IMG/VR virus record: IMGVR_UViG_3300032177_000002
Coordinates: 1-64,000 of that record
DNA length: 64,000 nt
From: a virus
Reading direction: 5' to 3' (one strand)
Shown: positions 1 through 64,000 of the stretch, in pieces
Layout: the number at the start of each line of letters is the position of its first letter
Position numbering within the stretch: position 1 is the first letter of the stretch
Notes under the pieces: generated by a model
What the model saw: only the letters and a program-made list of their open reading frames with translations
Told to the model about the DNA's origin: nothing
The model's database searches: none
Program-made: the position numbers and the translations under genes

Positions 1-107
1 CCTATATTAGTATTATATATTAGTACGTTAGTATATACCTATATTAGTATTATATATTAGTACGTTAGTATATACCTATATTAGTATTATATATTAGTAT
101 GTTAGTA
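1..107. repeat. AT-rich 37-bp tandem repeat (~3 copies, runs off the window start)
   Basis: Unit cctatattagtattatatattagtacgttagtatata at 1-37 and 38-74, with a near copy at 75-107; no spacers between copies. Confidence 0.9.
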
Positions 108-541
108 ATAATACTAATAATTTAATTTAGAATTAACTATTGGGAATTACGAATTCGGATCCGGTGGGTACAATAAATATACTCATAAGATACCACAGAA
201 ATTAAAAAATGTAAAGAAGAATTTAAAATAAGCAATTTCGGTACCTTAGCAAGAATTAAGTTTCACGAACCGGTATTTGTGCCCCAGGATCAGGTTAACT
301 GATTGTTTATTTGCTTGCAGGAGATCTAATTTCAAATTCCAGACTTTGGAACTTGACTACATTAGACTACACGAACCCACTGTTAAGTTACTTATGCTGG
401 AATCGTGATGGCGTAAATTTATGCTGGTAGTTTAGGCATGCAATATGCGTTGGGATTTATCACGTGTACAAGCAAGCTTACAAAATCTTAAATATGGCAT
501 AATGTACGTAAATAATAAAATTATTTATACAAAAAATGTTA

Positions 542-569
542 TTGACACAGGCGAGCTTTAATTCATAAT
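542..569 (+). promoter_or_regulatory. Putative sigma70-type promoter for the + strand early gene cluster
   Basis: TTGACA (542-547), 16 nt, then CATAAT (564-569), with an A/T-rich UP-like tract upstream; precedes the first + strand ORF. Confidence 0.4.
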
Positions 570-651
570 TTAGTATACTGGAGAAGTAAAAATAGAAGGA
601 ACGGCAAGAATTAGTCGCAGTACAGTTTAGTACTGCAGGAGATGCAAGATT

Positions 652-936
652 GTGCTTGTTGAGCATAGCAAAGAAACAGTTGGTATAAAAAACAAAGCGG
701 TAGCCGTAAAAATAAAAAATCTAACAGGGGGATTTCAAGACATTTTAAACAACTTTGGGATAATAGGTGCTGAAGAAATATACTTTCACAGGTATGACGA
801 CGGAGACTGGCTTGTTGAAATAGTAACCAAAGATAGGGAAGTTATTCGAGCTTCTGGGCCTTTTAACACTGTATGCATCGAAGCAGTAAATAAACTAAAT
901 AATATTGTGAGTAACTGTATAGTTATGAGATTCTGA
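652..936 (+). CDS. Hypothetical protein
   Basis: 94-aa ORF; first of a tightly packed + strand run. Confidence 0.6.
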   Translation: MLVEHSKETVGIKNKAVAVKIKNLTGGFQDILNNFGIIGAEEIYFHRYDDGDWLVEIVTKDREVIRASGPFNTVCIEAVNKLNNIVSNCIVMRF

Positions 937-942
937 AGTAAG

Positions 943-1242
943 ATGGCTAATAAACATAGAAGAACAAAAGAATGTATAGCTAACCAGAAAAACGAGATTC
1001 TTTTAGTTATGCAATATAACGGTTGGTTGACATCTTCTGAAATAGCATTACTAGTCAAAGGCAGTGTATGGAAGTGTGAAGTTTACAAAAGATTAAGGGC
1101 CTTGTATAAGGCAGGAAAAATAGAAAAAAAGTACAAACCACTAAAAGGGAATACTATGTTAGACAACAAGTACTCTAGAACGAGCAGGATAAAAACACCA
1201 GTGTATCGCGGCAAAGGTGGTACACTAGAAAAGGACACGTAG
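943..1242 (+). CDS. Putative winged-helix DNA-binding protein
   Basis: ILLVM..GWLTSSEIALLV..EVYKRLRALYKAGKIEK is a wHTH pattern; basic; resembles 11363-11641. Confidence 0.55.
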   Translation: MANKHRRTKECIANQKNEILLVMQYNGWLTSSEIALLVKGSVWKCEVYKRLRALYKAGKIEKKYKPLKGNTMLDNKYSRTSRIKTPVYRGKGGTLEKDT

Positions 1243-1244
1243 AA

Positions 1245-1442
1245 ATGAACTACTGGATAAACAGAATTATAGAGTGGGAAAATAAGATTATAAGTAATAT
1301 GATACGCTATGCTTCTAAAGAGATACTAAGAATTTTAATTCTATACAATGTAGTCGAGAATATTAGGGTGAAAGTTATATTTAAAGATAATAATACATCT
1401 AAGTTATACAATATACGTCACGTATCGTATAAGGATGAATAA
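1245..1442 (+). CDS. Hypothetical protein
   Basis: 65-aa ORF abutting its neighbours; AAGGA upstream. Confidence 0.5.
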   Translation: MNYWINRIIEWENKIISNMIRYASKEILRILILYNVVENIRVKVIFKDNNTSKLYNIRHVSYKDE

Positions 1443-1453
1443 AGGAGAAGCAA

Positions 1454-1987
1454 ATGTGTTTTATACAATCTTTGTATTATTTAAACAAATTTTATGGTGA
1501 TAATTCCGGTAGTAAAATTTGGGAGTTACAAGACGAACCAAAATATGAAGCAAAAAGCGAAGACTTCCCTGACATTATAGAATTAGAAGACAAATTTATA
1601 CTGCGCCAAGGAAATATCTATTATGCGCAGATTATAGATTCAAGCCATATAAGTACTGTGCCTGTAGCTAAAATAAGTAAAATGACACAAAGTGTTGTAG
1701 GATCTACTGATGCTGAACTTTTACATGGATTTTTTGTTATCCGTCATAATGATTTACTTAGTTATTGTTTTTCAGAGACTAACGGTTGGGGAGCGTCGGA
1801 GCTTAATCGAACTAAGTATATTAGTATAGATGCTTGTCCTAAGTACGTACCTATTTTAGGGATGCCGAAAGGATTACGTGCTGAAAAAATACTCACGTGT
1901 AATTATGTTGGATACGCTCCAATTGACCCTAAACTTGGTTGTGTATTTAATTATGAATTTTACGCAAAAATTATTAAAATTAACTAA
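1454..1987 (+). CDS. Hypothetical protein
   Basis: 177 aa; strong RBS AAGGAG. Confidence 0.7.
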   Translation: MCFIQSLYYLNKFYGDNSGSKIWELQDEPKYEAKSEDFPDIIELEDKFILRQGNIYYAQIIDSSHISTVPVAKISKMTQSVVGSTDAELLHGFFVIRHNDLLSYCFSETNGWGASELNRTKYISIDACPKYVPILGMPKGLRAEKILTCNYVGYAPIDPKLGCVFNYEFYAKIIKIN

Positions 1988-1998
1988 GGAGAAGAAGG

Positions 1999-2634
1999 AT
2001 GTATGAAAAAAAGATTAAGACGATTACTATTGCTTCTATGAACACGTGTGGTGATCCGGCCGTTACAAAGCATATACAATCAATAATAGGAGTACTGGGT
2101 ACACTTTATATCGAGGTGCATAGAGATCAAGCGTATGATTACTGGCCTGTAATAATAGACTGGTATGATTGGAATACATACGATAATACAAAAAAGAAAC
2201 TTGCATCTAAAGAGGTAAATGTAGAAATGTTCCAAGATACCGTTAACTTAAAGTTATATAACAATGAGGGGTTAGTAATCGCAGAAGTATTAACTCATAA
2301 ATATTATGATGAACAATGTAGGTTAGTTGCAAAGTCAGAAAAACAGTCAGGTAATTGTGTGCTATTTAATAAATACGCAGTAGATAGTGAGTGGGATAAT
2401 TTTTCTAGTATTGACTTTGTAAATCCGTATGAAGAAGAACACGACTGTAATTGCGCATGCGATGATCGTGTATCCGGTGGTAAATGCAATAAAAAAACTG
2501 GCGCGGTATGCATTGAAGAAGCACCAAAGAATAATGATGGTAGAACAACTTGTTTGTGGTGCGGAGCACCAACTAAAAAGGTATCTACAGGGTTTGTTAA
2601 AGAATTCAATATATGCACGGAGTGTAAACAATAA
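1999..2634 (+). CDS. Hypothetical protein with C-terminal Cys-rich Zn-ribbon
   Basis: RBS AAGGAG; CNCAC plus CLWC...CTEC at the C-terminus. Confidence 0.7.
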   Translation: MYEKKIKTITIASMNTCGDPAVTKHIQSIIGVLGTLYIEVHRDQAYDYWPVIIDWYDWNTYDNTKKKLASKEVNVEMFQDTVNLKLYNNEGLVIAEVLTHKYYDEQCRLVAKSEKQSGNCVLFNKYAVDSEWDNFSSIDFVNPYEEEHDCNCACDDRVSGGKCNKKTGAVCIEEAPKNNDGRTTCLWCGAPTKKVSTGFVKEFNICTECKQ

Positions 2635-2725
2635 ATAAATTTGTAAGTACCGAAGATAATAAGCAAACTTTTTAAGCCGCTGATTTATAAATTAGTATCA
2701 CGTACTTTCCACGCACAAACAAATA

Positions 2726-2971
2726 ATGGAGAAACGAATGAAATGCAATTACGTAAACCGTGTTTCTTTGAATACGTCTGTTATTATAGAAGGAGCATCA
2801 TTAAACAGATGCGGGGCTGAAGCAGCACCAGGACTACACTGTTGTTGGGATCATGCCGATAAAGAAACCTTGATATTATATGCACAAATATTGCTAAGAG
2901 AAAAAAAGAAGTACATCGCACAGCTACAGTTAATAATAAATAAGGCCAATAATAACGAACATGTCAAGTAA
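2726..2971 (+). CDS. Hypothetical Cys/His-rich protein
   Basis: 81 aa, C..RC...HCCWDH; overlaps the carA start. Confidence 0.55.
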   Translation: MEKRMKCNYVNRVSLNTSVIIEGASLNRCGAEAAPGLHCCWDHADKETLILYAQILLREKKKYIAQLQLIINKANNNEHVK

Positions 2972-4106
2972 CCAAGCGATACTTGCGCTTACTGATGGAT
3001 CCATATTTAGAGGATACTCTTTTTGTACAAAAATAACCGCTATAGGAGAAGTTGTTTTTAACACAGCTATGTTTGGTTATCAAGAAATGCTTACAGACCC
3101 GTCATACTGCGGGCAAATCCTAGTTCTGACTGCTCCGCATATTGGAAATGTTGGGGTAAATGAAGAGGATCAAGAGTCCGATATAGTATGGGCAGAAGGA
3201 CTTATCGTGTCAGATATTTCGCTTACTACTTCCAACTGGAGAGCAGAAAAAGGACTACTTGATTATTTGGATGTGCTTGGTTTGCCAGTTGGATGGGGAT
3301 TTGATACGCGGGCCTTGGTCCTCCATCTTCGTCAGTATGGTGCACTGCCTGGGGTTTTGGTTTGTGGATATGCACCATTGCAGGATGAACTCACGAGTTT
3401 GCTTACGAAAGCTCACGGTACCGATGGCTGTGATCTCACCCGAAGGGTGGCGTGCAAAGAAATGCAAAGCTGGCAGCGTGGGCCGTATCGATCTGGACGA
3501 TTACCTAAGGTCAGTCAGGAGCCCAAGGCAAAACGTCCATGCATCGCGGTCATTGATTGCGGAGTTAAACGCTCTATCCTTCGCGAGCTCTTCGGTTGTC
3601 AGGCCGAAGTGAACGTGGTGCCTCCAGATACCGATGCACCTTCCATTCTCGCGCTAGGCCCAGCAGGAGTGGTGATTTCCAACGGCCCCGGTGATCCTTC
3701 TGCGGTAACCACCGTGCCCGATACCCTTCGCCACCTCCTTGGAAAAGTTCCAATATTGGGCATCTGCCTTGGTCACCAATTGCTTTCTTTAGCCCTGGGA
3801 GGAAAAACCTATAAGTTACCTTTTGGTCACCATGGTGCGAATCACCCGGTACAGGATAAAACAACAGGTTCAATTTGGATCACTTCGCAGAATCATAATT
3901 ACGCAGTAGCTCCTGATTCTCTTCCAGCAAACGTGGAAATAAGCATGATTAACCTAACGGATGGTTCCGTGGAAGGAATAATAAGTAATGAACTACAAAT
4001 AGAAGGTATTCAATTTCACCCAGAAGCAGGTCCTGGTCCACACGATGCCCTAAATGTTTTTCCGCGGTTTATTGCACGTTGTAAAAAAGGAGGCTACGGA
4101 TGCTGA
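2961..4106 (+). CDS. carA: Carbamoyl-phosphate synthase small (glutaminase) subunit
   Basis: [31 protein letters not shown] (catalytic Cys), [19 protein letters not shown] and [12 protein letters not shown] are all present. Confidence 0.97.
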
Positions 4107-7100
4107 AACCATTGTTGCACAGTAGCGAATCAAAAAATATTTGTATCCTTGGATCGGGCCCAATACGTATTGGGCAAGCATGCGAGTTCGATTATTCAGG
4201 AGTGCAAGGCGTACAAGCACTGCGTGAGGAAGGCATTAGGGTGGTACTCCTGAATTCTAATCCAGCAACTATTATGACTGACTCTGATTTGGCTGATGCT
4301 ACATACATTGAGCCGGTAACGGCAGAGATTGCTGCAATGATTTTAGAGAAAGAGCAATGCGATGCGCTACTACCGACTCTTGGTGGGCAAACGGCGCTTA
4401 ACGTGGCTCTTGAGCTATCTCAGACTGGTGTTCTTGACCGATTAAGAGTACGCCTTTTGGGTGCGAATGCAAAAACGATACAGATCGCTGAGGATAGAGG
4501 ATGTTTCCGTGACGCGATGAAAGGTGCCGGACTTCCAGTACTTTCATCTATTATTGTAAAATCTGTATTAGATGCAGAACACTCTGTAGACTTGGTTAAT
4601 TTTCCAGCAGTTTTAAGACCTTCTTATACTCTTGGAGGTACAGGTGCTTCCATTGTTTATAATAATGCAGAATACAATTCTGCGATAAAAATAGCATTGG
4701 ATTCAAGCCCAACAAGAGAAGTTTTAGTCGAGCAGTCGGTAGAAGGATGGAAAGAATTTGAATTAGAAGTAATGCGGGATGTGGCAGATACTGTAGTGGT
4801 AGTGTGCTCGATTGAGAATATAGACGCTATGGGGATTCATACTGGTGATTCTATAACAGTGGCACCTGCCTTAACGCTAACTGACAAAGAATACCAAGTA
4901 CTACGGGATGCGGCAGCAACTTGTTTACGCACAATAGGTGTTGAAACAGGTGGAGCTAACGTACAATTTGCTGTTAATCCTAAAACTGGGGAATGGGTGA
5001 TTATCGAAATGAACCCGAGAGTGTCACGTTCTTCTGCTCTTGCATCTAAAGCTACTGGTTTCCCCATCGCTCGCATTGCAGCTAAACTCGCAATAGGATA
5101 TCGACTTGACGAAATTACTAATAGTATAACTGGTACAACTCCAGCTTCTTTTGAACCTGCTCTTGATTATGTAGTAGTAAAAATGCCGCGCTTTGCTTTT
5201 GAAAAGTTCCCATCTGTTAAGAATGTACTTGGGATATCTATGAAATCAGTGGGCGAGGTTATGGCTATTGGTCGAACATTCGAAGAGGCATTACTAAAAG
5301 CTGTTCGTTCATTAGAACTCGGTAGAATTGGGCTTGCTGCTCCATCTAATATTGCTATTCTTGGTAATGATGCACTAGTTTCGAGTTTGCGTGTCCCACA
5401 TCCTGATCGTCTTTGGGCTATTGCTGAAGCTATCCGGCGTGCTGTTTGTGTCGAATCCGTTGCGTCTTTTTCTGGATGGGATCCGTGGTTTGTTCAAAGA
5501 ATTGCAGACTTGGTAATGATAGAACGAGTTATTTCTGAGCGCGGAATAAGTGATACTGATGTGTTATCTTCAGTTAAGAATTTTGGGTTTAGCGACGGAG
5601 ATTTATCCAGGTTGGCTCGTATTCCTGAACACGAAGTTCGTAAGTATAGAAAACAATGCGGTATAGTGCGTCGTTATCGTAAGGTCGATACCTGTGCGGG
5701 TGAATTTGTAGCTGTTACACCTTACTTTTACGGCAACTTCGGTACATTAGATGAGGTGCCACCAAAAAATAAAAATACGGTAATTATTCTTGGTTCAGGA
5801 CCTATCCGTATTGGTCAAGGAATAGAGTTTGATTCCTGTTGTGTACAAGCTATAACCGGGATTAAAAAAGCTGGGCGAGAAGCCGTAATGATCAATTGTA
5901 ACCCAGAAACTGTTTCTACTGACTGGGATATAGCAGACCGTTTATATTTCGAACCATTAACTCTTGAAGACGTACTCGATGTGGTTGAACGAGAATCCGC
6001 TGAAGGAGTACTTGTTCAATTCGGTGGGCAGACTCCATTAAATCTAGCACGAGGTTTAACGGATGCAGGAGTAAAAATCCTTGGTACATCACTGGAAGCT
6101 ATACATTTAGCTGAGGATCGTAAACGTTTTTCAGAAGTACTACATCAATTGGGGTTGCTAGAACCTCCTGGAGAAACAGTAGTTACCCTAGAGCAAGCTT
6201 ACAGTGCAGTACATACTTTAGGGTACCCAATACTAGTTAGACCCTCTTACGTGCTTGGTGGACGGGGAATGAAGGTTATTTATAGTGGTGTGGATCTAGA
6301 AGACTATTGGAAACGGGAAGTCTTTGAAGCGCCAAAACATCCGGTACGTATCGATCACTTCTTGGAGCGTGCAGTAGAAATCGATGTAGACGCGTTAACT
6401 GATGGGAGAACCGTAATAATTTGTGGTGTACTTGAACATATTGAAGAGGCTGGGATTCATTCAGGCGATTCGTCGTGTGTATTCCCTAGTGTTTCTCTTC
6501 CTCTAGAAATATTGGCTGAGGTACGCCGTATTACTCGTTTATTGGCACGAAAGCTAGTGGTAGTAGGACTTTTTAATATGCAACTTGCTGTTCGTGATGG
6601 TACGGTTTATGTTCTAGAAGTCAACCCTCGTGCCTCACGTACCATCCCATTTATTTCAAAAGTGACTGGTGTACCGTGGGCTGAGTTAGCTGCCCAGGTA
6701 TGCTGTGGAGTTCCGATTGCTGATTTAGGTATTTCGGATGGTGTTCCTATGGGTGTTGCAGTCAAAATGCCATTCTTTCCTTTTGACCGTTTCCCTGGAG
6801 TAGACCCGTTATTGGGTCCAGAGATGCGGTCTACTGGTGAAGTAATGGGGATGTCGAAAAGTTTTGGTGAATCTTACCTGAAAGCTGCGTTAAGTGTTGG
6901 TCTACAACTGCCTAAGAAGGGAACAGTATTCCTTTCGGTAGCTAATGCTGATAAATTAAGGATTGTTTCACTGGCAGCACGTTTTGAAGAATTAGGTTTT
7001 ACTATACTAGCTACTTATGGAACGGCGGAAATATTAGCCCGTAATGGAATTCTAGTGAATTATGTTTACAAGGTTTCGGAGGGAAGGCCACATGTGGTTG

Positions 7101-7315
7101 ACTTAATGATTAATGGCAAAATCCAGTTGGTAGTCAATACGACAACAGGTTCTTCGGCTCATAAGGATGGGATTAAGATTCGTTGTGGCGCATTAGAGCA
7201 TCATATCCCTTATGTAGCCACCGTAGCTGGTGGGTTTGCTGCTGCTGAAGCGATATCGGCGTTAGTAAAAAACAAAATAACAGTAAGATCCCTGCAACAA
7301 TGGAAAAGAATCTAA
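4100..7315 (+). CDS. carB: Carbamoyl-phosphate synthase large subunit
   Basis: 1071 aa; [64 protein letters not shown]; second ATP-grasp ([16 protein letters not shown]); C-terminal MGS domain. Confidence 0.98.
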
Positions 7316-7333
7316 TTCTAAGTACAGAATTAG
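7312..7333. terminator. Weak inverted repeat at the convergence point (possible bidirectional pause/terminator)
   Basis: CTAATTCT-AAGTAC-AGAATTAG is a perfect 8-bp stem covering the carB stop and the stop of the opposite ORF; AT-rich, no clear U-tract. Confidence 0.25.
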
Positions 7334-7557
7334 TATTGGAGTTCAATAAAAATGAAAGTATATATAATTACAAGTAAAAAAAAGTAAAAGTCAAGCATGA
7401 CATTCTGAAGGAGCGGCCATGTATCGTGGTCATTGTAAGTGAGCGTGATCCACCTGCTTGGTTTCAGAACCCGAAAGCACTCCTGCATCGCCTTCCGGAA
7501 GAGAGATTCCCAATGCGACTCATCAAGACCGCGAATCGCGTTGACGTGGCGGTTCAT
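7330..7557 (-). pseudogene. Chimeric remnant ORF: first ~8 codons of a type III restriction (Res) helicase fused in frame to an internal adenine DNA methyltransferase fragment
   Basis: MNRHVNAI matches the N-terminus of a Res-like DEAD helicase family and directly follows a mod C-terminus. WESLFRKAMQECFRVLKPSRWITLTY is the MTase 'RVLKPG' region. The ORF then runs into AT-rich phage DNA. Confidence 0.6.
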
Positions 7558-7730
7558 CGTCCTACCTCCTGCTCAAAGAGGCTCTGCTGACCAGGCTTCG
7601 GTGGAGCCTTCGGAAGGTTCTCCACCTGCAGGCTGTAGTCGTCATGCCCCCACTCGCAGCGAGCGAGGACTTGCTTGGGTATCTTTTTCACTGTCAGGTG
7701 TGGATAACGATCCGGCTTGCCCCGGAATGC
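7554..7730 (-). pseudogene. 3' end of a type III-like site-specific DNA methyltransferase (Mod) gene
   Basis: AFRGKPDRYPHLTVKKIPKQVLARCEWGHDDYSLQVENLPKAPPKPGQQSLFE resembles Mod C-termini; its stop overlaps the res ATG (ATGA). Confidence 0.65.
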
Positions 7731-8079
7731 GGTGGCGAGGCTCGAGGCCATGCGAGCGAAGCAAGTCGGCTCTGTGGTGTTCCTCCACCAGCTCGCTGCA
7801 CGCCACTCGAACAACCCCAGGCAGCACAAGGCTCGCCAGGTTCCGGCGCGGCCGTACCTCAGCGAACGCGGTTCGGTCCCCATTCGACTCCGGTAGGATG
7901 CGCGCAGGTCGTACCGCGCTCCCGTTGATTCGAAGGTGCGCCGCGAGCTGGTCGGCGAGCACGTTGTGCTGCTTCGCGCGCTCCTCGGTGATGAGCGCCT
8001 CGAGCGTCTTGCGAAACATATCCTGGTTGCCATCTGCTCCAGCCTTTACGATGTCGAGCAACAGATCAGCGCGTGCCAT
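7725..8079 (-). pseudogene. 5' fragment of an IetA-like AAA ATPase (AAA + S8 protease defence/TA pair), cut just before Walker A
   Basis: RBS AAGGAGG then MARADLLLDIVKAG..LITEERAKQHNVLADQL..LVEEHHRADLLRSHGLEPRHRI; the expected LLxGPPGxGKT is absent; the frame stays open to 7642. Confidence 0.7.
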
Positions 8080-8174
8080 GTTCAGCCTCCTTCCAGGAGG
8101 GCAAACGCAGCGAACGCCCGCATGGCGGGACACGCATTCCACCCTTCGCAACTGCCCCGCTGCACGGACAGGGC

Positions 8175-8565
8175 CTATTTGTGATCTCTGAGCGCATGGC
8201 CCGTACCTCCGCAGAAGCTGCACTTGTTCACGTTCGTGACTCCGTACCCGCGCCCATCGCAGTCGGGGCAGGTCATCCCGCCAGCATATACAGGGGGCAT
8301 ACAGACCGCATCCGTCCCAAACCCCGCCCCTGGGGGGGTGGGGGCACCCGCGGCCTGGGGGGGGGGGGAAGATGGCTCAATTCCCCCCTTGACTCCCCCC
8401 TCCCTACCTGTGCCCGCGCAGGATGGGCACGTCTTCGGCTCGGCCTCGACGGTCTTCCCGTCGCCGCCGCACTCCATGCACCGGGGCGGCTTCGACTCGA
8501 CCCAGAAGCCGTTGACCCTCCCCCATTCAGCATCGCAGAAGGAACACCGGATCAACGTCGCCATG
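8175..8565 (-). pseudogene. DnaJ-type CxxCxGxG zinc-finger segment interrupted by a G/C-run insert
   Basis: CMECGGDG, CPSCAGTG, CPDCDGRG and CSFCGGTG repeats; ~8276-8400 is a low-complexity homopolymer-rich insert. Confidence 0.6.
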
Positions 8566-8783
8566 ATGTCGAGCAACTCCTCAGAGGGAACCTGGTGAAT
8601 GTCTCGATGAATCACTGGCCAAGCACGGTTTTCCCTGAGAGTGGCGCAGCAATCCGCATCAAACTCGGAAGCGACGGCGGTGATGAATCCAGCCGCTTCC
8701 AGTCCGAGGTCAAGACCACCTGCTCCGGTGTAAAGGCTGATGACCTTCGGTCCAGCTTGTTTCCGTTGTTTGCTTCTAGCCAA
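8565..8783 (-). pseudogene. 5' fragment of a C5-cytosine DNA methyltransferase (motifs I-III only), fused in frame to the Zn finger (202-aa chimeric ORF 8175-8783)
   Basis: VISLYTGAGGLDLGLEAAGF (motif I), ASEFD..CCATLRENR, IHRDI; catalytic PCQ motif IV is absent; RBS AGGAG before a TTG start. Confidence 0.75.
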
Positions 8784-8865
8784 AGGGCAGCTCCTACACT
8801 ACAGTGATTCTGCTGTCAATCCAGTAACTTGTATCATCGATTTCCTTTTTATTCTAAAAAGTTAA

Positions 8866-9819
8866 CTACCAAGGAAGGATGCGCGTATCTGACAAGATGC
8901 CATTTATCTGTTGGTTCATGTGGTCCACTTCGTTTTTAACCAGCTCCTGAAAAGATCCCCGGCTTATATCCGCAGTTATGCCATTAGGGTAAGTTACGGC
9001 TCTTGAGGAGGTTATTAGAGCACCGTAACCATCCTTATTAAAGCATGGCAGAACTTGCGTAGCAGTAACCCCTTGAGCATCGTACCCTGGTACTAAAAAT
9101 AAGGTTTTTGGCATGATGCCTCGTAATCTTTGCGTATGCTTTGGTACTTGTGCGTTAACTACCGCCCCAACAGAGGAGTAGTTCCTGGAACTTATAGAAT
9201 AATTGCTAAGTGAGTTTACTTGCATTCCAATACGTTCGAATACCATGGTATTCCCATCTTGTAATACAGCTTCTTGTATATCATTGACTGACTCACAAGA
9301 TGTTTTTACTAACACGAATATACCTTTCGCATCTCTTTTAACGTATTCCAGATACGGTGTAATACTTTTTAAGCCTAAGTATGGACTAACCGTTATTGCG
9401 TCTGCATTGAATACCGTAGTTAACTTGTCATCTATAGCTATAGATCCTAAGTGCCCTCTAGCATAAGCGCTTGCTGAATGCGGTACGTCCCCGCGTTTTA
9501 TATCTTCAATTACTATCAAGCCTTTTGCTTTTGCGTATCTTATAGTGAGTAGTAATGAAAAAATACCTTCTGTTCCGTATTGTTCATAAAATGCAATATT
9601 CGGTTTTACTGCTGGCACAAGGTTAGCTACGGTATCTATAATGCAACAATTAAACGAAATTATAGCGTCACCGATTGCCCTAGTAGTTCTACCTAAATTT
9701 GTGCTACGGAAAACTTTAGGTATCATTGAGTATTCTGGATCAAGCCCTACTACTACGTAACTTTTTTTGGCATCTATTGCGTTCAATAGGTGATCTGCGA
9801 ATGTACCTACGCTATTCAT
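8866..9819 (-). CDS. pyrF: Orotidine-5'-phosphate decarboxylase (type 2), divergent
   Basis: VVVGLDP, AVKPNIAFYE, catalytic DIKRGD, ADAITVSPYLG, IFVLVKTS, FLVPGYxAQG, SSR; RBS AAGGAG. Confidence 0.9.
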   Translation of the reverse strand: MNSVGTFADHLLNAIDAKKSYVVVGLDPEYSMIPKVFRSTNLGRTTRAIGDAIISFNCCIIDTVANLVPAVKPNIAFYEQYGTEGIFSLLLTIRYAKAKGLIVIEDIKRGDVPHSASAYARGHLGSIAIDDKLTTVFNADAITVSPYLGLKSITPYLEYVKRDAKGIFVLVKTSCESVNDIQEAVLQDGNTMVFERIGMQVNSLSNYSISSRNYSSVGAVVNAQVPKHTQRLRGIMPKTLFLVPGYDAQGVTATQVLPCFNKDGYGALITSSRAVTYPNGITADISRGSFQELVKNEVDHMNQQINGILSDTRILPW

Positions 9820-9837
9820 TGCTTTTGCTCCTTTGGC

Positions 9838-10803
9838 TTATTTTTCTCTAAAGTTGTTATCTACCTTAGAATTCTCCCACATAGTCTCTACCTTAGAATT
9901 CTCCCACATAGTCTCTACCTTAGAATTCTCCCACATAGTCTCTACCTTAGAAGTCCCACACATACTCACTACCTTAGAATTCTCCCTCATAACTTCTACC
10001 TTAGAGCTCCCCATCATAGCCTCTACCTTAGAATTCTCCCACATAACCTCTACCTTAGAAGTCCCACACATACTCACTACCTTAGAGTCCACCCACATAC
10101 CCTCTACCTTAGAATTCTCCAGCATAGTCTCTACCTCAGAATTCCCCAGCATAGTCTCTACCTTAGAAGTCCCACGCATACTCACTATCTTAGAGTTCCC
10201 CATCATAGCCTCTACCTTAGAATTCTCCCACATAACCTCTACCTTAGAATTATCCCACATAACTCCTACCTTAGAATCTCTTTCTATAGCCCATATTTTA
10301 GAGTTCTCCCACATAACCCCTACCTTAGAACTCCCCCGCATAGTTTCTATCTCGGAATTCCCCTTCATAACCCCTACCTTAGAACTCCCCCGCATAGCTT
10401 CTACCTTAGAATTCCCCGTCATGTATTGAATTCTACAATTATTGACATCCTTAACTTCAGCTCCATCAAGAAGGATATAACATCCATCTTGAAGGGTTTC
10501 TCGTTTGTCCTGAACAAACATACCAGAAATGATTGTCCATAACTTATTCTTTATAATTTCCACACTAAGCCACTCTGGGATATTCGATTTATCAATACTT
10601 AAATTCCAATTATGGATATCGTTTAAATTTTTGGTAGGATCTATAGGGATAAATTCGACCCTACAAGATTTTTCTAAATAGAATCCTTTTTCATCGTCTA
10701 CTAAATTATGCTTTTTTATGAGTTCCTCATGTCGATCAGGATATCCGGGATCCCAAATAATGTCTAAATTTTTTAACACAATGGTACTCAGAAAGTTACA
10801 CAT
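9838..10803 (-). CDS. Tandem 9-aa-repeat (beta-solenoid-like) protein
   Basis: Unique ~130-aa N-terminus then ~20 copies of SKV(E/G/V)xMxx(N/S/T/D); RBS AAGGAG. Confidence 0.85.
   Translation of the reverse strand: MCNFLSTIVLKNLDIIWDPGYPDRHEELIKKHNLVDDEKGFYLEKSCRVEFIPIDPTKNLNDIHNWNLSIDKSNIPEWLSVEIIKNKLWTIISGMFVQDKRETLQDGCYILLDGAEVKDVNNCRIQYMTGNSKVEAMRGSSKVGVMKGNSEIETMRGSSKVGVMWENSKIWAIERDSKVGVMWDNSKVEVMWENSKVEAMMGNSKIVSMRGTSKVETMLGNSEVETMLENSKVEGMWVDSKVVSMCGTSKVEVMWENSKVEAMMGSSKVEVMRENSKVVSMCGTSKVETMWENSKVETMWENSKVETMWENSKVDNNFREK
9859..10410. repeat. 27-bp coding tandem repeat (~20 copies)
   Basis: Consensus tctaccttagaattctcccacatagtc on the + strand; the last three protein units (SKVETMWEN) are identical. 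Confidence 0.95.
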
Positions 10804-10806
10804 TTT

Positions 10807-11037
10807 TTATTCTCCTTTGTTTTCATCACAGTATTCTATCTCGCATAATTCCCCTATAGGAGTACTTTTGGCGCAGTCAAATAGAGCTTCTAATCTAGCT
10901 TCCTTTTCTTCCTTCCCCCATCCATAGGTATAGCTAGTTTTGCTGATAGCTAAGCATACGTAATGCTGGCTCCTAATAGATTCGGAGCAAAAAATAGGGT
11001 ACATGTTAATTAAAGCAGCTAACATAATTGATTTCAT
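10807..11037 (-). CDS. Small Cys-patterned, possibly exported protein (DUF4189-like)
   Basis: Hydrophobic N-terminus; CLAIS..YGWG...EARLEALFDC......CEIEYC. Confidence 0.5.
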   Translation of the reverse strand: MKSIMLAALINMYPIFCSESIRSQHYVCLAISKTSYTYGWGKEEKEARLEALFDCAKSTPIGELCEIEYCDENKGE

Positions 11038-11333
11038 GTGTTTCTCCTTTTTACCTCTTCTTTATGCTGTTGAAGTATAAGTTCCAAAATATGCTTAGCG
11101 TTATACTTATACCAACGTTTTTCTGCTACCGGTAATTTCGTATAAACTGTTTGTGTTACGGTCGATATACGTTGCCAATCAGCTAAATTCATTACCAGTT
11201 CTGATTTGCTACTCCCTATACCTTTAGGTGTAATATGCCGTAATACTTGGTTTGTGTTGGCAGCAACTATATCGTGTACGTACTCTGCTAATATATCAAT
11301 AATCTTGTTTGTTTCAACGAAATTTTTTCCCAT
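11034..11333 (-). CDS. Hypothetical protein (RyR-repeat-like helix pattern)
   Basis: LAEYVHD...WQR...TVYTKLPVAEKRW..AKHIL. Confidence 0.5.
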   Translation of the reverse strand: MGKNFVETNKIIDILAEYVHDIVAANTNQVLRHITPKGIGSSKSELVMNLADWQRISTVTQTVYTKLPVAEKRWYKYNAKHILELILQQHKEEVKRRNT

Positions 11334-11362
11334 CAGTGTTATCCTTGTTTTACCTGTTTGGT

Positions 11363-11641
11363 TTACTTTTTTTTGTACCCGCTTCTGTACACTTGCGCAT
11401 TGCTAAATACGACTCGGCTTATTACTGTTTCTCTTTTTCTTTGCCCTTTCTTTTCTACTAGATTCTTAGATATCAACCGTTCCAGTAAATACCAAATTTT
11501 GTCATGTTCTCCTCCATTTGTTACATGCGGTGCTATATCCTGTATAGTTTTCCATGCGTCATAACTTAATGCATTTAAAATTTGTGATGTACGTATTTTT
11601 GCTACACTCAATTCTTCTTTACTTGGCATTATAAATAACAC
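11363..11641 (-). CDS. Putative winged-helix DNA-binding protein
   Basis: ILNALS..WKTIQDIA...IWYLLERLISKNLVEKK; similar to 943-1242. Confidence 0.55.
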   Translation of the reverse strand: MLFIMPSKEELSVAKIRTSQILNALSYDAWKTIQDIAPHVTNGGEHDKIWYLLERLISKNLVEKKGQRKRETVISRVVFSNAQVYRSGYKKK

Positions 11642-11680
11642 TTCATTAGTACCATTTTACATTTAAGTATTATACTTTAA

Positions 11681-11980
11681 TCAGTCTATTAAGCAGTATA
11701 CACTTATGTATGTTGTTAATAGTAATACAACAGATAATCCTAATATTAAACTTGGCCAAATTTGGTTGCTGTTATTTTTTGTATCTGTTGGATCTTCTGG
11801 TTTATCCTTTTTTACATAAACTGGCGAATACAAGTCATCAAGTAAATGTATTAATGCATTTTTAGTTTTTGTATTTGATGCCAAATAATACGAATTCCAT
11901 ATAGCTTGACGTATACTATTAACCTCATTTATACTTATAAAATTTATGGTATACATAGCTTCTCCTTTTTGTTTAAACAA
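11681..11980 (-). CDS. Hypothetical protein with C-terminal transmembrane helix
   Basis: IWPSLILGLSVVLLLTTYISVYCL; probable start ~11956 (MYTIN) after AAGGAG. Confidence 0.6.
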   Translation of the reverse strand: MFKQKGEAMYTINFISINEVNSIRQAIWNSYYLASNTKTKNALIHLLDDLYSPVYVKKDKPEDPTDTKNNSNQIWPSLILGLSVVLLLTTYISVYCLID

Positions 11981-13724
11981 TTTCGTTTACTGGTCTATCT
12001 TCCCAATCGTAAAATATCGATCCTGCACCGTTATAGTAAAGTAAGCATTCTCCACCACCTCGAAATCTAGCTGCATCAACTCGTACTAAAGTCTTAGATT
12101 CTAAAACTTCTAAATCTGAAGTACCGGATATGCCGGTATCTGCTAATCCTGCTGCTGTCGTATTACGGTGCAGCAGGATTATTTGATCTGCATCTGCAGC
12201 AGGCGCCGCTGAATCCTTTATATCATCGTGTCGTATAATTCTGTCACCCTGAATTTTTCGCGGTTGAGCTATAAGCAATGTTACCATCTTTAATTCTTCA
12301 CTAAGAAGTTTGAATGCACGAGTTACTTGCCCTATTTCTGTCGTTATATACTGCAGTGATCTGCATAAAAAATGCAAGTTATCGAATACGAATAACGCTA
12401 CTCCGTATCGCTTTACAATCTCGCGTACCCTACTAATGATTATATCTATTTTAAAGTTTCCTCCCCAGTCAGGATCAGCAAAGTAAAGTGGTTGTTTCCT
12501 CAAGAAGTATCCTGTCATAGTAAAATCTATAGAACTAAGTGCATCTATTTCTTTTTTTCTGACTATGGCTGTAACCTTTCTCGCCAACTGTTCAGTATTC
12601 ATCTCCATACAATAAACTAATGTTGGGATATCTTGTGCGCTGTTATGTTGTGCTACATTCATTGCCCATGTAGTTTTTCCAACTTTAACTCTTGCCGATA
12701 AAATCACTAAATCTCCAGGTTGCCAGCCGTTACCTAACAAACTATTTACAGCATGCCATGGTGTTATTATTCCTTGCGTAGTAATACCATCTCTGTCTTT
12801 ACATTGCTTTAATGCTTCAGTAATACTTATAACTCCGGATACTTCAAATTTAGTTGCCTTATTAAGTGATGTGTTTAGTTCTTGTGGGCCTACCCCTACA
12901 AGTACATCATTAGCATCATGCATTGGTAGTAGCACATTGAAGCATTTGTCAAACCCTAGTCTTCTCGCTATAGTTCTAGCACCTTGTTGTCCTACCAAAT
13001 CTGCATCTAATACAAGAGTTACTCTTTCCTTATCGGCTAGTTGATCGTACCATTCCGGTAAAAATGTATCTGCGCCACACGTTAAACTTACCACATTTGT
13101 TACCCCAGCTTGCCAAATAGACATAGCATCTATTTCTGCTTCAGCTATAAAGATCTCCGTGGTTTCACCCAACGCGTCTGCATTAAATATGACTGAAGCA
13201 GCCCCTTTTATCCTACGAAACTCTTTCCCTGGCGGTAAAGATCTAAACTTTACATTGTAACAAACGCCATTTATTATATGTGGTATTGTTATCCATAACT
13301 TCTTAAACTTCTTTTGTAATCCTAGCTTAAAGAAAGATATCGTATCCTTAGTTAAACCTCTGGATTCTATTAAGTATTGCATAGCCACTTTGTTATGGAT
13401 CAATTGCTTGGACCATTTATCTACCAAGCTCGTATCTACCGTTACGTTAGAAGTCTTCGTGCAAGGTATACCGCTTAACTGTGACGCAGATATTACTTTA
13501 CCGTTTAAGTCTCCTAGTTCTCTTTTTAACTTGTACAGATTACCTCTGGCATCACAATGCCAGCATCTGTAAACAGTTTTTTTGGCATGAATCCAGAATT
13601 TATACTCGTTGGTTCCACCTGGGCAAAATGGGCATTTTTTTATTGCTAAATTTCCATCATTTCTTGTTTTCCATTGCCATTTCTTTTTAATTAGATACTG
13701 TTTTAGTTCTGGCAGTATGTCCAT
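11973..13724 (-). CDS. DNA primase-helicase (T7 gp4/Twinkle-like)
   Basis: Zn finger CPFC..CWHC; TOPRIM EAEIDAMS, LDAD, DAND; SF4 helicase ARVKVGKTT, FVFDNLH, LLIAQP, DIKDS. Confidence 0.92.
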   Translation of the reverse strand: MDILPELKQYLIKKKWQWKTRNDGNLAIKKCPFCPGGTNEYKFWIHAKKTVYRCWHCDARGNLYKLKRELGDLNGKVISASQLSGIPCTKTSNVTVDTSLVDKWSKQLIHNKVAMQYLIESRGLTKDTISFFKLGLQKKFKKLWITIPHIINGVCYNVKFRSLPPGKEFRRIKGAASVIFNADALGETTEIFIAEAEIDAMSIWQAGVTNVVSLTCGADTFLPEWYDQLADKERVTLVLDADLVGQQGARTIARRLGFDKCFNVLLPMHDANDVLVGVGPQELNTSLNKATKFEVSGVISITEALKQCKDRDGITTQGIITPWHAVNSLLGNGWQPGDLVILSARVKVGKTTWAMNVAQHNSAQDIPTLVYCMEMNTEQLARKVTAIVRKKEIDALSSIDFTMTGYFLRKQPLYFADPDWGGNFKIDIIISRVREIVKRYGVALFVFDNLHFLCRSLQYITTEIGQVTRAFKLLSEELKMVTLLIAQPRKIQGDRIIRHDDIKDSAAPAADADQIILLHRNTTAAGLADTGISGTSDLEVLESKTLVRVDAARFRGGGECLLYYNGAGSIFYDWEDRPVNEIV

Positions 13725-13774
13725 AGGAACCTCTAGTTAATATTATCTGGATTTAACTGAAAACAAATGGCGTT

Positions 13775-15961
13775 TTAACTAATCTTGCGCCCTTTTTTTA
13801 TGATTGGTTCATGTTTTGTAGGAACAACAGCTTCCCCGTGAAATTTTTGGTACTGCAACTTTTTTATAGCACTAACTAGTAACTCTGTGGATCCTGCTCG
13901 AACAGGGTCATGCATACCTAGTACATGTGCTATCATGACTAATACCGGACGCTTCATTGCGTTTAATTGTTTATCAGAGTAAGGTAGTTCAGACCTAATT
14001 TGAGCGTGCTTCTCTGCTGTATCCCTTTCTTTTAAAGACATATTTTTTTGTCCTTGTTTAGCGGTGGTTTTCGGTTCTGCAATTTCTTCCTCCTCTTCCT
14101 CTTCCTCTTCCTCTTCCTCTTCTGTTTCCGGCTCCGCTTCCTCTTCCTCTTCTGTTTCCGGCTCCGCTTCCTCTTCCTCTTCTGTTTCCGGCTCCGCTTC
14201 CTCTTCCTCTTCCTCTTCCTCTTCCTCTTCCTCTTCCTCTTCCGCTTCCTCTTCCTCTTCTGTTTCCGGCTCCGCTTCCTCTTCCTCTTCTGTTTCCGGC
14301 TCCGCTTCCTCTTCCTCTTCTTCTACGTCTACTTTTATTTCTTCCTCCTCGTGATCTTCTTGAATTGGCTTGTATTTCGATGCGCAGTACGGACACAATG
14401 CAAGTTTGTCTATAATGTCACGAAAACATGCTCCGCAGCAGTACGAACCATACGTCTTGTTTTTTACCAATTCTCGTTTTATTAACCCTTCTAGTTTCTT
14501 TGTGTCCGATTTTGGTTGGACCGGGATTCCTAAGCTTTTACAGCCTATCTTTAACGTTTCTAAAGTCACTGCAATTTTCTCTGCCATTACTGGCTCCTTT
14601 GTTTGTTTGGCTACACGTACTTTGTAGCGCTTTTTTATATTACGCAATTTACGATACAAGGCCGGTACATTCCGGTCCCACAGGTAAAATAATCTGCTTT
14701 CTTTTCCTTCAAAAGGTCTAGATAATCTCCCACGCATCTGCCGAAATCTGTATAATTTCGTGTCTGCAGAAGCACATGTCATAACTCCTCTATCTAAAAT
14801 AGGAATATTTATGGCTTTCTCTGCTACGGATGTCCCAATAGCTACTTGGATCCCGCCGTTGTTTAACCCATTCTCAGCAGTATCGCATTCAGCTTTATTC
14901 TTTTTGCTTCCTATAAGTAGACCTACAGATACCCCCATACGTCTTAAATCTTTGGCTAATATATAGCAGTGTTTTATCCTATCACTCCATACTAAAATCT
15001 TATGTCCTTGCTTTGCTTCTCTAGCTACTAAATTTAGGGTAAGCTCATGCCTTTTCTTGTCTTCTATGAGTTCGTCTATCAACCCACACCAGTTCAAATC
15101 ATAACTACTGTATCTGTGTGATTTGAATGCAGTAGGGATCGCAACAATATCTACTTCGCACTGACCAATAGATCTTGCTAGCTTAAAACTTGTTGGTCCA
15201 AATGTGTCGTATAAAAGGAACTCCCTTCCGTCACGTCTACGCTCATCATCACTTGCCCCAATCCTAATAGCTGCAGGCAACGCATTTACAGTTTCCCTAA
15301 GTGTTCTGGCAGCGAAAAGCGAAACTTCGTCACAGATTACGCACCCAAATAGCATTCTTAATTCATCTAACCGGTTCCTAACCGATTGAACCATGCCTAC
15401 CGTGATCGGTTTCAACGATACTTTCGCAAAAGCGCCCCCAATGCCTCCTGCGGGCTCACCAGTCCATTTTAGAATTCTGTCTAGCCAAACCATTTGGTGT
15501 CGTTCTTGGCTCACCAAAATTAAAGTAGGCTGTTTAAAATGAAATGCTACTGCTAATAACATTTCTGTTTTACCACTAGATGTAGGTGCCCTTCCTACAG
15601 TCTGCTGCCGTTTAATCATGGTGGCTACCGGGACTTTCTGGTAATCCCTAAGTATTGCTGAATAAGCCATTTTTATTCTCGGTAACCAAAGTCTATTGTC
15701 GTTTATTTGATATGATACATCATTCTTTTTTAGTATAGTTACCACCTTGCTTATGCAACCACGCCACATAGATAATATGGCTGTACTCTCCGTATACGTA
15801 GTTATATGTTTGGTTAACCCTACTGTACTAAGCCCGTGCTTTTTATTGTATGTATACATAGGGTCTTTATAAGTACATGCGTTTCTTAGGTCTTCTATCG
15901 TCTGCTTAGGCAACTCATCTTTTATTAGGTTTACTGTACTGTCTATGTTTATGAGCGCCAT
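13775..15961 (-). CDS. Superfamily 2 (DExx) helicase with C-terminal Zn-finger and poly-Glu extension
   Basis: LRDYQ, APTSSGKT, ICDEVS, INIPILD, QMRGRLSR; then CCGAC..CPYC and a ~90-aa Glu tract. Confidence 0.85.
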   Translation of the reverse strand: MALINIDSTVNLIKDELPKQTIEDLRNACTYKDPMYTYNKKHGLSTVGLTKHITTYTESTAILSMWRGCISKVVTILKKNDVSYQINDNRLWLPRIKMAYSAILRDYQKVPVATMIKRQQTVGRAPTSSGKTEMLLAVAFHFKQPTLILVSQERHQMVWLDRILKWTGEPAGGIGGAFAKVSLKPITVGMVQSVRNRLDELRMLFGCVICDEVSLFAARTLRETVNALPAAIRIGASDDERRRDGREFLLYDTFGPTSFKLARSIGQCEVDIVAIPTAFKSHRYSSYDLNWCGLIDELIEDKKRHELTLNLVAREAKQGHKILVWSDRIKHCYILAKDLRRMGVSVGLLIGSKKNKAECDTAENGLNNGGIQVAIGTSVAEKAINIPILDRGVMTCASADTKLYRFRQMRGRLSRPFEGKESRLFYLWDRNVPALYRKLRNIKKRYKVRVAKQTKEPVMAEKIAVTLETLKIGCKSLGIPVQPKSDTKKLEGLIKRELVKNKTYGSYCCGACFRDIIDKLALCPYCASKYKPIQEDHEEEEIKVDVEEEEEEAEPETEEEEEAEPETEEEEEAEEEEEEEEEEEEEEEAEPETEEEEEAEPETEEEEEAEPETEEEEEEEEEEEEEIAEPKTTAKQGQKNMSLKERDTAEKHAQIRSELPYSDKQLNAMKRPVLVMIAHVLGMHDPVRAGSTELLVSAIKKLQYQKFHGEAVVPTKHEPIIKKGRKIS
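14078..14350. repeat. 30-bp (EEEEEAEPET) repeats embedded in (GAG GAA)n microsatellite
   Basis: tctgtttccggctccgcttcctcttcctct occurs 5 times, interspersed with tcctct runs. Confidence 0.95.
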
Positions 15962-16020
15962 TTTATTTTTCTGTAGTGTTAACTATTTTGTAGCTTATTT
16001 CGGGGATTATTTCAATAGGT

Positions 16021-16695
16021 TTATTTTATATTTTTTTGTTCCGTAGTACTACTACGTGTAGCTTTAGTCTGAGTAACTTTCTTACTAGTAGGCAATTTAC
16101 GTATATGGTTAAGCAGTTTTTTATTGATTTTCTTCTCTTTTTCTGAATTTAACTCTTCTCTAAGTGTGCCAGCCGTTTTAGGTGCAACTGTGAAATCACT
16201 ATTACTAAGTATGCGGTAGGTTGCGCGTTCTACTTCATTTTTAACCAAAATGGGTTGCTGCTGGATTACCGAGCGCATATTGTCAACTGCTACCGATACC
16301 TTATACGTGGTGATACCACACGTGCTAATAAGCCCTACTATAATAGTACTTGTACCTAAATACCACGCAATAATCTTACGTTTACCCTCAGCACGTTCTG
16401 CAAGAATCTGGGATATATCAGATGGATTATTATAAGTAACTGTTCTACTATTTTTTTGGTTATACGCCGTATCTTTTAAATCCGAGCATTGTTTAGACAG
16501 TTCTTCTCGTATCTCAATTATCGTTTTATTATACGACGCATTTTCTAATGTTCGAGTAATAACGCAATCATCTTTGCTAACTAGGTTATGTATACGATTC
16601 TTCACATAAATTAAATCTTCACATATGCTGTTTACCTTACCTCGAGTCTCTCCAATTTGTACGAGTATAGTTGTCAATTTATCATCAACACTCAT
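16021..16695 (-). CDS. Single-TM coiled-coil protein (possible lysis-cassette component)
   Basis: Coiled-coil N-terminus, TM IIAWYLGTSTIIVGLISTCGI, basic tail. Confidence 0.55.
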   Translation of the reverse strand: MSVDDKLTTILVQIGETRGKVNSICEDLIYVKNRIHNLVSKDDCVITRTLENASYNKTIIEIREELSKQCSDLKDTAYNQKNSRTVTYNNPSDISQILAERAEGKRKIIAWYLGTSTIIVGLISTCGITTYKVSVAVDNMRSVIQQQPILVKNEVERATYRILSNSDFTVAPKTAGTLREELNSEKEKKINKKLLNHIRKLPTSKKVTQTKATRSSTTEQKNIK

Positions 16696-17159
16696 TATTT
16701 TACCCTAGCAGTAGCAGCGCAAATACTTCCAGCTACAACACTGCCCATTATAAAATTAAAGTATGTTGATGAATACCACGGTGGGTTTATAGATTTTTCT
16801 AGCAGATTTCGTACTGTATCTGCATCTTTAGAACATGCTGTATATTTCAATTTCTCGTTGTCTACTTTTGCTATGCATACTATCTCGGATGTGTACTTTT
16901 CTAAGCTAAGTTCTTTTTCCAACCTAGCTATATCCAGTTTTAGCAACTTTTCTTTTTCTGTTGCATCAGTTAGTAGTTTTGCTAATGCGGCATCGGATAG
17001 TAATGTACCTCCCCAAGGTGCTTTGTCACCAGGTAATAATCTAATGCTTTTTATAACATTCTCATTTGCCGGTTGAACCATCGGTGCTTGCTGCGCCAAG
17101 CTTATCGGCAATGCACTTATCAAGATCATCATGGTTAGTAGACAAGTTTTTAAATGCAT
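16695..17159 (-). CDS. Exported protein with C-terminal hydrophobic helix (possible outer-spanin equivalent)
   Basis: SPI-type signal (..LPISLA/QQ), coiled coil, PPWY then a hydrophobic end; overlaps the upstream gene by 98 bp. Confidence 0.5.
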   Translation of the reverse strand: MHLKTCLLTMMILISALPISLAQQAPMVQPANENVIKSIRLLPGDKAPWGGTLLSDAALAKLLTDATEKEKLLKLDIARLEKELSLEKYTSEIVCIAKVDNEKLKYTACSKDADTVRNLLEKSINPPWYSSTYFNFIMGSVVAGSICAATARVK

Positions 17160-17427
17160 CTTGTTTTTCCTTCGATAGAAGATCTTGTTGCTCAGTATAC
17201 CATGCCTGTAATTTATCAGTTTCTTCTTTCAAATTTGTTATAGCGACTAGTATTTTTTCTTCAGTCTTCTTTTGTATTTTTGCTTCTTCTTCTAAGCGTT
17301 TTACATTAGATTGCGAGGCGTCTTCTAGTAATTGTTTAGAAGAGTACTTTTTAAGCAATAGCCATACAGCTAAAATGAATGCCGCTTCTGTTCCTGCTAT
17401 CATAAGCAAGATTTTCCACCATTGCAT
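17062..17427 (-). CDS. N-terminal TM + coiled-coil protein (Rz/i-spanin-like)
   Basis: MQWWKILLMIAGTEAAFILAVWLLL then a long helical region. Confidence 0.55.
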   Translation of the reverse strand: MQWWKILLMIAGTEAAFILAVWLLLKKYSSKQLLEDASQSNVKRLEEEAKIQKKTEEKILVAITNLKEETDKLQAWYTEQQDLLSKEKQDAFKNLSTNHDDLDKCIADKLGAASTDGSTGK

Positions 17428-17438
17428 GTCTACTCCTA

Positions 17439-17768
17439 TTATTCTACGTTTGCTTGTTGTTTAAAAATAGCATTTAGATCTATACAGTCTTTACCTACAA
17501 TCCCTCTAATGGTTTTGCCATCTTTTTCAAACTCGATACCTACCCCGCGATTATCGATGCATATTATTTTTACAACTTGTCCTTCCTGCAAATCATATAG
17601 CGCCTTTCCTTCAGCATCCGTAACAGCAGCAAGTTTTAGCAGTAGTGGCAAACTAAGAGGCTCTCTTTCATAGTATACACCAGCATTTTTAACTTTGCTT
17701 AGTACAGGTTTTTCCGATATAGGGTCACTAGTCAATTCTTCTTTAACTTTTTCGTCTTTGTCAGTCAT
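17439..17768 (-). CDS. Hypothetical protein, C-terminal SH3-like beta-barrel pattern
   Basis: LQEGQVVKII..VGIEF..GKTIRGIVGKDCI. Confidence 0.5.
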   Translation of the reverse strand: MTDKDEKVKEELTSDPISEKPVLSKVKNAGVYYEREPLSLPLLLKLAAVTDAEGKALYDLQEGQVVKIICIDNRGVGIEFEKDGKTIRGIVGKDCIDLNAIFKQQANVE

Positions 17769-17774
17769 AGTACT

Positions 17775-18272
17775 TTATCCTTTCTTTAGTAATCCATCTT
17801 TAACAAAATCACGCAGCCATGCGACCGTAGGGCCTGCTGTTAAGTAGCTAAGAAATACACTCCAATTAAACCCTTTTGCATCAAACGCCGCGAACAACCC
17901 AACCATTAGGGATAATACTCCTACAAGAATCCACGCGTATAATGTTCCTAGTTTATTCCATACTTTTAGTGCCGTTGCGACAAACACACTAAGAAATATA
18001 AATAGTGCCGCGACTAACCACCATTGCTTTGCTTTGATTGCACCTGTTAGATCTTTAGACGTATCTAGCGCATCTTCAGCGGTTGCTGGCCAAGTTACAC
18101 GAGGTCCAAGTGGTGTTGGTAGTATAATCGGTTTGGTAGGTGCGACCAATACTTCTGCCACACCAGTATCTTGTTTTGCTTGTTGTGCATATGCGTATTT
18201 TACGTTTAGTATGCCATAAATAAGGCATAAGCAACAACAGGTTTGCAAAAAAATAGATTTCATTTTTTTCAT
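17775..18272 (-). CDS. Multi-pass membrane protein (holin candidate)
   Basis: Probable start 18272 (MKKMKS); signal-like N-terminus plus 2-3 TM helices. Confidence 0.55.
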   Translation of the reverse strand: MKKMKSIFLQTCCCLCLIYGILNVKYAYAQQAKQDTGVAEVLVAPTKPIILPTPLGPRVTWPATAEDALDTSKDLTGAIKAKQWWLVAALFIFLSVFVATALKVWNKLGTLYAWILVGVLSLMVGLFAAFDAKGFNWSVFLSYLTAGPTVAWLRDFVKDGLLKKG

Positions 18273-18277
18273 CCTTT

Positions 18278-20830
18278 TTATTCCTTTGATCCAGCTAGAA
18301 TCAATTCGTCCCATACTTCTATGTGGTCTATCTCGAATCTGCGTTGTATTAATGCGGTATGATTTACGCATCCTATAGCTGCTTGAACCCTCATGTCATT
18401 CCAATCTGCTGGGTTTAATCCTCCAGATCTTATATCTAGCCCCATAATGCTTTCCATACCAGTCATCCAATAATTTATTGTGTTCGTTTCAAGATTAACA
18501 GTAAACCAAAAATCTAGCCATCCAAGATCATTACTTATCTGTCCAGGCGCATCAAATATTGCTGCATCTGCTTCCGCGTATGTACCAAGTGTATTACTAT
18601 TTAATTTCCAGTACACGTTTACCCCAGCTATATTGTAGTACTGAAAATATATTCTGTAATAACCGTCAGCGGATCGTAAACCTAAATAGTATCTTACATC
18701 ATTTGTTACAGGGACAACTCCATAAGCTATAGGTCTAGCCCTCGCATAAAAATTTATTTTACGATAAATATTAGACCGTAATACCCACATGGCAGGGCTT
18801 CTGATTGCTATTTCATCATATGTGGACATCCCATGAGTACTCATTAGCATAGTATCGCCATTACTAAGCATATTTAATACAGGATCATTAAAAGCTAAAA
18901 AGCCACCATCGCCATCTTGGTATGCAAACCATTTATTGCCTGTGACTAAAGTTACTTCATCGGTTCCTGACTTATACGCAAACGTATCTACGAATCTATG
19001 GCTATCCGCTAACCTGCCCCACGGGGTCCACCGCATAATTTCTGCACCTTCGCAATGATGTAGACCAACTTGTCTCGTGCAAGGAAGACCTATATCCAAC
19101 CCAGAAATGGCTTGTGGTTTTATGTTGAGCGCATATTTATCTGCCGCATTAGTTCCTTGTACCTGCGTCCTAATGTCTAGCCCGCATTTTGTATGGACAT
19201 CAGTTTCTGGACCTACTGTTCCTATCCATTGCCCAAGTTGTACTTTCATACCTGGGGATCCTGCAGCAGTAGCATCAATATCAGTTAAAATTGCGTCTCT
19301 TGGATCTGCTGCTCCTGTTGTGGCATTAAACCTGTTATTTTTTATGGATACAAGGTTACCAGTTCCGCCATCTGGTAATACGGTTAAACACGGTGTTGAA
19401 TTGTTTTGGCCATCTCTTCCAGTTACCATTAACCCATGCCAATTTATTAGCGTACCTCCAGTTGCAGCTGGCAATAATACTCTATTTCCAAATACCATGC
19501 GTGGATGTAAAATGCTGCACTGTACCCCGCTAGCTGCAGCCCAAGCTGGTGAAGCTCCTGTTAGTAAATTCTTGCATGTTATATGATTTATATCCGGTAT
19601 TGTAACTATAGCGTAAACTCCAGCAGCTACCCCTGTACGTAACCATACTAAATTAGTTTCTTTGTTTAAATGTATTGACATATGGGTAAGATTAACGGCT
19701 GCACGTGGAAACGTTATTGTATTACCGCTAATATTTACAGTTTCAGGATCCAATATGTAGCTATGAGTACTATCGCGTAATGTTTGTAGTATTGCTATAG
19801 GGAGCGCGCTAGAATCCCCGCATATAATTTCTAAGCCTAATTGAAAATAATCAGTGTTACCTACCCTGTTAAGTCTTAATTGCGCATTGTGTAAATCGTC
19901 AGCTCCACCACTTGTAGTATTTAGTTCCAGTGCACCGGAATCTACGAAAATAGATCTCCCTGCACCTGGACCAGGTATACCATCGTAAGCCCTGTCCAAA
20001 CTTATTATCTGCAATAAGGTTTGGTCGTCTATATTAAACGTTGGTGTCGTACCCCCCGTAATAGTTCCAAGGAATGTACACGTGTTATCCGTGCGTAAAC
20101 CCGTGTTCTTCCTCCAGCTTACTCCTTGAATGAATACCCTGTAATCCGCTACGGTTGTGCTGGGAGGTTGAGATCCGGTATTTTGCCCTAATGGGCCATT
20201 TACGCCTGAGTAAGGTATATCTATGTAATTATCACTTCCGATAAAAACGCTGTACCCCTCAAAAAATGCCGTCGTTTCTATCGGGCTAACCGGGTCTACT
20301 AACCAAACTCTTACTTTACGCCCAGCATGACTCGCTCCGGATTCCGTTATGGAATTGATATTTATGCGTAAAAATGCTCCTGGAGTATCAACAATAGATG
20401 TAGGTGTTCCTACGTTGCCAAATGTTTGTAACAATGCCGAGTACTCGGGATCCCCAGTCCTTGGGTTTATCTCGATTCCAGACTCAACCTCTGCGTAATA
20501 CACACCGACGTAATACACCGTTGTGCTAACGTTGGCAAAAGGGATCTCATATGTGATCCCTATACCTATGATGCTGTTTAAATCTATTGTGTGGTTACTA
20601 GCAAGTACGGAATGGCATGTAGGTGTAGTAACAATATCGAATGTGGAACCACCAGATGAATTGTTTAATCCTATCTTATCCTGCGATAAAACCCCTGTAG
20701 ACCCTGCGAAGAATGCGGATCCTACCTCGTCTATAGCTCCCTGCAAATAGTCTAAGAATTGGTTCTTAATAGCCGTGAGGCTCAACAGCCGTTTGGGGTA
20801 AATATTTACTTTCTTGTCGTTCGTTGGCAT
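18278..20830 (-). CDS. Tail fibre / baseplate-attached receptor-binding protein
   Basis: 850 aa, G/T/S-rich beta protein with a lectin-like C-terminus; last gene of the baseplate block. Confidence 0.7.
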   Translation of the reverse strand: MPTNDKKVNIYPKRLLSLTAIKNQFLDYLQGAIDEVGSAFFAGSTGVLSQDKIGLNNSSGGSTFDIVTTPTCHSVLASNHTIDLNSIIGIGITYEIPFANVSTTVYYVGVYYAEVESGIEINPRTGDPEYSALLQTFGNVGTPTSIVDTPGAFLRININSITESGASHAGRKVRVWLVDPVSPIETTAFFEGYSVFIGSDNYIDIPYSGVNGPLGQNTGSQPPSTTVADYRVFIQGVSWRKNTGLRTDNTCTFLGTITGGTTPTFNIDDQTLLQIISLDRAYDGIPGPGAGRSIFVDSGALELNTTSGGADDLHNAQLRLNRVGNTDYFQLGLEIICGDSSALPIAILQTLRDSTHSYILDPETVNISGNTITFPRAAVNLTHMSIHLNKETNLVWLRTGVAAGVYAIVTIPDINHITCKNLLTGASPAWAAASGVQCSILHPRMVFGNRVLLPAATGGTLINWHGLMVTGRDGQNNSTPCLTVLPDGGTGNLVSIKNNRFNATTGAADPRDAILTDIDATAAGSPGMKVQLGQWIGTVGPETDVHTKCGLDIRTQVQGTNAADKYALNIKPQAISGLDIGLPCTRQVGLHHCEGAEIMRWTPWGRLADSHRFVDTFAYKSGTDEVTLVTGNKWFAYQDGDGGFLAFNDPVLNMLSNGDTMLMSTHGMSTYDEIAIRSPAMWVLRSNIYRKINFYARARPIAYGVVPVTNDVRYYLGLRSADGYYRIYFQYYNIAGVNVYWKLNSNTLGTYAEADAAIFDAPGQISNDLGWLDFWFTVNLETNTINYWMTGMESIMGLDIRSGGLNPADWNDMRVQAAIGCVNHTALIQRRFEIDHIEVWDELILAGSKE

Positions 20831-20850
20831 ATGCGCTCCTACTGGTCCCC

Positions 20851-22434
20851 TTAATCAGGCAACCCAGGGTATGTTATTTCTGTAGGTGGAGGTCCTACAT
20901 GATCTGCTTCTATCGGCCATACAGCCGCCTCAACTATTCTTAATGATGCGCTTCCAGCCGTGCAAGAAGCCCCTACTTTTCCATTTAGGAAAGTACTTGA
21001 CGCGTCTTCTGGCTCCGAGGATGCGAATACTGGTTCGCCATCGAACGTCACCTTGAAATGCACTGCATAGCTAGGCATGTTTATGACATCCACTCTAATG
21101 ACATCCGCTACATTCGCCTTTAACCACGGCATCATTGATGTTTCTGCCAATGTGGTTTCTACGCCTAATCTGCATTTGATGAGCCGAAGCTTTTTGGTTG
21201 CCATGCTTAATTGCAAAGCATAATGGTTATTAGCGTCTATGTACCGGAAAAGCCCTCTAAACACAGATGTGTTGTCAGCAAGTGTTATTTTCCAATAAAT
21301 GGTTGCATCCCCCCAATCTTCTGCGTATAAGGCATTTGTTACTATCCTTCCTCCGCTAACTAACACGGTAGATCCCCCAGGGTTTGGTACTGTTGCATCT
21401 CCTGTTACTGCCCATTGGTCAAGATCATTAACTACTTTAAATTCATCAAGCAAGTCTATATAAACAATTCGTACCCTCTCTGATAATGGTCTCACTACTT
21501 CTATTAGGGATCTAAGGAGTTTTCTATTCATAACTCCGTCTAGTTCTCCTTTTACTGTGGCAGATGCAGCTCCAGGTAATGATGTAATAATTTCGTTACT
21601 AACAAATCTTTTATACATGTGTTTTAATGTTATTGATCCTAATGTAGAGGTAGAATTTACTGTTGTTATTACCCCAGTAGCTCCTGATATTACACCGGTT
21701 ACAATGTCTCCAACATAAAATGTACCAGATGTTAAATTATTATAAGTTAGTATGCCCACACTGTCATCTACTAATCTAACTTCTGACAGATACTCGTCCA
21801 TAGCGCCATATAATGACCCTGCATATTCCCCTTCAGACCCAACCGGGAAGTCTTCAATTATAGTTCCATATGTGCTGTACGGATTGCATGCATTTATGGC
21901 ATACGTTTTTGCAGCTATGCCGTCTTCTATTACTAAATATCTATAATCATACGTAGTAAAAAATATACCTAATGGCAACCCAGCTTCTATTGTAAATTTT
22001 CTTGGATCCCCGTCTGCAATATGTACAGTAAGCTCACGCGCAACTTTACCCCAAAAGTCTATGCACCATGGGTCAAAATTCCCCATTTCCTCGCCTAGGA
22101 TTAACTCATCAGTAACCATTCTGTAATCAAAGAAGTTCATTGTACGATAATTGTTTCCAGATACCATTCTTATAGGGTTCTCTATTATGCCAAGTTCACT
22201 TGGTTTTTTACTCCAAAATGGTATTGATAACGTTAAAAGACGGCGTAATTCTGCTTCTTTTATTGCGCCTAAGTACAAATTAGTAGTGAACCCTAATAAT
22301 GGTTTTAAGTATTTTAGCCACTTATAATCAATATTAGTAACTTCGAACAATGCAGGTAATTTTGTTGCCGGATCGTAAATGTAGTCTTCCCAAACGGAAT
22401 CTATGTGATCACATATTTTTCTTAAAATACCCAT
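20851..22434 (-). CDS. Baseplate wedge / tail protein I-like with extra beta domains
   Basis: WLKYLKPLLG..ELRRLL..W.KK N-terminus, LIEVVRP; lectin-like C-terminus. Confidence 0.65.
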   Translation of the reverse strand: MGILRKICDHIDSVWEDYIYDPATKLPALFEVTNIDYKWLKYLKPLLGFTTNLYLGAIKEAELRRLLTLSIPFWSKKPSELGIIENPIRMVSGNNYRTMNFFDYRMVTDELILGEEMGNFDPWCIDFWGKVARELTVHIADGDPRKFTIEAGLPLGIFFTTYDYRYLVIEDGIAAKTYAINACNPYSTYGTIIEDFPVGSEGEYAGSLYGAMDEYLSEVRLVDDSVGILTYNNLTSGTFYVGDIVTGVISGATGVITTVNSTSTLGSITLKHMYKRFVSNEIITSLPGAASATVKGELDGVMNRKLLRSLIEVVRPLSERVRIVYIDLLDEFKVVNDLDQWAVTGDATVPNPGGSTVLVSGGRIVTNALYAEDWGDATIYWKITLADNTSVFRGLFRYIDANNHYALQLSMATKKLRLIKCRLGVETTLAETSMMPWLKANVADVIRVDVINMPSYAVHFKVTFDGEPVFASSEPEDASSTFLNGKVGASCTAGSASLRIVEAAVWPIEADHVGPPPTEITYPGLPD

Positions 22435-22459
22435 TTTCTATACCCAACCATTTTTTACT

Positions 22460-22939
22460 TTATGTATTATCTTCATCTGTATCACGTACTCCTTTAATAA
22501 TCATATTGTAAACTTTTAAGGTTACTATGCGTTTTATTATATCGAAGTACCAAGATGTATCTAGTACCTCCAGGTTACTATTAGTAGCGCGTACTCGTAC
22601 AGTTATTCTTTCTTCGGCTACCCATTTCAACGCAGTGTTTGGTGTAATTCGAAACTTAAATCCCAGATTTTTAATACTAAATTCTGATGTAGTCCAATCC
22701 GCAAGGAACCCATTTGCATTAAATACTAACACGCCTCTAACCCAAATTTGTATAGACGGTAGGAGTACTTTGGTGTAATTGTCAGCAATCGTAAATTCTA
22801 TGTCTACTGATTTTTTTACGTTTACTGTGTTAGGAGATGGCAAGACTTCAGTAACGTACGGTCGTGATACAAAAGTAGTAGATCTGTATTCCTTACCATA
22901 AGGTATATTACGCCCATACTGACTATGCCCATGACTCAT
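22460..22939 (-). CDS. Ig-like structural/adaptor protein (paralog of 25575-26054)
   Basis: PYVTEVLP.PN...IEFTIADNYT..IWVRGVLVFNA..EERITVRV.A...DTSWYF. Confidence 0.75.
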   Translation of the reverse strand: MSHGHSQYGRNIPYGKEYRSTTFVSRPYVTEVLPSPNTVNVKKSVDIEFTIADNYTKVLLPSIQIWVRGVLVFNANGFLADWTTSEFSIKNLGFKFRITPNTALKWVAEERITVRVRATNSNLEVLDTSWYFDIIKRIVTLKVYNMIIKGVRDTDEDNT

Positions 22940-22968
22940 TGGTATACCACTCCTTTGCTTGAATGCAC

Positions 22969-23679
22969 CTAATTACGGACAGGCTTAATATGCATTGCTT
23001 GCGCTTTTTTCACCTCAAAAGCCCGGCTAATTGTATAATTATGCTTGTTATGCTGACTTGTATTCCCTTCCCATTTTCTCCAACAGTATAAGTATTGGGG
23101 TACCATTAAAAACTTATGCCCATTAACCAGCAATCTAAGCATAAGTTCGTAATCTTCTGCCATCGTGTAATCTTCATTATACCCACCCTCATCAAGAATC
23201 CTATTTTTATCAAACATAAAGCACCCATGATAAAATGATAAGCCGTTCTTTATATATTTCGCTATGTCTCTATGTGTTTTTACTAAACTGTACTGTTTTA
23301 CAGGTTTAGTATCTTGCAATTTAATATAACAGTAACTAAGCGCTAAAATAGAATTTGATGTCTTGAAAATAGCGTATTGTATATTTAACCTGTCAGGCAT
23401 TGATATATCATCTCCATCCATTCTTGCTATTACATTATATTTACTATTACGTAATCCTATATTTAAAGAGCTAGCTAATCCTACATTACATCCATTAGAA
23501 ATTAGCTTTATTCTTGAGTCCACTTTCATTTTGTCTTTTATTATTTTGCATGTTTGATCAGTAGAGCCATCGTTTATTATTAAAAATTCAAAATCTAAAA
23601 AAGTCTGGCCTAGTATACTATCTATGGCTGATACCAAATATCTTTCTTCGTTATATACTGGCATGATAATTGTTATCAC
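22969..23679 (-). CDS. Glycosyltransferase family 2 (GT-A)
   Basis: IIMPVYNEERYL..AIDSIL.QTF.DFEFLIINDGSTD, N.GLASSLNIGL, ARMDGDD, AEDYEL. Confidence 0.93.
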   Translation of the reverse strand: MITIIMPVYNEERYLVSAIDSILGQTFLDFEFLIINDGSTDQTCKIIKDKMKVDSRIKLISNGCNVGLASSLNIGLRNSKYNVIARMDGDDISMPDRLNIQYAIFKTSNSILALSYCYIKLQDTKPVKQYSLVKTHRDIAKYIKNGLSFYHGCFMFDKNRILDEGGYNEDYTMAEDYELMLRLLVNGHKFLMVPQYLYCWRKWEGNTSQHNKHNYTISRAFEVKKAQAMHIKPVRN

Positions 23680-23701
23680 GTACGCACCTTATACTATAAT
23701 T

Positions 23702-25543
23702 CTATGTAGTAATCAATAATGCTTGTATTTTCCAGCTGCATTCTGTACCAGCACCAAAATTGCTGCCAGTGTAAGCTCGCCATTCTATTTTTACATTATG
23801 ATTCCCAATAGGTAAACTAGGTAAAGTAACCATACCGGTAAATTCGTATGTATTTGAAGAAGTAGTATATATTTGCCACGAATTATCAGTAACGTATATT
23901 GGCGTGGTATCATAATCAAATACAAGACGAAATTTACCGAGATTAGCACCAGCACCAACACCGATACATATTTTAACTACTAAGAAATATACTCCAGCAA
24001 CTACTGATGGGCTTAATATCTCATACATATCTCCTGGTTCAGGTACTACCGGGTAACCGATACCTGTAAAGCTTGTTCCACTAGTTACTCTACCAGCAAT
24101 AGGGGCTTTATTAAGCATTACTACCGGTAATCCTAAACCGCCTGTATATATAGCTTGAATTTTCCAATTAAAATAGTTAGGACTCGTGCTTATAGTAGAT
24201 CCTGTAATAGCAGACCAGTCTATTTTTACGTTATGTGTGCCTACTGCTAGATTAACGGTACATACAAAGTTGCTAATTAGTACAGGTGTCGGTACAAGGT
24301 CCTTATATAACTTCCACGAAGCATCAGTAACGTATATTGGTGTGGTATCATAATCAAATACTAACCTAAATGCGGCCCCGGTACCCACATCAATACAAAA
24401 ATTAACTTTTACCATAACAAAATAAACGCCTGGTTTAGATACGTAAAATTCCTCGAACATATCTCCTGGTTCATCAATTCCTGGGTAACCTACCGCATCG
24501 AACCCATTTACATTCTTTGTAAGAGCCGTACTAGGCGCTTTGTTAAGCATCTCAATAACTGCACCTATACTTCCACCACCAGTACTATCTTGCCATGAAG
24601 CAACGTTTGACCCTGTTGCTGTCAATACTTGACCGGCAGTAGGAGCAGTAGCGGAAGAAACGTATACTACAGTAGTAGCCGTCCTAATTCCACTAGCTGT
24701 CCTGTCGCCTGTTAGTCTTGAATCATTACCTTGGCATACCGTGTTAACTGCAGTCCCATAAGTAGGGGATAATTGCAGTTGCTCATTACCTGAAGGATTT
24801 AATACTGATTTTTGTAGCCCATTAGCGACAGTTACTTTTGAATCCAGGTACGAAGTAGTGGTGTCTGACGTAGTTACTTTAGACTTAGTATCTTCAGTTA
24901 CTCCGCCAGTACCAAATGATGAAAAAGCTACTTTTTTCTTTGTAAACGTATCCGAGGAGTCTTCTAACAATAAAATATCAGCGCTTATTGGGGTAGACTT
25001 TAAAGTAAATGAGTTAAAATCCCCAGCAGCCCGCTTCAATTGAGAATCGTTTGTGACACTTCCTAAGCTTACTTGTGTCTTTGTAACCGAGTGAGGATTA
25101 CTTACGTTTATCTCATGCAAATGCAAAACTGATTCAATTATTCTAAGCGTTTTATCTATTAGGTATTGCCCCCAATTTCTAGAGTAGTCGCCGGGTAAGT
25201 ACAGCTGGTACCATCTAGTTTTAACTAAAATTTGTTGTTCGCAATCTGATAAATCTAAATCTGGATTACTATTACCTTCCGTATTTGTGGCTACGCACCT
25301 AATCACGTATCCGCCGTCAATTTCTCCGTCAACGTATAACCCAGGAGCTTGAATGGTAGCCACGCCGTTTATAAAATCTACGTTTACTCCTACCTTCGCA
25401 TTAGATCCATACGGTACTGATAGTATTTCCCATCTCCACGCGTAAGGAGATCCAGTAGCTGTTGCTCCCATAGTTACTAATTGTGGGGATACCGAGTAAC
25501 TAATTTCAATGTCAGTGTTACATGTTACTTTAGGTATAGCCAT
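23702..25543 (-). CDS. Tail fibre protein with PKD-like N-terminus and two tandem C-terminal beta domains
   Basis: NPHSVTKTQVSLG fibre motif; duplicated ~145-aa domain (FRLVFDYDTTPIYVTD twice); N-terminal ~210 aa paralogous to 30032-30925. Confidence 0.8.
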   Translation of the reverse strand: MAIPKVTCNTDIEISYSVSPQLVTMGATATGSPYAWRWEILSVPYGSNAKVGVNVDFINGVATIQAPGLYVDGEIDGGYVIRCVATNTEGNSNPDLDLSDCEQQILVKTRWYQLYLPGDYSRNWGQYLIDKTLRIIESVLHLHEINVSNPHSVTKTQVSLGSVTNDSQLKRAAGDFNSFTLKSTPISADILLLEDSSDTFTKKKVAFSSFGTGGVTEDTKSKVTTSDTTTSYLDSKVTVANGLQKSVLNPSGNEQLQLSPTYGTAVNTVCQGNDSRLTGDRTASGIRTATTVVYVSSATAPTAGQVLTATGSNVASWQDSTGGGSIGAVIEMLNKAPSTALTKNVNGFDAVGYPGIDEPGDMFEEFYVSKPGVYFVMVKVNFCIDVGTGAAFRLVFDYDTTPIYVTDASWKLYKDLVPTPVLISNFVCTVNLAVGTHNVKIDWSAITGSTISTSPNYFNWKIQAIYTGGLGLPVVMLNKAPIAGRVTSGTSFTGIGYPVVPEPGDMYEILSPSVVAGVYFLVVKICIGVGAGANLGKFRLVFDYDTTPIYVTDNSWQIYTTSSNTYEFTGMVTLPSLPIGNHNVKIEWRAYTGSNFGAGTECSWKIQALLITT

Positions 25544-25574
25544 TATCTTGTCCTTTACTTGGCATACTATTCAT

Positions 25575-26054
25575 TTAGTCAGAGTATTCATCGGCTTTTC
25601 GCAAACCATCAACTATCATAGGATAAACTTTGAACGTAAAAGGTCTTTCTATTATTACGAATTTCCATGTGTCATCTACTATTCTAGACGCTCCATTTTT
25701 TGCGTATGCACGGATGGATATTTCTTCTTCTGCCAACCATCTTAATATTGGATCTGGTTTAATCCAGAACCAAAACCCAAGACCTAAAACTCCGTATCTT
25801 GAAGCTGACCATCCTCTAAGGAACGCCCCTGCGTTAAAAACAAGAGCACCTCGTATCCATACCTTTATGGTAGACCGTATTATTTGCGTGTAGTCATCCG
25901 TAATAATAAATTCTACGCAAGCAGTTCTAATAACGTCTTGCTCGTCAACATTAGGCATTTTTTCTATGATATATGGCGCTGGTCTACGGCCTGCTATAGA
26001 TCCATGACCATAGTAAGTTCCTCTTCCGTATCTGCTTTTGCCATACCCCATCAT
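25575..26054 (-). CDS. Ig-like structural/adaptor protein (paralog of 22460-22939)
   Basis: Same length (159 aa) and same motifs as 22460-22939. Confidence 0.75.
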   Translation of the reverse strand: MMGYGKSRYGRGTYYGHGSIAGRRPAPYIIEKMPNVDEQDVIRTACVEFIITDDYTQIIRSTIKVWIRGALVFNAGAFLRGWSASRYGVLGLGFWFWIKPDPILRWLAEEEISIRAYAKNGASRIVDDTWKFVIIERPFTFKVYPMIVDGLRKADEYSD

Positions 26055-26061
26055 AGCCCTC

Positions 26062-26886
26062 CTATGGAAGTGTTACACGAAAAAAATCAAAAGAAGCACC
26101 GCCCCTATCAATATGGGGTGTTTTATCAGAAGTACAACGAGCCCACCACATAATTCCAAATCTTTGTGGAATAAGATCAATCCATTGGCTATAATCCATA
26201 GCTATACACCACCAAGAATACCCATCTAGACTGCTATAAATACTCGCAGTTTTAGTAGAGTTATTCCATACTATTTTTATGTAACACCCTTTTCCAGACA
26301 CAGTACATCCAGTAGACATAGTCTTTCCAGACCCGTAATTTGTCCATGCTAGTGAAGTCGGTGGATTATTAGCAGTCCCCAAGTATCCTATACCAGCTCG
26401 ATAACCTCTGTAATAAAAAGTAGTATCAACATAATCAGAAGACATATAAATACCGTACATACCCCCTATAGCCTGATATGCATTTACTTTAGTAATTATA
26501 GTAAAACTTGCGTTAGGGGCAACTTGATACAAAACATGCTGATCTGGCCACCAGTTACCATACTCACCACCATCCCATCCAACAGTTGCCCATACTTTTC
26601 CTTTACTAACCCCGTATGACTCTACTCCAGAAGACGGAGCTCCAGCCAACATCCAACTCCATTTGCTTGTATTTAATGTGGTACCATCAAACTCATCATC
26701 ATAAATAGACGGATTTATAGGTGGTGTATCAGCAGAATATACAGCAGTTGGAATACTACCAAAAGCTAACGAAGTAGCCGTATCATTTACAGCTACTAGT
26801 TTACTTCCTTGTCCTGAATAACTATCAGGTGTAACATCAGACAAATTTAAAAAATTATTATTTTGTTGAGATGGCGTAATAGTCAT
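26062..26886 (-). CDS. Receptor-binding/lectin-fold fibre protein, paralog 1
   Basis: FLNLSDVTPDSYSGQGSKLVAVN, PSIYDDEF, ConA-like end YSSLDG.SW...FDFFRVT. Confidence 0.75.
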   Translation of the reverse strand: MTITPSQQNNNFLNLSDVTPDSYSGQGSKLVAVNDTATSLAFGSIPTAVYSADTPPINPSIYDDEFDGTTLNTSKWSWMLAGAPSSGVESYGVSKGKVWATVGWDGGEYGNWWPDQHVLYQVAPNASFTIITKVNAYQAIGGMYGIYMSSDYVDTTFYYRGYRAGIGYLGTANNPPTSLAWTNYGSGKTMSTGCTVSGKGCYIKIVWNNSTKTASIYSSLDGYSWWCIAMDYSQWIDLIPQRFGIMWWARCTSDKTPHIDRGGASFDFFRVTLP

Positions 26887-26898
26887 TATCTTTTCTTT

Positions 26899-27669
26899 TT
26901 ATAAAGTTACTCTAAAATAATCTACGGATAATCCCATACTGGTTAACCGACTGCCATAATAAAAAGCGGAAAGAAAAGCCATTCCAAAATAATTTATCGT
27001 TGTTAAATTATTATCGTGTGTAGTTCCATTAGTAATCGGTAGCCAAACAAGTCCATCTGGACTTGCCCATCCTCTAAATTTAGCTGTAGTCTTATTCCAC
27101 GTCGCTTTAAAATACAAATTATTAGGTGAAAGAGATATAGTCGTGTTTAATATTGTCCAAGATGAACCTGACCAATACATAGAACATGCCATATAGTTAC
27201 TGGTATAACCCATTCCTATTAGAATTGGACTTTCCGCGCCAAAAGAGCTATTCCCCATAAATAACCCACAAAAAACATGGTGATACTGCGATGAACTCAT
27301 TTTTGCAAGTATAGTAAAACTTTGATTTGGTGCTGGTTGTGCAATTACATTGGCATACTGAGGATCTACAGCAACATCATTGAAAGTTAAAAACATTTTA
27401 CCATTATTAACATTTACAGATAATGGAGCACCATTATAATACCAACCCCATTTTGGATTTAAAGAGACTCCTGAAAATTCATCATCGTAAATTGACGGAA
27501 TTATCGGAGGTATATCTGCTGGAGATGAGCTATACGAAGCAACAGAAGAAAATTCTAAAGCTGTAGCCCCAGAATTAACTACTATTCCTTTTCCACCGTT
27601 TCCTACAAACGTATTAGGACTATCTGTAAGATTTAAAAAATTATCGTTAAGTTGAGAAGGGAAGATCAT
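26899..27669 (-). CDS. Receptor-binding/lectin-fold fibre protein, paralog 2
   Basis: FLNLTDSPNTFVGNGGKGIVVN, PSIYDDEF, WASPDG.VW...VDYFRVT. Confidence 0.75.
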   Translation of the reverse strand: MIFPSQLNDNFLNLTDSPNTFVGNGGKGIVVNSGATALEFSSVASYSSSPADIPPIIPSIYDDEFSGVSLNPKWGWYYNGAPLSVNVNNGKMFLTFNDVAVDPQYANVIAQPAPNQSFTILAKMSSSQYHHVFCGLFMGNSSFGAESPILIGMGYTSNYMACSMYWSGSSWTILNTTISLSPNNLYFKATWNKTTAKFRGWASPDGLVWLPITNGTTHDNNLTTINYFGMAFLSAFYYGSRLTSMGLSVDYFRVTL

Positions 27670-27682
27670 TGTAAATATACTC

Positions 27683-30028
27683 CTATAGAAAAACTCTAAA
27701 ATAATCTACAGAGGCCACACATCTATCTGTATAACTAAATAAATTAGAATTTGACCAAAAACATAAACCAAATCTGGTTACCGTTGTTAATGCATTATCA
27801 TTCGTACTTCCATCTGAAGTAGGTACCCAAACAACCCCATCTGGACTTACCCACCCTCTAAATTTAGCTGTAGCCTTATTCCAGGTTATTTTAAGCCATA
27901 TACCACTCGGATCTATAGATTGACCAGATAAGTATACCTCTGACCCAGCATTTATATAACGCATATATGCTACCGGATAACCGCCAGAGTATGGATTACC
28001 ATACCCAGATATAATAAGCCCATCCGGATTTGATGCAGCTGTACCAATAAAAATGCCTATAATAGAATACTTTCCTGTTTCTAAATGACAATTAAAACGA
28101 GAGACAATAGTAAAACTTTGATCCGGTGCTGTCTGAGCTAAAACGTGTGCGTCTGTCCAAAAATTAGCAAATACTCCTGAATCAGGGGCAAAACTTATTT
28201 GTAATCTCCCACTTCCAACAACAGCACTTTCTACTCCAGATGAAGGAGCTCCACCGAATAGCCATAACCATTTTGGGTCAATAGAAGATCCACTAAATTC
28301 ATCATCATAAATAGAAGGTGAAGTTGGGGGATCGTCACCTGGAAATGGATTTGGGGGTATTGTAACAGTAGCTAATTCAACTTTAGTAGCAGCACTATTT
28401 ACTGCTAAATATTTTCCAGCTTTACCGACATACGTTTTAGTAGTTCCATAATCTATAGTTCCTGTATATAAAGTACCAGAAAATGTGCCATGGCTAGCCG
28501 TGTCTTTCCATGTAGCCGGAACTGAATAGGCTACCATAGCGCTAGTCACATAATACAAAGTCTCATCAGCAGGGTCTACGAAACACCAAAACATATCAGA
28601 GGTATCCACACTACTAAAATAAATTGGGTACCACCAACTTTGACCGGTTGCTCCATCGTTATACCAACGTCTCCATTTTGTTACCCCTATTCCAGCAGTA
28701 GTAGCATGAATCTTGTATATGTATTCTCCAGAATAATGGACAAAAGCATGACGTACATTAGCGGAAGGAATTTGCCACTGATTCCAGTCCCCAGAATAGC
28801 CTCCATCTGTTCTATTCCTAGAAGCGATAATTCCTACTGGCCCGCAATCTCTTGCACTTGCAGATGCATTTGCAAAATACACCCCATTCCATGCTTTTAA
28901 AAATGCCCCCGTTGTAGCAGAAGCACTTGTAGTATGTTTTCGTATAGAATCAGTAGTAAAATCAATTTCAATTGTTCCACCACCTGCAGTAGATACCAAC
29001 AATACTCCATTTTTCATTATGGCATGTTTTGGTTCTAACTCTATTGCGCTATTTGTATTTTTTAAAAATCTCATCCATAATAGGTTTGTAGAATAATCAA
29101 CTATGTCTACTCTATCTGTATATGCAGTAATGACGACCTTTTCTGGAAAGTCTGCTCTAGTGCCCCGAAATAATGGATCAGCCGCTTCTCTAAACCAACC
29201 ACTTGTATTATTTACAGTTCCACTATTGATTGTAAATCCAAATACATCTACACGATTTATAACAAAGTTTCCGTCACCTCCAACCCATACGTCAATTCGC
29301 ATGGGTTTACTCATAACTGCTCCACGATCAGTTGCAGTTCTTAATGTTACCCATGCAGATGTAGAATTATTCCAATAATATGTAGTTATAGTTTGCCCAC
29401 CACTTCTAACTAATCGTAATTTCCCATAAGTATCCGTAGTAGAAGCAGATACATAAGACCCCCAAGTGTTATTAGTCAAAATATCTGAATCGTATACATT
29501 ATCATGATGTCTTCTAACATAACACCAGTTCATGTCATCAACTTCTGCCTGCAACATAGGAACACCACCTTCTACACCACCACTCTTACTTAAATTTACA
29601 TAAGAAATTTGAATATCAAAGTTTCCAATCAAACACCATCGAAATCTTGAGCATAGATATTTAGCGACCCATCCACTAATAGGACTTATAGTATTAAATT
29701 TTACATGGTCATCTGAAACAATAGACATAACCGGATTAGTAACGCCAGCAGCTAATCCAGAAGGCTCTATATCTGTCATCCACGTTTTGCCGTTATACAC
29801 ACCCCCAGAACAGAATGACGTGCCATTTAAAGTAGGACCGCACTCAGAACCATTGTAATAATGTTTTCCATTTCTACCAATTCCATAAAGGCCATTTCCT
29901 GGGGTAGGAGAGGCCCATTGTTCTCCTGCGGTATCATAGACAAATATGGAGTTAACTGAACTTTCTATATCTGTTACGTCAGATAAATTTAGTAAATTAT
30001 TACTAAGTTGTGATGGTGATAACGTCAT
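27683..30028 (-). CDS. Receptor-binding/lectin-fold fibre protein, paralog 3 (with ~510-aa insertion)
   Basis: Same N-terminal motif and same C-terminal domain (PSIYDDEF...VDYFRV) as the two downstream genes. Confidence 0.75.
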   Translation of the reverse strand: MTLSPSQLSNNLLNLSDVTDIESSVNSIFVYDTAGEQWASPTPGNGLYGIGRNGKHYYNGSECGPTLNGTSFCSGGVYNGKTWMTDIEPSGLAAGVTNPVMSIVSDDHVKFNTISPISGWVAKYLCSRFRWCLIGNFDIQISYVNLSKSGGVEGGVPMLQAEVDDMNWCYVRRHHDNVYDSDILTNNTWGSYVSASTTDTYGKLRLVRSGGQTITTYYWNNSTSAWVTLRTATDRGAVMSKPMRIDVWVGGDGNFVINRVDVFGFTINSGTVNNTSGWFREAADPLFRGTRADFPEKVVITAYTDRVDIVDYSTNLLWMRFLKNTNSAIELEPKHAIMKNGVLLVSTAGGGTIEIDFTTDSIRKHTTSASATTGAFLKAWNGVYFANASASARDCGPVGIIASRNRTDGGYSGDWNQWQIPSANVRHAFVHYSGEYIYKIHATTAGIGVTKWRRWYNDGATGQSWWYPIYFSSVDTSDMFWCFVDPADETLYYVTSAMVAYSVPATWKDTASHGTFSGTLYTGTIDYGTTKTYVGKAGKYLAVNSAATKVELATVTIPPNPFPGDDPPTSPSIYDDEFSGSSIDPKWLWLFGGAPSSGVESAVVGSGRLQISFAPDSGVFANFWTDAHVLAQTAPDQSFTIVSRFNCHLETGKYSIIGIFIGTAASNPDGLIISGYGNPYSGGYPVAYMRYINAGSEVYLSGQSIDPSGIWLKITWNKATAKFRGWVSPDGVVWVPTSDGSTNDNALTTVTRFGLCFWSNSNLFSYTDRCVASVDYFRVFL

Positions 30029-30031
30029 AAT

Positions 30032-30925
30032 TTATCCGTTCGTCCAATAAATAAACTGATAAAAAGAAGCAGACTCGGACACATACGTTACTGTCTTTGA
30101 TACCGACGTATATTGATACTCATCCACGGTAGCTGGACTTCCAACAACCCATTTAAGTTTTACTCCATTTCTATGTACCTCTATAGCATATCCTGACGGG
30201 CTAGATTTAGCTAATACAGGGGTGTACGATAAAATTTTGGTCGTACTCCCGTCATCTATTTTCGTTTCTTCGGTATAAGCTGCTGAAAATGATGAAAATG
30301 ATGAAAAAGCAACTTTTTTCTTTGTGAACGTATCAGCAGAGTCTTCTAGTAATAACACATCGGCGCTAACTGGAGTAGATTTCAATGCAAATGAATTAAA
30401 ATCTCCTGCAGCTCTCTTTAATTGGTCATCGTTTGTAACACTTCCTAAACTTACTTGCGTCTTTGTGACTAAATGAGGGTTACTTACATTGGTCTCATGT
30501 AGATGCAAAACTGACTCTATAACTCTGATAGTTTTATCTATCAGATACTGCCCCCAATTAAAAGAATAGTCTCCTGGCAAGTATAGTTGGTACCACCTAG
30601 TTTTCACTAATACTTGCTGTTCGCATGCTGCTAGATCTTCTTCTGGATTGCTAGCACCATCTGAATTCGTAGCTATACATTGGAATACATAACCGCCATC
30701 AACAGATCCGGTTATAGTAACGTTAGGATTCTGTGCTGTAGATATTCCGTCTACGAAATTGCCATTTACTCCCTGATCAGCAGTAGACCCGTATGGCACG
30801 GAAAGCATTTCCCATCTCCATGATGATGGAGATCCTGTTGCAGTCGCACCAAGAGTAATTGCTTGAGGGGATGTAGAATAACTTAATTCTATATCTGCGT
30901 TACATGTTACTTGAGGTATAGCCAT
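30032..30925 (-). CDS. Tail fibre protein (short paralog of 23702-25543)
   Basis: MAIPQVTCN..WRWEMLSVPYGS..KTRWYQLYLPGDYS..NPHLVTKTQVSLG. Confidence 0.8.
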   Translation of the reverse strand: MAIPQVTCNADIELSYSTSPQAITLGATATGSPSSWRWEMLSVPYGSTADQGVNGNFVDGISTAQNPNVTITGSVDGGYVFQCIATNSDGASNPEEDLAACEQQVLVKTRWYQLYLPGDYSFNWGQYLIDKTIRVIESVLHLHETNVSNPHLVTKTQVSLGSVTNDDQLKRAAGDFNSFALKSTPVSADVLLLEDSADTFTKKKVAFSSFSSFSAAYTEETKIDDGSTTKILSYTPVLAKSSPSGYAIEVHRNGVKLKWVVGSPATVDEYQYTSVSKTVTYVSESASFYQFIYWTNG

Positions 30926-30964
30926 CCTAGTACCATTCTCCTATAATATTACTCTAGCATCTAC

Positions 30965-33409
30965 TCAAATAGTTTCCTGAATATGAATCGTTATATTAGC
31001 CGCTGTAGATACGGGTAACTCATTTTGTCCTAGTTTCAAGCTTGATGTAGACCCATTTATTAAAAGGCTTGGTACATCAAGGATCCCAGGGCTCACAGCG
31101 TGAATAGCTGTATAGACCCTAGATCTACTTACATATCCTCCAAAGTCCCACACACTCGTTACTCCATCGTCTTCCACTACTAAGGGCTCTAAAAACGCCA
31201 ACAGGGCATTCCTAATTTCTTCCGCTACGCCCCCTGGCCATGTAACCGTTGCGGCAATCGTTATTACTTTTGGCTCATAGTTGAAAACGGTTACCTGATG
31301 GTTTACTACCAAAACGCCGTGTGTAACCGGCGATGCATTCCTATTCCCGTTAAAGTACTGTTCTAATTGCGATTTCTGATTTTGGTTCAGTGTGGTACCC
31401 CCGTTCCCTACCACCATGAGTTTTATGGTCTTCGGACCTAACCCTTCTTCGATAGCCACTGCGCGAGCTACAGGGCGAACCCCAGCAGCATCGATAAACC
31501 GTTTCACCGCATGCAACTCGCAGTCTTCTGCCGTGCTAACAGTATCCCTGGTTCTTAGACTAGCAGGTGCATCCCTCTTTACCCGTTCTATATCTTCTGC
31601 TGTCCCACCATCTTTCATTCTCCAACCGTATGCAGCCCGAGGGTTGTATACTTCTGATACCCCGCTTATCCCGTCTGTATTTGTAGAAATCTCTTTTATA
31701 CCAACATTCCCGTCCACATCGCCACCTACTCTGTATGTAGCACGTATATTGTTTGTTCCACTTATTGGGATTTTACCGTTCGTGCCATCCCCAAAATGGA
31801 TAGTGGCTTTATCTTTTGCATCTGTCTCAATTGTATAGTTCCTGCTGTTTTCTGAACTATTTAGAAAGTTAGCCATTCTGGTCCATGACATCCAACCCCC
31901 ACTTCCTGTTTCATCAATCTCTATTTCATCGCTTTCATCTAAAAACGGCGTCTCAGGCAACGCATAGGATTGGCTTACACTCCCATCACTACCTCCAATT
32001 ACCTGCGGTCCTACTGTTTCTCCTTGTGTCACAAGTACCATCATAAATTGATCACCATGATCAATAGCTAATTCTTCTATTACTGGGAGTGTCACAAGAA
32101 GTGCTTCTGTTACTCTGTATCTCAGCCACCATCCTGGTACTGAATTGACCTCGTAAGAGTTCCAGCTACGTTCTACATCTTGTGGAAAATTATAAGTTAA
32201 CACACCATCTGATCCAAAAGCATTAGATGTGTCTTCTTGGTTATCAAGAGGTACCCAATCCGCTTGTACCAAATAATCATCGCTATTTAATGATGGTATT
32301 ATTTGTCCCAATAACCCAGTTGTTACAACCATATTTTCGCCATCATAAGATGAAACAAGTCGCTCTGATACACCTGTAGCTACATGCGTTACTGTTACAT
32401 CAGCTCCGCTACGATCCAACGTACCTAATAACGAGTTTATATACACGATTAGCAGAGCATACTCATTTGTTTCTACCCTAGTAGGCGCAAACTTGGATAA
32501 AATACCATCGTAGTATTCCCAGCATCCAGATAAAGTACCTGTAGTGCCTGTTGCTACATCAATGTCTACTTGAGCGAATAAGCACTGCGTATGTCCAATG
32601 TATAATGCATCAGAAGCCTCCAAAGTTGCCCACGGCGTATACGTGGATCCTGGGGTATAATTTGCTACAGCAAAATCTTCAGTGAATGCCTTAAGCTTCC
32701 AACTTAGATCTGTTTCTGTTTGGAATCCTGGCGTTCCGTTACCCGGAACTTTTACAACGCGTACCGTATTTTCATCAACAAATTCTGTTACCCTGAACTC
32801 TCCACCATTACTGCCGGTTCCTTTAGGTATAAATAAATGCATAGTTACGGATTCAGCAGCAAATGCGTCCCCGCTAGTCTTTGTAAAAATATCTGGTGCC
32901 GTAGTACTCACAGATCCAACCCCTGACTTAACTGTTTCCAACCCATATACATGGGTTAATCTGTCCGTCCTCGTCAGGCCTATACCACCTACATCCATTA
33001 CTTCATACGTAATAGGTGGAACCGATTCTGTAGAGAATTCAGATAGTTCTGGTATAAACCCAGTTATATCTGCTGTGGTTACCTCTGATAGCTTTACGAG
33101 AAGTTCCGCCTGCGCTGGCGAGGCGCTATTCAATGAAACCCCAATCAGTTTCATCAAGCGTTTCAAGCTCTCCAGCAGCGTAAGCGAATCAATCATCATC
33201 TCTTGGGCTATAATGTCTGTCCTGCAATTATTCAGATGGCCGACTAACGCAAATGCACGTAGAAGTTGTACATGCACTTCGTAATCATTTTCGTCAGTTA
33301 AGCCCATTGCTTCTCTGTTCCTTCGGAAGAAGGTGAGAAGTTCTTTTAATATTTCTGGGTAATAAAAAGATGAAAATTCAACGTCCGGGACGGTTATAAC
33401 CCTGCTCAT
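30965..33409 (-). CDS. Baseplate J/gp47-like wedge protein
   Basis: FGDGTNGKIP, ATYRVGG..GNV, GG.AEDIE..KRDAP..LRTRD..S..DC; probable start 33409. Confidence 0.88.
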   Translation of the reverse strand: MSRVITVPDVEFSSFYYPEILKELLTFFRRNREAMGLTDENDYEVHVQLLRAFALVGHLNNCRTDIIAQEMMIDSLTLLESLKRLMKLIGVSLNSASPAQAELLVKLSEVTTADITGFIPELSEFSTESVPPITYEVMDVGGIGLTRTDRLTHVYGLETVKSGVGSVSTTAPDIFTKTSGDAFAAESVTMHLFIPKGTGSNGGEFRVTEFVDENTVRVVKVPGNGTPGFQTETDLSWKLKAFTEDFAVANYTPGSTYTPWATLEASDALYIGHTQCLFAQVDIDVATGTTGTLSGCWEYYDGILSKFAPTRVETNEYALLIVYINSLLGTLDRSGADVTVTHVATGVSERLVSSYDGENMVVTTGLLGQIIPSLNSDDYLVQADWVPLDNQEDTSNAFGSDGVLTYNFPQDVERSWNSYEVNSVPGWWLRYRVTEALLVTLPVIEELAIDHGDQFMMVLVTQGETVGPQVIGGSDGSVSQSYALPETPFLDESDEIEIDETGSGGWMSWTRMANFLNSSENSRNYTIETDAKDKATIHFGDGTNGKIPISGTNNIRATYRVGGDVDGNVGIKEISTNTDGISGVSEVYNPRAAYGWRMKDGGTAEDIERVKRDAPASLRTRDTVSTAEDCELHAVKRFIDAAGVRPVARAVAIEEGLGPKTIKLMVVGNGGTTLNQNQKSQLEQYFNGNRNASPVTHGVLVVNHQVTVFNYEPKVITIAATVTWPGGVAEEIRNALLAFLEPLVVEDDGVTSVWDFGGYVSRSRVYTAIHAVSPGILDVPSLLINGSTSSLKLGQNELPVSTAANITIHIQETI

Positions 33410-33413
33410 AGCT

Positions 33414-33794
33414 CTAATCTCCAACCGGAGGAATAGGTACTTCTATAAATTTACCTTCCTGCGTTTCCATATTTATGTATTCAACACTCATGTACAATTC
33501 ACCTTCGTCCCCACGTTTGAATTGTACAGCTTCATCTTCAGATTTAAGTTTTGCTAATTGATCCGCTTCAAATAAATCAAATATGCTTATAACTTTTTCT
33601 TTTATACGCCCTGTAGTCATTCCATCGTTAATGCCAAATATCATCCATTCGCCTAATCCAATGGTCTGGAATGGATTTTCACTCTCCATCCCTATTAGAG
33701 CTAACTGTACTAGCTGCTCTATATAAGCATCCCCGTACAACTTTTTAAGCCGCCCATTCTTTGTCACTAGCGGAACTTGAATACCACATGCCAT
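33414..33794 (-). CDS. Baseplate gp25/GPW-like sheath initiator
   Basis: 126 aa between spike and baseplate J; gp25-like pattern. Confidence 0.7.
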   Translation of the reverse strand: MACGIQVPLVTKNGRLKKLYGDAYIEQLVQLALIGMESENPFQTIGLGEWMIFGINDGMTTGRIKEKVISIFDLFEADQLAKLKSEDEAVQFKRGDEGELYMSVEYINMETQEGKFIEVPIPPVGD

Positions 33795-33795
33795 A

Positions 33796-34473
33796 TTAAC
33801 TTGTCCTCGTCGTAGTGCTTAACCATGTAGAAGTACTACCTATTAAAGCAGTTATCTTTGTAATCATAGCCGTCTTGTAAGCACCCCAATTAGGGTCTGT
33901 AAGTGGTGGCGATGCCGCCGTTAAACACGTCTTCCATGCATCCAGAAACGTGGTTACAAAATCAGCAAAGAATTTAGTGCCTTTTAAAACAAAATCTGTC
34001 GGAGTTACATTTAAATCAGTTAACGGCGCGGATATATGAACTTTGGTGCTTGACTTAATTACTATGTTACCACTAGGTTCCATAGTAATAGTGGATCCTG
34101 TTACTCCACTCTTAACAATTACTTCACCCGTCTTATCATCCAATATGATTTGGTTTCCGCCGGCAGTTTCTATACCGCGCCTGTTAGGATAGTTCTTCTT
34201 GAAGTCATTAGGTAACCCCTCACCTTCTGTGATCAGCCTGCCTAGATAACGTACTTCATCCGCAAACTCAGTAATATCATCCCCTCCTGGCATCATCACT
34301 AGTACCGTATCGCCGACCTCAGGCATCGCAAACCAACATCCTGCGGGGAATATAGGCTCAATCCATTCTGGGTACTCATCCCCTCCGATATCTGGTAGAG
34401 CCACCTTAATTGCCCCGCCTTTAGCTGGGTCGTCTATGTTTGAGACGATTGCTAGTGAGCACTCTATTATCAT
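33796..34473 (-). CDS. Baseplate spike (gpV/VgrG OB-fold)
   Basis: IDDPAKGGAIKVALP..W..MPEVGDTVLV, IETAGGNQIILDD. Confidence 0.85.
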   Translation of the reverse strand: MIIECSLAIVSNIDDPAKGGAIKVALPDIGGDEYPEWIEPIFPAGCWFAMPEVGDTVLVMMPGGDDITEFADEVRYLGRLITEGEGLPNDFKKNYPNRRGIETAGGNQIILDDKTGEVIVKSGVTGSTITMEPSGNIVIKSSTKVHISAPLTDLNVTPTDFVLKGTKFFADFVTTFLDAWKTCLTAASPPLTDPNWGAYKTAMITKITALIGSTSTWLSTTTRTS

Positions 34474-36074
34474 GGCGTCCTACCTTCTATCTTTCCCCCT
34501 CCGGATACAAGTGGCCGTTTCTTTGACTTAACACCTGTTTTTGATGCAGCTTTTCGTCTGGATACTTCTTGCGATAACACTTTGTATGCCACAAACTCAC
34601 ATACGTATGGGCTACCTGCTTCCATCTTGTATTTGCACTGGGTTAACCTGTACAAGCCATCGCATCTAGCACTCATACCAAGAAATTCGTGTATTTGCCT
34701 AGGCCTAATAGGCTCCGCTCCTACTATTACTTTCCCTTTCAATACTAAAAAGTCTCTCTCCCGTTCCTTAAGCCATTGGCTAACAAATTTCTCGGCATCT
34801 TTCTGATTTCTAAATGGTCTGCTAGCTACTGCCTCTAATGACTGTCCGAACGCTGTAAAACGCACCCTAGCCCCTTGGCTTATAGTTTTCTTTGCTGAAA
34901 AGTTACCAGTAGAAACTGTACTAAAATTTACACCTTCTCCTTTGGAGGAATCTTCTATAGACGTTATTTCAATAGTTCTTTTTGATTTATCAAAATATAA
35001 AACTTCTACTGCATTTGGCTGTTCCGTAATAGCAAATTCTATTTCCCAGGATAATAAACTTCTGTCATTTCCATTGTAGGAAAACGAATAGTATGCTTCC
35101 CCGTAATCCTGCTTAGATTTAAAATAAACTACCCAATTATTTTTACCATAATCATATCCTACCCATAAATCAAATCTATTTATAGTAGCTAATTTTTGTA
35201 AAAATTGCCAATCTGTTTGATGAGACGTTTGAATTCTTGATGGCGATGAGCTTTTCTTACGTTTTGTAACGCCTGGGGGTAAAGGAACTACTTCAATACA
35301 AGTTCCTGTAGCGCAATTGTACTTTTTAATTTCAGGTTGATTCTGTACTTGTGGCATGTTAAATGCCGGAGTTTGACTAGGCATATTATTTTTACTTTTA
35401 GATCCTGTACCCCCCTTTGCTTGCACACTTTTATCTACAGGATCACAATCTGCTAAGTACCCATATTTTGCAGCTACTTTTTTAACTATCTGATCATCTG
35501 GCATACTAGTATATACATGCTTTAATTTTTGTGGCCTACCACGTTGCCCACCACCTTTACCTTTTTTACCAGCGGATTCTCCTCCACTATGTTTGGATAC
35601 ATTTACTGGCTTCTTCCCTTTTGCAGCTCTTTCTCGTACAGGTTGTTTTAATACGAACTGGTTACCGAGCATCATTTTATGTCGGCCATCATACCCTTTT
35701 ATAGTAAACTTATTAGTGCCTTGGCTGTCACCTGAAGGCATCCATTTTACTATTTCTGTTCTACCCATGTATACAGTTTTACCGGCATACCCCATAAATA
35801 AATCTATCCCATTACCTTCTTGAAATGCTTTGCAATCGATTACTTCTTTCCAGTCTATAGGTTTACCAGGATCAAAACTAGGATGATTAACAACAGTCAG
35901 CTCGAATAAAGTAGCCATCGCCTCATCTTCTTCATAACTAACTCCTGCTATTAGTGGGCGGATAGCATTAAATAATGGTGTTGCCGCGCTTGCGTTTTTC
36001 CCTTCAATGACTATATCAAATTGTGGAGCTAGCTCATCCCCGAAACCTAAATCTGAATTAGGTTGTATTGGCAT
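34470..36074 (-). CDS. Baseplate hub (phage late control D / gp27-like)
   Basis: FELTV.N, LFMGY, TIKGYD, QTDWQFLQKLA, GLYRLTQCKY. Confidence 0.8.
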   Translation of the reverse strand: MPIQPNSDLGFGDELAPQFDIVIEGKNASAATPLFNAIRPLIAGVSYEEDEAMATLFELTVVNHPSFDPGKPIDWKEVIDCKAFQEGNGIDLFMGYAGKTVYMGRTEIVKWMPSGDSQGTNKFTIKGYDGRHKMMLGNQFVLKQPVRERAAKGKKPVNVSKHSGGESAGKKGKGGGQRGRPQKLKHVYTSMPDDQIVKKVAAKYGYLADCDPVDKSVQAKGGTGSKSKNNMPSQTPAFNMPQVQNQPEIKKYNCATGTCIEVVPLPPGVTKRKKSSSPSRIQTSHQTDWQFLQKLATINRFDLWVGYDYGKNNWVVYFKSKQDYGEAYYSFSYNGNDRSLLSWEIEFAITEQPNAVEVLYFDKSKRTIEITSIEDSSKGEGVNFSTVSTGNFSAKKTISQGARVRFTAFGQSLEAVASRPFRNQKDAEKFVSQWLKERERDFLVLKGKVIVGAEPIRPRQIHEFLGMSARCDGLYRLTQCKYKMEAGSPYVCEFVAYKVLSQEVSRRKAASKTGVKSKKRPLVSGGGKIEGRTP

Positions 36075-36835
36075 TAAATTACAACTTTTCTTAAAGACCG
36101 CCTATCAACAAGCAATCTGAAAGACTCTGTTGCATCCATATCAGTAAAACTGAATGCATGGTAATCAGGTTGTACTACTTCCTTTAAAATTATTGATCTA
36201 GATGGAACATCAACTTTTGATCCTACAATAGGTTGCATTGGCATATGAGGGTGACGCTTTCTTAATCTATCTCCTGCCATAACAGAACCATAAAATCTCT
36301 TTGCAATTTGTTCATATGACGCTTCTAGTGATGATACTACTAAGTAGTAACTCTCTTTTGCTAAGCTTTTTGGATTTATTTGTGTTCTAGAAAACTGTAC
36401 GTATTCTCGTAATGTTATATCTACTGTTATATGCCTAGGATTACCTGGGGCATAAATAGATTCATCCATAATACCATCTATAACTACATCTACATTTTCT
36501 AGTTGGCATATTAAATTAAATGCACCGTATTCAAAATTACATATAGGCGGTCTACCCAGATCTTTACTTGTATGAGTCATGCGCACAAGTGCATAAAATT
36601 TCTTAGTTATATCATCATCCTCAGTTTCAGCAAAAAAAGCAGACGAAAATTGTATTGTTTGAGCTTTAGTCCCAACCCAATTTGATACAGGACTTGTACC
36701 AAATCTCTGTATGTCTACATATTCTCCTCCGTATGAGATCTTTATACCATCAGGTGATATATCATATGGCGGTATAAATAATTCATCTGTATCAATATTA
36801 CGTATACTCCAATCAGATCCATGTTTACTGGACAT
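36074..36835 (-). CDS. Tail tube initiator (gpU-like + LysM/gpX-like)
   Basis: Probable start 36835 after GGAGG; RPPICNFEYG, P.HITVDITLREY, YEQIAKRFYG. Confidence 0.75.
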   Translation of the reverse strand: MSSKHGSDWSIRNIDTDELFIPPYDISPDGIKISYGGEYVDIQRFGTSPVSNWVGTKAQTIQFSSAFFAETEDDDITKKFYALVRMTHTSKDLGRPPICNFEYGAFNLICQLENVDVVIDGIMDESIYAPGNPRHITVDITLREYVQFSRTQINPKSLAKESYYLVVSSLEASYEQIAKRFYGSVMAGDRLRKRHPHMPMQPIVGSKVDVPSRSIILKEVVQPDYHAFSFTDMDATESFRLLVDRRSLRKVVI

Positions 36836-36836
36836 A

Positions 36837-39206
36837 CTATTGCCTCCTATCCTGTGAGTTTTGCCCAGGAGTAGTTTTTCTACCCAGCCTAGAATTTTTA
36901 TCCTGATTTGTTGTAGCAACACTTTGAGCCACAGGCCTACCATCAATATTAACTACTGTATCCAACCGCACACCTTTCAGCGCTTCTGCCAACCGAGGAC
37001 CCATTGCTTTCATTACTTCTTCCACCAGTATTTTTGCCTGCTCTGGTGTTATCCCGCTGTTAGGCTGCTGGGTATACTTCATTAAGTCTTGCCGCATATT
37101 AGTTTCAGTTATCGATCTTCTTGGACCTCCAGGTACCGGGCCTGGCAATGAAGTCATACCAACTTCTGCAAAGTTAACAAGCTGGCCCGCCATATCCATC
37201 ATGGCTGTTTTATCCATATTTTGTGCGTATATTTTTGCTCTTGCTGCGGATTCTGCTGGGTTTACAGCTTTTTTTCCTATCCAATCACTAATACCAAACG
37301 CATGATCAACAAGTATCCCGAAACCTGCACCGGATAGTAATCCTACAGCAACCGCTAAAGCTATACTTGTAAGTGAAGCTACTCCTACCGCTGTAGCCCC
37401 CCACAACAAAAATGAACCTATGGCACTTCCTACCCCTGTTGTTACTGCAGTGATAGGGCTACCAGGAGTAGGTGCTCCTCCAGGTGTAGGAAGTCCTCCC
37501 ATAGGTATCCCACCTATTTCATCAAAATTAACAACTCGTACTGGTTGCGCTGTTATTTGCTCTAATGCAGACACACCTTTACCCAACTTACCTAACGGCC
37601 CAGCAAGTTTACCAACTGCTGGGAATCTCTTCCCAAGCACATCAACAAGTGCTAATAATCCTGTCTTTGCTCCACCTAACGTTACTTTTAAAATTTTAAA
37701 ACTACCAGTTGCTATGCTTCCTATTCTACTTATTGTTCCACCTAACACTTTAAATACTATGCCTAATGCTCCTACCTTCATTGCTATGCTTATCAAGTTA
37801 GATTTACCAATCGTTCCGCGTTCTGGATGAAATATAGAATCTATAGGTGACAACAAAGCTAAAAAAGGTTCTATTAAGTGACTAACTACTGATATGGTTG
37901 CACTAAAAATTGATTTTACACCAGTCCACCCATCTTGGATACCCGTTGCTATATATACAGATGTAGAGTTTAATCCCAACAATTTCGTGCTAACTTCAGA
38001 TGCACTTAGCCCTACAGTATTGGAAAGTATCTTGAATGCCTCAGCAGTATCCTTAACTATTATTTTAGTATTGTTAATCGTGCCCGTGATATCTTTAGAG
38101 AATATCTTACCAAATTCAATACTAACATTGTATAATGTAGACTTTAGCTGCTCGAAATCTCCCCATACGTTTTGTACCCGTAGCTGTGCCATCTCATCCG
38201 CCGCACCTTTAGCCGACACAGCAAGATTGTCGAACATTTCGGCTACTTTTTCTTTTTTCATCGCCCCCATCGCTGAAGTAACGTCTTGCCCACGAATACC
38301 AAATATCTTAGCCGCTGTTGATACACGTTCTAGCGGGTTCTTTATTTCTGCGATAGCTGTAAATAAATTCAAAAATGAATTCTTTGCGTTTAACGAATTA
38401 TCAGCATTTAATTCTATTGCAGCGTCAAGATCTCCTACGGCTATAATGCCTTTATTAGCTTTATTTGACATCTGAAACAATGCATTATCTAGTGCTGTAC
38501 CCGCCATAGAAGCTCTAACCCCAATATCAGATAGCGCTCCCAGCATAGATACAGTATCTTCAAATGACATTTTGGCTCTATGCGCAGAACCTCCAGCATA
38601 CGTTAGACCTTCTGCTAAACCAACTATGGATGATGACGTAGTTTTAGACGCAAATGCTAGTGCATCTACTACTCTACGTGTGTTCTCAGTAAGTTGCGCT
38701 GAGTCTTCTGCCTCAAGCTGAAACTCTTTTAAACTGCTAGCCACGATCGTGGCTGCAGTATCCAATTTCATATTTTCTGCGGATGCCATATTTAAAACAT
38801 GTGGCATTGCAGATAATACTGCGTTTACACTCATGCCAGATCTGGCTAAAACATCCATCGTTTTAGCGGCTTCTGTAGCCGTAAAGATAGTGGTCTTACC
38901 AAAATTTAAAGCAGAGTCTTCTAGCAGTTGAAATGAATCAGCACCTTTCTTACCAATACCGGCTTTCAATGACCCCATTGCTTCTTCAAAACTTAGCATG
39001 GATTTCACTGAAGTTCTTACTGAGGTACCAATCCCTAAAGCCGCCCAGCCTATACCAGAAAACCCTTTTCCTAATTCTTGGAACCCAAGTTTTAGATTAG
39101 CTGCAGAAGCTTTTAACTTCTGGAACATACCTTCAGCTTTACCCATTGATGCTATTGCTGCCGAAGAATCAAACCTTAGTACCGCTGATAATGAAAGGTC
39201 GGCCAT
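36837..39206 (-). CDS. Tail tape measure protein (TP901 core)
   Basis: FGKTTIFTATEAA..M..LARSG, ASMAGTAL, AKIFG, AKGAADEMA; hydrophobic mid-region. Confidence 0.92.
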   Translation of the reverse strand: MADLSLSAVLRFDSSAAIASMGKAEGMFQKLKASAANLKLGFQELGKGFSGIGWAALGIGTSVRTSVKSMLSFEEAMGSLKAGIGKKGADSFQLLEDSALNFGKTTIFTATEAAKTMDVLARSGMSVNAVLSAMPHVLNMASAENMKLDTAATIVASSLKEFQLEAEDSAQLTENTRRVVDALAFASKTTSSSIVGLAEGLTYAGGSAHRAKMSFEDTVSMLGALSDIGVRASMAGTALDNALFQMSNKANKGIIAVGDLDAAIELNADNSLNAKNSFLNLFTAIAEIKNPLERVSTAAKIFGIRGQDVTSAMGAMKKEKVAEMFDNLAVSAKGAADEMAQLRVQNVWGDFEQLKSTLYNVSIEFGKIFSKDITGTINNTKIIVKDTAEAFKILSNTVGLSASEVSTKLLGLNSTSVYIATGIQDGWTGVKSIFSATISVVSHLIEPFLALLSPIDSIFHPERGTIGKSNLISIAMKVGALGIVFKVLGGTISRIGSIATGSFKILKVTLGGAKTGLLALVDVLGKRFPAVGKLAGPLGKLGKGVSALEQITAQPVRVVNFDEIGGIPMGGLPTPGGAPTPGSPITAVTTGVGSAIGSFLLWGATAVGVASLTSIALAVAVGLLSGAGFGILVDHAFGISDWIGKKAVNPAESAARAKIYAQNMDKTAMMDMAGQLVNFAEVGMTSLPGPVPGGPRRSITETNMRQDLMKYTQQPNSGITPEQAKILVEEVMKAMGPRLAEALKGVRLDTVVNIDGRPVAQSVATTNQDKNSRLGRKTTPGQNSQDRRQ

Positions 39207-39209
39207 TAC

Positions 39210-39401
39210 TTATTTCCTACGCGCCTGTTTGGCGTCTTCCTTATATTGCTTCCCCAGCCGTTTAATAAACCACGCACGCTCTTTCGGTGTCATTTCGAGT
39301 ATATCCGAAAACGAGAATCCATGGCCATACCACATAAGCAAATGGATCTCCTCCTTCAACGTTTCAGCGCAACCAACGGAACTGAAGAATCGAAGAAAGG
39401 G
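39210..39401 (-). CDS. -1 frameshift extension of the tail assembly chaperone (gpT-like part)
   Basis: The -1 frame from slippery C CCT TTC (39401-39395) reads ..LKEEIHLLMWYGHGFSFSDILEMTPKERAWFIKRLGKQYKEDAKQARRK* and stops 3 nt before the TMP ATG. Confidence 0.8.
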   Translation of the reverse strand, partial: PFLRFFSSVGCAETLKEEIHLLMWYGHGFSFSDILEMTPKERAWFIKRLGKQYKEDAKQARRK

Positions 39402-40189
39402 TCAAAAGCCCAATTTAACGCGTCCTTAATCTGTACGCCACAATCAGCTTTAGGGCAATCTATGGATGTTCGCATATCAGGTCCTGCTGACACGATTGCC
39501 GCCTGTCTATCTATTCGCAGCATATCCATCTTCCCGATATCATCTATCTCAGAGTCTTTGATAATATACCCAGGTGGAGTGCCATCTACTTCGGAGACAG
39601 ACTCCCGCAATTGAGCGTAAGAAAGCCCACCTGTGCTAGAACCACCGGATCCCGCTGCAAACATAGCCTGGTATTTAACTGGTTGTAGCTTTAACTTCTT
39701 GCAGGTTTTGCCGTTCTCTAACTTAAAACCATCTTTTAAATCAACCCAAGTTGATAGCTCATCCACTTTCTCAACTACTTTAACCTCAGTAGTCCATAAG
39801 TCAGCTTTTGAAATACCTTTAGTTCCACACCTCTGGCACCGATATGGTACCTCTATCATCTCAGATACATTTAGGATTCTTGAATACAGATACACATAAA
39901 GCACATCCGCAAAATACCAGTTATAAATTTTAAACTCAGAGTCAGCCGTGGAATCCCCAGACTCGGCTAATGGATATGATACACCACCTGCGCTTTCTAC
40001 AATAAGTGATAAGAACTTGGCGGCTAGATGCGCCATAGTCCTTCCCTCATTTGCTTCCCTATAGATATTTAGGAACCTATCTACTTTGCTTTTGTAAGGA
40101 CGTAGAACGAATGATTTGTCAAGCTTCCCATCTTTAAGCACTCCTACAGGAAGTTGCATCCCCAATTCTCTTACAATAGTTTTTCGCAT
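39356..40189 (-). CDS. Tail assembly chaperone (gpG-like)
   Basis: Between tube and TMP; CQRC and CPKADC motifs; probable start 40189. Confidence 0.75.
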   Translation of the reverse strand: MRKTIVRELGMQLPVGVLKDGKLDKSFVLRPYKSKVDRFLNIYREANEGRTMAHLAAKFLSLIVESAGGVSYPLAESGDSTADSEFKIYNWYFADVLYVYLYSRILNVSEMIEVPYRCQRCGTKGISKADLWTTEVKVVEKVDELSTWVDLKDGFKLENGKTCKKLKLQPVKYQAMFAAGSGGSSTGGLSYAQLRESVSEVDGTPPGYIIKDSEIDDIGKMDMLRIDRQAAIVSAGPDMRTSIDCPKADCGVQIKDALNWAFDPFFDSSVPLVALKR

Positions 40190-40257
40190 TATTATACCTT
40201 CCAATTATGCCGTCTAAGGCACTTGTGAAGAATGTGGCGGGTCCACGTACTGAAGTA

Positions 40258-40710
40258 CTATCCTGGCACCATATAAAAAGAATCAGCTTTCATCGTCCAG
40301 GTTATAATTGCCATATCACCGTCGTTATCCAAATCTAAATCAGACTGGCTTCGTTTGCTAAGCCACAAATTATATAACATGAACTTTTGACTACGCCCAG
40401 GATATTCGTTTAGTATAAGCAACGTTCCAATTTTTAAGTAAAGTGGCAGAGTGTTCACACATTGCTGCCACCAACCCTCCATTGCAACAACTTCTATTAC
40501 ATGATGCATAGGTTGATCTACTTCGAATTCAACTTGTTTTTCTCTTCCCCCACTTCTAGTTGTTCTATCAGGAAGGTCAACTGTATCCAATTCCATTTCC
40601 AATCCGCTAATACGTGTAAATAACGGTTTTGGAAATGCCAGTGGTACAATCATCAATTCAAACTTATTTACTTGAACCCTGTTACTTTGTAGTACACCTT
40701 TAATAGACAT
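40258..40710 (-). CDS. Tail tube protein (T4 gp19-like)
   Basis: NKFEL..FTRISGLEME..W..Q..K.GTL..L.N.W.SK....LD; follows the sheath. Confidence 0.85.
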   Translation of the reverse strand: MSIKGVLQSNRVQVNKFELMIVPLAFPKPLFTRISGLEMELDTVDLPDRTTRSGGREKQVEFEVDQPMHHVIEVVAMEGWWQQCVNTLPLYLKIGTLLILNEYPGRSQKFMLYNLWLSKRSQSDLDLDNDGDMAIITWTMKADSFYMVPG

Positions 40711-40722
40711 TGGTTACTCCTT

Positions 40723-43074
40723 CTATGCAGCCGCCGAAGCTTCAAAAATACCCATTTTTCCAATCGTGATAATAAATCGTTCTACCGTATCAGCTAACCG
40801 CAAACTTATTTCTACGTTCAAGTCACCTTCTTCCCGCGTTGCATCCGTATTATTTTCATCATCCAACTTTATCTTACACGCGTCGTCAAATGTTGTCCCT
40901 CTAAGCGCACGCTTTTTCCATTCTGCCATAAAAAATGATTGCAATGTAGCTATCAACATCGGTTGCTCTGACGGGTCATTTATAGCGAATATCACCCAGT
41001 CAAAACTTTCCTGAAGGACATGCTCATAATAGCTCATTAGTTCCCTATGCTGACAGAACTTCCATGCGCTATCCTGAGATGGTAACCTAGCCCCCCAGAT
41101 CACAAAGTTCCCTTGTTTCCGCTCAATACGTTGTAGTCCAGCCGGATTAAGTACTTCCCCATTCAATCTAGTATCCCTAGTAGGGATCTCTATGATCTTA
41201 GGCAATGTAGTATAAATACCAGCAGCTACTTTATGATATCCATTATAATCCTTGGCCGTCTTCGACTCCCTACCATGCACCATCCCCATTACGGGTACTA
41301 ATTTTAGCAGCCCTTCTTTTGTTGGGTCTGCTACAGTAGCGTAACTTGGGAAAATTACCTTTTCATAGTTACTTCGTCCCAGAGTATCGGTGACATAGGC
41401 TTTTGCCACAAACTCATCAGTAACAGTGTCCTGAATCTCAACCCTAAACTGATGGTTCTTATCATCAGCATACGCAACTCCAGCCTTCTGGACCACGGTT
41501 GCATCCACTGCCCCACCATACCTCCACACTCCAGGTACACCGAACTTAATTAAGCCGTAAGCCTGATCCTGCGTCTTATTAAATGGGGACGTTCCAGAAT
41601 CAAATACATCAGTAAAATCCGCTGAATCTAACTTGTAGATCCCATCATACCCTCCACTCAGTGTTTGCCGGTACTGCAGCCGTACCTTTATGCCTCCTGC
41701 TAAAGTTCCACCACAAGTAAGATCCCCACTACCTATGCTTACTTGCGTTTCAGCGTTGTCTGACATCGAGAACCCGCCCTTAGGGGCTACACTTACGTCC
41801 GGTAAAATAATCTTCCCGTTAATTGCCTCATCTGCAACCAATGGCAACACATAGATTGTAAACTTTTCACCAACTACCGGGGTCACACCGCTTACCGTAA
41901 ATCCTATTGAATATACATTGTCAGCCACGTAAGCTACGGCATTTGTAGGAATAGCAAACGTATGACTAGTTTGCTTATTAACAGAAGATAATTTCCAAAC
42001 TGCGGGAGGACCGGCACTAGTTACTTCCAACACATACGTATCCGGGATTACTTTCGACCCAAAAGTAAATGCGGTAAGCGTATTGTCACTCGCCAACGAG
42101 GCATCTACTTTTACACATGCTGTGCTCAGTGTAGCCACGCTAGAAGTTATTGCTGTATGGGCAACTACACCAAACCAGTTAGCGGGTCGTACATCCGCAG
42201 TTGCAGCACCCGACCACAAATCCGTCACTACGATGTAATAATTACTTGTGTCTTTGTTAATTACTCCTACGTAATAGTTAGCTGCTGATGGATCAGATGA
42301 TAGGTCTGGGTATATTTTCACCAAGGAATCATCTACATATACTTTTAATCCCCATTCGGTGCTTGGTTTAAGTTGACCATCCATTACCTCTACCGCCAGC
42401 TTCTTTTCACGCCCCCACTCATCCGTATTTTCCAGCACTAGGATAACTTCTTTATCCGTGGATACCCCAAAATCTGTTAGTGCCTTGCTGTCTGCCGCCA
42501 ATGTGATTTCGCATCTTGCACTTACGGTTCCTTCTGTGTTCGACACGATACTGTAAGTCTTGGATGCCCCTGTTAGAGTTAATTGGCTACCCTTCCATTT
42601 GTTTTTCGGTACGAGGAACCCTGTTGGTAGCGTTATTACTGTGTTTGTAATGTCAGTAGGAACAGCTGTAAGATCTACAACTACAGTATCCTTCTTTCCT
42701 CCCCATTTCCCCACATTATTAGCATCCACCTTAACTACTTTGTTACGCGGTGTTTTCCTATCCCACAAAGTCAAAGTTGATGCAACACCCGATCCGTCGT
42801 CTAGCCTATCCAAGAATAGAACACCTGCTCCATTACCGTGATCCCAAAAATCCTGGCAGACATCAGGCAGCAATGAATCAGGCGTCAAACCACCTGTTTT
42901 TGTAAACAAATCCTTTTTTCCAGACGTGATAATCAAATCGCCAACTTTACCGCGTTCTAGTACGCCCACGTAAGCTGTCGATCCAAGTATGTGCGCCTGA
43001 ATAGTTTTATCCGCATCCTTCTCGATAATGACCGTTCCTGCATCCAGGGTCGGTCCAAAACGCTTCTGAGACAT
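40723..43074 (-). CDS. Contractile tail sheath protein
   Basis: TAYVGVLERG, GKWG, LSGGYDG, LNPAG, FVIWGARL, WVIFAIND, ERFIITI. Confidence 0.93.
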   Translation of the reverse strand: MSQKRFGPTLDAGTVIIEKDADKTIQAHILGSTAYVGVLERGKVGDLIITSGKKDLFTKTGGLTPDSLLPDVCQDFWDHGNGAGVLFLDRLDDGSGVASTLTLWDRKTPRNKVVKVDANNVGKWGGKKDTVVVDLTAVPTDITNTVITLPTGFLVPKNKWKGSQLTLTGASKTYSIVSNTEGTVSARCEITLAADSKALTDFGVSTDKEVILVLENTDEWGREKKLAVEVMDGQLKPSTEWGLKVYVDDSLVKIYPDLSSDPSAANYYVGVINKDTSNYYIVVTDLWSGAATADVRPANWFGVVAHTAITSSVATLSTACVKVDASLASDNTLTAFTFGSKVIPDTYVLEVTSAGPPAVWKLSSVNKQTSHTFAIPTNAVAYVADNVYSIGFTVSGVTPVVGEKFTIYVLPLVADEAINGKIILPDVSVAPKGGFSMSDNAETQVSIGSGDLTCGGTLAGGIKVRLQYRQTLSGGYDGIYKLDSADFTDVFDSGTSPFNKTQDQAYGLIKFGVPGVWRYGGAVDATVVQKAGVAYADDKNHQFRVEIQDTVTDEFVAKAYVTDTLGRSNYEKVIFPSYATVADPTKEGLLKLVPVMGMVHGRESKTAKDYNGYHKVAAGIYTTLPKIIEIPTRDTRLNGEVLNPAGLQRIERKQGNFVIWGARLPSQDSAWKFCQHRELMSYYEHVLQESFDWVIFAINDPSEQPMLIATLQSFFMAEWKKRALRGTTFDDACKIKLDDENNTDATREEGDLNVEISLRLADTVERFIITIGKMGIFEASAAA

Positions 43075-43103
43075 ATTTATTCTCCTCTTTTACGGGTTAC
43101 CTG

Positions 43104-44360
43104 TTATTCGGCCCATAGCGGCCCGCCCCTGTTGCTTTGGCCTATAGCAAGGTTAATTCGCTCAATCAAATGATAATGATCTTCAGGTAATAACCAGAAA
43201 TACACATTATCTAATCGTATATTCAACGACGATTCATGCCTATCATTCATGTTTGGTCTGGGAGAGAATGCCATCGGGGATACCAGCCTCATAGAAATGT
43301 ATTGGCAAAGATCTCTCCATAACAACATAGGCGTATTTGCTATATAATGTAATGCCTTATCCATCATGGATAACAAAGTCCTGTTATTGCCTGCTAACAA
43401 TACTACATTAAACTGTAGTGTAAGTCTAAACGGCAACTTACGCACGGTAGCCGTGTTATCCGTAATATTTTTTATTTCCTGATAAGCCACGTTCTGCACG
43501 CTTCGCACGCTTATAGTATCTATAACTATGGATGGTATCCTCTCCACTTCTATATAATCTTGTGATCCCCAGTTTATGTAAATTTCTGGTTCTATAGTGA
43601 AGTGAATCCATAACGAAGTGCCTCGGGCCACGTCTACCTTAAGTTTTAAATCACGTGCGGTTAGATCCACGGTATCCAGCATATTATTCAAATGAAGAGG
43701 ATCAATCTTATGGTTATACACTCCATCTACAGATACTATCCTAAACATAGTCTCTAAATCAGACAAGCTTACATTGTATCCACCAGGCGCGTCTAAAGCA
43801 AAATCAATTTGGGATCTTAAGTTATCTTTTAATGATGTTCCAACACTATCAGCTATAAGTGAATATAAATATTCAATATCGCAGTCCATAAGTAAATCTA
43901 TATTACTAAGATACGGTGTATAAGCAGAATCAGAAGTTGCTAAATTTACCACCACCGCTATAGCCCTACTTCCCGCAGGAAAAGTTGCTATATGATCATT
44001 CATTTCAGATACTGTATTCCAATTAGACGTTCCAGCAGTTGCCCAAACAGTTCCGTTCCAATACTTGTTAGTTGTTCCGTCATTCAATTTGAATTTTACA
44101 GAAGTACCATCTGGTTGTATTAACGGATCTGCACAAAAGTTTAGCCAACCCCTTACTGCCTGCGGTGTTGCAACCCACGTTTTAACCCATAGGTCTACAT
44201 CCGTCGGGTATACAAGCTCATTTGTTACGTAATCCCTGCTCTGCGCGATTAACTCGATCCTGTTCGTTGATGGATTCAATCGTACTTTTGTATTGTCGCT
44301 AAATGTTAATCTGCTTCTGTTACTTTCTTCGAATACGAATGGGTAAACAAGTTTCTGCAT
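43104..44360 (-). CDS. Tail terminator/neck protein with extra N-terminal beta domain
   Basis: Probable start 44360 (TAATG coupling); PSIVI..FRLTLQFNVVLLA.NNR. Confidence 0.6.
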   Translation of the reverse strand: MQKLVYPFVFEESNRSRLTFSDNTKVRLNPSTNRIELIAQSRDYVTNELVYPTDVDLWVKTWVATPQAVRGWLNFCADPLIQPDGTSVKFKLNDGTTNKYWNGTVWATAGTSNWNTVSEMNDHIATFPAGSRAIAVVVNLATSDSAYTPYLSNIDLLMDCDIEYLYSLIADSVGTSLKDNLRSQIDFALDAPGGYNVSLSDLETMFRIVSVDGVYNHKIDPLHLNNMLDTVDLTARDLKLKVDVARGTSLWIHFTIEPEIYINWGSQDYIEVERIPSIVIDTISVRSVQNVAYQEIKNITDNTATVRKLPFRLTLQFNVVLLAGNNRTLLSMMDKALHYIANTPMLLWRDLCQYISMRLVSPMAFSPRPNMNDRHESSLNIRLDNVYFWLLPEDHYHLIERINLAIGQSNRGGPLWAE

Positions 44361-44905
44361 TATTTTCCCCCACGCAATGCGGATAGTACTGCCGCTTCCC
44401 AATTCTTCCTATATTCTAGCTGCATATTATGCGTTAATGCGGATTCCATAAATGGCCTAGGTGGTATTACTATAACAGTCGTTGTTTTCTTAAGCGGTTT
44501 AACTTTAGGGTTCTTGCTAGCTAGCCAGTGAAAATACCTACGCATCTTATCTGTAACAGGTACCTTTGCGCCGAAATGCAAAATAACAGCTATATTTCGC
44601 GTGTGAGGCCCTTTTCTAAGTACTCCTATTTCTCCTACATTCCATGCTAACGTCCTGCCTATAAGAGACCCGACTAGTGCCCCAGTATCAACAAGTGGCC
44701 TGCTACTTCCTTTAATTGCGACAGTTAGCCACGAATTTTTAAGGAATTTGTTGCTGTAAATATCCTTTTTTACCTGATCCGCACCAGAAATAACATTTAG
44801 ACCTGTTGCTTTTTTTACATGATATCTAAGTCTGCGCTTAAAATTCTTTTTTGAAAGAAGTTCCTCTAACTTGTCAAATCCTGTTATTTCTAAATCAATT
44901 TTCAT
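44360..44905 (-). CDS. Neck/tail completion protein (HK97 gp10 / Mu gpG-like)
   Basis: RPLVDTGALVGSL, ILHFGA, IPPRPFM. Confidence 0.85.
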   Translation of the reverse strand: MKIDLEITGFDKLEELLSKKNFKRRLRYHVKKATGLNVISGADQVKKDIYSNKFLKNSWLTVAIKGSSRPLVDTGALVGSLIGRTLAWNVGEIGVLRKGPHTRNIAVILHFGAKVPVTDKMRRYFHWLASKNPKVKPLKKTTTVIVIPPRPFMESALTHNMQLEYRKNWEAAVLSALRGGK

Positions 44906-45322
44906 TTACCGTTGCCTGGATGGGCTTCGATCAGCAAAGTAAGACCTTACTAAAGTTGGGCCTCGCTGATCAGGGTAATGCCCCATCCACCTAAATGAAA
45001 CTATATATAAATCAACATCCAGCGCGACTACTCCCTCTCCTATTTTTATTATCCTATCACCTATGTTTAACGTCACATGCGCTACTGCTAAGTCAGAAGT
45101 CAAAAATAATAGATATCCATCAGACGATGCTTCTACTGTCATATCGGACGACTGCTGCGTCCTGTCTAACCCCCATTGTACCTGCGCCCGAAGCTTTATC
45201 GACGTCTCTCTTCTTACTTGTCCTACTGGCTCATGAAGAATAGGATCCATTACTGCCGTATTTACCTTATCAGACTTACGAAGGTAAACAGGTATTGGAT
45301 GAATAAGTGTAGGTATCGGCAT
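44906..45322 (-). CDS. Head closure (stopper) protein
   Basis: 138 aa between adaptor and gp10-like gene; LRAQVQW..GDRIIKIG. Confidence 0.65.
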   Translation of the reverse strand: MPIPTLIHPIPVYLRKSDKVNTAVMDPILHEPVGQVRRETSIKLRAQVQWGLDRTQQSSDMTVEASSDGYLLFLTSDLAVAHVTLNIGDRIIKIGEGVVALDVDLYIVSFRWMGHYPDQRGPTLVRSYFADRSPSRQR

Positions 45323-45325
45323 TCA

Positions 45326-46060
45326 TCACCAAGCAGAAACGTACATCGGATAATAAGTCTCTGGCATTAAATCTAATGCTGTTATTCCTTGCGGTGAATC
45401 AACTATCCATGGTCTCCTGTAAATACCCAGTACATCCATTATTCTTCTAGGTACCATCTCGTATGCTGACTGCGATGATGCGCTGTAATCATACTCCATA
45501 GAATGCCCGTCCGTAGTCTCCTTGCTCACGTGCCCATACTTGCTAGACGACTCAAAGTAACTATCCAAATCTAAACAAACCAACTCGATAATAGCAGCCT
45601 TAATAGGTACCGGAGTAATATAGGTTCCAGGCGTAAGACCATCATCCACGAATCCCCATTTTGCTGTAATATACTGGTTTAACCCGTTCGCAAATACTCC
45701 TGGGATTGTCCTAAAAATTGCAGAAGTACCAGTAGGAGTAAGCATAATTTTTGGGTTACGCCTATCATCCTGCATCGGTGTCCTGCCAGTATATGCCGTA
45801 AATTCCGTGCTTGCTAACGGGGCATCTTGCGAATTAGTTCGCACGGAAGAAACCTCTATTAAGGGCAAATTGAAATGCATTATCCTAGAATTATTACCGT
45901 TAAATACAAGTTCTCCAGGCTCCATAACACGAAACACGTTTCCGGTTATTTGCTCAACTATTTTCTCCCATTTAGCTATCCTGGCTTCTATCCTAACAGC
46001 AGAGGCTGACGCTGGTGCGCCTTCAGCTTTTATATCTGCTATAGTGGCATAATTACCCAT
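45326..46060 (-). CDS. Head-tail adaptor (SPP1 gp15 / HK97 gp6-like)
   Basis: YATIADIK, IVEQITG, WGF..P.PIKAAIIEL, KETTDGHSMEY, L..YRRP. Confidence 0.8.
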   Translation of the reverse strand: MGNYATIADIKAEGAPASASAVRIEARIAKWEKIVEQITGNVFRVMEPGELVFNGNNSRIMHFNLPLIEVSSVRTNSQDAPLASTEFTAYTGRTPMQDDRRNPKIMLTPTGTSAIFRTIPGVFANGLNQYITAKWGFVDDGLTPGTYITPVPIKAAIIELVCLDLDSYFESSSKYGHVSKETTDGHSMEYDYSASSQSAYEMVPRRIMDVLGIYRRPWIVDSPQGITALDLMPETYYPMYVSAW

Positions 46061-46063
46061 CTG

Positions 46064-46480
46064 TTATGTCCTACCTGCCCCCGGTACTCCCGGCATGGTT
46101 TCTGCACCGGCGATAAAAATCTCCACCTGTGTCGGGTTATTTGCAACCGTATTTATGCGAAGGAATAAAAAGGCTCCATTTACGGTCGCGTCGAATGCGT
46201 CACCACTAGATAACGCAGCAGTATTAGCTCCTGCAACAGCTAAATGCTGCCCACTGTCGTACTTCAAAAGTTCAAGTGGCTGAAGAACTATTGTAGGAGA
46301 AGCTCCACCTGTTAGTTTAACAAACCCTTTAACAGTCTTGTATCCAGCACAATCCACGGTACTTCTAGGATTGCTTGCTAGCAGAACTACCAAATCGGTA
46401 GCATCAGCCGCTACCGGTGCCCCATAAATACCTCTATGAATTATATAAAACGGCTTACTTTTTAATTGCGCGTTGTTCAT
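46064..46480 (-). CDS. Hypothetical virion protein
   Basis: 138-aa beta-rich ORF in the structural operon; RBS AGGAG. Confidence 0.6.
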   Translation of the reverse strand: MNNAQLKSKPFYIIHRGIYGAPVAADATDLVVLLASNPRSTVDCAGYKTVKGFVKLTGGASPTIVLQPLELLKYDSGQHLAVAGANTAALSSGDAFDATVNGAFLFLRINTVANNPTQVEIFIAGAETMPGVPGAGRT

Positions 46481-46490
46481 TCATTTTCTC

Positions 46491-46895
46491 CTACGTTGTT
46501 GCCCTGGTTATGTTCGGCAAGAATTCTATAATGCCCCAAGCCACAGTTATTATTTTTGTCTCACCATCCATCAACGCTTTTACCTGCAAATCATAACCCC
46601 ATTGCCCCTCCAAATCCGATGTTTTATCTTTTGTAAATTTTACTACGAACTCACCGTAAGTCGCATTCGTGATCTCGATCTCGGTTGGTACTGCACTACT
46701 TAGCTGCAATTTTGCTTCCGCATCCGTCTTTATTGATACCTCCTTTATCGTCATCCAAATCTTACTGCCGGTTAGGTTTAACGGTGCATCTCCGATAGTA
46801 ACATAGAACTTGTAATAGTAGTCATCACCAGCATGAAGTGTTCTGTAACTCAAAGATCTTAAGTACTCTGCAGTAATATCCAGTTCGTTACTCAC
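46491..46895 (-). CDS. BppU-like beta-sandwich structural protein
   Basis: GDDY..F....PLNLTG..IWMTIK..ITNATYGEF.V..T..L...YDLQV. Confidence 0.65.
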   Translation of the reverse strand: MSNELDITAEYLRSLSYRTLHAGDDYYYKFYVTIGDAPLNLTGSKIWMTIKEVSIKTDAEAKLQLSSAVPTEIEITNATYGEFVVKFTKDKTSDLEGQWGYDLQVKALMDGETKIITVAWGIIEFLPNITRATT

Positions 46896-47128
46896 GACAG
46901 TATCCTTCCAGTGTATTTTTTGACATCTATTGCTACTTCTGCATCCCTACCCATACTTATCGATGTTTCCCCATCTATACCTAACATCAAAGCAGCATAC
47001 GCGTCACTAGGTACTTCCATAATCCAAAGTGGCTGAGAACCTTCGTCCCCTATAGACATAAATTTCGGGCGTCTACCAGATAAATGGATCCCTTGTGATG
47101 ATCTATCACCGTATACTGCTATGAACAT
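46892..47128 (-). CDS. Hypothetical protein
   Basis: 78-aa ORF coupled to its neighbours. Confidence 0.5.
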   Translation of the reverse strand: MFIAVYGDRSSQGIHLSGRRPKFMSIGDEGSQPLWIMEVPSDAYAALMLGIDGETSISMGRDAEVAIDVKKYTGRILS

Positions 47129-47131
47129 CTT

Positions 47132-47815
47132 TTATCCAACAGTGAATATGCCCTTACCACTTGATATTATACCAACCCCAGTAACTGTGACCTGTGATAT
47201 AGAATAATACGACTTATTAGTTACTAAAACTGTAGCTTTTTCTATTTTACAGAATCCATTAGTGTCTGGTGATAAATCAGATATCTCAAATAATTGAACT
47301 CCTGCGTCAGAATACCATGTTACAGAAACCGAAACCGGAGTCCTAAGTAAAGTGTTACCGTATTCTATCCATACTAGACCAGTTAATAAGCCATTAAATG
47401 TATCGTAGCTATACGACTGCATAACGGTATATGATCCACTTCCAATCTTGTCTACCCATTGCCCTACTCTAATTTCACCAGCTTGTGGAACATTAGATGC
47501 CCCATTTACGCCATCCTGCAAAACAATTACTTGGTACGCGTCATTACCTTCTGCGTTTACTATAGTAGATGTATCAAAATCTAATCTATACTCGCCCGGA
47601 GAGTACGTCGGGTTCACCTCACCCATCATTTTTAAAAGTGCTCCTACGTTAGCCGGCTCTTTAAATTCCATATCATTCCAGTCAAGGTACTTTCCGTCAG
47701 ATATTCTCCATATTTTAGCCTTTATGTTCGTTCTATACGTCAACGGCTGGCCAAATTGATCCAGCAGCATTGCTACTATCGGCTCTGTGCTTCCTGTTTC
47801 AATACGTTCACTCAT
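47132..47815 (-). CDS. Structural protein, short paralog of 51807-53855
   Basis: Shares the C-terminal ~100 aa ending GKGIFTVG and the EV....PGxY motif. Confidence 0.7.
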   Translation of the reverse strand: MSERIETGSTEPIVAMLLDQFGQPLTYRTNIKAKIWRISDGKYLDWNDMEFKEPANVGALLKMMGEVNPTYSPGEYRLDFDTSTIVNAEGNDAYQVIVLQDGVNGASNVPQAGEIRVGQWVDKIGSGSYTVMQSYSYDTFNGLLTGLVWIEYGNTLLRTPVSVSVTWYSDAGVQLFEISDLSPDTNGFCKIEKATVLVTNKSYYSISQVTVTGVGIISSGKGIFTVG

Positions 47816-47931
47816 TGATACTAATTCACTTTTATCTGAAAAGTAATGGCTGCGTAAGAATTATATATAAATTGCGGTATAGTCACTGTATTCACTAATC
47901 TCCACCTAAAAATCTACTTTTTATAGCCGTA

Positions 47932-48930
47932 TTAAAGATACTCATCGACCCAACTTTTTACTCCATATATAATCCAATTTAGATCTAAGGCACCAGATGA
48001 TCTATACCGTTTTCGCCAAATATTTTTAGTACTCCCTAGAGGCGCGTAAAATATTATAATGCCTTTTGCATTACCAGAATTAACTGCGCCTGATAGATAC
48101 AATCCCTGATAGGTACTTGTACCATTTATGCTCCAAAAAATTTGCCAATAACAATTCTCTTGTTTTAAATCTAAATAACTACTCCATTGCATTGATGACG
48201 CAGTAGCAGGAACATAACTAGTTAAAGAAAGTTCTGTAAGGCTAGCCTCTGGCTCTATATAGCCTGCTCCACCACCATCGTAGACTATTCCCTCAGATAC
48301 GATCACGTAAAAGAACTCATTCCCGCGTTGATGGACTGTCTTTAAATTACTACTGCTATTATTCCTAATAGCACCTATATATTTCCAAAGCGGCCATCCA
48401 GTAGGCCCAGTTGGCGGAGCAGTAACTGAGCAAATAGCACCCAATTCTCCTGCAGCTACAGCAGGGACTAGATAACAATAATACCATTTATCAGAAGCTT
48501 CACTTCCAGTATCTATACCACCTCTGCCACTAACCGCTAAATTTATAGTCAATGGGCTCGTAATAGTATAAATCAATCCACCCTGAAGAATTGCTTTTAG
48601 TGTAGAACTGGCCCCAGGTTTAGATTTCACATTAACTGTACTGGCACTACTATACTCTAAAATGGGTATATTTTCTGTCGCTATAGACACAAGATCACTA
48701 AGCGTATAAGGTCCGCAAGTAGCATCTTGCAATTTAAGATTATCACCATCCCTCCAAACCAATACTGATTCATCGGCCGACCCAGTTGCTGGTTGAAAAT
48801 AAAATCCTCTACCAGATAAAGCATCTTCTGTTTCATTCATGCCTACAGGTTGAATGTCTTCTTCAGTGCCTCCCTTAGCGGAGCTTTCCCATTTAACAGC
48901 TTGTACTCTATCTATATTTGGTGGTGGCAT
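47932..48930 (-). CDS. Fibre/decoration protein
   Basis: GRGGIDTGSEASDKWYY.YL..PTG....YIG.IR, LSLTSYVPATA is a fibre-type domain. Confidence 0.65.
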   Translation of the reverse strand: MPPPNIDRVQAVKWESSAKGGTEEDIQPVGMNETEDALSGRGFYFQPATGSADESVLVWRDGDNLKLQDATCGPYTLSDLVSIATENIPILEYSSASTVNVKSKPGASSTLKAILQGGLIYTITSPLTINLAVSGRGGIDTGSEASDKWYYCYLVPAVAAGELGAICSVTAPPTGPTGWPLWKYIGAIRNNSSSNLKTVHQRGNEFFYVIVSEGIVYDGGGAGYIEPEASLTELSLTSYVPATASSMQWSSYLDLKQENCYWQIFWSINGTSTYQGLYLSGAVNSGNAKGIIIFYAPLGSTKNIWRKRYRSSGALDLNWIIYGVKSWVDEYL

Positions 48931-49005
48931 ACCTTAGCATACCAAATATTAGGGGTAATGAGAAGAAGACGAGCGGGTTACAACTACGCGGATACTTTCG
49001 GGATA

Positions 49006-50673
49006 CTATGCCTTTTGTCCGAAATCATGGATCAAAACAAACAAATCGTTTGTATTCACGGCAAAACCAACCATTACGATTCGCTTCCCACTACCTGGGA
49101 TAGTAGTTGTAAGTCCACCACCATCCTTAAGATAATACTTTGTACCAGCAACCCCAGCAGTAGCCAGTATACCAGCGCACATACCAACCGTAACTACTTC
49201 AGTGTTACCTCCAGGAGTCCCCTGTGCAGTTCTTGCCAAACCAATAACGTAACTTTTAGCTACTGTCCCAGCGTCTGCGAGGTCCGCTTTATTATTAGTA
49301 GAACTCTGGTACAGCGGATCTCCAAGCGCGCACGTAACACCAGACGCAAGTGCCATCGTATTTTCTACTTTAGGAGCCTCAGAAGCAGGAGAAGAAGCAT
49401 GTGTGTGAAGTGCATCTGCATTTGAGCTTGTTCCTGCAGTTAATGTATCAAGATTAGCTGCAGATACGTTACCAGTACCAGCATCGTCGTAGTGAGTCGC
49501 CGTTCCACTAATCGTAAAATCAGCAGGCACACCAAGCGCCGATAAGCCACCAGATGCCAATTGCAACGTAGCGCCATCCAGATCGATCTGCAAACCTGTG
49601 GCAGTTTTCTCGATACCACCAGCACCAGCGCCATTGCTTACGACAGCAACTTCAAGAGTTTTATTAGGCGACGTTCCTACCAACGCTAAGCTGGGATTAG
49701 TAGCGGATAGATCCACATTTGTGTATCCACCAGTGGTGTTAATACCATCACCCTTGTTTAACTGGATATCATTTCCTGATTTTTTTACACCTGTGCTAGC
49801 GGTAATAATCCCAGCAGCAGAGAACTGCACAAACGCCAATGCATTCGTGCCAATTACATCCGTTGGTGAATCCGTAGTGCATACCCACCCTGTATCTTTA
49901 TAAAGAGTACCCTGATCAATAAAGCAAAATGAACCAGTAGCATGCATAGCAGCCGCAAAGTCCGTAGGCCTGGTCCATGCCGTGTCTAAACCACCAGCAA
50001 GACTCGTAGCACCAAATGTATCCGCAGGATTAGTAAGCGCATAAGTTGGCGTAGTACAAATCGTTTTAACACGAATTAGTTTGTTCCCACCAGTCAAAGC
50101 ACCAATCAATGTTTCTACAGCAGAAGCAGTAGTTATTCCATCTTTGTATTTTAAAGTAAAAACGCCCGCTGCCTGGGTTAATTCCGCATCACCTGCCGTG
50201 GTTTCAGTTTGAAATGTGTAAGCATTTCCTGCAACGCCACCAGCAATAGACTCAATAACTGTATTCCAAGTTGCTGCGCCAGGTACAGATAGATCCAAAG
50301 ATGCACGAGCACCTTTAGCTACCCAAATACCATTTTCTATTCCATCAGTCTGCGCAGTAAGTAATACCCTATCCAAATTTGCCAGTTCAACCCCCTCAAT
50401 GTCTGGCAACCCGGCTAGGGTTACATTAGTGGTTATTTTTACTGCCTTACAAACTTCTTTTGGTTTGAGCCCTTGGGCTACGGCATCTACGTAAGCCTGG
50501 TTTACGCCGTCAGTCGTAGCAGTAGGATTTGTTGGAACGTTAGTAATACGGTAAGTCTGCATATTGATTCCGCTAGATCCTACAGTCACTCCAGCGAAAG
50601 TTGCAGTATCCGTGGTGGCCATTTCTTGCGAAAAGCCTGCATCCGACATAAAAAGTGGTTTACGCTCTGCCAT
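49006..50673 (-). CDS. Head/whisker fibre protein
   Basis: ITNV..PT..DGVN.AYVD.VAQGL..K, DRVLL..QT..ENGIWV, G/A/T-rich shaft, DUF2190-like C-terminal domain. Confidence 0.7.
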   Translation of the reverse strand: MAERKPLFMSDAGFSQEMATTDTATFAGVTVGSSGINMQTYRITNVPTNPTATTDGVNQAYVDAVAQGLKPKEVCKAVKITTNVTLAGLPDIEGVELANLDRVLLTAQTDGIENGIWVAKGARASLDLSVPGAATWNTVIESIAGGVAGNAYTFQTETTAGDAELTQAAGVFTLKYKDGITTASAVETLIGALTGGNKLIRVKTICTTPTYALTNPADTFGATSLAGGLDTAWTRPTDFAAAMHATGSFCFIDQGTLYKDTGWVCTTDSPTDVIGTNALAFVQFSAAGIITASTGVKKSGNDIQLNKGDGINTTGGYTNVDLSATNPSLALVGTSPNKTLEVAVVSNGAGAGGIEKTATGLQIDLDGATLQLASGGLSALGVPADFTISGTATHYDDAGTGNVSAANLDTLTAGTSSNADALHTHASSPASEAPKVENTMALASGVTCALGDPLYQSSTNNKADLADAGTVAKSYVIGLARTAQGTPGGNTEVVTVGMCAGILATAGVAGTKYYLKDGGGLTTTIPGSGKRIVMVGFAVNTNDLFVLIHDFGQKA

Positions 50674-50718
50674 GATTTACCCTTATACTTCCTTTAGTTA
50701 CGACACTTTAACCAGTGT

Positions 50719-51198
50719 CTATGCCCTTAAATCCCGAAGCACACCCGTGTCGGGGTCATAAGTAAACTTCCCTATATCTAAATTATATTTGTTTGCGATA
50801 GCGCTAACTTCCGCCTTATACTCTGCATGTTTGTTATTAAATAACGCAATCGTTCCTTTCTTTTCTTCTGCCTTACGATCCTTGAAGTTCTTTAATGTTT
50901 CTTCAAGCCCCCTAATCTGATCCCTTATTTGCATCTCAGATATAGTAACAGATTGATCAATGCCACAAATAATCTGCTGCAATTTTTGAACTTCCGCATC
51001 CAATTTTCCTAATCGCAACGACTCTATGTTTGTCATGCATAATAGTCCGCCTACAGTATTACTAATCGATGTCTGGCTAGGTACGTCTGCTATAGGTACT
51101 ACATTCTTCTTTTTTGTATACGCCCTTTTTGGCTTAGGAACATCGAGTGAAGTATCTATACTTTCATTTCCTGTATTCATTACTTTTTTTCTTGCCAT
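50719..51198 (-). CDS. Coiled-coil hypothetical protein (possible fibre chaperone)
   Basis: Probable start 51198 (MARKK); long coiled coil; ends YDPDTG. Confidence 0.55.
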   Translation of the reverse strand: MARKKVMNTGNESIDTSLDVPKPKRAYTKKKNVVPIADVPSQTSISNTVGGLLCMTNIESLRLGKLDAEVQKLQQIICGIDQSVTISEMQIRDQIRGLEETLKNFKDRKAEEKKGTIALFNNKHAEYKAEVSAIANKYNLDIGKFTYDPDTGVLRDLRA

Positions 51199-51215
51199 TT
51201 TTTCTATTCCTTTTG

Positions 51216-51797
51216 TTACACGGCTATTATTCGTGTAGGCGTACATGATCTTACTAAAATTGTGTCTGATGCCATTGCGCTAGCAATAAATTGTATCATT
51301 TTCGTGCCTGATATAGGTCTGATTGGTGGCACATTATACAAATAACTATCATCTCCTATAAATAATGGTATACCATAATCTAATCCACTGTAAACACCTG
51401 TAAGCAAACCACTAAGTACTACTACGCACGTAGATGCAGATGCCTTCGATGCAATAATACCTACTGCTACTGATTCTGTATGGTTCAAACTTGCTATATT
51501 CACTTTAGTTACTTGAAACAGCCCACCTACTTTATTTCCTAGAATTCTGACAGCATGCCCAGGCAAATCAGAGTTAAAGCAGTAAGCTTTAACTGCACTA
51601 GATCCTTGACCAGGCATCCCTGATCCTACTGGTATCGTTCTCATCCTGGCCTCACTTACTATATTATGCGGTAATTTTACGCCTGGTATATCCCACTCGT
51701 ATGTAGCAAACAAAAACCTAGCAAAAGTTACCAATGCTATTATAGCTACTAGTACCATGCATTTTTTGCTGCCTATGTGTTTTATTACTCCTTGCAC
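51216..51797 (-). CDS. Protein with N-terminal TM and DUF2190/capsid-cement-like domain
   Basis: AVGIIASK..CVVVLSG..G.PLFIG....P; similar to the C-terminus of 49006-50673. Confidence 0.55.
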   Translation of the reverse strand: MQGVIKHIGSKKCMVLVAIIALVTFARFLFATYEWDIPGVKLPHNIVSEARMRTIPVGSGMPGQGSSAVKAYCFNSDLPGHAVRILGNKVGGLFQVTKVNIASLNHTESVAVGIIASKASASTCVVVLSGLLTGVYSGLDYGIPLFIGDDSYLYNVPPIRPISGTKMIQFIASAMASDTILVRSCTPTRIIAV

Positions 51798-51806
51798 AAT
51801 GTTTCC

Positions 51807-53855
51807 TTATCCGACAGTGAATATACCTTTTCCGCCAGATACCACACCTATTCCTGGCAACGTTATAACAGCCACGGCATAATATGAAGTATCCATACTT
51901 AATGTTATATTACCACTCACCTTAAAAAACCCCTGCGCATCTGGTTCAGAGTCAGTCAAAGATAACAATTCTACCCCATCTACAGAATACCATGTCACTG
52001 TAACATGCGTCGGGTTATCAATAATCAACCCGGCATGCTCTACCCATACTAGCCCTTTTAATGCGCTGTCATCGTTTCGGTAACTATAACTTTGCAGCAC
52101 CGTGTAATAATTGCTTATTGTTTCTTCAGCATTTGCTAAACGATTACCTGCACTGCCAACCGGGTAAGAACCTGGCAAATCCTTACCCCATACCGCACTA
52201 GCAACATCAGATGCGCTAGAACCTACCCAACTACCACTTCCATGAGTAGCTGACAACCCTTCATCTATCTTTGTAACCGCACTACCCGCAACAGTTACCG
52301 AGTTAATCGAGTCATCAATTAACCCCATGGCATCCCCCGGAGCCGCCCTAGTTGCTACTTGCGTTCCTGTAGACACATCATAATCTGTGAGACCCGTGCT
52401 AACTTGTACTAAAACCTCTGCCGGCGTCGCATGAGACTGGACTTCCTCCCCGAAGCTTCCTGCGCCTATATGCGTGGTTTTTACCTCGTCCCACACAGCA
52501 GACGCAATAGCAGAAGAACTCAATCCTTCCCAGCTTCCAGCACCGTGAATACCAGACAATCCCGTGTTTATTTCTATAACAGCGTTATCTGCTAACGATG
52601 TTGAATTAACTGCGTCCTCTACCAAATCCATGGCGTCTCCCGGAACAGCTCTAGTCGCCACTTGAGCACTGGTAGATACCCCATACGTTGTCAGCCCTGA
52701 ACTTACCTGCGTTAAAACTTCTGCTGGCGTAGCGTGCCCCTGCACTTCTTCTCCAAAACTACCAGATGCAACATGCGATGTTTTAGTTTCATCCCATACG
52801 GCATCCGCAATAATTTCTGCACTAATACCTTCCCAACTACCACTCCCATGATCTGAAGACAAACTAGCTCCGATCTCATCTACAGCACTAACTGCTAAAG
52901 AACCCGCATTAACAGCATCCGTAACCAAACTCATTGCATCCCCAGGTGCAGCTCGGGTAGCCACCTGGGTACTAGTAGCAGCCCCATACGTCGCTAAGCC
53001 TGATCCCACCTGCGCTAGTACTTCTGACGGTGTGGCGTGAGATTGCACCTCTTCACCGAAACTTCCAGATAATGCATGAGATGCTTTGTCTTCGTTCCAA
53101 ACTGCGTCTGCAGTCGCATCAGAATCAAGCCCAACCCAGCTCCCAACCCCATGCGTAACAGCTAAAGCTGAGTCTATAGCTGCCCTTTCATTTGTAGTCA
53201 GTGCCATAGAGTCTCCTGGGACAGCTCTAGACGCAACAGAAGCATCGATCCTTGCACCCTGGAATGGAGTCGCATCACTAAGGATCTGCGCCTGAGTAGC
53301 TCTGCTACTAACCGTAGCATCCAGGTTGGCTAACAGTGGCGCTTCGCTTGCTCCTATGGATCCTGCTGCTATCTGTGATGCGCCAATCACATCCGTATCC
53401 ATAATCTCAACATGTGCTCGTATTCTTCCAGAATTAAGTGTTGCGGGTAATCTCGACTGAAGATCACTAGTTCCATTGTCTATGCTAGCAATGTCAGCGG
53501 ATATAGATGCACCTACAGGACTACCTATTCTGTTATATGTATCCGCTTCTAAGTTGGCTCTAACTTCCAACAGCCCAAAATAAGGATCACACCAAAATGA
53601 GTTAACCGTGTACTTTATATATCCAAGTGTATCTGTATCTGATGCTGATAGTAATACATCATAAACACCAGGCATCCACACAGCATCTACTTCAAACCAG
53701 TCACTTACGCTTAAAGTTTTAACTACAGAAGTACCAGCTTGCTTTTGAATAGAAACAGTCACATCAGAATTAGAAAGGCCTGTCTTCCCTCTGCCATCCG
53801 CAGAAAAAACAAGTCTTACAGGCGCACGAAACGCCACTGATTGCTTTAATTCCAT
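51807..53855 (-). CDS. Long fibre-like protein with ~101-aa internal repeats
   Basis: 3.5 copies of RAxPGDAM..HGxGSW..AVW.E...H..GSFGEEVQ.HATP. Confidence 0.8.
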   Translation of the reverse strand: MELKQSVAFRAPVRLVFSADGRGKTGLSNSDVTVSIQKQAGTSVVKTLSVSDWFEVDAVWMPGVYDVLLSASDTDTLGYIKYTVNSFWCDPYFGLLEVRANLEADTYNRIGSPVGASISADIASIDNGTSDLQSRLPATLNSGRIRAHVEIMDTDVIGASQIAAGSIGASEAPLLANLDATVSSRATQAQILSDATPFQGARIDASVASRAVPGDSMALTTNERAAIDSALAVTHGVGSWVGLDSDATADAVWNEDKASHALSGSFGEEVQSHATPSEVLAQVGSGLATYGAATSTQVATRAAPGDAMSLVTDAVNAGSLAVSAVDEIGASLSSDHGSGSWEGISAEIIADAVWDETKTSHVASGSFGEEVQGHATPAEVLTQVSSGLTTYGVSTSAQVATRAVPGDAMDLVEDAVNSTSLADNAVIEINTGLSGIHGAGSWEGLSSSAIASAVWDEVKTTHIGAGSFGEEVQSHATPAEVLVQVSTGLTDYDVSTGTQVATRAAPGDAMGLIDDSINSVTVAGSAVTKIDEGLSATHGSGSWVGSSASDVASAVWGKDLPGSYPVGSAGNRLANAEETISNYYTVLQSYSYRNDDSALKGLVWVEHAGLIIDNPTHVTVTWYSVDGVELLSLTDSEPDAQGFFKVSGNITLSMDTSYYAVAVITLPGIGVVSGGKGIFTVG
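52188..53229. repeat. 303-bp coding tandem repeat (~3.5 copies)
   Basis: RAxPG anchors spaced 303 bp apart (~52950, 52647, 52344); the first unit is ~10 aa shorter. Confidence 0.85.
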
Positions 53856-54067
53856 GTTGTATTAAACTTATTACTAGGTCTCCATTCAGAAAATTCTTTC
53901 ACAACTTTAAATCTCATTTGATGCAGTATCTCAATAATGACTAAAAGTTCTAATGTAACAGGTACATGCACGGAACCAACCAACGGAAGCGTTATATCAT
54001 CTACAGATGGAGACCTCAATCTAGGTGAGTCTACTGTTGTCACTTCTAATACAAATAAACTCGGCAT
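53846..54067 (-). CDS. Hypothetical protein
   Basis: 73 aa; GAGG upstream; overlaps the next gene. Confidence 0.5.
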   Translation of the reverse strand: MPSLFVLEVTTVDSPRLRSPSVDDITLPLVGSVHVPVTLELLVIIEILHQMRFKVVKEFSEWRPSNKFNTTWN

Positions 54068-54094
54068 AATTCTGTGCCTCTAACCAAACTACAG

Positions 54095-54250
54095 TTATTC
54101 TGGAACCTCATCAGTACCTGTGTCGTATACATAACCCCTATATATGTCATAACACGTTTGACACAAGTATTCCCCGGATCCGCTAGGGTAATCATAATAC
54201 CCCATTGTTACATCTGGTATATCATTGCCACATACACTACACTTCATCAT
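54095..54250 (-). CDS. Small CxxC...CxxC zinc-finger protein (51 aa, not in the ORF track)
   Basis: MMKCSVCGNDIPDVTMGYYDYPSGSGEYLCQTCYDIYRGYVYDTGTDEVPE*; TAATG coupling to the upstream gene; fills the gap. Confidence 0.7.
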   Translation of the reverse strand: MMKCSVCGNDIPDVTMGYYDYPSGSGEYLCQTCYDIYRGYVYDTGTDEVPE

Positions 54251-55170
54251 TATGTTCTCCGTACCCAGTAAGTAATTATTTTATCTATCCCTTTTGATGA
54301 AGGAGCAATAGTCGAATTAAAATTAGAAGTCTTATCACATAACAGCATCAAATGAGCGGGTGTTAAAGTCGGGTACATACACCTATAATAATAATCAACA
54401 CCACCAATAGTAAGCATACATTCATCATTGCTAACCTCTATACCCTGCTGTCTACTACAAAGCACATAAGGAATACCTAAAGGATCCTCAAACGATCCTA
54501 GTATTGCTGCAGGATTAGTGACATCTGTACCAGTAATACCACCTCTAAAAAAATATAACTTCGACAATCTAGCCTTGCTATCGAATCCCCATACCCCCAA
54601 TCCACCAGACTGCAACCCAATAAAGTATGCCAACGCATCCGTAGCGTAAATAAGCCTTGCATTAACCATACGTACAACACCTGCAGGCATCAGGTCCAAC
54701 CCCACCAACCTATTAACGCCATCACATCCCTTAGTCACACAAAAGAATATCGGGAACGTTGAACATCCAGAAATTGCTGAGTCCGGTTTTACATTTCCAA
54801 AAATACAATGGCTATCAACCCATCCATCAAATGTAAAATCCCTAGCTGTGCAGTCTTCTGATCTGTTATCCCAATAAACTGGATTACCCTGTCCAGTCCA
54901 ACCCAATCCCATACCAGTATGTGTAACAAGATCATAAGATGCCCTAACTGCCGGTTCAATTATAGTATACAAGTACCCTGTAGCACTTATATCACTATAA
55001 ATCCTAATTGCGCCAAGTTGCGCAATTCTGGCCATACATACATTTACAGAGTCTGCAGGCTTAATCCAATTGTATCCAGTTTCGCATCTAGTCCATCCAT
55101 TCGTGATTGCTGTTGACGCTAATGTCGCGCTAAACGCGGATCCAGCACAAGTAAATGTCACGAACGCCAT
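54250..55170 (-). CDS. Hypothetical virion protein
   Basis: 306 aa, RBS AGGAG, beta-rich. Confidence 0.65.
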   Translation of the reverse strand: MAFVTFTCAGSAFSATLASTAITNGWTRCETGYNWIKPADSVNVCMARIAQLGAIRIYSDISATGYLYTIIEPAVRASYDLVTHTGMGLGWTGQGNPVYWDNRSEDCTARDFTFDGWVDSHCIFGNVKPDSAISGCSTFPIFFCVTKGCDGVNRLVGLDLMPAGVVRMVNARLIYATDALAYFIGLQSGGLGVWGFDSKARLSKLYFFRGGITGTDVTNPAAILGSFEDPLGIPYVLCSRQQGIEVSNDECMLTIGGVDYYYRCMYPTLTPAHLMLLCDKTSNFNSTIAPSSKGIDKIITYWVRRT

Positions 55171-55213
55171 TAGTATCTCCTAAATTCTGCTAATCCAGTT
55201 TGAGTATCACTAG

Positions 55214-55567
55214 TCATCTACTATAACCTTCTTTCAGTCTAGGCATGTATCTGCATTCACCTGTTCGTATTAAATCAGATCTAACAACTGATCCAGAAAA
55301 AGTAGACGACACAATAATCCTGGTGTCGTCTACTTGAACAAATATTCGTTCACCTACTGCGCAATTACCATTACTTATTAACTCTGCCCCAAATGAAGAG
55401 TTTCTGAACCCTTTTGGTAACGATAACGAATGCTGAACGCCAGTACGTAGGATCGCCAATGCTGTTACACTCTTAGATACTATCAACTGCTGGAGGGATA
55501 ACGAGTCTGACGGATTTTGCAGATCAAAAGACTTGGTAATTCCGATTTTGGTGTTTGCTACTACCAT
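55214..55567 (-). CDS. Hypothetical protein
   Basis: 117-aa ORF downstream of the capsid gene. Confidence 0.55.
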   Translation of the reverse strand: MVVANTKIGITKSFDLQNPSDSLSLQQLIVSKSVTALAILRTGVQHSLSLPKGFRNSSFGAELISNGNCAVGERIFVQVDDTRIIVSSTFSGSVVRSDLIRTGECRYMPRLKEGYSR

Positions 55568-55576
55568 GGCACATGG

Positions 55577-55801
55577 TTAACTGATTTTTTCCCCCGAATT
55601 CTCCACTTGAACTACTACTTTTTTCTTCTGTTCTACCACATGAACAGAAAACCCAGCAGTAGACTTACATCGGTTAATTAGCCCTGCATCTGTAGAAACT
55701 AAAGTAATCCCTTCTCTAAACTTTACACCAGATAAGGTATACGATTTTCCACCATTATACGTAATTTCCGCCTTTACCATTTTATACTCCTGTTTGTTCA
55801 C
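55577..55801 (-). CDS. Small capsid-associated protein (YqbF-like pattern)
   Basis: ITYNGGKSYTLSGVKFREG...GF; immediately after the MCP. Confidence 0.55.
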   Translation of the reverse strand: MNKQEYKMVKAEITYNGGKSYTLSGVKFREGITLVSTDAGLINRCKSTAGFSVHVVEQKKKVVVQVENSGEKIS

Positions 55802-55826
55802 CTAAATTTGCTTATGCTGCTGAATA

Positions 55827-57032
55827 TTATGACGGAACCGCAATATTCTTTACCAAAACAGTAGCATCCGTTTCTTCAATAGCTGCCCATATTTTAATCG
55901 TAACTGCAAACTCCCACACGCCACGAAAAATATTACGATCTTTCTCAATGCGTATATCCCGCCCGATACAGATAATAAGATTTTGCGGATTCGTTAATAG
56001 AATCTGTCCGCCAGTCTTATAGGTAGCCTTAACAGTTGCTCCTGAACCTATAGCGCCACCACCAAGGCGTATCCATGTTCCTGCGGTAGCATTTACCGAA
56101 TAATCTACGCCAGAAATGTACGCAGCAGTAGGAACCTTGCCCAAAGTTGTTGGCGTAAGTACCAAATCGGTAATAGGACCGAAACTTAAAGCAGTTGCTG
56201 TAGTTCCATCTGTATTAGCCACGGAGTTTTCGCAGTGTTGAGGTGCCGAATCCAAAAGGCTCATCGGCACCAACTCAACACCAAATGCTGGAACATTACC
56301 AACCGAAGCAAGCATGTCATCCCCAGATGCTGTAGCCCGAGTGCTTACCTTTTCCCTATAAACTTGCTCATGATCTGGACTCAAAAAGAACTTCATACTA
56401 GCTTTGTTTTTTCGAAATTTGTTAGGCATCGCGTTAAGAGAACGGCTCAAGAGTGACGGAGCCATAGCCTCACCCGCCGCGTCAACGACATGCCCACTCT
56501 CAGCATTCTTTAGGAACCCATTGAACAACGCCAGCAAGCTGTCCTTAACGTACAAACTACCAGATCCGCCCTCGTACAAATCGCTTTCCAAAGCTGCAGG
56601 ACCCAACGTATTTCCGTTCCAATACATCTCTTCCATATTATTGGCAGCCCGCGTAGCCATCATCTTGATAACATGCTGCTCAATAGAATCCCCTTCGATA
56701 TTCTCTTCTTTAGTTATGTCAGAAATCTCGAAAGGTACCATAATTTCACGGTGCTCTAGTGTAAGCCTGCTGGCAGTAACACCACGCCGAACACCGGGAT
56801 CTACTGCTTCCTCTTTTGGTACAGCAACACGATTAGCTACATTGATTTTATCAATGTACTTCTGCAATGGCTTAAACTTAATAATTCGTGCCATACCCTT
56901 AATACCAGTTTCATCAATCACGTAATCGATAAACTGATCTGCCTGTTCCGCATTAAGCATTCCAGCCGCGGCAAGGGCATCGGTGGTGATCGTTGTTTTT
57001 TCGATCAACTCCTTATTTGTCATGCCTCTCAT
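55827..57032 (-). CDS. Major capsid protein (HK97 fold)
   Basis: GMLNAEQADQFIDYV, EDNIEG-like KEENIEGD, NGFLK, MPNKF, LLTNPQNLI..RDIRIE. Confidence 0.93.
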   Translation of the reverse strand: MRGMTNKELIEKTTITTDALAAAGMLNAEQADQFIDYVIDETGIKGMARIIKFKPLQKYIDKINVANRVAVPKEEAVDPGVRRGVTASRLTLEHREIMVPFEISDITKEENIEGDSIEQHVIKMMATRAANNMEEMYWNGNTLGPAALESDLYEGGSGSLYVKDSLLALFNGFLKNAESGHVVDAAGEAMAPSLLSRSLNAMPNKFRKNKASMKFFLSPDHEQVYREKVSTRATASGDDMLASVGNVPAFGVELVPMSLLDSAPQHCENSVANTDGTTATALSFGPITDLVLTPTTLGKVPTAAYISGVDYSVNATAGTWIRLGGGAIGSGATVKATYKTGGQILLTNPQNLIICIGRDIRIEKDRNIFRGVWEFAVTIKIWAAIEETDATVLVKNIAVPS

Positions 57033-57078
57033 ATCTAATCATCCTTTTCTTTTCGGCGAGGCGGTTGACCGCCCTTAC

Positions 57079-58236
57079 CTATTGGTTAAAAATATTAGCC
57101 CACATGCTAACTTGTTTCTCTACAAGTGCCGGCTGATCTGCATCGGCACCGGCAGGTCTAGTCCCCTCTAAACTATCAAGGCGCTTATTGACATTAGCTA
57201 TAGTTTCAGCTAACTCTGCCAGTGCCATTGCCAGTTCTTTCTGTGTATCACCCTCGTCTACTTTAGTACCCTGCTCCTGCGGCAATAATGGCAAGTCAGC
57301 ATTGCATTGTTTCTCAACATTTTGTTCCTTATCCTCAATGTTTTTCATTCCAAGTTCCTGTAGTATTTCTTGAAGCATGTCTACTGCTTTTTTAAATGAT
57401 GACAATCGTGCCACCTTCATTTTTCGGCCAACCTTAACCAGCGCCTCTGACCCATTTGTAACACTACTAGCTTTAGCAGTGGCATCAGGATCAGCGCATG
57501 TATCTTCACGTTTAGCACTTGCTTCTGTACCTTGACTCTCCGCATCATCACTAGCGAATTGACCTATAACTGAATCTAATACATCCACCGCGTTTTGAAT
57601 TTTCGTGGTTACCTGTGGCGGGATCACATTACTAGCTTGATCTAATTTCTTTAACTCATTAGTTGCTTCTGCCAATGATGCAACTGCTGCCGTAATACCA
57701 TCAGCTACATCACTAATTGCCTTTACAGTCGTAGTTTTACTATCTTTAGTACGTTCAAATAACTCAGATAAACTCTTTGAAATACCAGCTATTTCTTCAC
57801 AAACGCATTTTGGTAAATCACTTGCACCAAATTTTGATTCCTTAGAATCTAATACAATTCGCATCAGCTTGTGCAATGCATTCTTGGTAACCTCTATAAC
57901 CTTTTCAACTTTTACTATTGCGACAGGCTCTGTAGTCTCTTCCTCAACCTCTATATCTACGTCTTCCTCCTCCGCCGCAGATACAACCGTATCTACTAAG
58001 TTACCTGCGTCTTTTTCAACGCCAAAATTTTCCGCGTCTTCACGCGGTATAGCTACTCTTGGCATAGTACTCTCCATCCGTTCCACTTGTAGCGTTCCGT
58101 CATCTCTCTTGATAATAAGGAAGCCACGCTTGTTAGCTGGTCGATCAACAACAGATACCTCGCGCACATCCAACTCGGTAAGACGTGCTACTACAGTATC
58201 CGTATTATTTTCTTTGTTTTTTTCTTGCATATCCAC
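57079..58236 (-). CDS. Scaffold protein bearing the EVSxV..PAN strand of HK97-type prohead proteases
   Basis: RLTELDVREVSVVDRPANKRGF N-terminus then long acidic coiled coils; ends W..IF; directly upstream of the MCP. Confidence 0.75.
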   Translation of the reverse strand: MDMQEKNKENNTDTVVARLTELDVREVSVVDRPANKRGFLIIKRDDGTLQVERMESTMPRVAIPREDAENFGVEKDAGNLVDTVVSAAEEEDVDIEVEEETTEPVAIVKVEKVIEVTKNALHKLMRIVLDSKESKFGASDLPKCVCEEIAGISKSLSELFERTKDSKTTTVKAISDVADGITAAVASLAEATNELKKLDQASNVIPPQVTTKIQNAVDVLDSVIGQFASDDAESQGTEASAKREDTCADPDATAKASSVTNGSEALVKVGRKMKVARLSSFKKAVDMLQEILQELGMKNIEDKEQNVEKQCNADLPLLPQEQGTKVDEGDTQKELAMALAELAETIANVNKRLDSLEGTRPAGADADQPALVEKQVSMWANIFNQ

Positions 58237-58251
58237 TTACCTGGTATTGTC

Positions 58252-59172
58252 TCAAACTCTGCCCCGCCTTGCAAATCCGCCAATAGAAAAACCCGTAAAT
58301 TCTCCACGCTTTATCTCCTCCCATAACTCACCATCCTTAACGTGATACATCAAAAGCCAACTCCCTTTTTTTACTTCCTGCCCATTAACAACAAAATCCG
58401 TAGGTGCCAGATAGCTTTCGTATATATCAAGTTTATCGTTTGCTATGCTCTGATGCATTATACCTCGGTCTTGTAGCTCTGCTAGCCATGCATGAGCCGC
58501 ATTGGATATCTCGTCCTCAGATACCACATCTCCCTGACTGTCAACCGTTTCTGGCTCCAAAACAATACCAAACACTACCCTTTTATCTTCTGCCTTATCT
58601 ATAGGTAATAACCGTACTTGCTTTTCAACATCACGTTTACCCGTATTTTCTTCTTTTAGCTTACCAACTACCCCCTTTACCCCGTCAGTTATGCTTATTG
58701 TTCTAAAACTTTCTTCCACAAACTCCCCAGGGTCCCTCTGCCTAAATCTCCATGAATTTTCTGTATCATCAGGTGCCCCAGGTTTAATTTTAAAGTTGTG
58801 ATTTTTAATCCATAATACAGCATCACCTTTCGTTGCAAACTTTACTTTATCTAAAATCAAAGTTTGCATAACCATTTGCTTCCTTACTTCTGAAAGTCCT
58901 AACAGCGATATTTCAGTATCGCTCAACCCTATAGCAAATGCCTTGCAGCAAGTGTCAAAATCCAAGTCCTCACTCACGTTAATGCTATGTTCCATACCTC
59001 TATTAGACATTTCCTGCAAAACAAGCAAATGATCTCCTACGGTACACTCCTTTTCAATATTCTGTGTATCAGTATAATCTAAGTGCATGCTTGCATGTAT
59101 GCCAAGCAATATCGCACTAGGCATTCTATCTATGCTTATTTTGGATAACCCTTTAGTAAAATCAATGCCCAT
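58252..59172 (-). CDS. XkdF-like prohead serine protease
   Basis: KRVVFGIVLEPETVDSQGD..EI..AAH.W...H...ESYLAP.DF..NG..VKKGSW...LWEEIKRGEFTGFSIGG. Confidence 0.85.
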   Translation of the reverse strand: MGIDFTKGLSKISIDRMPSAILLGIHASMHLDYTDTQNIEKECTVGDHLLVLQEMSNRGMEHSINVSEDLDFDTCCKAFAIGLSDTEISLLGLSEVRKQMVMQTLILDKVKFATKGDAVLWIKNHNFKIKPGAPDDTENSWRFRQRDPGEFVEESFRTISITDGVKGVVGKLKEENTGKRDVEKQVRLLPIDKAEDKRVVFGIVLEPETVDSQGDVVSEDEISNAAHAWLAELQDRGIMHQSIANDKLDIYESYLAPTDFVVNGQEVKKGSWLLMYHVKDGELWEEIKRGEFTGFSIGGFARRGRV

Positions 59173-59174
59173 AA

Positions 59175-59432
59175 CTATATGGCTCCCGTAATTTCTATAC
59201 TATACCCATCCATACAAATTTTGTGAATAAATGCTGTAAAAAATACTGCATGGCTAGGTCTGTATAATACCAAATCATCTTCGTGCCGATCACACTCGCA
59301 GTCCCACTTTTTATTTAATGTTACACCATCAATCACATAATGCCGTAATTTTACATCGTCAGTTGTTATAGACACATTACCAGCATCGTATTCGGCAACT
59401 ACTTTTCCGCACTTATAAATGTTCATGATCAT
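59175..59432 (-). CDS. Hypothetical protein
   Basis: 85-aa ORF in the head operon. Confidence 0.55.
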   Translation of the reverse strand: MIMNIYKCGKVVAEYDAGNVSITTDDVKLRHYVIDGVTLNKKWDCECDRHEDDLVLYRPSHAVFFTAFIHKICMDGYSIEITGAI

Positions 59433-59435
59433 GTA

Positions 59436-60464
59436 TCACATGCTACCACTAGAAATCATAACAGGTTCTGTTCTGCATCTAGGATGGAATGGCGGAAGTA
59501 CAATATTTCTTCCGGCAAGTTTCTTTGCGGCTTCTGGCGATCCGCGTGGAGAATCACCTATAATACTTTTTACGTCCTTTGCCGATAACCACGGGGCTGC
59601 TTCTTTCACTGCATCAGGCGTATCAGCTGCCACTATCGCTTGTATCTGCGCGGTCCCATAAGCAATAGAAAATGTAGTTCCGTTAAGCTCTCGGCATATC
59701 GGACTAGTGCGTTCATCCATAGGGTTTATAAGTTGAAACGTAACTACCCCAGCTTCGGCAAATTGCGTAATACGCGCGATCACCCTTGATTGATGGCCAG
59801 ATACTGATGCTAGCTGCTGAAAGTACAAATCTGGATTTCCTGCATACCTAGCAGGAAGTTCCGGCGCAAACTGGGACATACCAGGCGACATCCCCAACCC
59901 AAACTCCTGTCTTATGGCATCTCGCAATATAGGCCCTGCTTCCCTGTAAGAAAGTCCCTGATTTAGAAGGACATCGTTAGATACTTCTCGTATTCTTTGT
60001 GATAAATGCTCATCAAAAAACGAGCCAATCCAAAACTTTTGGTGCCCAGCCACTGCATCCACTGCCTTCTGGTCTATTACAGAAAAATTAAACCCTACTT
60101 TTATTTCCTTTGATGCTTCTTCCTTACTAAAAATATATATAGATTTAAGTCTAGTCTTAATTATTCCTGCTTGCTTATCTGTTAATGGACTTTTTAGTTT
60201 ATACCCCAGCATTACCAAAAATGAATCTATAGAATCGCTCGTGTAACCACGCGCATCGAGATCAGCAAGCCCCGTATCTAAAGCAGTTTTAGCTGATAAG
60301 GCCCACGCTTCAGACATTTCTTTTGTCATGCGTGCTTCTAATCCAAGTACTAATCTTTTAATATCTATTTTTAGAATGCTGCATACTGCCCCTTCAATAC
60401 TGCATTGAAGCGTTATTAGATCTTCTAAATCTAAGTTAGATAAATCTAAATAATTCCGCGCCAT
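59436..60464 (-). CDS. Minor head protein (MuF / SPP1 gp7 family)
   Basis: MDERTSPICRELNG and LPPFHPRCRT. Confidence 0.9.
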   Translation of the reverse strand: MARNYLDLSNLDLEDLITLQCSIEGAVCSILKIDIKRLVLGLEARMTKEMSEAWALSAKTALDTGLADLDARGYTSDSIDSFLVMLGYKLKSPLTDKQAGIIKTRLKSIYIFSKEEASKEIKVGFNFSVIDQKAVDAVAGHQKFWIGSFFDEHLSQRIREVSNDVLLNQGLSYREAGPILRDAIRQEFGLGMSPGMSQFAPELPARYAGNPDLYFQQLASVSGHQSRVIARITQFAEAGVVTFQLINPMDERTSPICRELNGTTFSIAYGTAQIQAIVAADTPDAVKEAAPWLSAKDVKSIIGDSPRGSPEAAKKLAGRNIVLPPFHPRCRTEPVMISSGSM

Positions 60465-61231
60465 AATAATGCACTTTTATTGCAATGATACGTAGGTGTC
60501 TCAACTCCTACTTGTTTATTTGCGATGTCCTCAATAAGTTTTATGGATCCAGGATCTAGCTTGCAGTCCTCTATCACTAACATCAGTGCTGGCATGTTTA
60601 CTATGCGAATACTATCAATTACGTTTTCACTCTTTGTTGTTACATTTTCCAGCAACTTCTTAGCTTCTGCTTCTAATTTATCTTTAATAGATTGAGACAA
60701 GCTTGATTGAGGTATTCTTGCCAATGCATTTCTCAAATGTGGCAAGTCAATTCCACCATCGGCATTACGAACCGGGAAATGCCTCAAAGTCCTTGGCACT
60801 GTTTTACCGTCTCCATCCTTTGTTCCACCCGGCTCAATATAAAGAAATGCGGAGTCTGGCAAGTCATTAACAAATACCGTAGGCCATACTGCTTTTTCCC
60901 TACGTTCCATCGGCGGTAGCGTAACAAACATTTGACAGACTTCTACTACATCACCAAAAACTACCTCTCCGATATCCGCTTTCTTCAGTTCAGTACGAAA
61001 AAATCTGCCATCACGATCATTTCGTACTATTACATGATCCTTAAACACACCGCACAATACAAACTCTTCACCACCATCAACTTGTTCTACTATTTCTCTC
61101 TGCAGCTCCCTTACATAACTATCAACTCCTCCATAGCAGGTAAACCCGTCATCCAATGCAATCTGAACAAAATACATTTTTGGCATCCTATCCCTTATTG
61201 TCAACATCGTTATGTAAGAAAAATCTGTCAT
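60446..61231 (-). CDS. Head-associated protein (DUF6582-like domain)
   Basis: VNDLPDSAFLYIEPGG.KD..GKTVPRTLRHFPV...D.PHLRNALARIPQ. Confidence 0.65.
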   Translation of the reverse strand: MTDFSYITMLTIRDRMPKMYFVQIALDDGFTCYGGVDSYVRELQREIVEQVDGGEEFVLCGVFKDHVIVRNDRDGRFFRTELKKADIGEVVFGDVVEVCQMFVTLPPMERREKAVWPTVFVNDLPDSAFLYIEPGGTKDGDGKTVPRTLRHFPVRNADGGIDLPHLRNALARIPQSSLSQSIKDKLEAEAKKLLENVTTKSENVIDSIRIVNMPALMLVIEDCKLDPGSIKLIEDIANKQVGVETPTYHCNKSALLWRGII

Positions 61232-62864
61232 CTAATTCTTTTTCTACTCTTCTACGCAAATCTAGCAACCCGTCTATCACATGCCGTGCTGCCACTTTCG
61301 GCTCAGCTACCCCGTTACCAGTGGCTGATCCATTCATACCTTGTTGAGCAGCAGCAAACGTTATAGAGAACGGCGTATCCAACGGCACACCCTGCGGCAT
61401 CGGGCCTATGTCATCTCCAAACACTCCTCTCACTATCCTGTCAGCTCTACGAGGCGTCATACCGCCAGACTTCTCTGCTATCCCCATAAGCCTTATCAAT
61501 TCGCTATCGTCTGTAACGTTTGGATGATTAGTCTTTAACGTGTGGAATCTTGCACCCCAACGGGATAAAACATGCCGATTAAAAAGGAAGTCGTCATCTG
61601 CTCGCTCAGGAGCAAATACTTGCTCGTCCGCGACAGCCTTACTTGCATCTGCTGTTGCTCTAGTGTAATCCTCTGTTTTTCCGACGAACACAGGCGGCAA
61701 TCTAAATGAGTATCTTATTTTATCCCTATTGTTAGCATCATACTTTTGAAAAAGTTCATCTGTTTTCTGGTATCCTGCCAAAGGCTCAATTCTAATTTTA
61801 AAACTATTTGGACTTTGAATACCACCTTCAGTCGTATCACCTTCCAACAACAAAAACTTACTGAAGTTCATTGCCCCCTGAACCTGTTCTTCTGTCCACT
61901 CCTTCAACCTAGCTATAGATCCCTCGGTCAGCGCACCGTTTTCTATGATAACGAACATCGACGGAATACCATTACTAGTTAATGTATTATAATTAGTCTC
62001 TTCAGCAGCCCTACTTCCATAGATAGAAAACAAGTTACCAACATAATGGGGAACTCCATACGGAGTAGTCGGATGATAAATCCTGAAATGCATTAAAGCA
62101 GTCGCACGCTTATCCACGGGCATCGTGTTAGAGTACTTTCCTGTATACTTATCTAAGTACCTAGGATCTCCAGCTTCTTTAAACCATAATAGACTTCCGC
62201 CATTCGCCATCGGCATAACAAAACGCCGGAACCTATGCCACATAGCAACCTGAGTTACAGAGTAATCCGACGTAGGGTCCACACGTGGAACCATTACCTT
62301 TACTGGTTCCACGTCCCTCTTAACTAACCTCACCGCATATCCTGGTATGTGACTCATTCCTACTAAGTCACCATTTATACCATCTACCAATTCTATGTAC
62401 CCATTCCCACATGAATGCTGATCGTCCTTTGTATTTTTTCGTATGGTATCAAACGATTCAGTCGGGTGAACCGTTTCCATCATCATTAGGAGCCTTGCTT
62501 TTTCCTCCTCTATTTGAGCAACAAGACCTTCCCTAACACCGTCTTTCATCTGACGTTCTCGTAGTTGCCAGCCAAACCCGGTGGTATTTGTTACTATAGC
62601 TTGAATGCATTGCCGTAACTCTGTACTTTGATCTTTCAAAGTTGCTAATTTTATTAAAGAGTAAGGAGGCTCTATTATCTGCTGACCAATAACATTGCAA
62701 TCCTGGAATACGTCCTTCTCATCCACATTTGACGCTGTACCGCTAGAATTCTCTTGTTTAAATAAAGTTGATCTACCTATAGGTATCGCCCTAAGTGTTA
62801 CACTACGTTTACGACCTTCTTTATCTACTGCGTCTAATGCTATTGTGCTCTCACCAGCCTTCAT
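61188..62864 (-). CDS. Portal protein (PBSX family)
   Basis: IIEPPYSL..L, GNGYIEL, HF..Y....PYGVP, N..IP, FRLPPVFVG..DYTRATA, EQVFAPER. Confidence 0.92.
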   Translation of the reverse strand: MKAGESTIALDAVDKEGRKRSVTLRAIPIGRSTLFKQENSSGTASNVDEKDVFQDCNVIGQQIIEPPYSLIKLATLKDQSTELRQCIQAIVTNTTGFGWQLRERQMKDGVREGLVAQIEEEKARLLMMMETVHPTESFDTIRKNTKDDQHSCGNGYIELVDGINGDLVGMSHIPGYAVRLVKRDVEPVKVMVPRVDPTSDYSVTQVAMWHRFRRFVMPMANGGSLLWFKEAGDPRYLDKYTGKYSNTMPVDKRATALMHFRIYHPTTPYGVPHYVGNLFSIYGSRAAEETNYNTLTSNGIPSMFVIIENGALTEGSIARLKEWTEEQVQGAMNFSKFLLLEGDTTEGGIQSPNSFKIRIEPLAGYQKTDELFQKYDANNRDKIRYSFRLPPVFVGKTEDYTRATADASKAVADEQVFAPERADDDFLFNRHVLSRWGARFHTLKTNHPNVTDDSELIRLMGIAEKSGGMTPRRADRIVRGVFGDDIGPMPQGVPLDTPFSITFAAAQQGMNGSATGNGVAEPKVAARHVIDGLLDLRRRVEKELDDRFFLHNDVDNKG

Positions 62865-62865
62865 G

Positions 62866-63117
62866 TTACCCCTTAACGGTAGCCAAAGCCGTATTCAACT
62901 TAGAACGAATCTCATTCACCAGTGTGCGTAACAGAGCCATCTCTGCAGCCGAAGGTGGATCAGTGAAAGCTAAAAGCACGGGTGCAGCCACAGCAGACCT
63001 ATTAGTTAGATCATCAGCAATACCCCTCAAAACTGTTGCTAATGAAGGAGTTCCGGCAGCTCCTGATGTTAACTGCGCCCCGCCCTCACCAAAGTTTGAC
63101 TTTATAATATTACTCAT
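62866..63117 (-). CDS. Small helical virion protein (head-fibre-like)
   Basis: 83 aa, PPSAAEMALLRTLVNEIRSKLN. Confidence 0.55.
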   Translation of the reverse strand: MSNIIKSNFGEGGAQLTSGAAGTPSLATVLRGIADDLTNRSAVAAPVLLAFTDPPSAAEMALLRTLVNEIRSKLNTALATVKG

Positions 63118-63140
63118 ATCAATCCCCTTATGCTTTTACG

Positions 63141-63461
63141 TTATCCCCAAGCTTCCCATAACAAGAGCTCAGTAGTTGTATCGTTAACGTCTGCCAACAC
63201 TGGTATTTTTATCCCGCAATTTCCATTGCTATCTTTTATTGCCTCAATCCCGCCAGACGCCAGAACAGACCGTGTTCCATCTGCGATGGTTTTAATATTT
63301 TGCCCTGTAGCCAAACCGTCTGCAGACTCAACCTTAATACTATTCGTCAGATTACTAACTACTGCCTTTTTTGGCATGAACCCAACTACCAGAACATTCA
63401 ACGTAGCATTCGTTGCTTTTACTTGTCCTGATACGTATTTAGACCCAACAGTACTTGACAT
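63141..63461 (-). CDS. Hypothetical virion protein
   Basis: Probable start 63461 after AAGGAG; VGFMPKK.V..N; ends WEAWG. Confidence 0.6.
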   Translation of the reverse strand: MSSTVGSKYVSGQVKATNATLNVLVVGFMPKKAVVSNLTNSIKVESADGLATGQNIKTIADGTRSVLASGGIEAIKDSNGNCGIKIPVLADVNDTTTELLLWEAWG

Positions 63462-63610
63462 CTTAAATCTCCTTTGGTTACCTAGTTGTAACACGTATTA
63501 CGATGATATCATGCAAGTTTATACCTTAGCAACACACGGTATTTCCTGCAATCAAGCCATTTGGTTTTCTTAGTTCCATATTTTTAAGCTCTAATCTCTA
63601 CGCATCATCC

Positions 63611-64000
63611 CTATATCAACCCAGGCTCATATTCTCTCTTCTTTCTAACTCCACCTAACCCCATGCCCACGGCAATATCAAATGCGTCAAACACGTCCTT
63701 CGGTCCATGCGGGAATGAGCAAAGACGGCGCATAAACCTATGATGTCCTGGTTTTATATAAATTGGATGCTCAGTAGCAAACAATGCTAACTGCTGGGCC
63801 CTAGCCACTTTATCCTTTATGGTCCACCTTGGAACTACCGGAACATGCGGAAAGTCTTGTCTTACCTGCTGCGTAAGAACAATTTGGTACGCATTAGCTT
63901 CTATTCCAACCCTAACCGTCTCAGGATGCTCATTAAATTTTTCCGCAATAAACGATACCTGCCTAGGGAACAGCATCTTTGCCTCTGTGTAACTTATCAA
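63611..64000 (-). CDS. Terminase large subunit, C-terminal nuclease domain (truncated by the window edge)
   Basis: VGIEANAYQ, KDKVARA, L.SFP.GPKDVFDA; lies upstream of the portal. Confidence 0.88.
   Translation of the reverse strand: MISYTEAKMLFPRQVSFIAEKFNEHPETVRVGIEANAYQIVLTQQVRQDFPHVPVVPRWTIKDKVARAQQLALFATEHPIYIKPGHHRFMRRLCSFPHGPKDVFDAFDIAVGMGLGGVRKKREYEPGLI

Follow-up and report, generated by a model that had tools for sequence, protein, structure and literature searches.

In the Hendrix-type model, phage mosaicism and the acquisition of morons proceed through illegitimate recombination at gene boundaries. Among defence systems, one report assigns to IetA the role of antitoxin to the protease toxin IetS; no ietA mutant could be made, which its authors take to mean that active IetA is the antitoxin (PMC13069673). 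Phages are known to carry orphan antitoxin-like genes directed against DarTG1 (PMC11825919).

The locus described here is an insert of ~1.4 kb, spanning positions 7393 to ~8835 of the window (the whole 64,000-nt stretch that was analyzed), in the 103-kb genome of a contractile-tailed sediment phage. The insert occupies the gap between the convergent genes carB and pyrF and reads on the minus strand as five truncated foreign genes. Restriction-modification (R-M) or defence genes are the source of four pieces; the fifth derives from a gene that GC-rich temperate phages carry. We consider it moderately probable that a single mobile region rich in methylase and defence genes was the donor, that its DNA was captured recently and joined at microhomologies, and that the insert is now junk, a recombination scar.

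Setting, composition and presence in sediment samples

The features flanking the insert are as follows.
4100..7315, plus strand: carB, carbamoyl-phosphate synthase large subunit, the left flank, converging on the insert (Pfam CPSase_L_D2, D1, D3 and MGS)
7302..7333, minus strand: weak AT-rich hairpin (9-bp stem, 7312-7333) and U-rich run (7302-7311)
8866..9819, minus strand: pyrF, OMP decarboxylase, the right flank, with the insert directly downstream in the same orientation (Pfam OMPdecase, E 3e-20)

With a mean GC content of 61.7% and a peak of 69.7%, the insert is the top compositional outlier across the phage genome, which has 40.5% GC overall and a standard deviation of 0.053 in 300-nt windows. 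GC content steps down at 8830-8840, the edge of the insert toward pyrF. The counts quoted in the preliminary description were exact (40/60 for 7861-7920 and 17/60 for 1261-1320), and its proposal of a foreign and recent insert is borne out by the GC3 of the fragments, 0.52-0.74 compared with 0.29 in carB and 0.33 in pyrF. Furthermore, all five pieces lie on one strand, antisense to carB and sense to pyrF, each is truncated and no catalytic core is left, in agreement with the earlier picture of co-oriented fragments without their effector parts.

The hairpin and U-run overlap the carB stop codon and constitute the first terminator-like structure downstream of pyrF and the insert on the minus strand; folding revealed no similar combination between the pyrF stop and the insert. 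The hairpin was the sole structure kept in the centroid fold (z -1.9) and is a putative transcription terminator, and the insert is probably transcribed by read-through from pyrF. A promoter and terminator scan remained at chance level, and an Rfam search returned a single miRNA match, far below threshold, and no structured element. In RNA run X12, 6% of the sampled words were present.

Logan contigs, which are independent per-run assemblies, reproduced the junctions at 100% identity in three to four sediment runs. In run X1 a single contig of 8,039 nt, evenly covered at a depth of 11.4, crosses junctions J5, J4, J3 and J2, and in run X2 a contig covering 7693-8184 crosses J3 and J2. Run X3 contributed contigs 7485-7639, 7655-7812 and 7808-8174 over J4, J3 and J2, as well as contig 8557-8883, which covers J0 (the outer B1 border) and the 31-mers over J1. 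Gaps in the contig cover of a single run, e.g. X1 at 8599-9808, carry no weight. Since independent contigs repeat the junctions at full identity, the insert is not an assembly chimera, the outcome that the preliminary description had linked to a lack of junction-spanning data. That an assembly, amplification or binning chimera, in no phage particle, produced the pattern is very improbable: the insert contrasts extremely with the phage in GC, its pieces have plentiful GC-rich relatives in the same samples and the best-matching run may be the source sample, but the X1, X2 and X3 assemblies agree, one of them as a single even-depth contig, phage DNA lies on either side, and, judged by eye, the AT-rich borders and the insert seem too dissimilar for long words to mislead a de Bruijn assembler. 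No insert-free carB-pyrF allele was seen in four runs, suggesting that the insert is at least tolerated.

Five truncated genes and their junctions

The blocks of the insert and the reading frames formed across them are listed below in minus-strand order.
8575..8835, minus strand: B1, 5' end of a C5 cytosine methyltransferase gene, outer border approximate at 8800-8835 (PF00145 positions 2-59/324)
8175..8783, minus strand: ORF-A, 202-aa in-frame chimera of the C5-methyltransferase N-terminus and the zinc-finger protein (ORF list, homologues)
8143..8574, minus strand: B2, codons 12-143 of a 143-aa CXXCXGXG zinc-finger gene and 32 nt of 3' flank (88% amino acid identity to P0001)
7729..8147, minus strand: B3, 5' part of an IetA gene (PADLOC PDLC04232 positions 1-119/330, E 1e-33)
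7642..8079, minus strand: ORF-B, 145-aa frame of IetA residues 1-118 and a 27-aa out-of-frame tail through B4 (ORF list, sequence)
7554..7733, minus strand: B4, last 59 codons and stop of a type III-like (PF01555) mod methyltransferase gene (PADLOC MTase_III positions 518-559/575)
7546..7557, minus strand: MNRH, the ATGA-overlapping start and four codons of the donor gene after mod (read from the sequence)
7393..7545, minus strand: B5, internal piece (residues ~446-497) of a two-domain ~819-aa N6 DNA methyltransferase gene (P0323 homology)
7330..7557, minus strand: ORF-C, 75-aa frame of MNRH, the N6-methyltransferase piece and a hydrophobic tail from AT-rich phage DNA (ORF list)

Block B1 contains the first ~64 codons of its gene, with an AGGAG ribosome-binding site (RBS; N7 spacing) and a TTG start at 8783, and also matches PADLOC DruM/MTase_II. 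Identity to residues 5-64 of a 417-aa relative (P0211) is 78%, and the block stops 18 residues short of the PCQ motif, located at residue 82 of that relative. Motif I, the FxGxG AdoMet loop, is present (LYTGAGGLDLG); motif IV with the catalytic PCQ cysteine and the target-recognition domain are absent. The profile and the alignment to P0211 thus confirm the earlier reading of a C5-methyltransferase 5' end that stops before PCQ.

In ORF-A, B1 passes into B2 at Leu71, a residue common to both parents. The B2 protein is 88% identical to the 143-aa P0001 over residues 12-143, and the DNA is 82% and 88% identical to viral contigs L002 and L003, respectively. Four CXXCXGXG repeats (CMECGGDG, CPSCAGTG, CPDCDGRG and CSFCGGTG) support the DnaJ-type zinc finger noted previously; the PF00684 score of 26.0 bits is under the gathering cut-off of 32.7, no J-domain accompanies the finger, and the protein is not DnaJ proper. 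ORF-A possesses an RBS and an intact four-motif zinc domain, as a functional reading would predict, a counterpoint to reading the insert as junk. Members of this family are stand-alone phage proteins of ~143 aa, and in L003 the gene sits between an N6-methyltransferase gene and an integrase gene. From this context, the proposed all-bacterial string of defence genes stands for four pieces and fails for the zinc finger, which comes from GC-rich temperate phages. A conserved core occupies the last 49 nt of B2 (~8144-8192; codons 138-143 and 3' flank); searched as a pattern, it occurred only in viral contigs L002 and L003 and in 0/5 metagenome-assembled genomes (MAGs). The bin containing the core has 50-118x depth across four runs, and its contigs exit the window at 8145 and 8200. 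In 301 genomes of the phylum of the Binatia MAG, DnaJ genes were the only matches to the zinc-finger protein.

Block B3 comprises 68 nt of native upstream DNA with an RBS, an ATG at 8079 and codons 1-118 of an IetA gene. It is 82-85% identical in DNA to loci L042, L043 and L044 over 7729-8147 and 87-88% identical in protein to their IetA, and retains 15/15 invariant N-terminal residues of the family. Homology ends at residue 118, where the Pfam AAA domain begins in the full-length relative L008; the AAA+ core with the Walker A and B motifs is absent, and what follows is mod DNA in a different frame, leaving 118 of ~331 residues. Both the PADLOC IetA profile and the domain start in L008 agree with the earlier placement of the end just before Walker A. 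A gene of 780-920 aa lies downstream in ~25 of 36 complete loci of IetA relatives, and the one scanned (L011) encodes a Peptidase_S8, while neither the ORF list nor a profile scan revealed an IetS S8 protease gene in the window. Viral scans with the IetA and C5-methyltransferase fragments found no relatives. A complex prediction for the IetA fragment with the IetS of L044 scored 0.19, relative to a mark of 0.32, a value that weighs neither for nor against an interaction.

More than 7,900 proteins of 540-575 aa share the mod tail of B4, at 81-93% identity over the tail; 59 of ~543 residues remain and the catalytic and AdoMet-binding domain is absent. A Roseomonas relative has a DEAD/DEAH helicase gene after mod and overlapping it, and the gene behind the MNRH codons is presumably res. 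Nothing of a res helicase-nuclease gene is present beyond the ATGA-coupled start and these four presumed codons, compared with eight codons in the preliminary description. Among PLSDB plasmids only a 70-nt match was obtained, between the mod tail and Roseomonas plasmids. Block B5 resembles the 819-aa P0323, which contains PF01555: identity was 88% over query residues 5-53 by phmmer and 82% over 56 aa by BLASTP, within residues 446-501, and homology begins only at query residue 5, after MNRH. Comparison of both ruled out B5 as part of the B4 mod gene. The MTase_III profile and P0323 thereby upheld the identities given earlier to the mod tail (~57 codons) and the internal methyltransferase piece.

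The blocks are joined directly, with no filler and with short or no microhomology, a signature of illegitimate, microhomology-mediated recombination. At J1 (B1/B2) the Leu codon CTC common to both parents lies within a CTCGACATC stretch, which is expected also in the zinc-finger parent. At J2 (B2/B3) homology to L002 runs from 8143 and homology to L043 runs to 8147, an overlap of at most 5 nt, and the end of the 3' flank of the zinc-finger gene is joined to the start of the IetA leader. At J3 (B3/B4) ACCGC (7729-7733) is common to the IetA and mod readings, and the joint is out of frame. Breakpoints disregard protein architecture; the one in IetA lies within the AAA+ module, just ahead of the Walker-A strand. 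Three boundaries of the preliminary description had to be moved: C5-methyltransferase/zinc finger from 8565 to 8574/8575, zinc finger/IetA from 8170-8175 to 8143-8147, and the internal methyltransferase piece from 7532/7533 to ~7545/7546. Translation-initiation regions are found in three blocks and in-frame fusions number two, which are counterpoints to a junk reading.

No repeat family recurs at the junctions. An integron cassette array or other site-specific cassette system was rejected, with no repeated sites between the pieces and no integrase nearby, as was a transposon or IS insertion, with no terminal inverted repeats, target-site duplication or transposase frame, and with flank repeats that are only AT-rich, 10-13 nt long and at chance level.

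Origin of the insert

The derivation of four pieces from methylase or defence genes is unlikely for random genomic DNA and suggests one enriched donor region. A single donor region behind all blocks is something we infer, because no donor with two adjacent blocks was found: a second block was present in 0/44 IetA loci (inspected up to 10 kb on each side, contig permitting), 0/5 whole MAGs and 0/3 viral records, so the colinear matches in one island that had been predicted did not appear. The best relatives of the blocks, at 78-93% identity, are spread over several phyla and therefore identify no host. The closest IetA genes (87-88% amino acid identity) belong alike to Binatia, Planctomycetota and delta-proteobacterial MAGs, and with donors all 20-28 GC points above the phage, the earlier expectation that the insert would identify the host was not sustained. 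Searches of carAB DNA gave no informative matches to a host, the window contains no tRNA genes, and no close phage relatives were found in IMG/VR (pyrF, carB and primase-helicase queries) or INPHARED (DNA). GC3 is unequal among the blocks (0.52 in B1 and 0.74 in B3), a point against a single donor region.

According to the capture reading, GC-rich foreign DNA would have entered the gap between carB and pyrF recently and been joined via illegitimate, microhomology-mediated recombination. Most likely the donor would be a single accessory region, rich in methylase and defence genes, on a GC-rich mobile element; a prophage end with adjoining DNA is the best candidate, because one block is a temperate-phage gene that in L003 lies beside N6-methylase and integrase genes. 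The reduction of this region may have taken a series of deletions, or one replicative repair event with several forward template jumps; the serial deletions proposed earlier are not distinguishable from a one-step multi-jump event. With PCQ, the AAA+ core, the mod body, IetS and res gone, no enzyme can be made, so the insert most likely has little or no fitness effect and is junk that has been neither purged nor ameliorated so far.

Selection for the zinc-finger gene alone, with the C5-methyltransferase piece supplying RBS, start and N-terminus and B3-B5 hitch-hiking as junk, is unlikely. B2 is the only nearly whole gene of the insert (132/143 codons, all four motifs), it is fused in frame behind the AGGAG-N7-TTG start, and its family is widespread, with several chimeric forms (P0005, P0013, P0019, P0020 and P0032). 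However, the truncation removes the first CXXC of the N-terminal Cys4 site, and an in-frame join arises by chance one time in three. A further alternative is a one-step origin by reverse transcription, in which a host enzyme that switched templates would have reverse-transcribed several mRNAs, the resulting chimeric cDNA then being caught at a break in the phage genome. The sense orientation of every piece, the start of B1 near a gene 5' end, and the joining at J2 of a 3' flank end, past a small hairpin, to a leader start would fit end-to-end template jumps, but a PF00078 search of the whole genome found no reverse transcriptase gene, the J2 hairpin is not significant (z +1.07), and deletions in a co-oriented gene string are a simpler account of the same pattern. 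We regard this origin as highly improbable.

A counter-defence device is improbable, somewhat more so than selection for the zinc finger. It could act through sense peptides from pyrF read-through, antisense RNA from carB read-through, or arms that recombine with a host island. In peptide form, the IetA N-terminal fragment would titrate IetS or IetA, as an orphan antitoxin or dominant-negative decoy; in RNA form, one transcript would be antisense to the RBS and start regions of C5-methyltransferase, IetA and res. In its favour, the five pieces are all antisense to carB and sense to pyrF, where co-orientation by itself has a chance of 1 in 16, and three keep RBS and start regions. Every invariant N-terminal residue is retained in the IetA fragment, but recency by itself would predict this. 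The antitoxin role described for IetA (PMC13069673) and the orphan antitoxin-like genes that phages carry against DarTG1 (PMC11825919) also favour it; yet the fragment lacks the ATPase, and because active IetA is taken as the antitoxin (PMC13069673), a dead fragment might trigger the system and not block it. Furthermore, the IetA breakpoint lies within the AAA+ module instead of between domains, it is not evident what the phage would gain by silencing or mimicking methyltransferases, the class to which three of the five pieces belong, and no known target has at least 90% DNA identity. A cassette that is actually kept and expressed against defence, by RNA antisense to IetA, res and methylase starts or by an ATPase-less IetA peptide disturbing IetA-IetS, is a little less probable still. 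The capture reading, with a junk product, is retained.

Comparison with known systems

As a clean, well-documented case in which DNA moved very recently from GC-rich mobile elements to a phage of 40% GC, with breakpoints mapped within a few bases, the insert is useful for studying how phages gain and lose foreign DNA and which cells this one enters. It is also a warning against host assignment from such patches, as one block has its closest relatives in three phyla. To our knowledge, there is no description of fragment-based interference with IetAS or type III-like systems, and for this reason fragments acting against such systems, if true, would be of far greater importance.

Eroded defence islands, or R-M graveyards, are similar in their deletion-left strings of truncated methylase, nuclease and ATPase genes, including IetAS and type III-like R-M. 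This remnant differs from them in residing in a virulent-looking phage and not in a bacterial chromosome, in including a temperate-phage gene and in having no intact defence gene. Like phages with orphan antitoxin-like genes against DarTG1 or other defence-derived inhibitors, this phage has the "protective" half of a toxin-antitoxin-type defence system; those inhibitors are described as enzymes (PMC11825919), whereas the IetA of the insert is 118 of ~331 residues with no ATPase. A specialised-transduction-like capture would account for J2, where the end of a conserved temperate-phage block is joined to the leader of a bacterial-type gene, and for the zinc-finger gene beside the integrase in L003, where attP is expected; in contrast to such a capture, the insert yielded neither an att site nor an integrase or lysogen junction, and L002 DNA past the conserved core still has a phage-like appearance. 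A classical moron consists of an entire gene with a promoter and a terminator of its own, whereas here five genes are truncated and none is intact, and the GC gap of ~22 points is unusually large. Nevertheless, as in morons, DNA of deviant composition lies between two transcription units with sharp borders and with short or no homology at the joints, and would be carried on neighbouring transcription.

The phage, the insert and its physical reality

The IMG/VR record of the phage is complete (103,083 bp, with exact 64-bp direct terminal repeats), and the window is its first 64 kb. The phage is contractile-tailed, with tail sheath, baseplate wedge, DnaB-primase, and helicase genes, and its auxiliary genes are carA, carB, and pyrF. 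A GC-rich insert sits between the two stop codons of the convergent carB and pyrF. This mosaic of foreign gene fragments, designated blocks B1 to B5, is real and recent, and it has been mapped precisely.

Features of the insert and its neighbours
4100-7315, plus: carB, left neighbour
7393-7545, minus: B5, residues ~446-497 of an 819-aa two-domain N6-methyltransferase
7546-7557, minus: four codons of the gene after mod, with a start that overlaps the mod stop as ATGA
7554-7733, minus: B4, final 59 codons of a type III-like mod gene, with its stop
7729-8147, minus: B3, IetA, with 68 nt of native leader including a ribosome-binding site, ATG at 8079, and codons 1-118
8143-8574, minus: B2, codons 12-143 of a 143-aa zinc-finger protein and 32 nt past the stop
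~8575-8835, minus: B1, 5' end of a C5-methyltransferase
8866-9819, minus: pyrF, right neighbour
ORF-A, 202 aa, minus: in-frame chimera of B1 and B2
ORF-B, 145 aa, minus: IetA residues 1-118, then an out-of-frame tail
ORF-C, 75 aa, minus: MNRH, B5, and a tail translated from AT-rich phage DNA

The phage genome has a GC content of 40.5% (standard deviation 0.053 in 300-nt windows), and the insert (7395-8800; mean 61.7%, peak 69.7%) is the strongest GC outlier of the whole genome. Two GC spot counts in the preliminary description proved exact on recount. GC3 was 0.52-0.74 in the fragment frames versus 0.29-0.33 in carB and pyrF; the insert DNA is therefore foreign and has not yet begun to drift toward phage composition.

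Logan contigs, which are per-run assemblies independent of IMG, were compared with the window and were identical to it (100%). All runs are 2019 sediment metagenomes and so may share one campaign; run X1 may be the source sample. Among the Logan contigs of these runs, none skipped the insert.

Logan contigs crossing joints (J1 to J4, between successive blocks; J5, carB-side border)
X1: one 8,039-nt contig (depth 11.4), from far inside carB to 8174; J5, J4, J3, J2
X2: 7693-8184; J3, J2
X3: 7485-7639, 7655-7812, and 7808-8174; J4, J3, J2
X3: 8557-8883; outer joint to pyrF-side phage DNA, with 31-mers over J1

Other regions of the phage genome were also unusual. A 600-bp stretch of carA (3251-3850) reaches 56% GC, and its GC3 of 0.46 exceeds the 0.38 of the complete gene; it may have ameliorated less than the rest, or have been converted recently. 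A 321-aa ORF (9838-10803, minus strand) is made up for the most part of ~8-residue tandem repeats resembling MWENSKVE, and its strand skew is extreme (GC skew about -0.6); a paralogue of its N-terminus lies at genome 74416-75171, beside CLec/FGE-type genes with GC-rich C-terminal regions. Paralogous genes at genome 73383-74102 and 75077-75796 both end in a GC-rich CRGGSW...GFRLARNSG, a pattern typical of DGR targets. Within a 728-aa helicase ORF (13775-15961), the segment 13950-14400 has an AT skew to -0.8, a GC skew of -0.55, and a GC of 0.51.

Joints and coding content

All joints of the insert are direct. At three of them the sequences permit a closer reading: J1 falls within a Leu codon common to both parents, inside the stretch CTCGACATC; at J2 the parental homologies overlap by at most 5 nt (8143-8147), and at J3 ACCGC (7729-7733) is common to both parents. 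The cuts disregard protein structure: the N-terminal Cys4 site of the zinc-finger protein is missing its first CXXC, IetA breaks off just ahead of the Walker-A strand (the Pfam AAA domain starts at residue 118 in a full-length relative), and the reading frame is not kept across J3. The analysis found neither a repeat family common to the joints nor inverted repeats or target duplications bounding the insert; an RNA family and an unusual fold were likewise lacking. Just outside both borders, a 13-nt AT-rich inverted repeat (7345-7357 and 8841-8853, 12/13 complementary), whose arms would have been ~40 nt apart before insertion, may be a chance product of AT-rich DNA.

B1 retains an initiation region (AGGAG spaced seven bases from a TTG start at 8783) and motif I. 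Over ORF-A residues 12-71, identity to residues 5-64 of P0211, a 417-aa homologue with PCQ at 82, is 78%, and the B2 protein is 88% identical to its homologue P0001. The preliminary description had identified the pieces correctly but shifted three junctions slightly, and its eight codons of res are four codons, uninformative as to gene.

No catalytic core survives in the insert. ORF-A and ORF-B have good, donor-inherited ribosome-binding sites. The sole terminator-like hairpin on the minus strand lies 3' of the insert (7312-7333, with a U-run), making co-transcription with pyrF plausible.

Sources of the pieces

The B2 family comprises ~143-aa proteins in viral contigs of 65% GC. In one (L003) the zinc-finger gene is flanked by N6-methylase and integrase genes; in another (L002) the preceding genes, judged from their translations, are putatively RecT-like and 5'-3' exonuclease-like. 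B2 is thus temperate-phage DNA rather than a piece of a bacterial defence gene. In B2, the 49 nt at the 3' end (final six zinc-finger codons, stop, and ~30 nt beyond; window region 8144-8200, minus strand) are identical to L002 8410-8458, with a counterpart at L003 1131-1178. The bin with this core reached 50-118x in four sediment runs versus 2-11x for the phage, and contigs depart from the window, along several different paths, at 8145 and 8200; the core has the look of a module boundary or recombination site that recurs in an abundant family of GC-rich phages. Other chimeric forms of the zinc-finger family occur in metagenomes (P0032, P0013, P0019, P0020, P0005, and P0023). P0032 joins an SMC/AAA_23-type ATPase N-terminus with Walker A to the same zinc-finger C-terminus, with the final 22 residues matching those encoded in the window exactly, and the gene seems prone to fusions.

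The nearest relatives of B3 are IetA genes of Binatia, Planctomycetota, and delta-proteobacterial MAGs (87-88% amino acid, 82-85% nucleotide identity). A ~860-aa gene follows IetA in each of the three nearest MAG loci, and the equivalent gene of locus L011 has an S8 peptidase domain. In L011 (4416-5492; MAG contig WBZM01000632.1) IetA itself is split into frames of 207 and 125 aa upstream of the intact 860-aa S8 protease gene, with an integrase-family gene on the opposite strand, ~1.6 kb upstream. B4 is a member of a very large methylase family (>7,900 matches) whose conservation is extreme. Many ~415-aa C5-methylases match B1, at identities no higher than ~80%; those few that carry a name come from Planctomycetota and Thermoanaerobaculia MAGs.

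No second block turned up near IetA in 44 loci (up to 10 kb each side where the contig allows), in five whole MAGs, or in three viral records. The colinear hits expected of a shrunken bacterial defence island did not appear, a weak test because the nearest available donor is no closer than ~85% nucleotide identity. Nor does the patch name the host, as had been proposed, since the closest relatives of a single block are spread over three phyla.

Origin of the insert

On balance, the insert is probably a recombination scar. Four of the five fragments are of methylase or defence-gene origin, and the fifth is a phage gene with a methylase neighbour. A single donor region rich in such genes, plausibly a prophage end plus adjoining DNA, best accounts for this enrichment and for the strict colinearity and co-orientation. 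Deletions would have shortened the region, or else several forward template jumps within one repair event. For the transfer, the 40% GC phage and the 62-70% GC DNA had to be present in the same cell, an encounter interesting in itself.

The insert might instead be a captured zinc-finger moron, which we consider unlikely, or, with slightly lower probability, the counter-defence cassette raised in the preliminary description. IetA is described as an ATPase that acts as antitoxin to the protease toxin IetS, in a paper that states the anti-phage mechanism to be unknown (PMC13069673). Its authors could not build an ietA mutant and read this as a sign that active IetA is the antitoxin (PMC13069673), so an ATPase-less fragment is not an obvious inhibitor; phages do carry orphan antitoxin-like genes against another system (PMC11825919), so the idea is not absurd. 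Interest in the insert is moderate to low unless a function is demonstrated. The sense orientation of all pieces and the joining of a 3' flank to a leader at J2 would suit cDNA capture, but the complete genome (G000) has no reverse transcriptase (PF00078), and such an origin is highly improbable. Independent contigs crossing the joints at full identity, with none skipping the insert, make an assembly or amplification chimera very unlikely, and an artefact retains hardly any weight. As a recombination scar, the insert belongs to a known class, the illegitimate-recombination mosaics in phage genomes.
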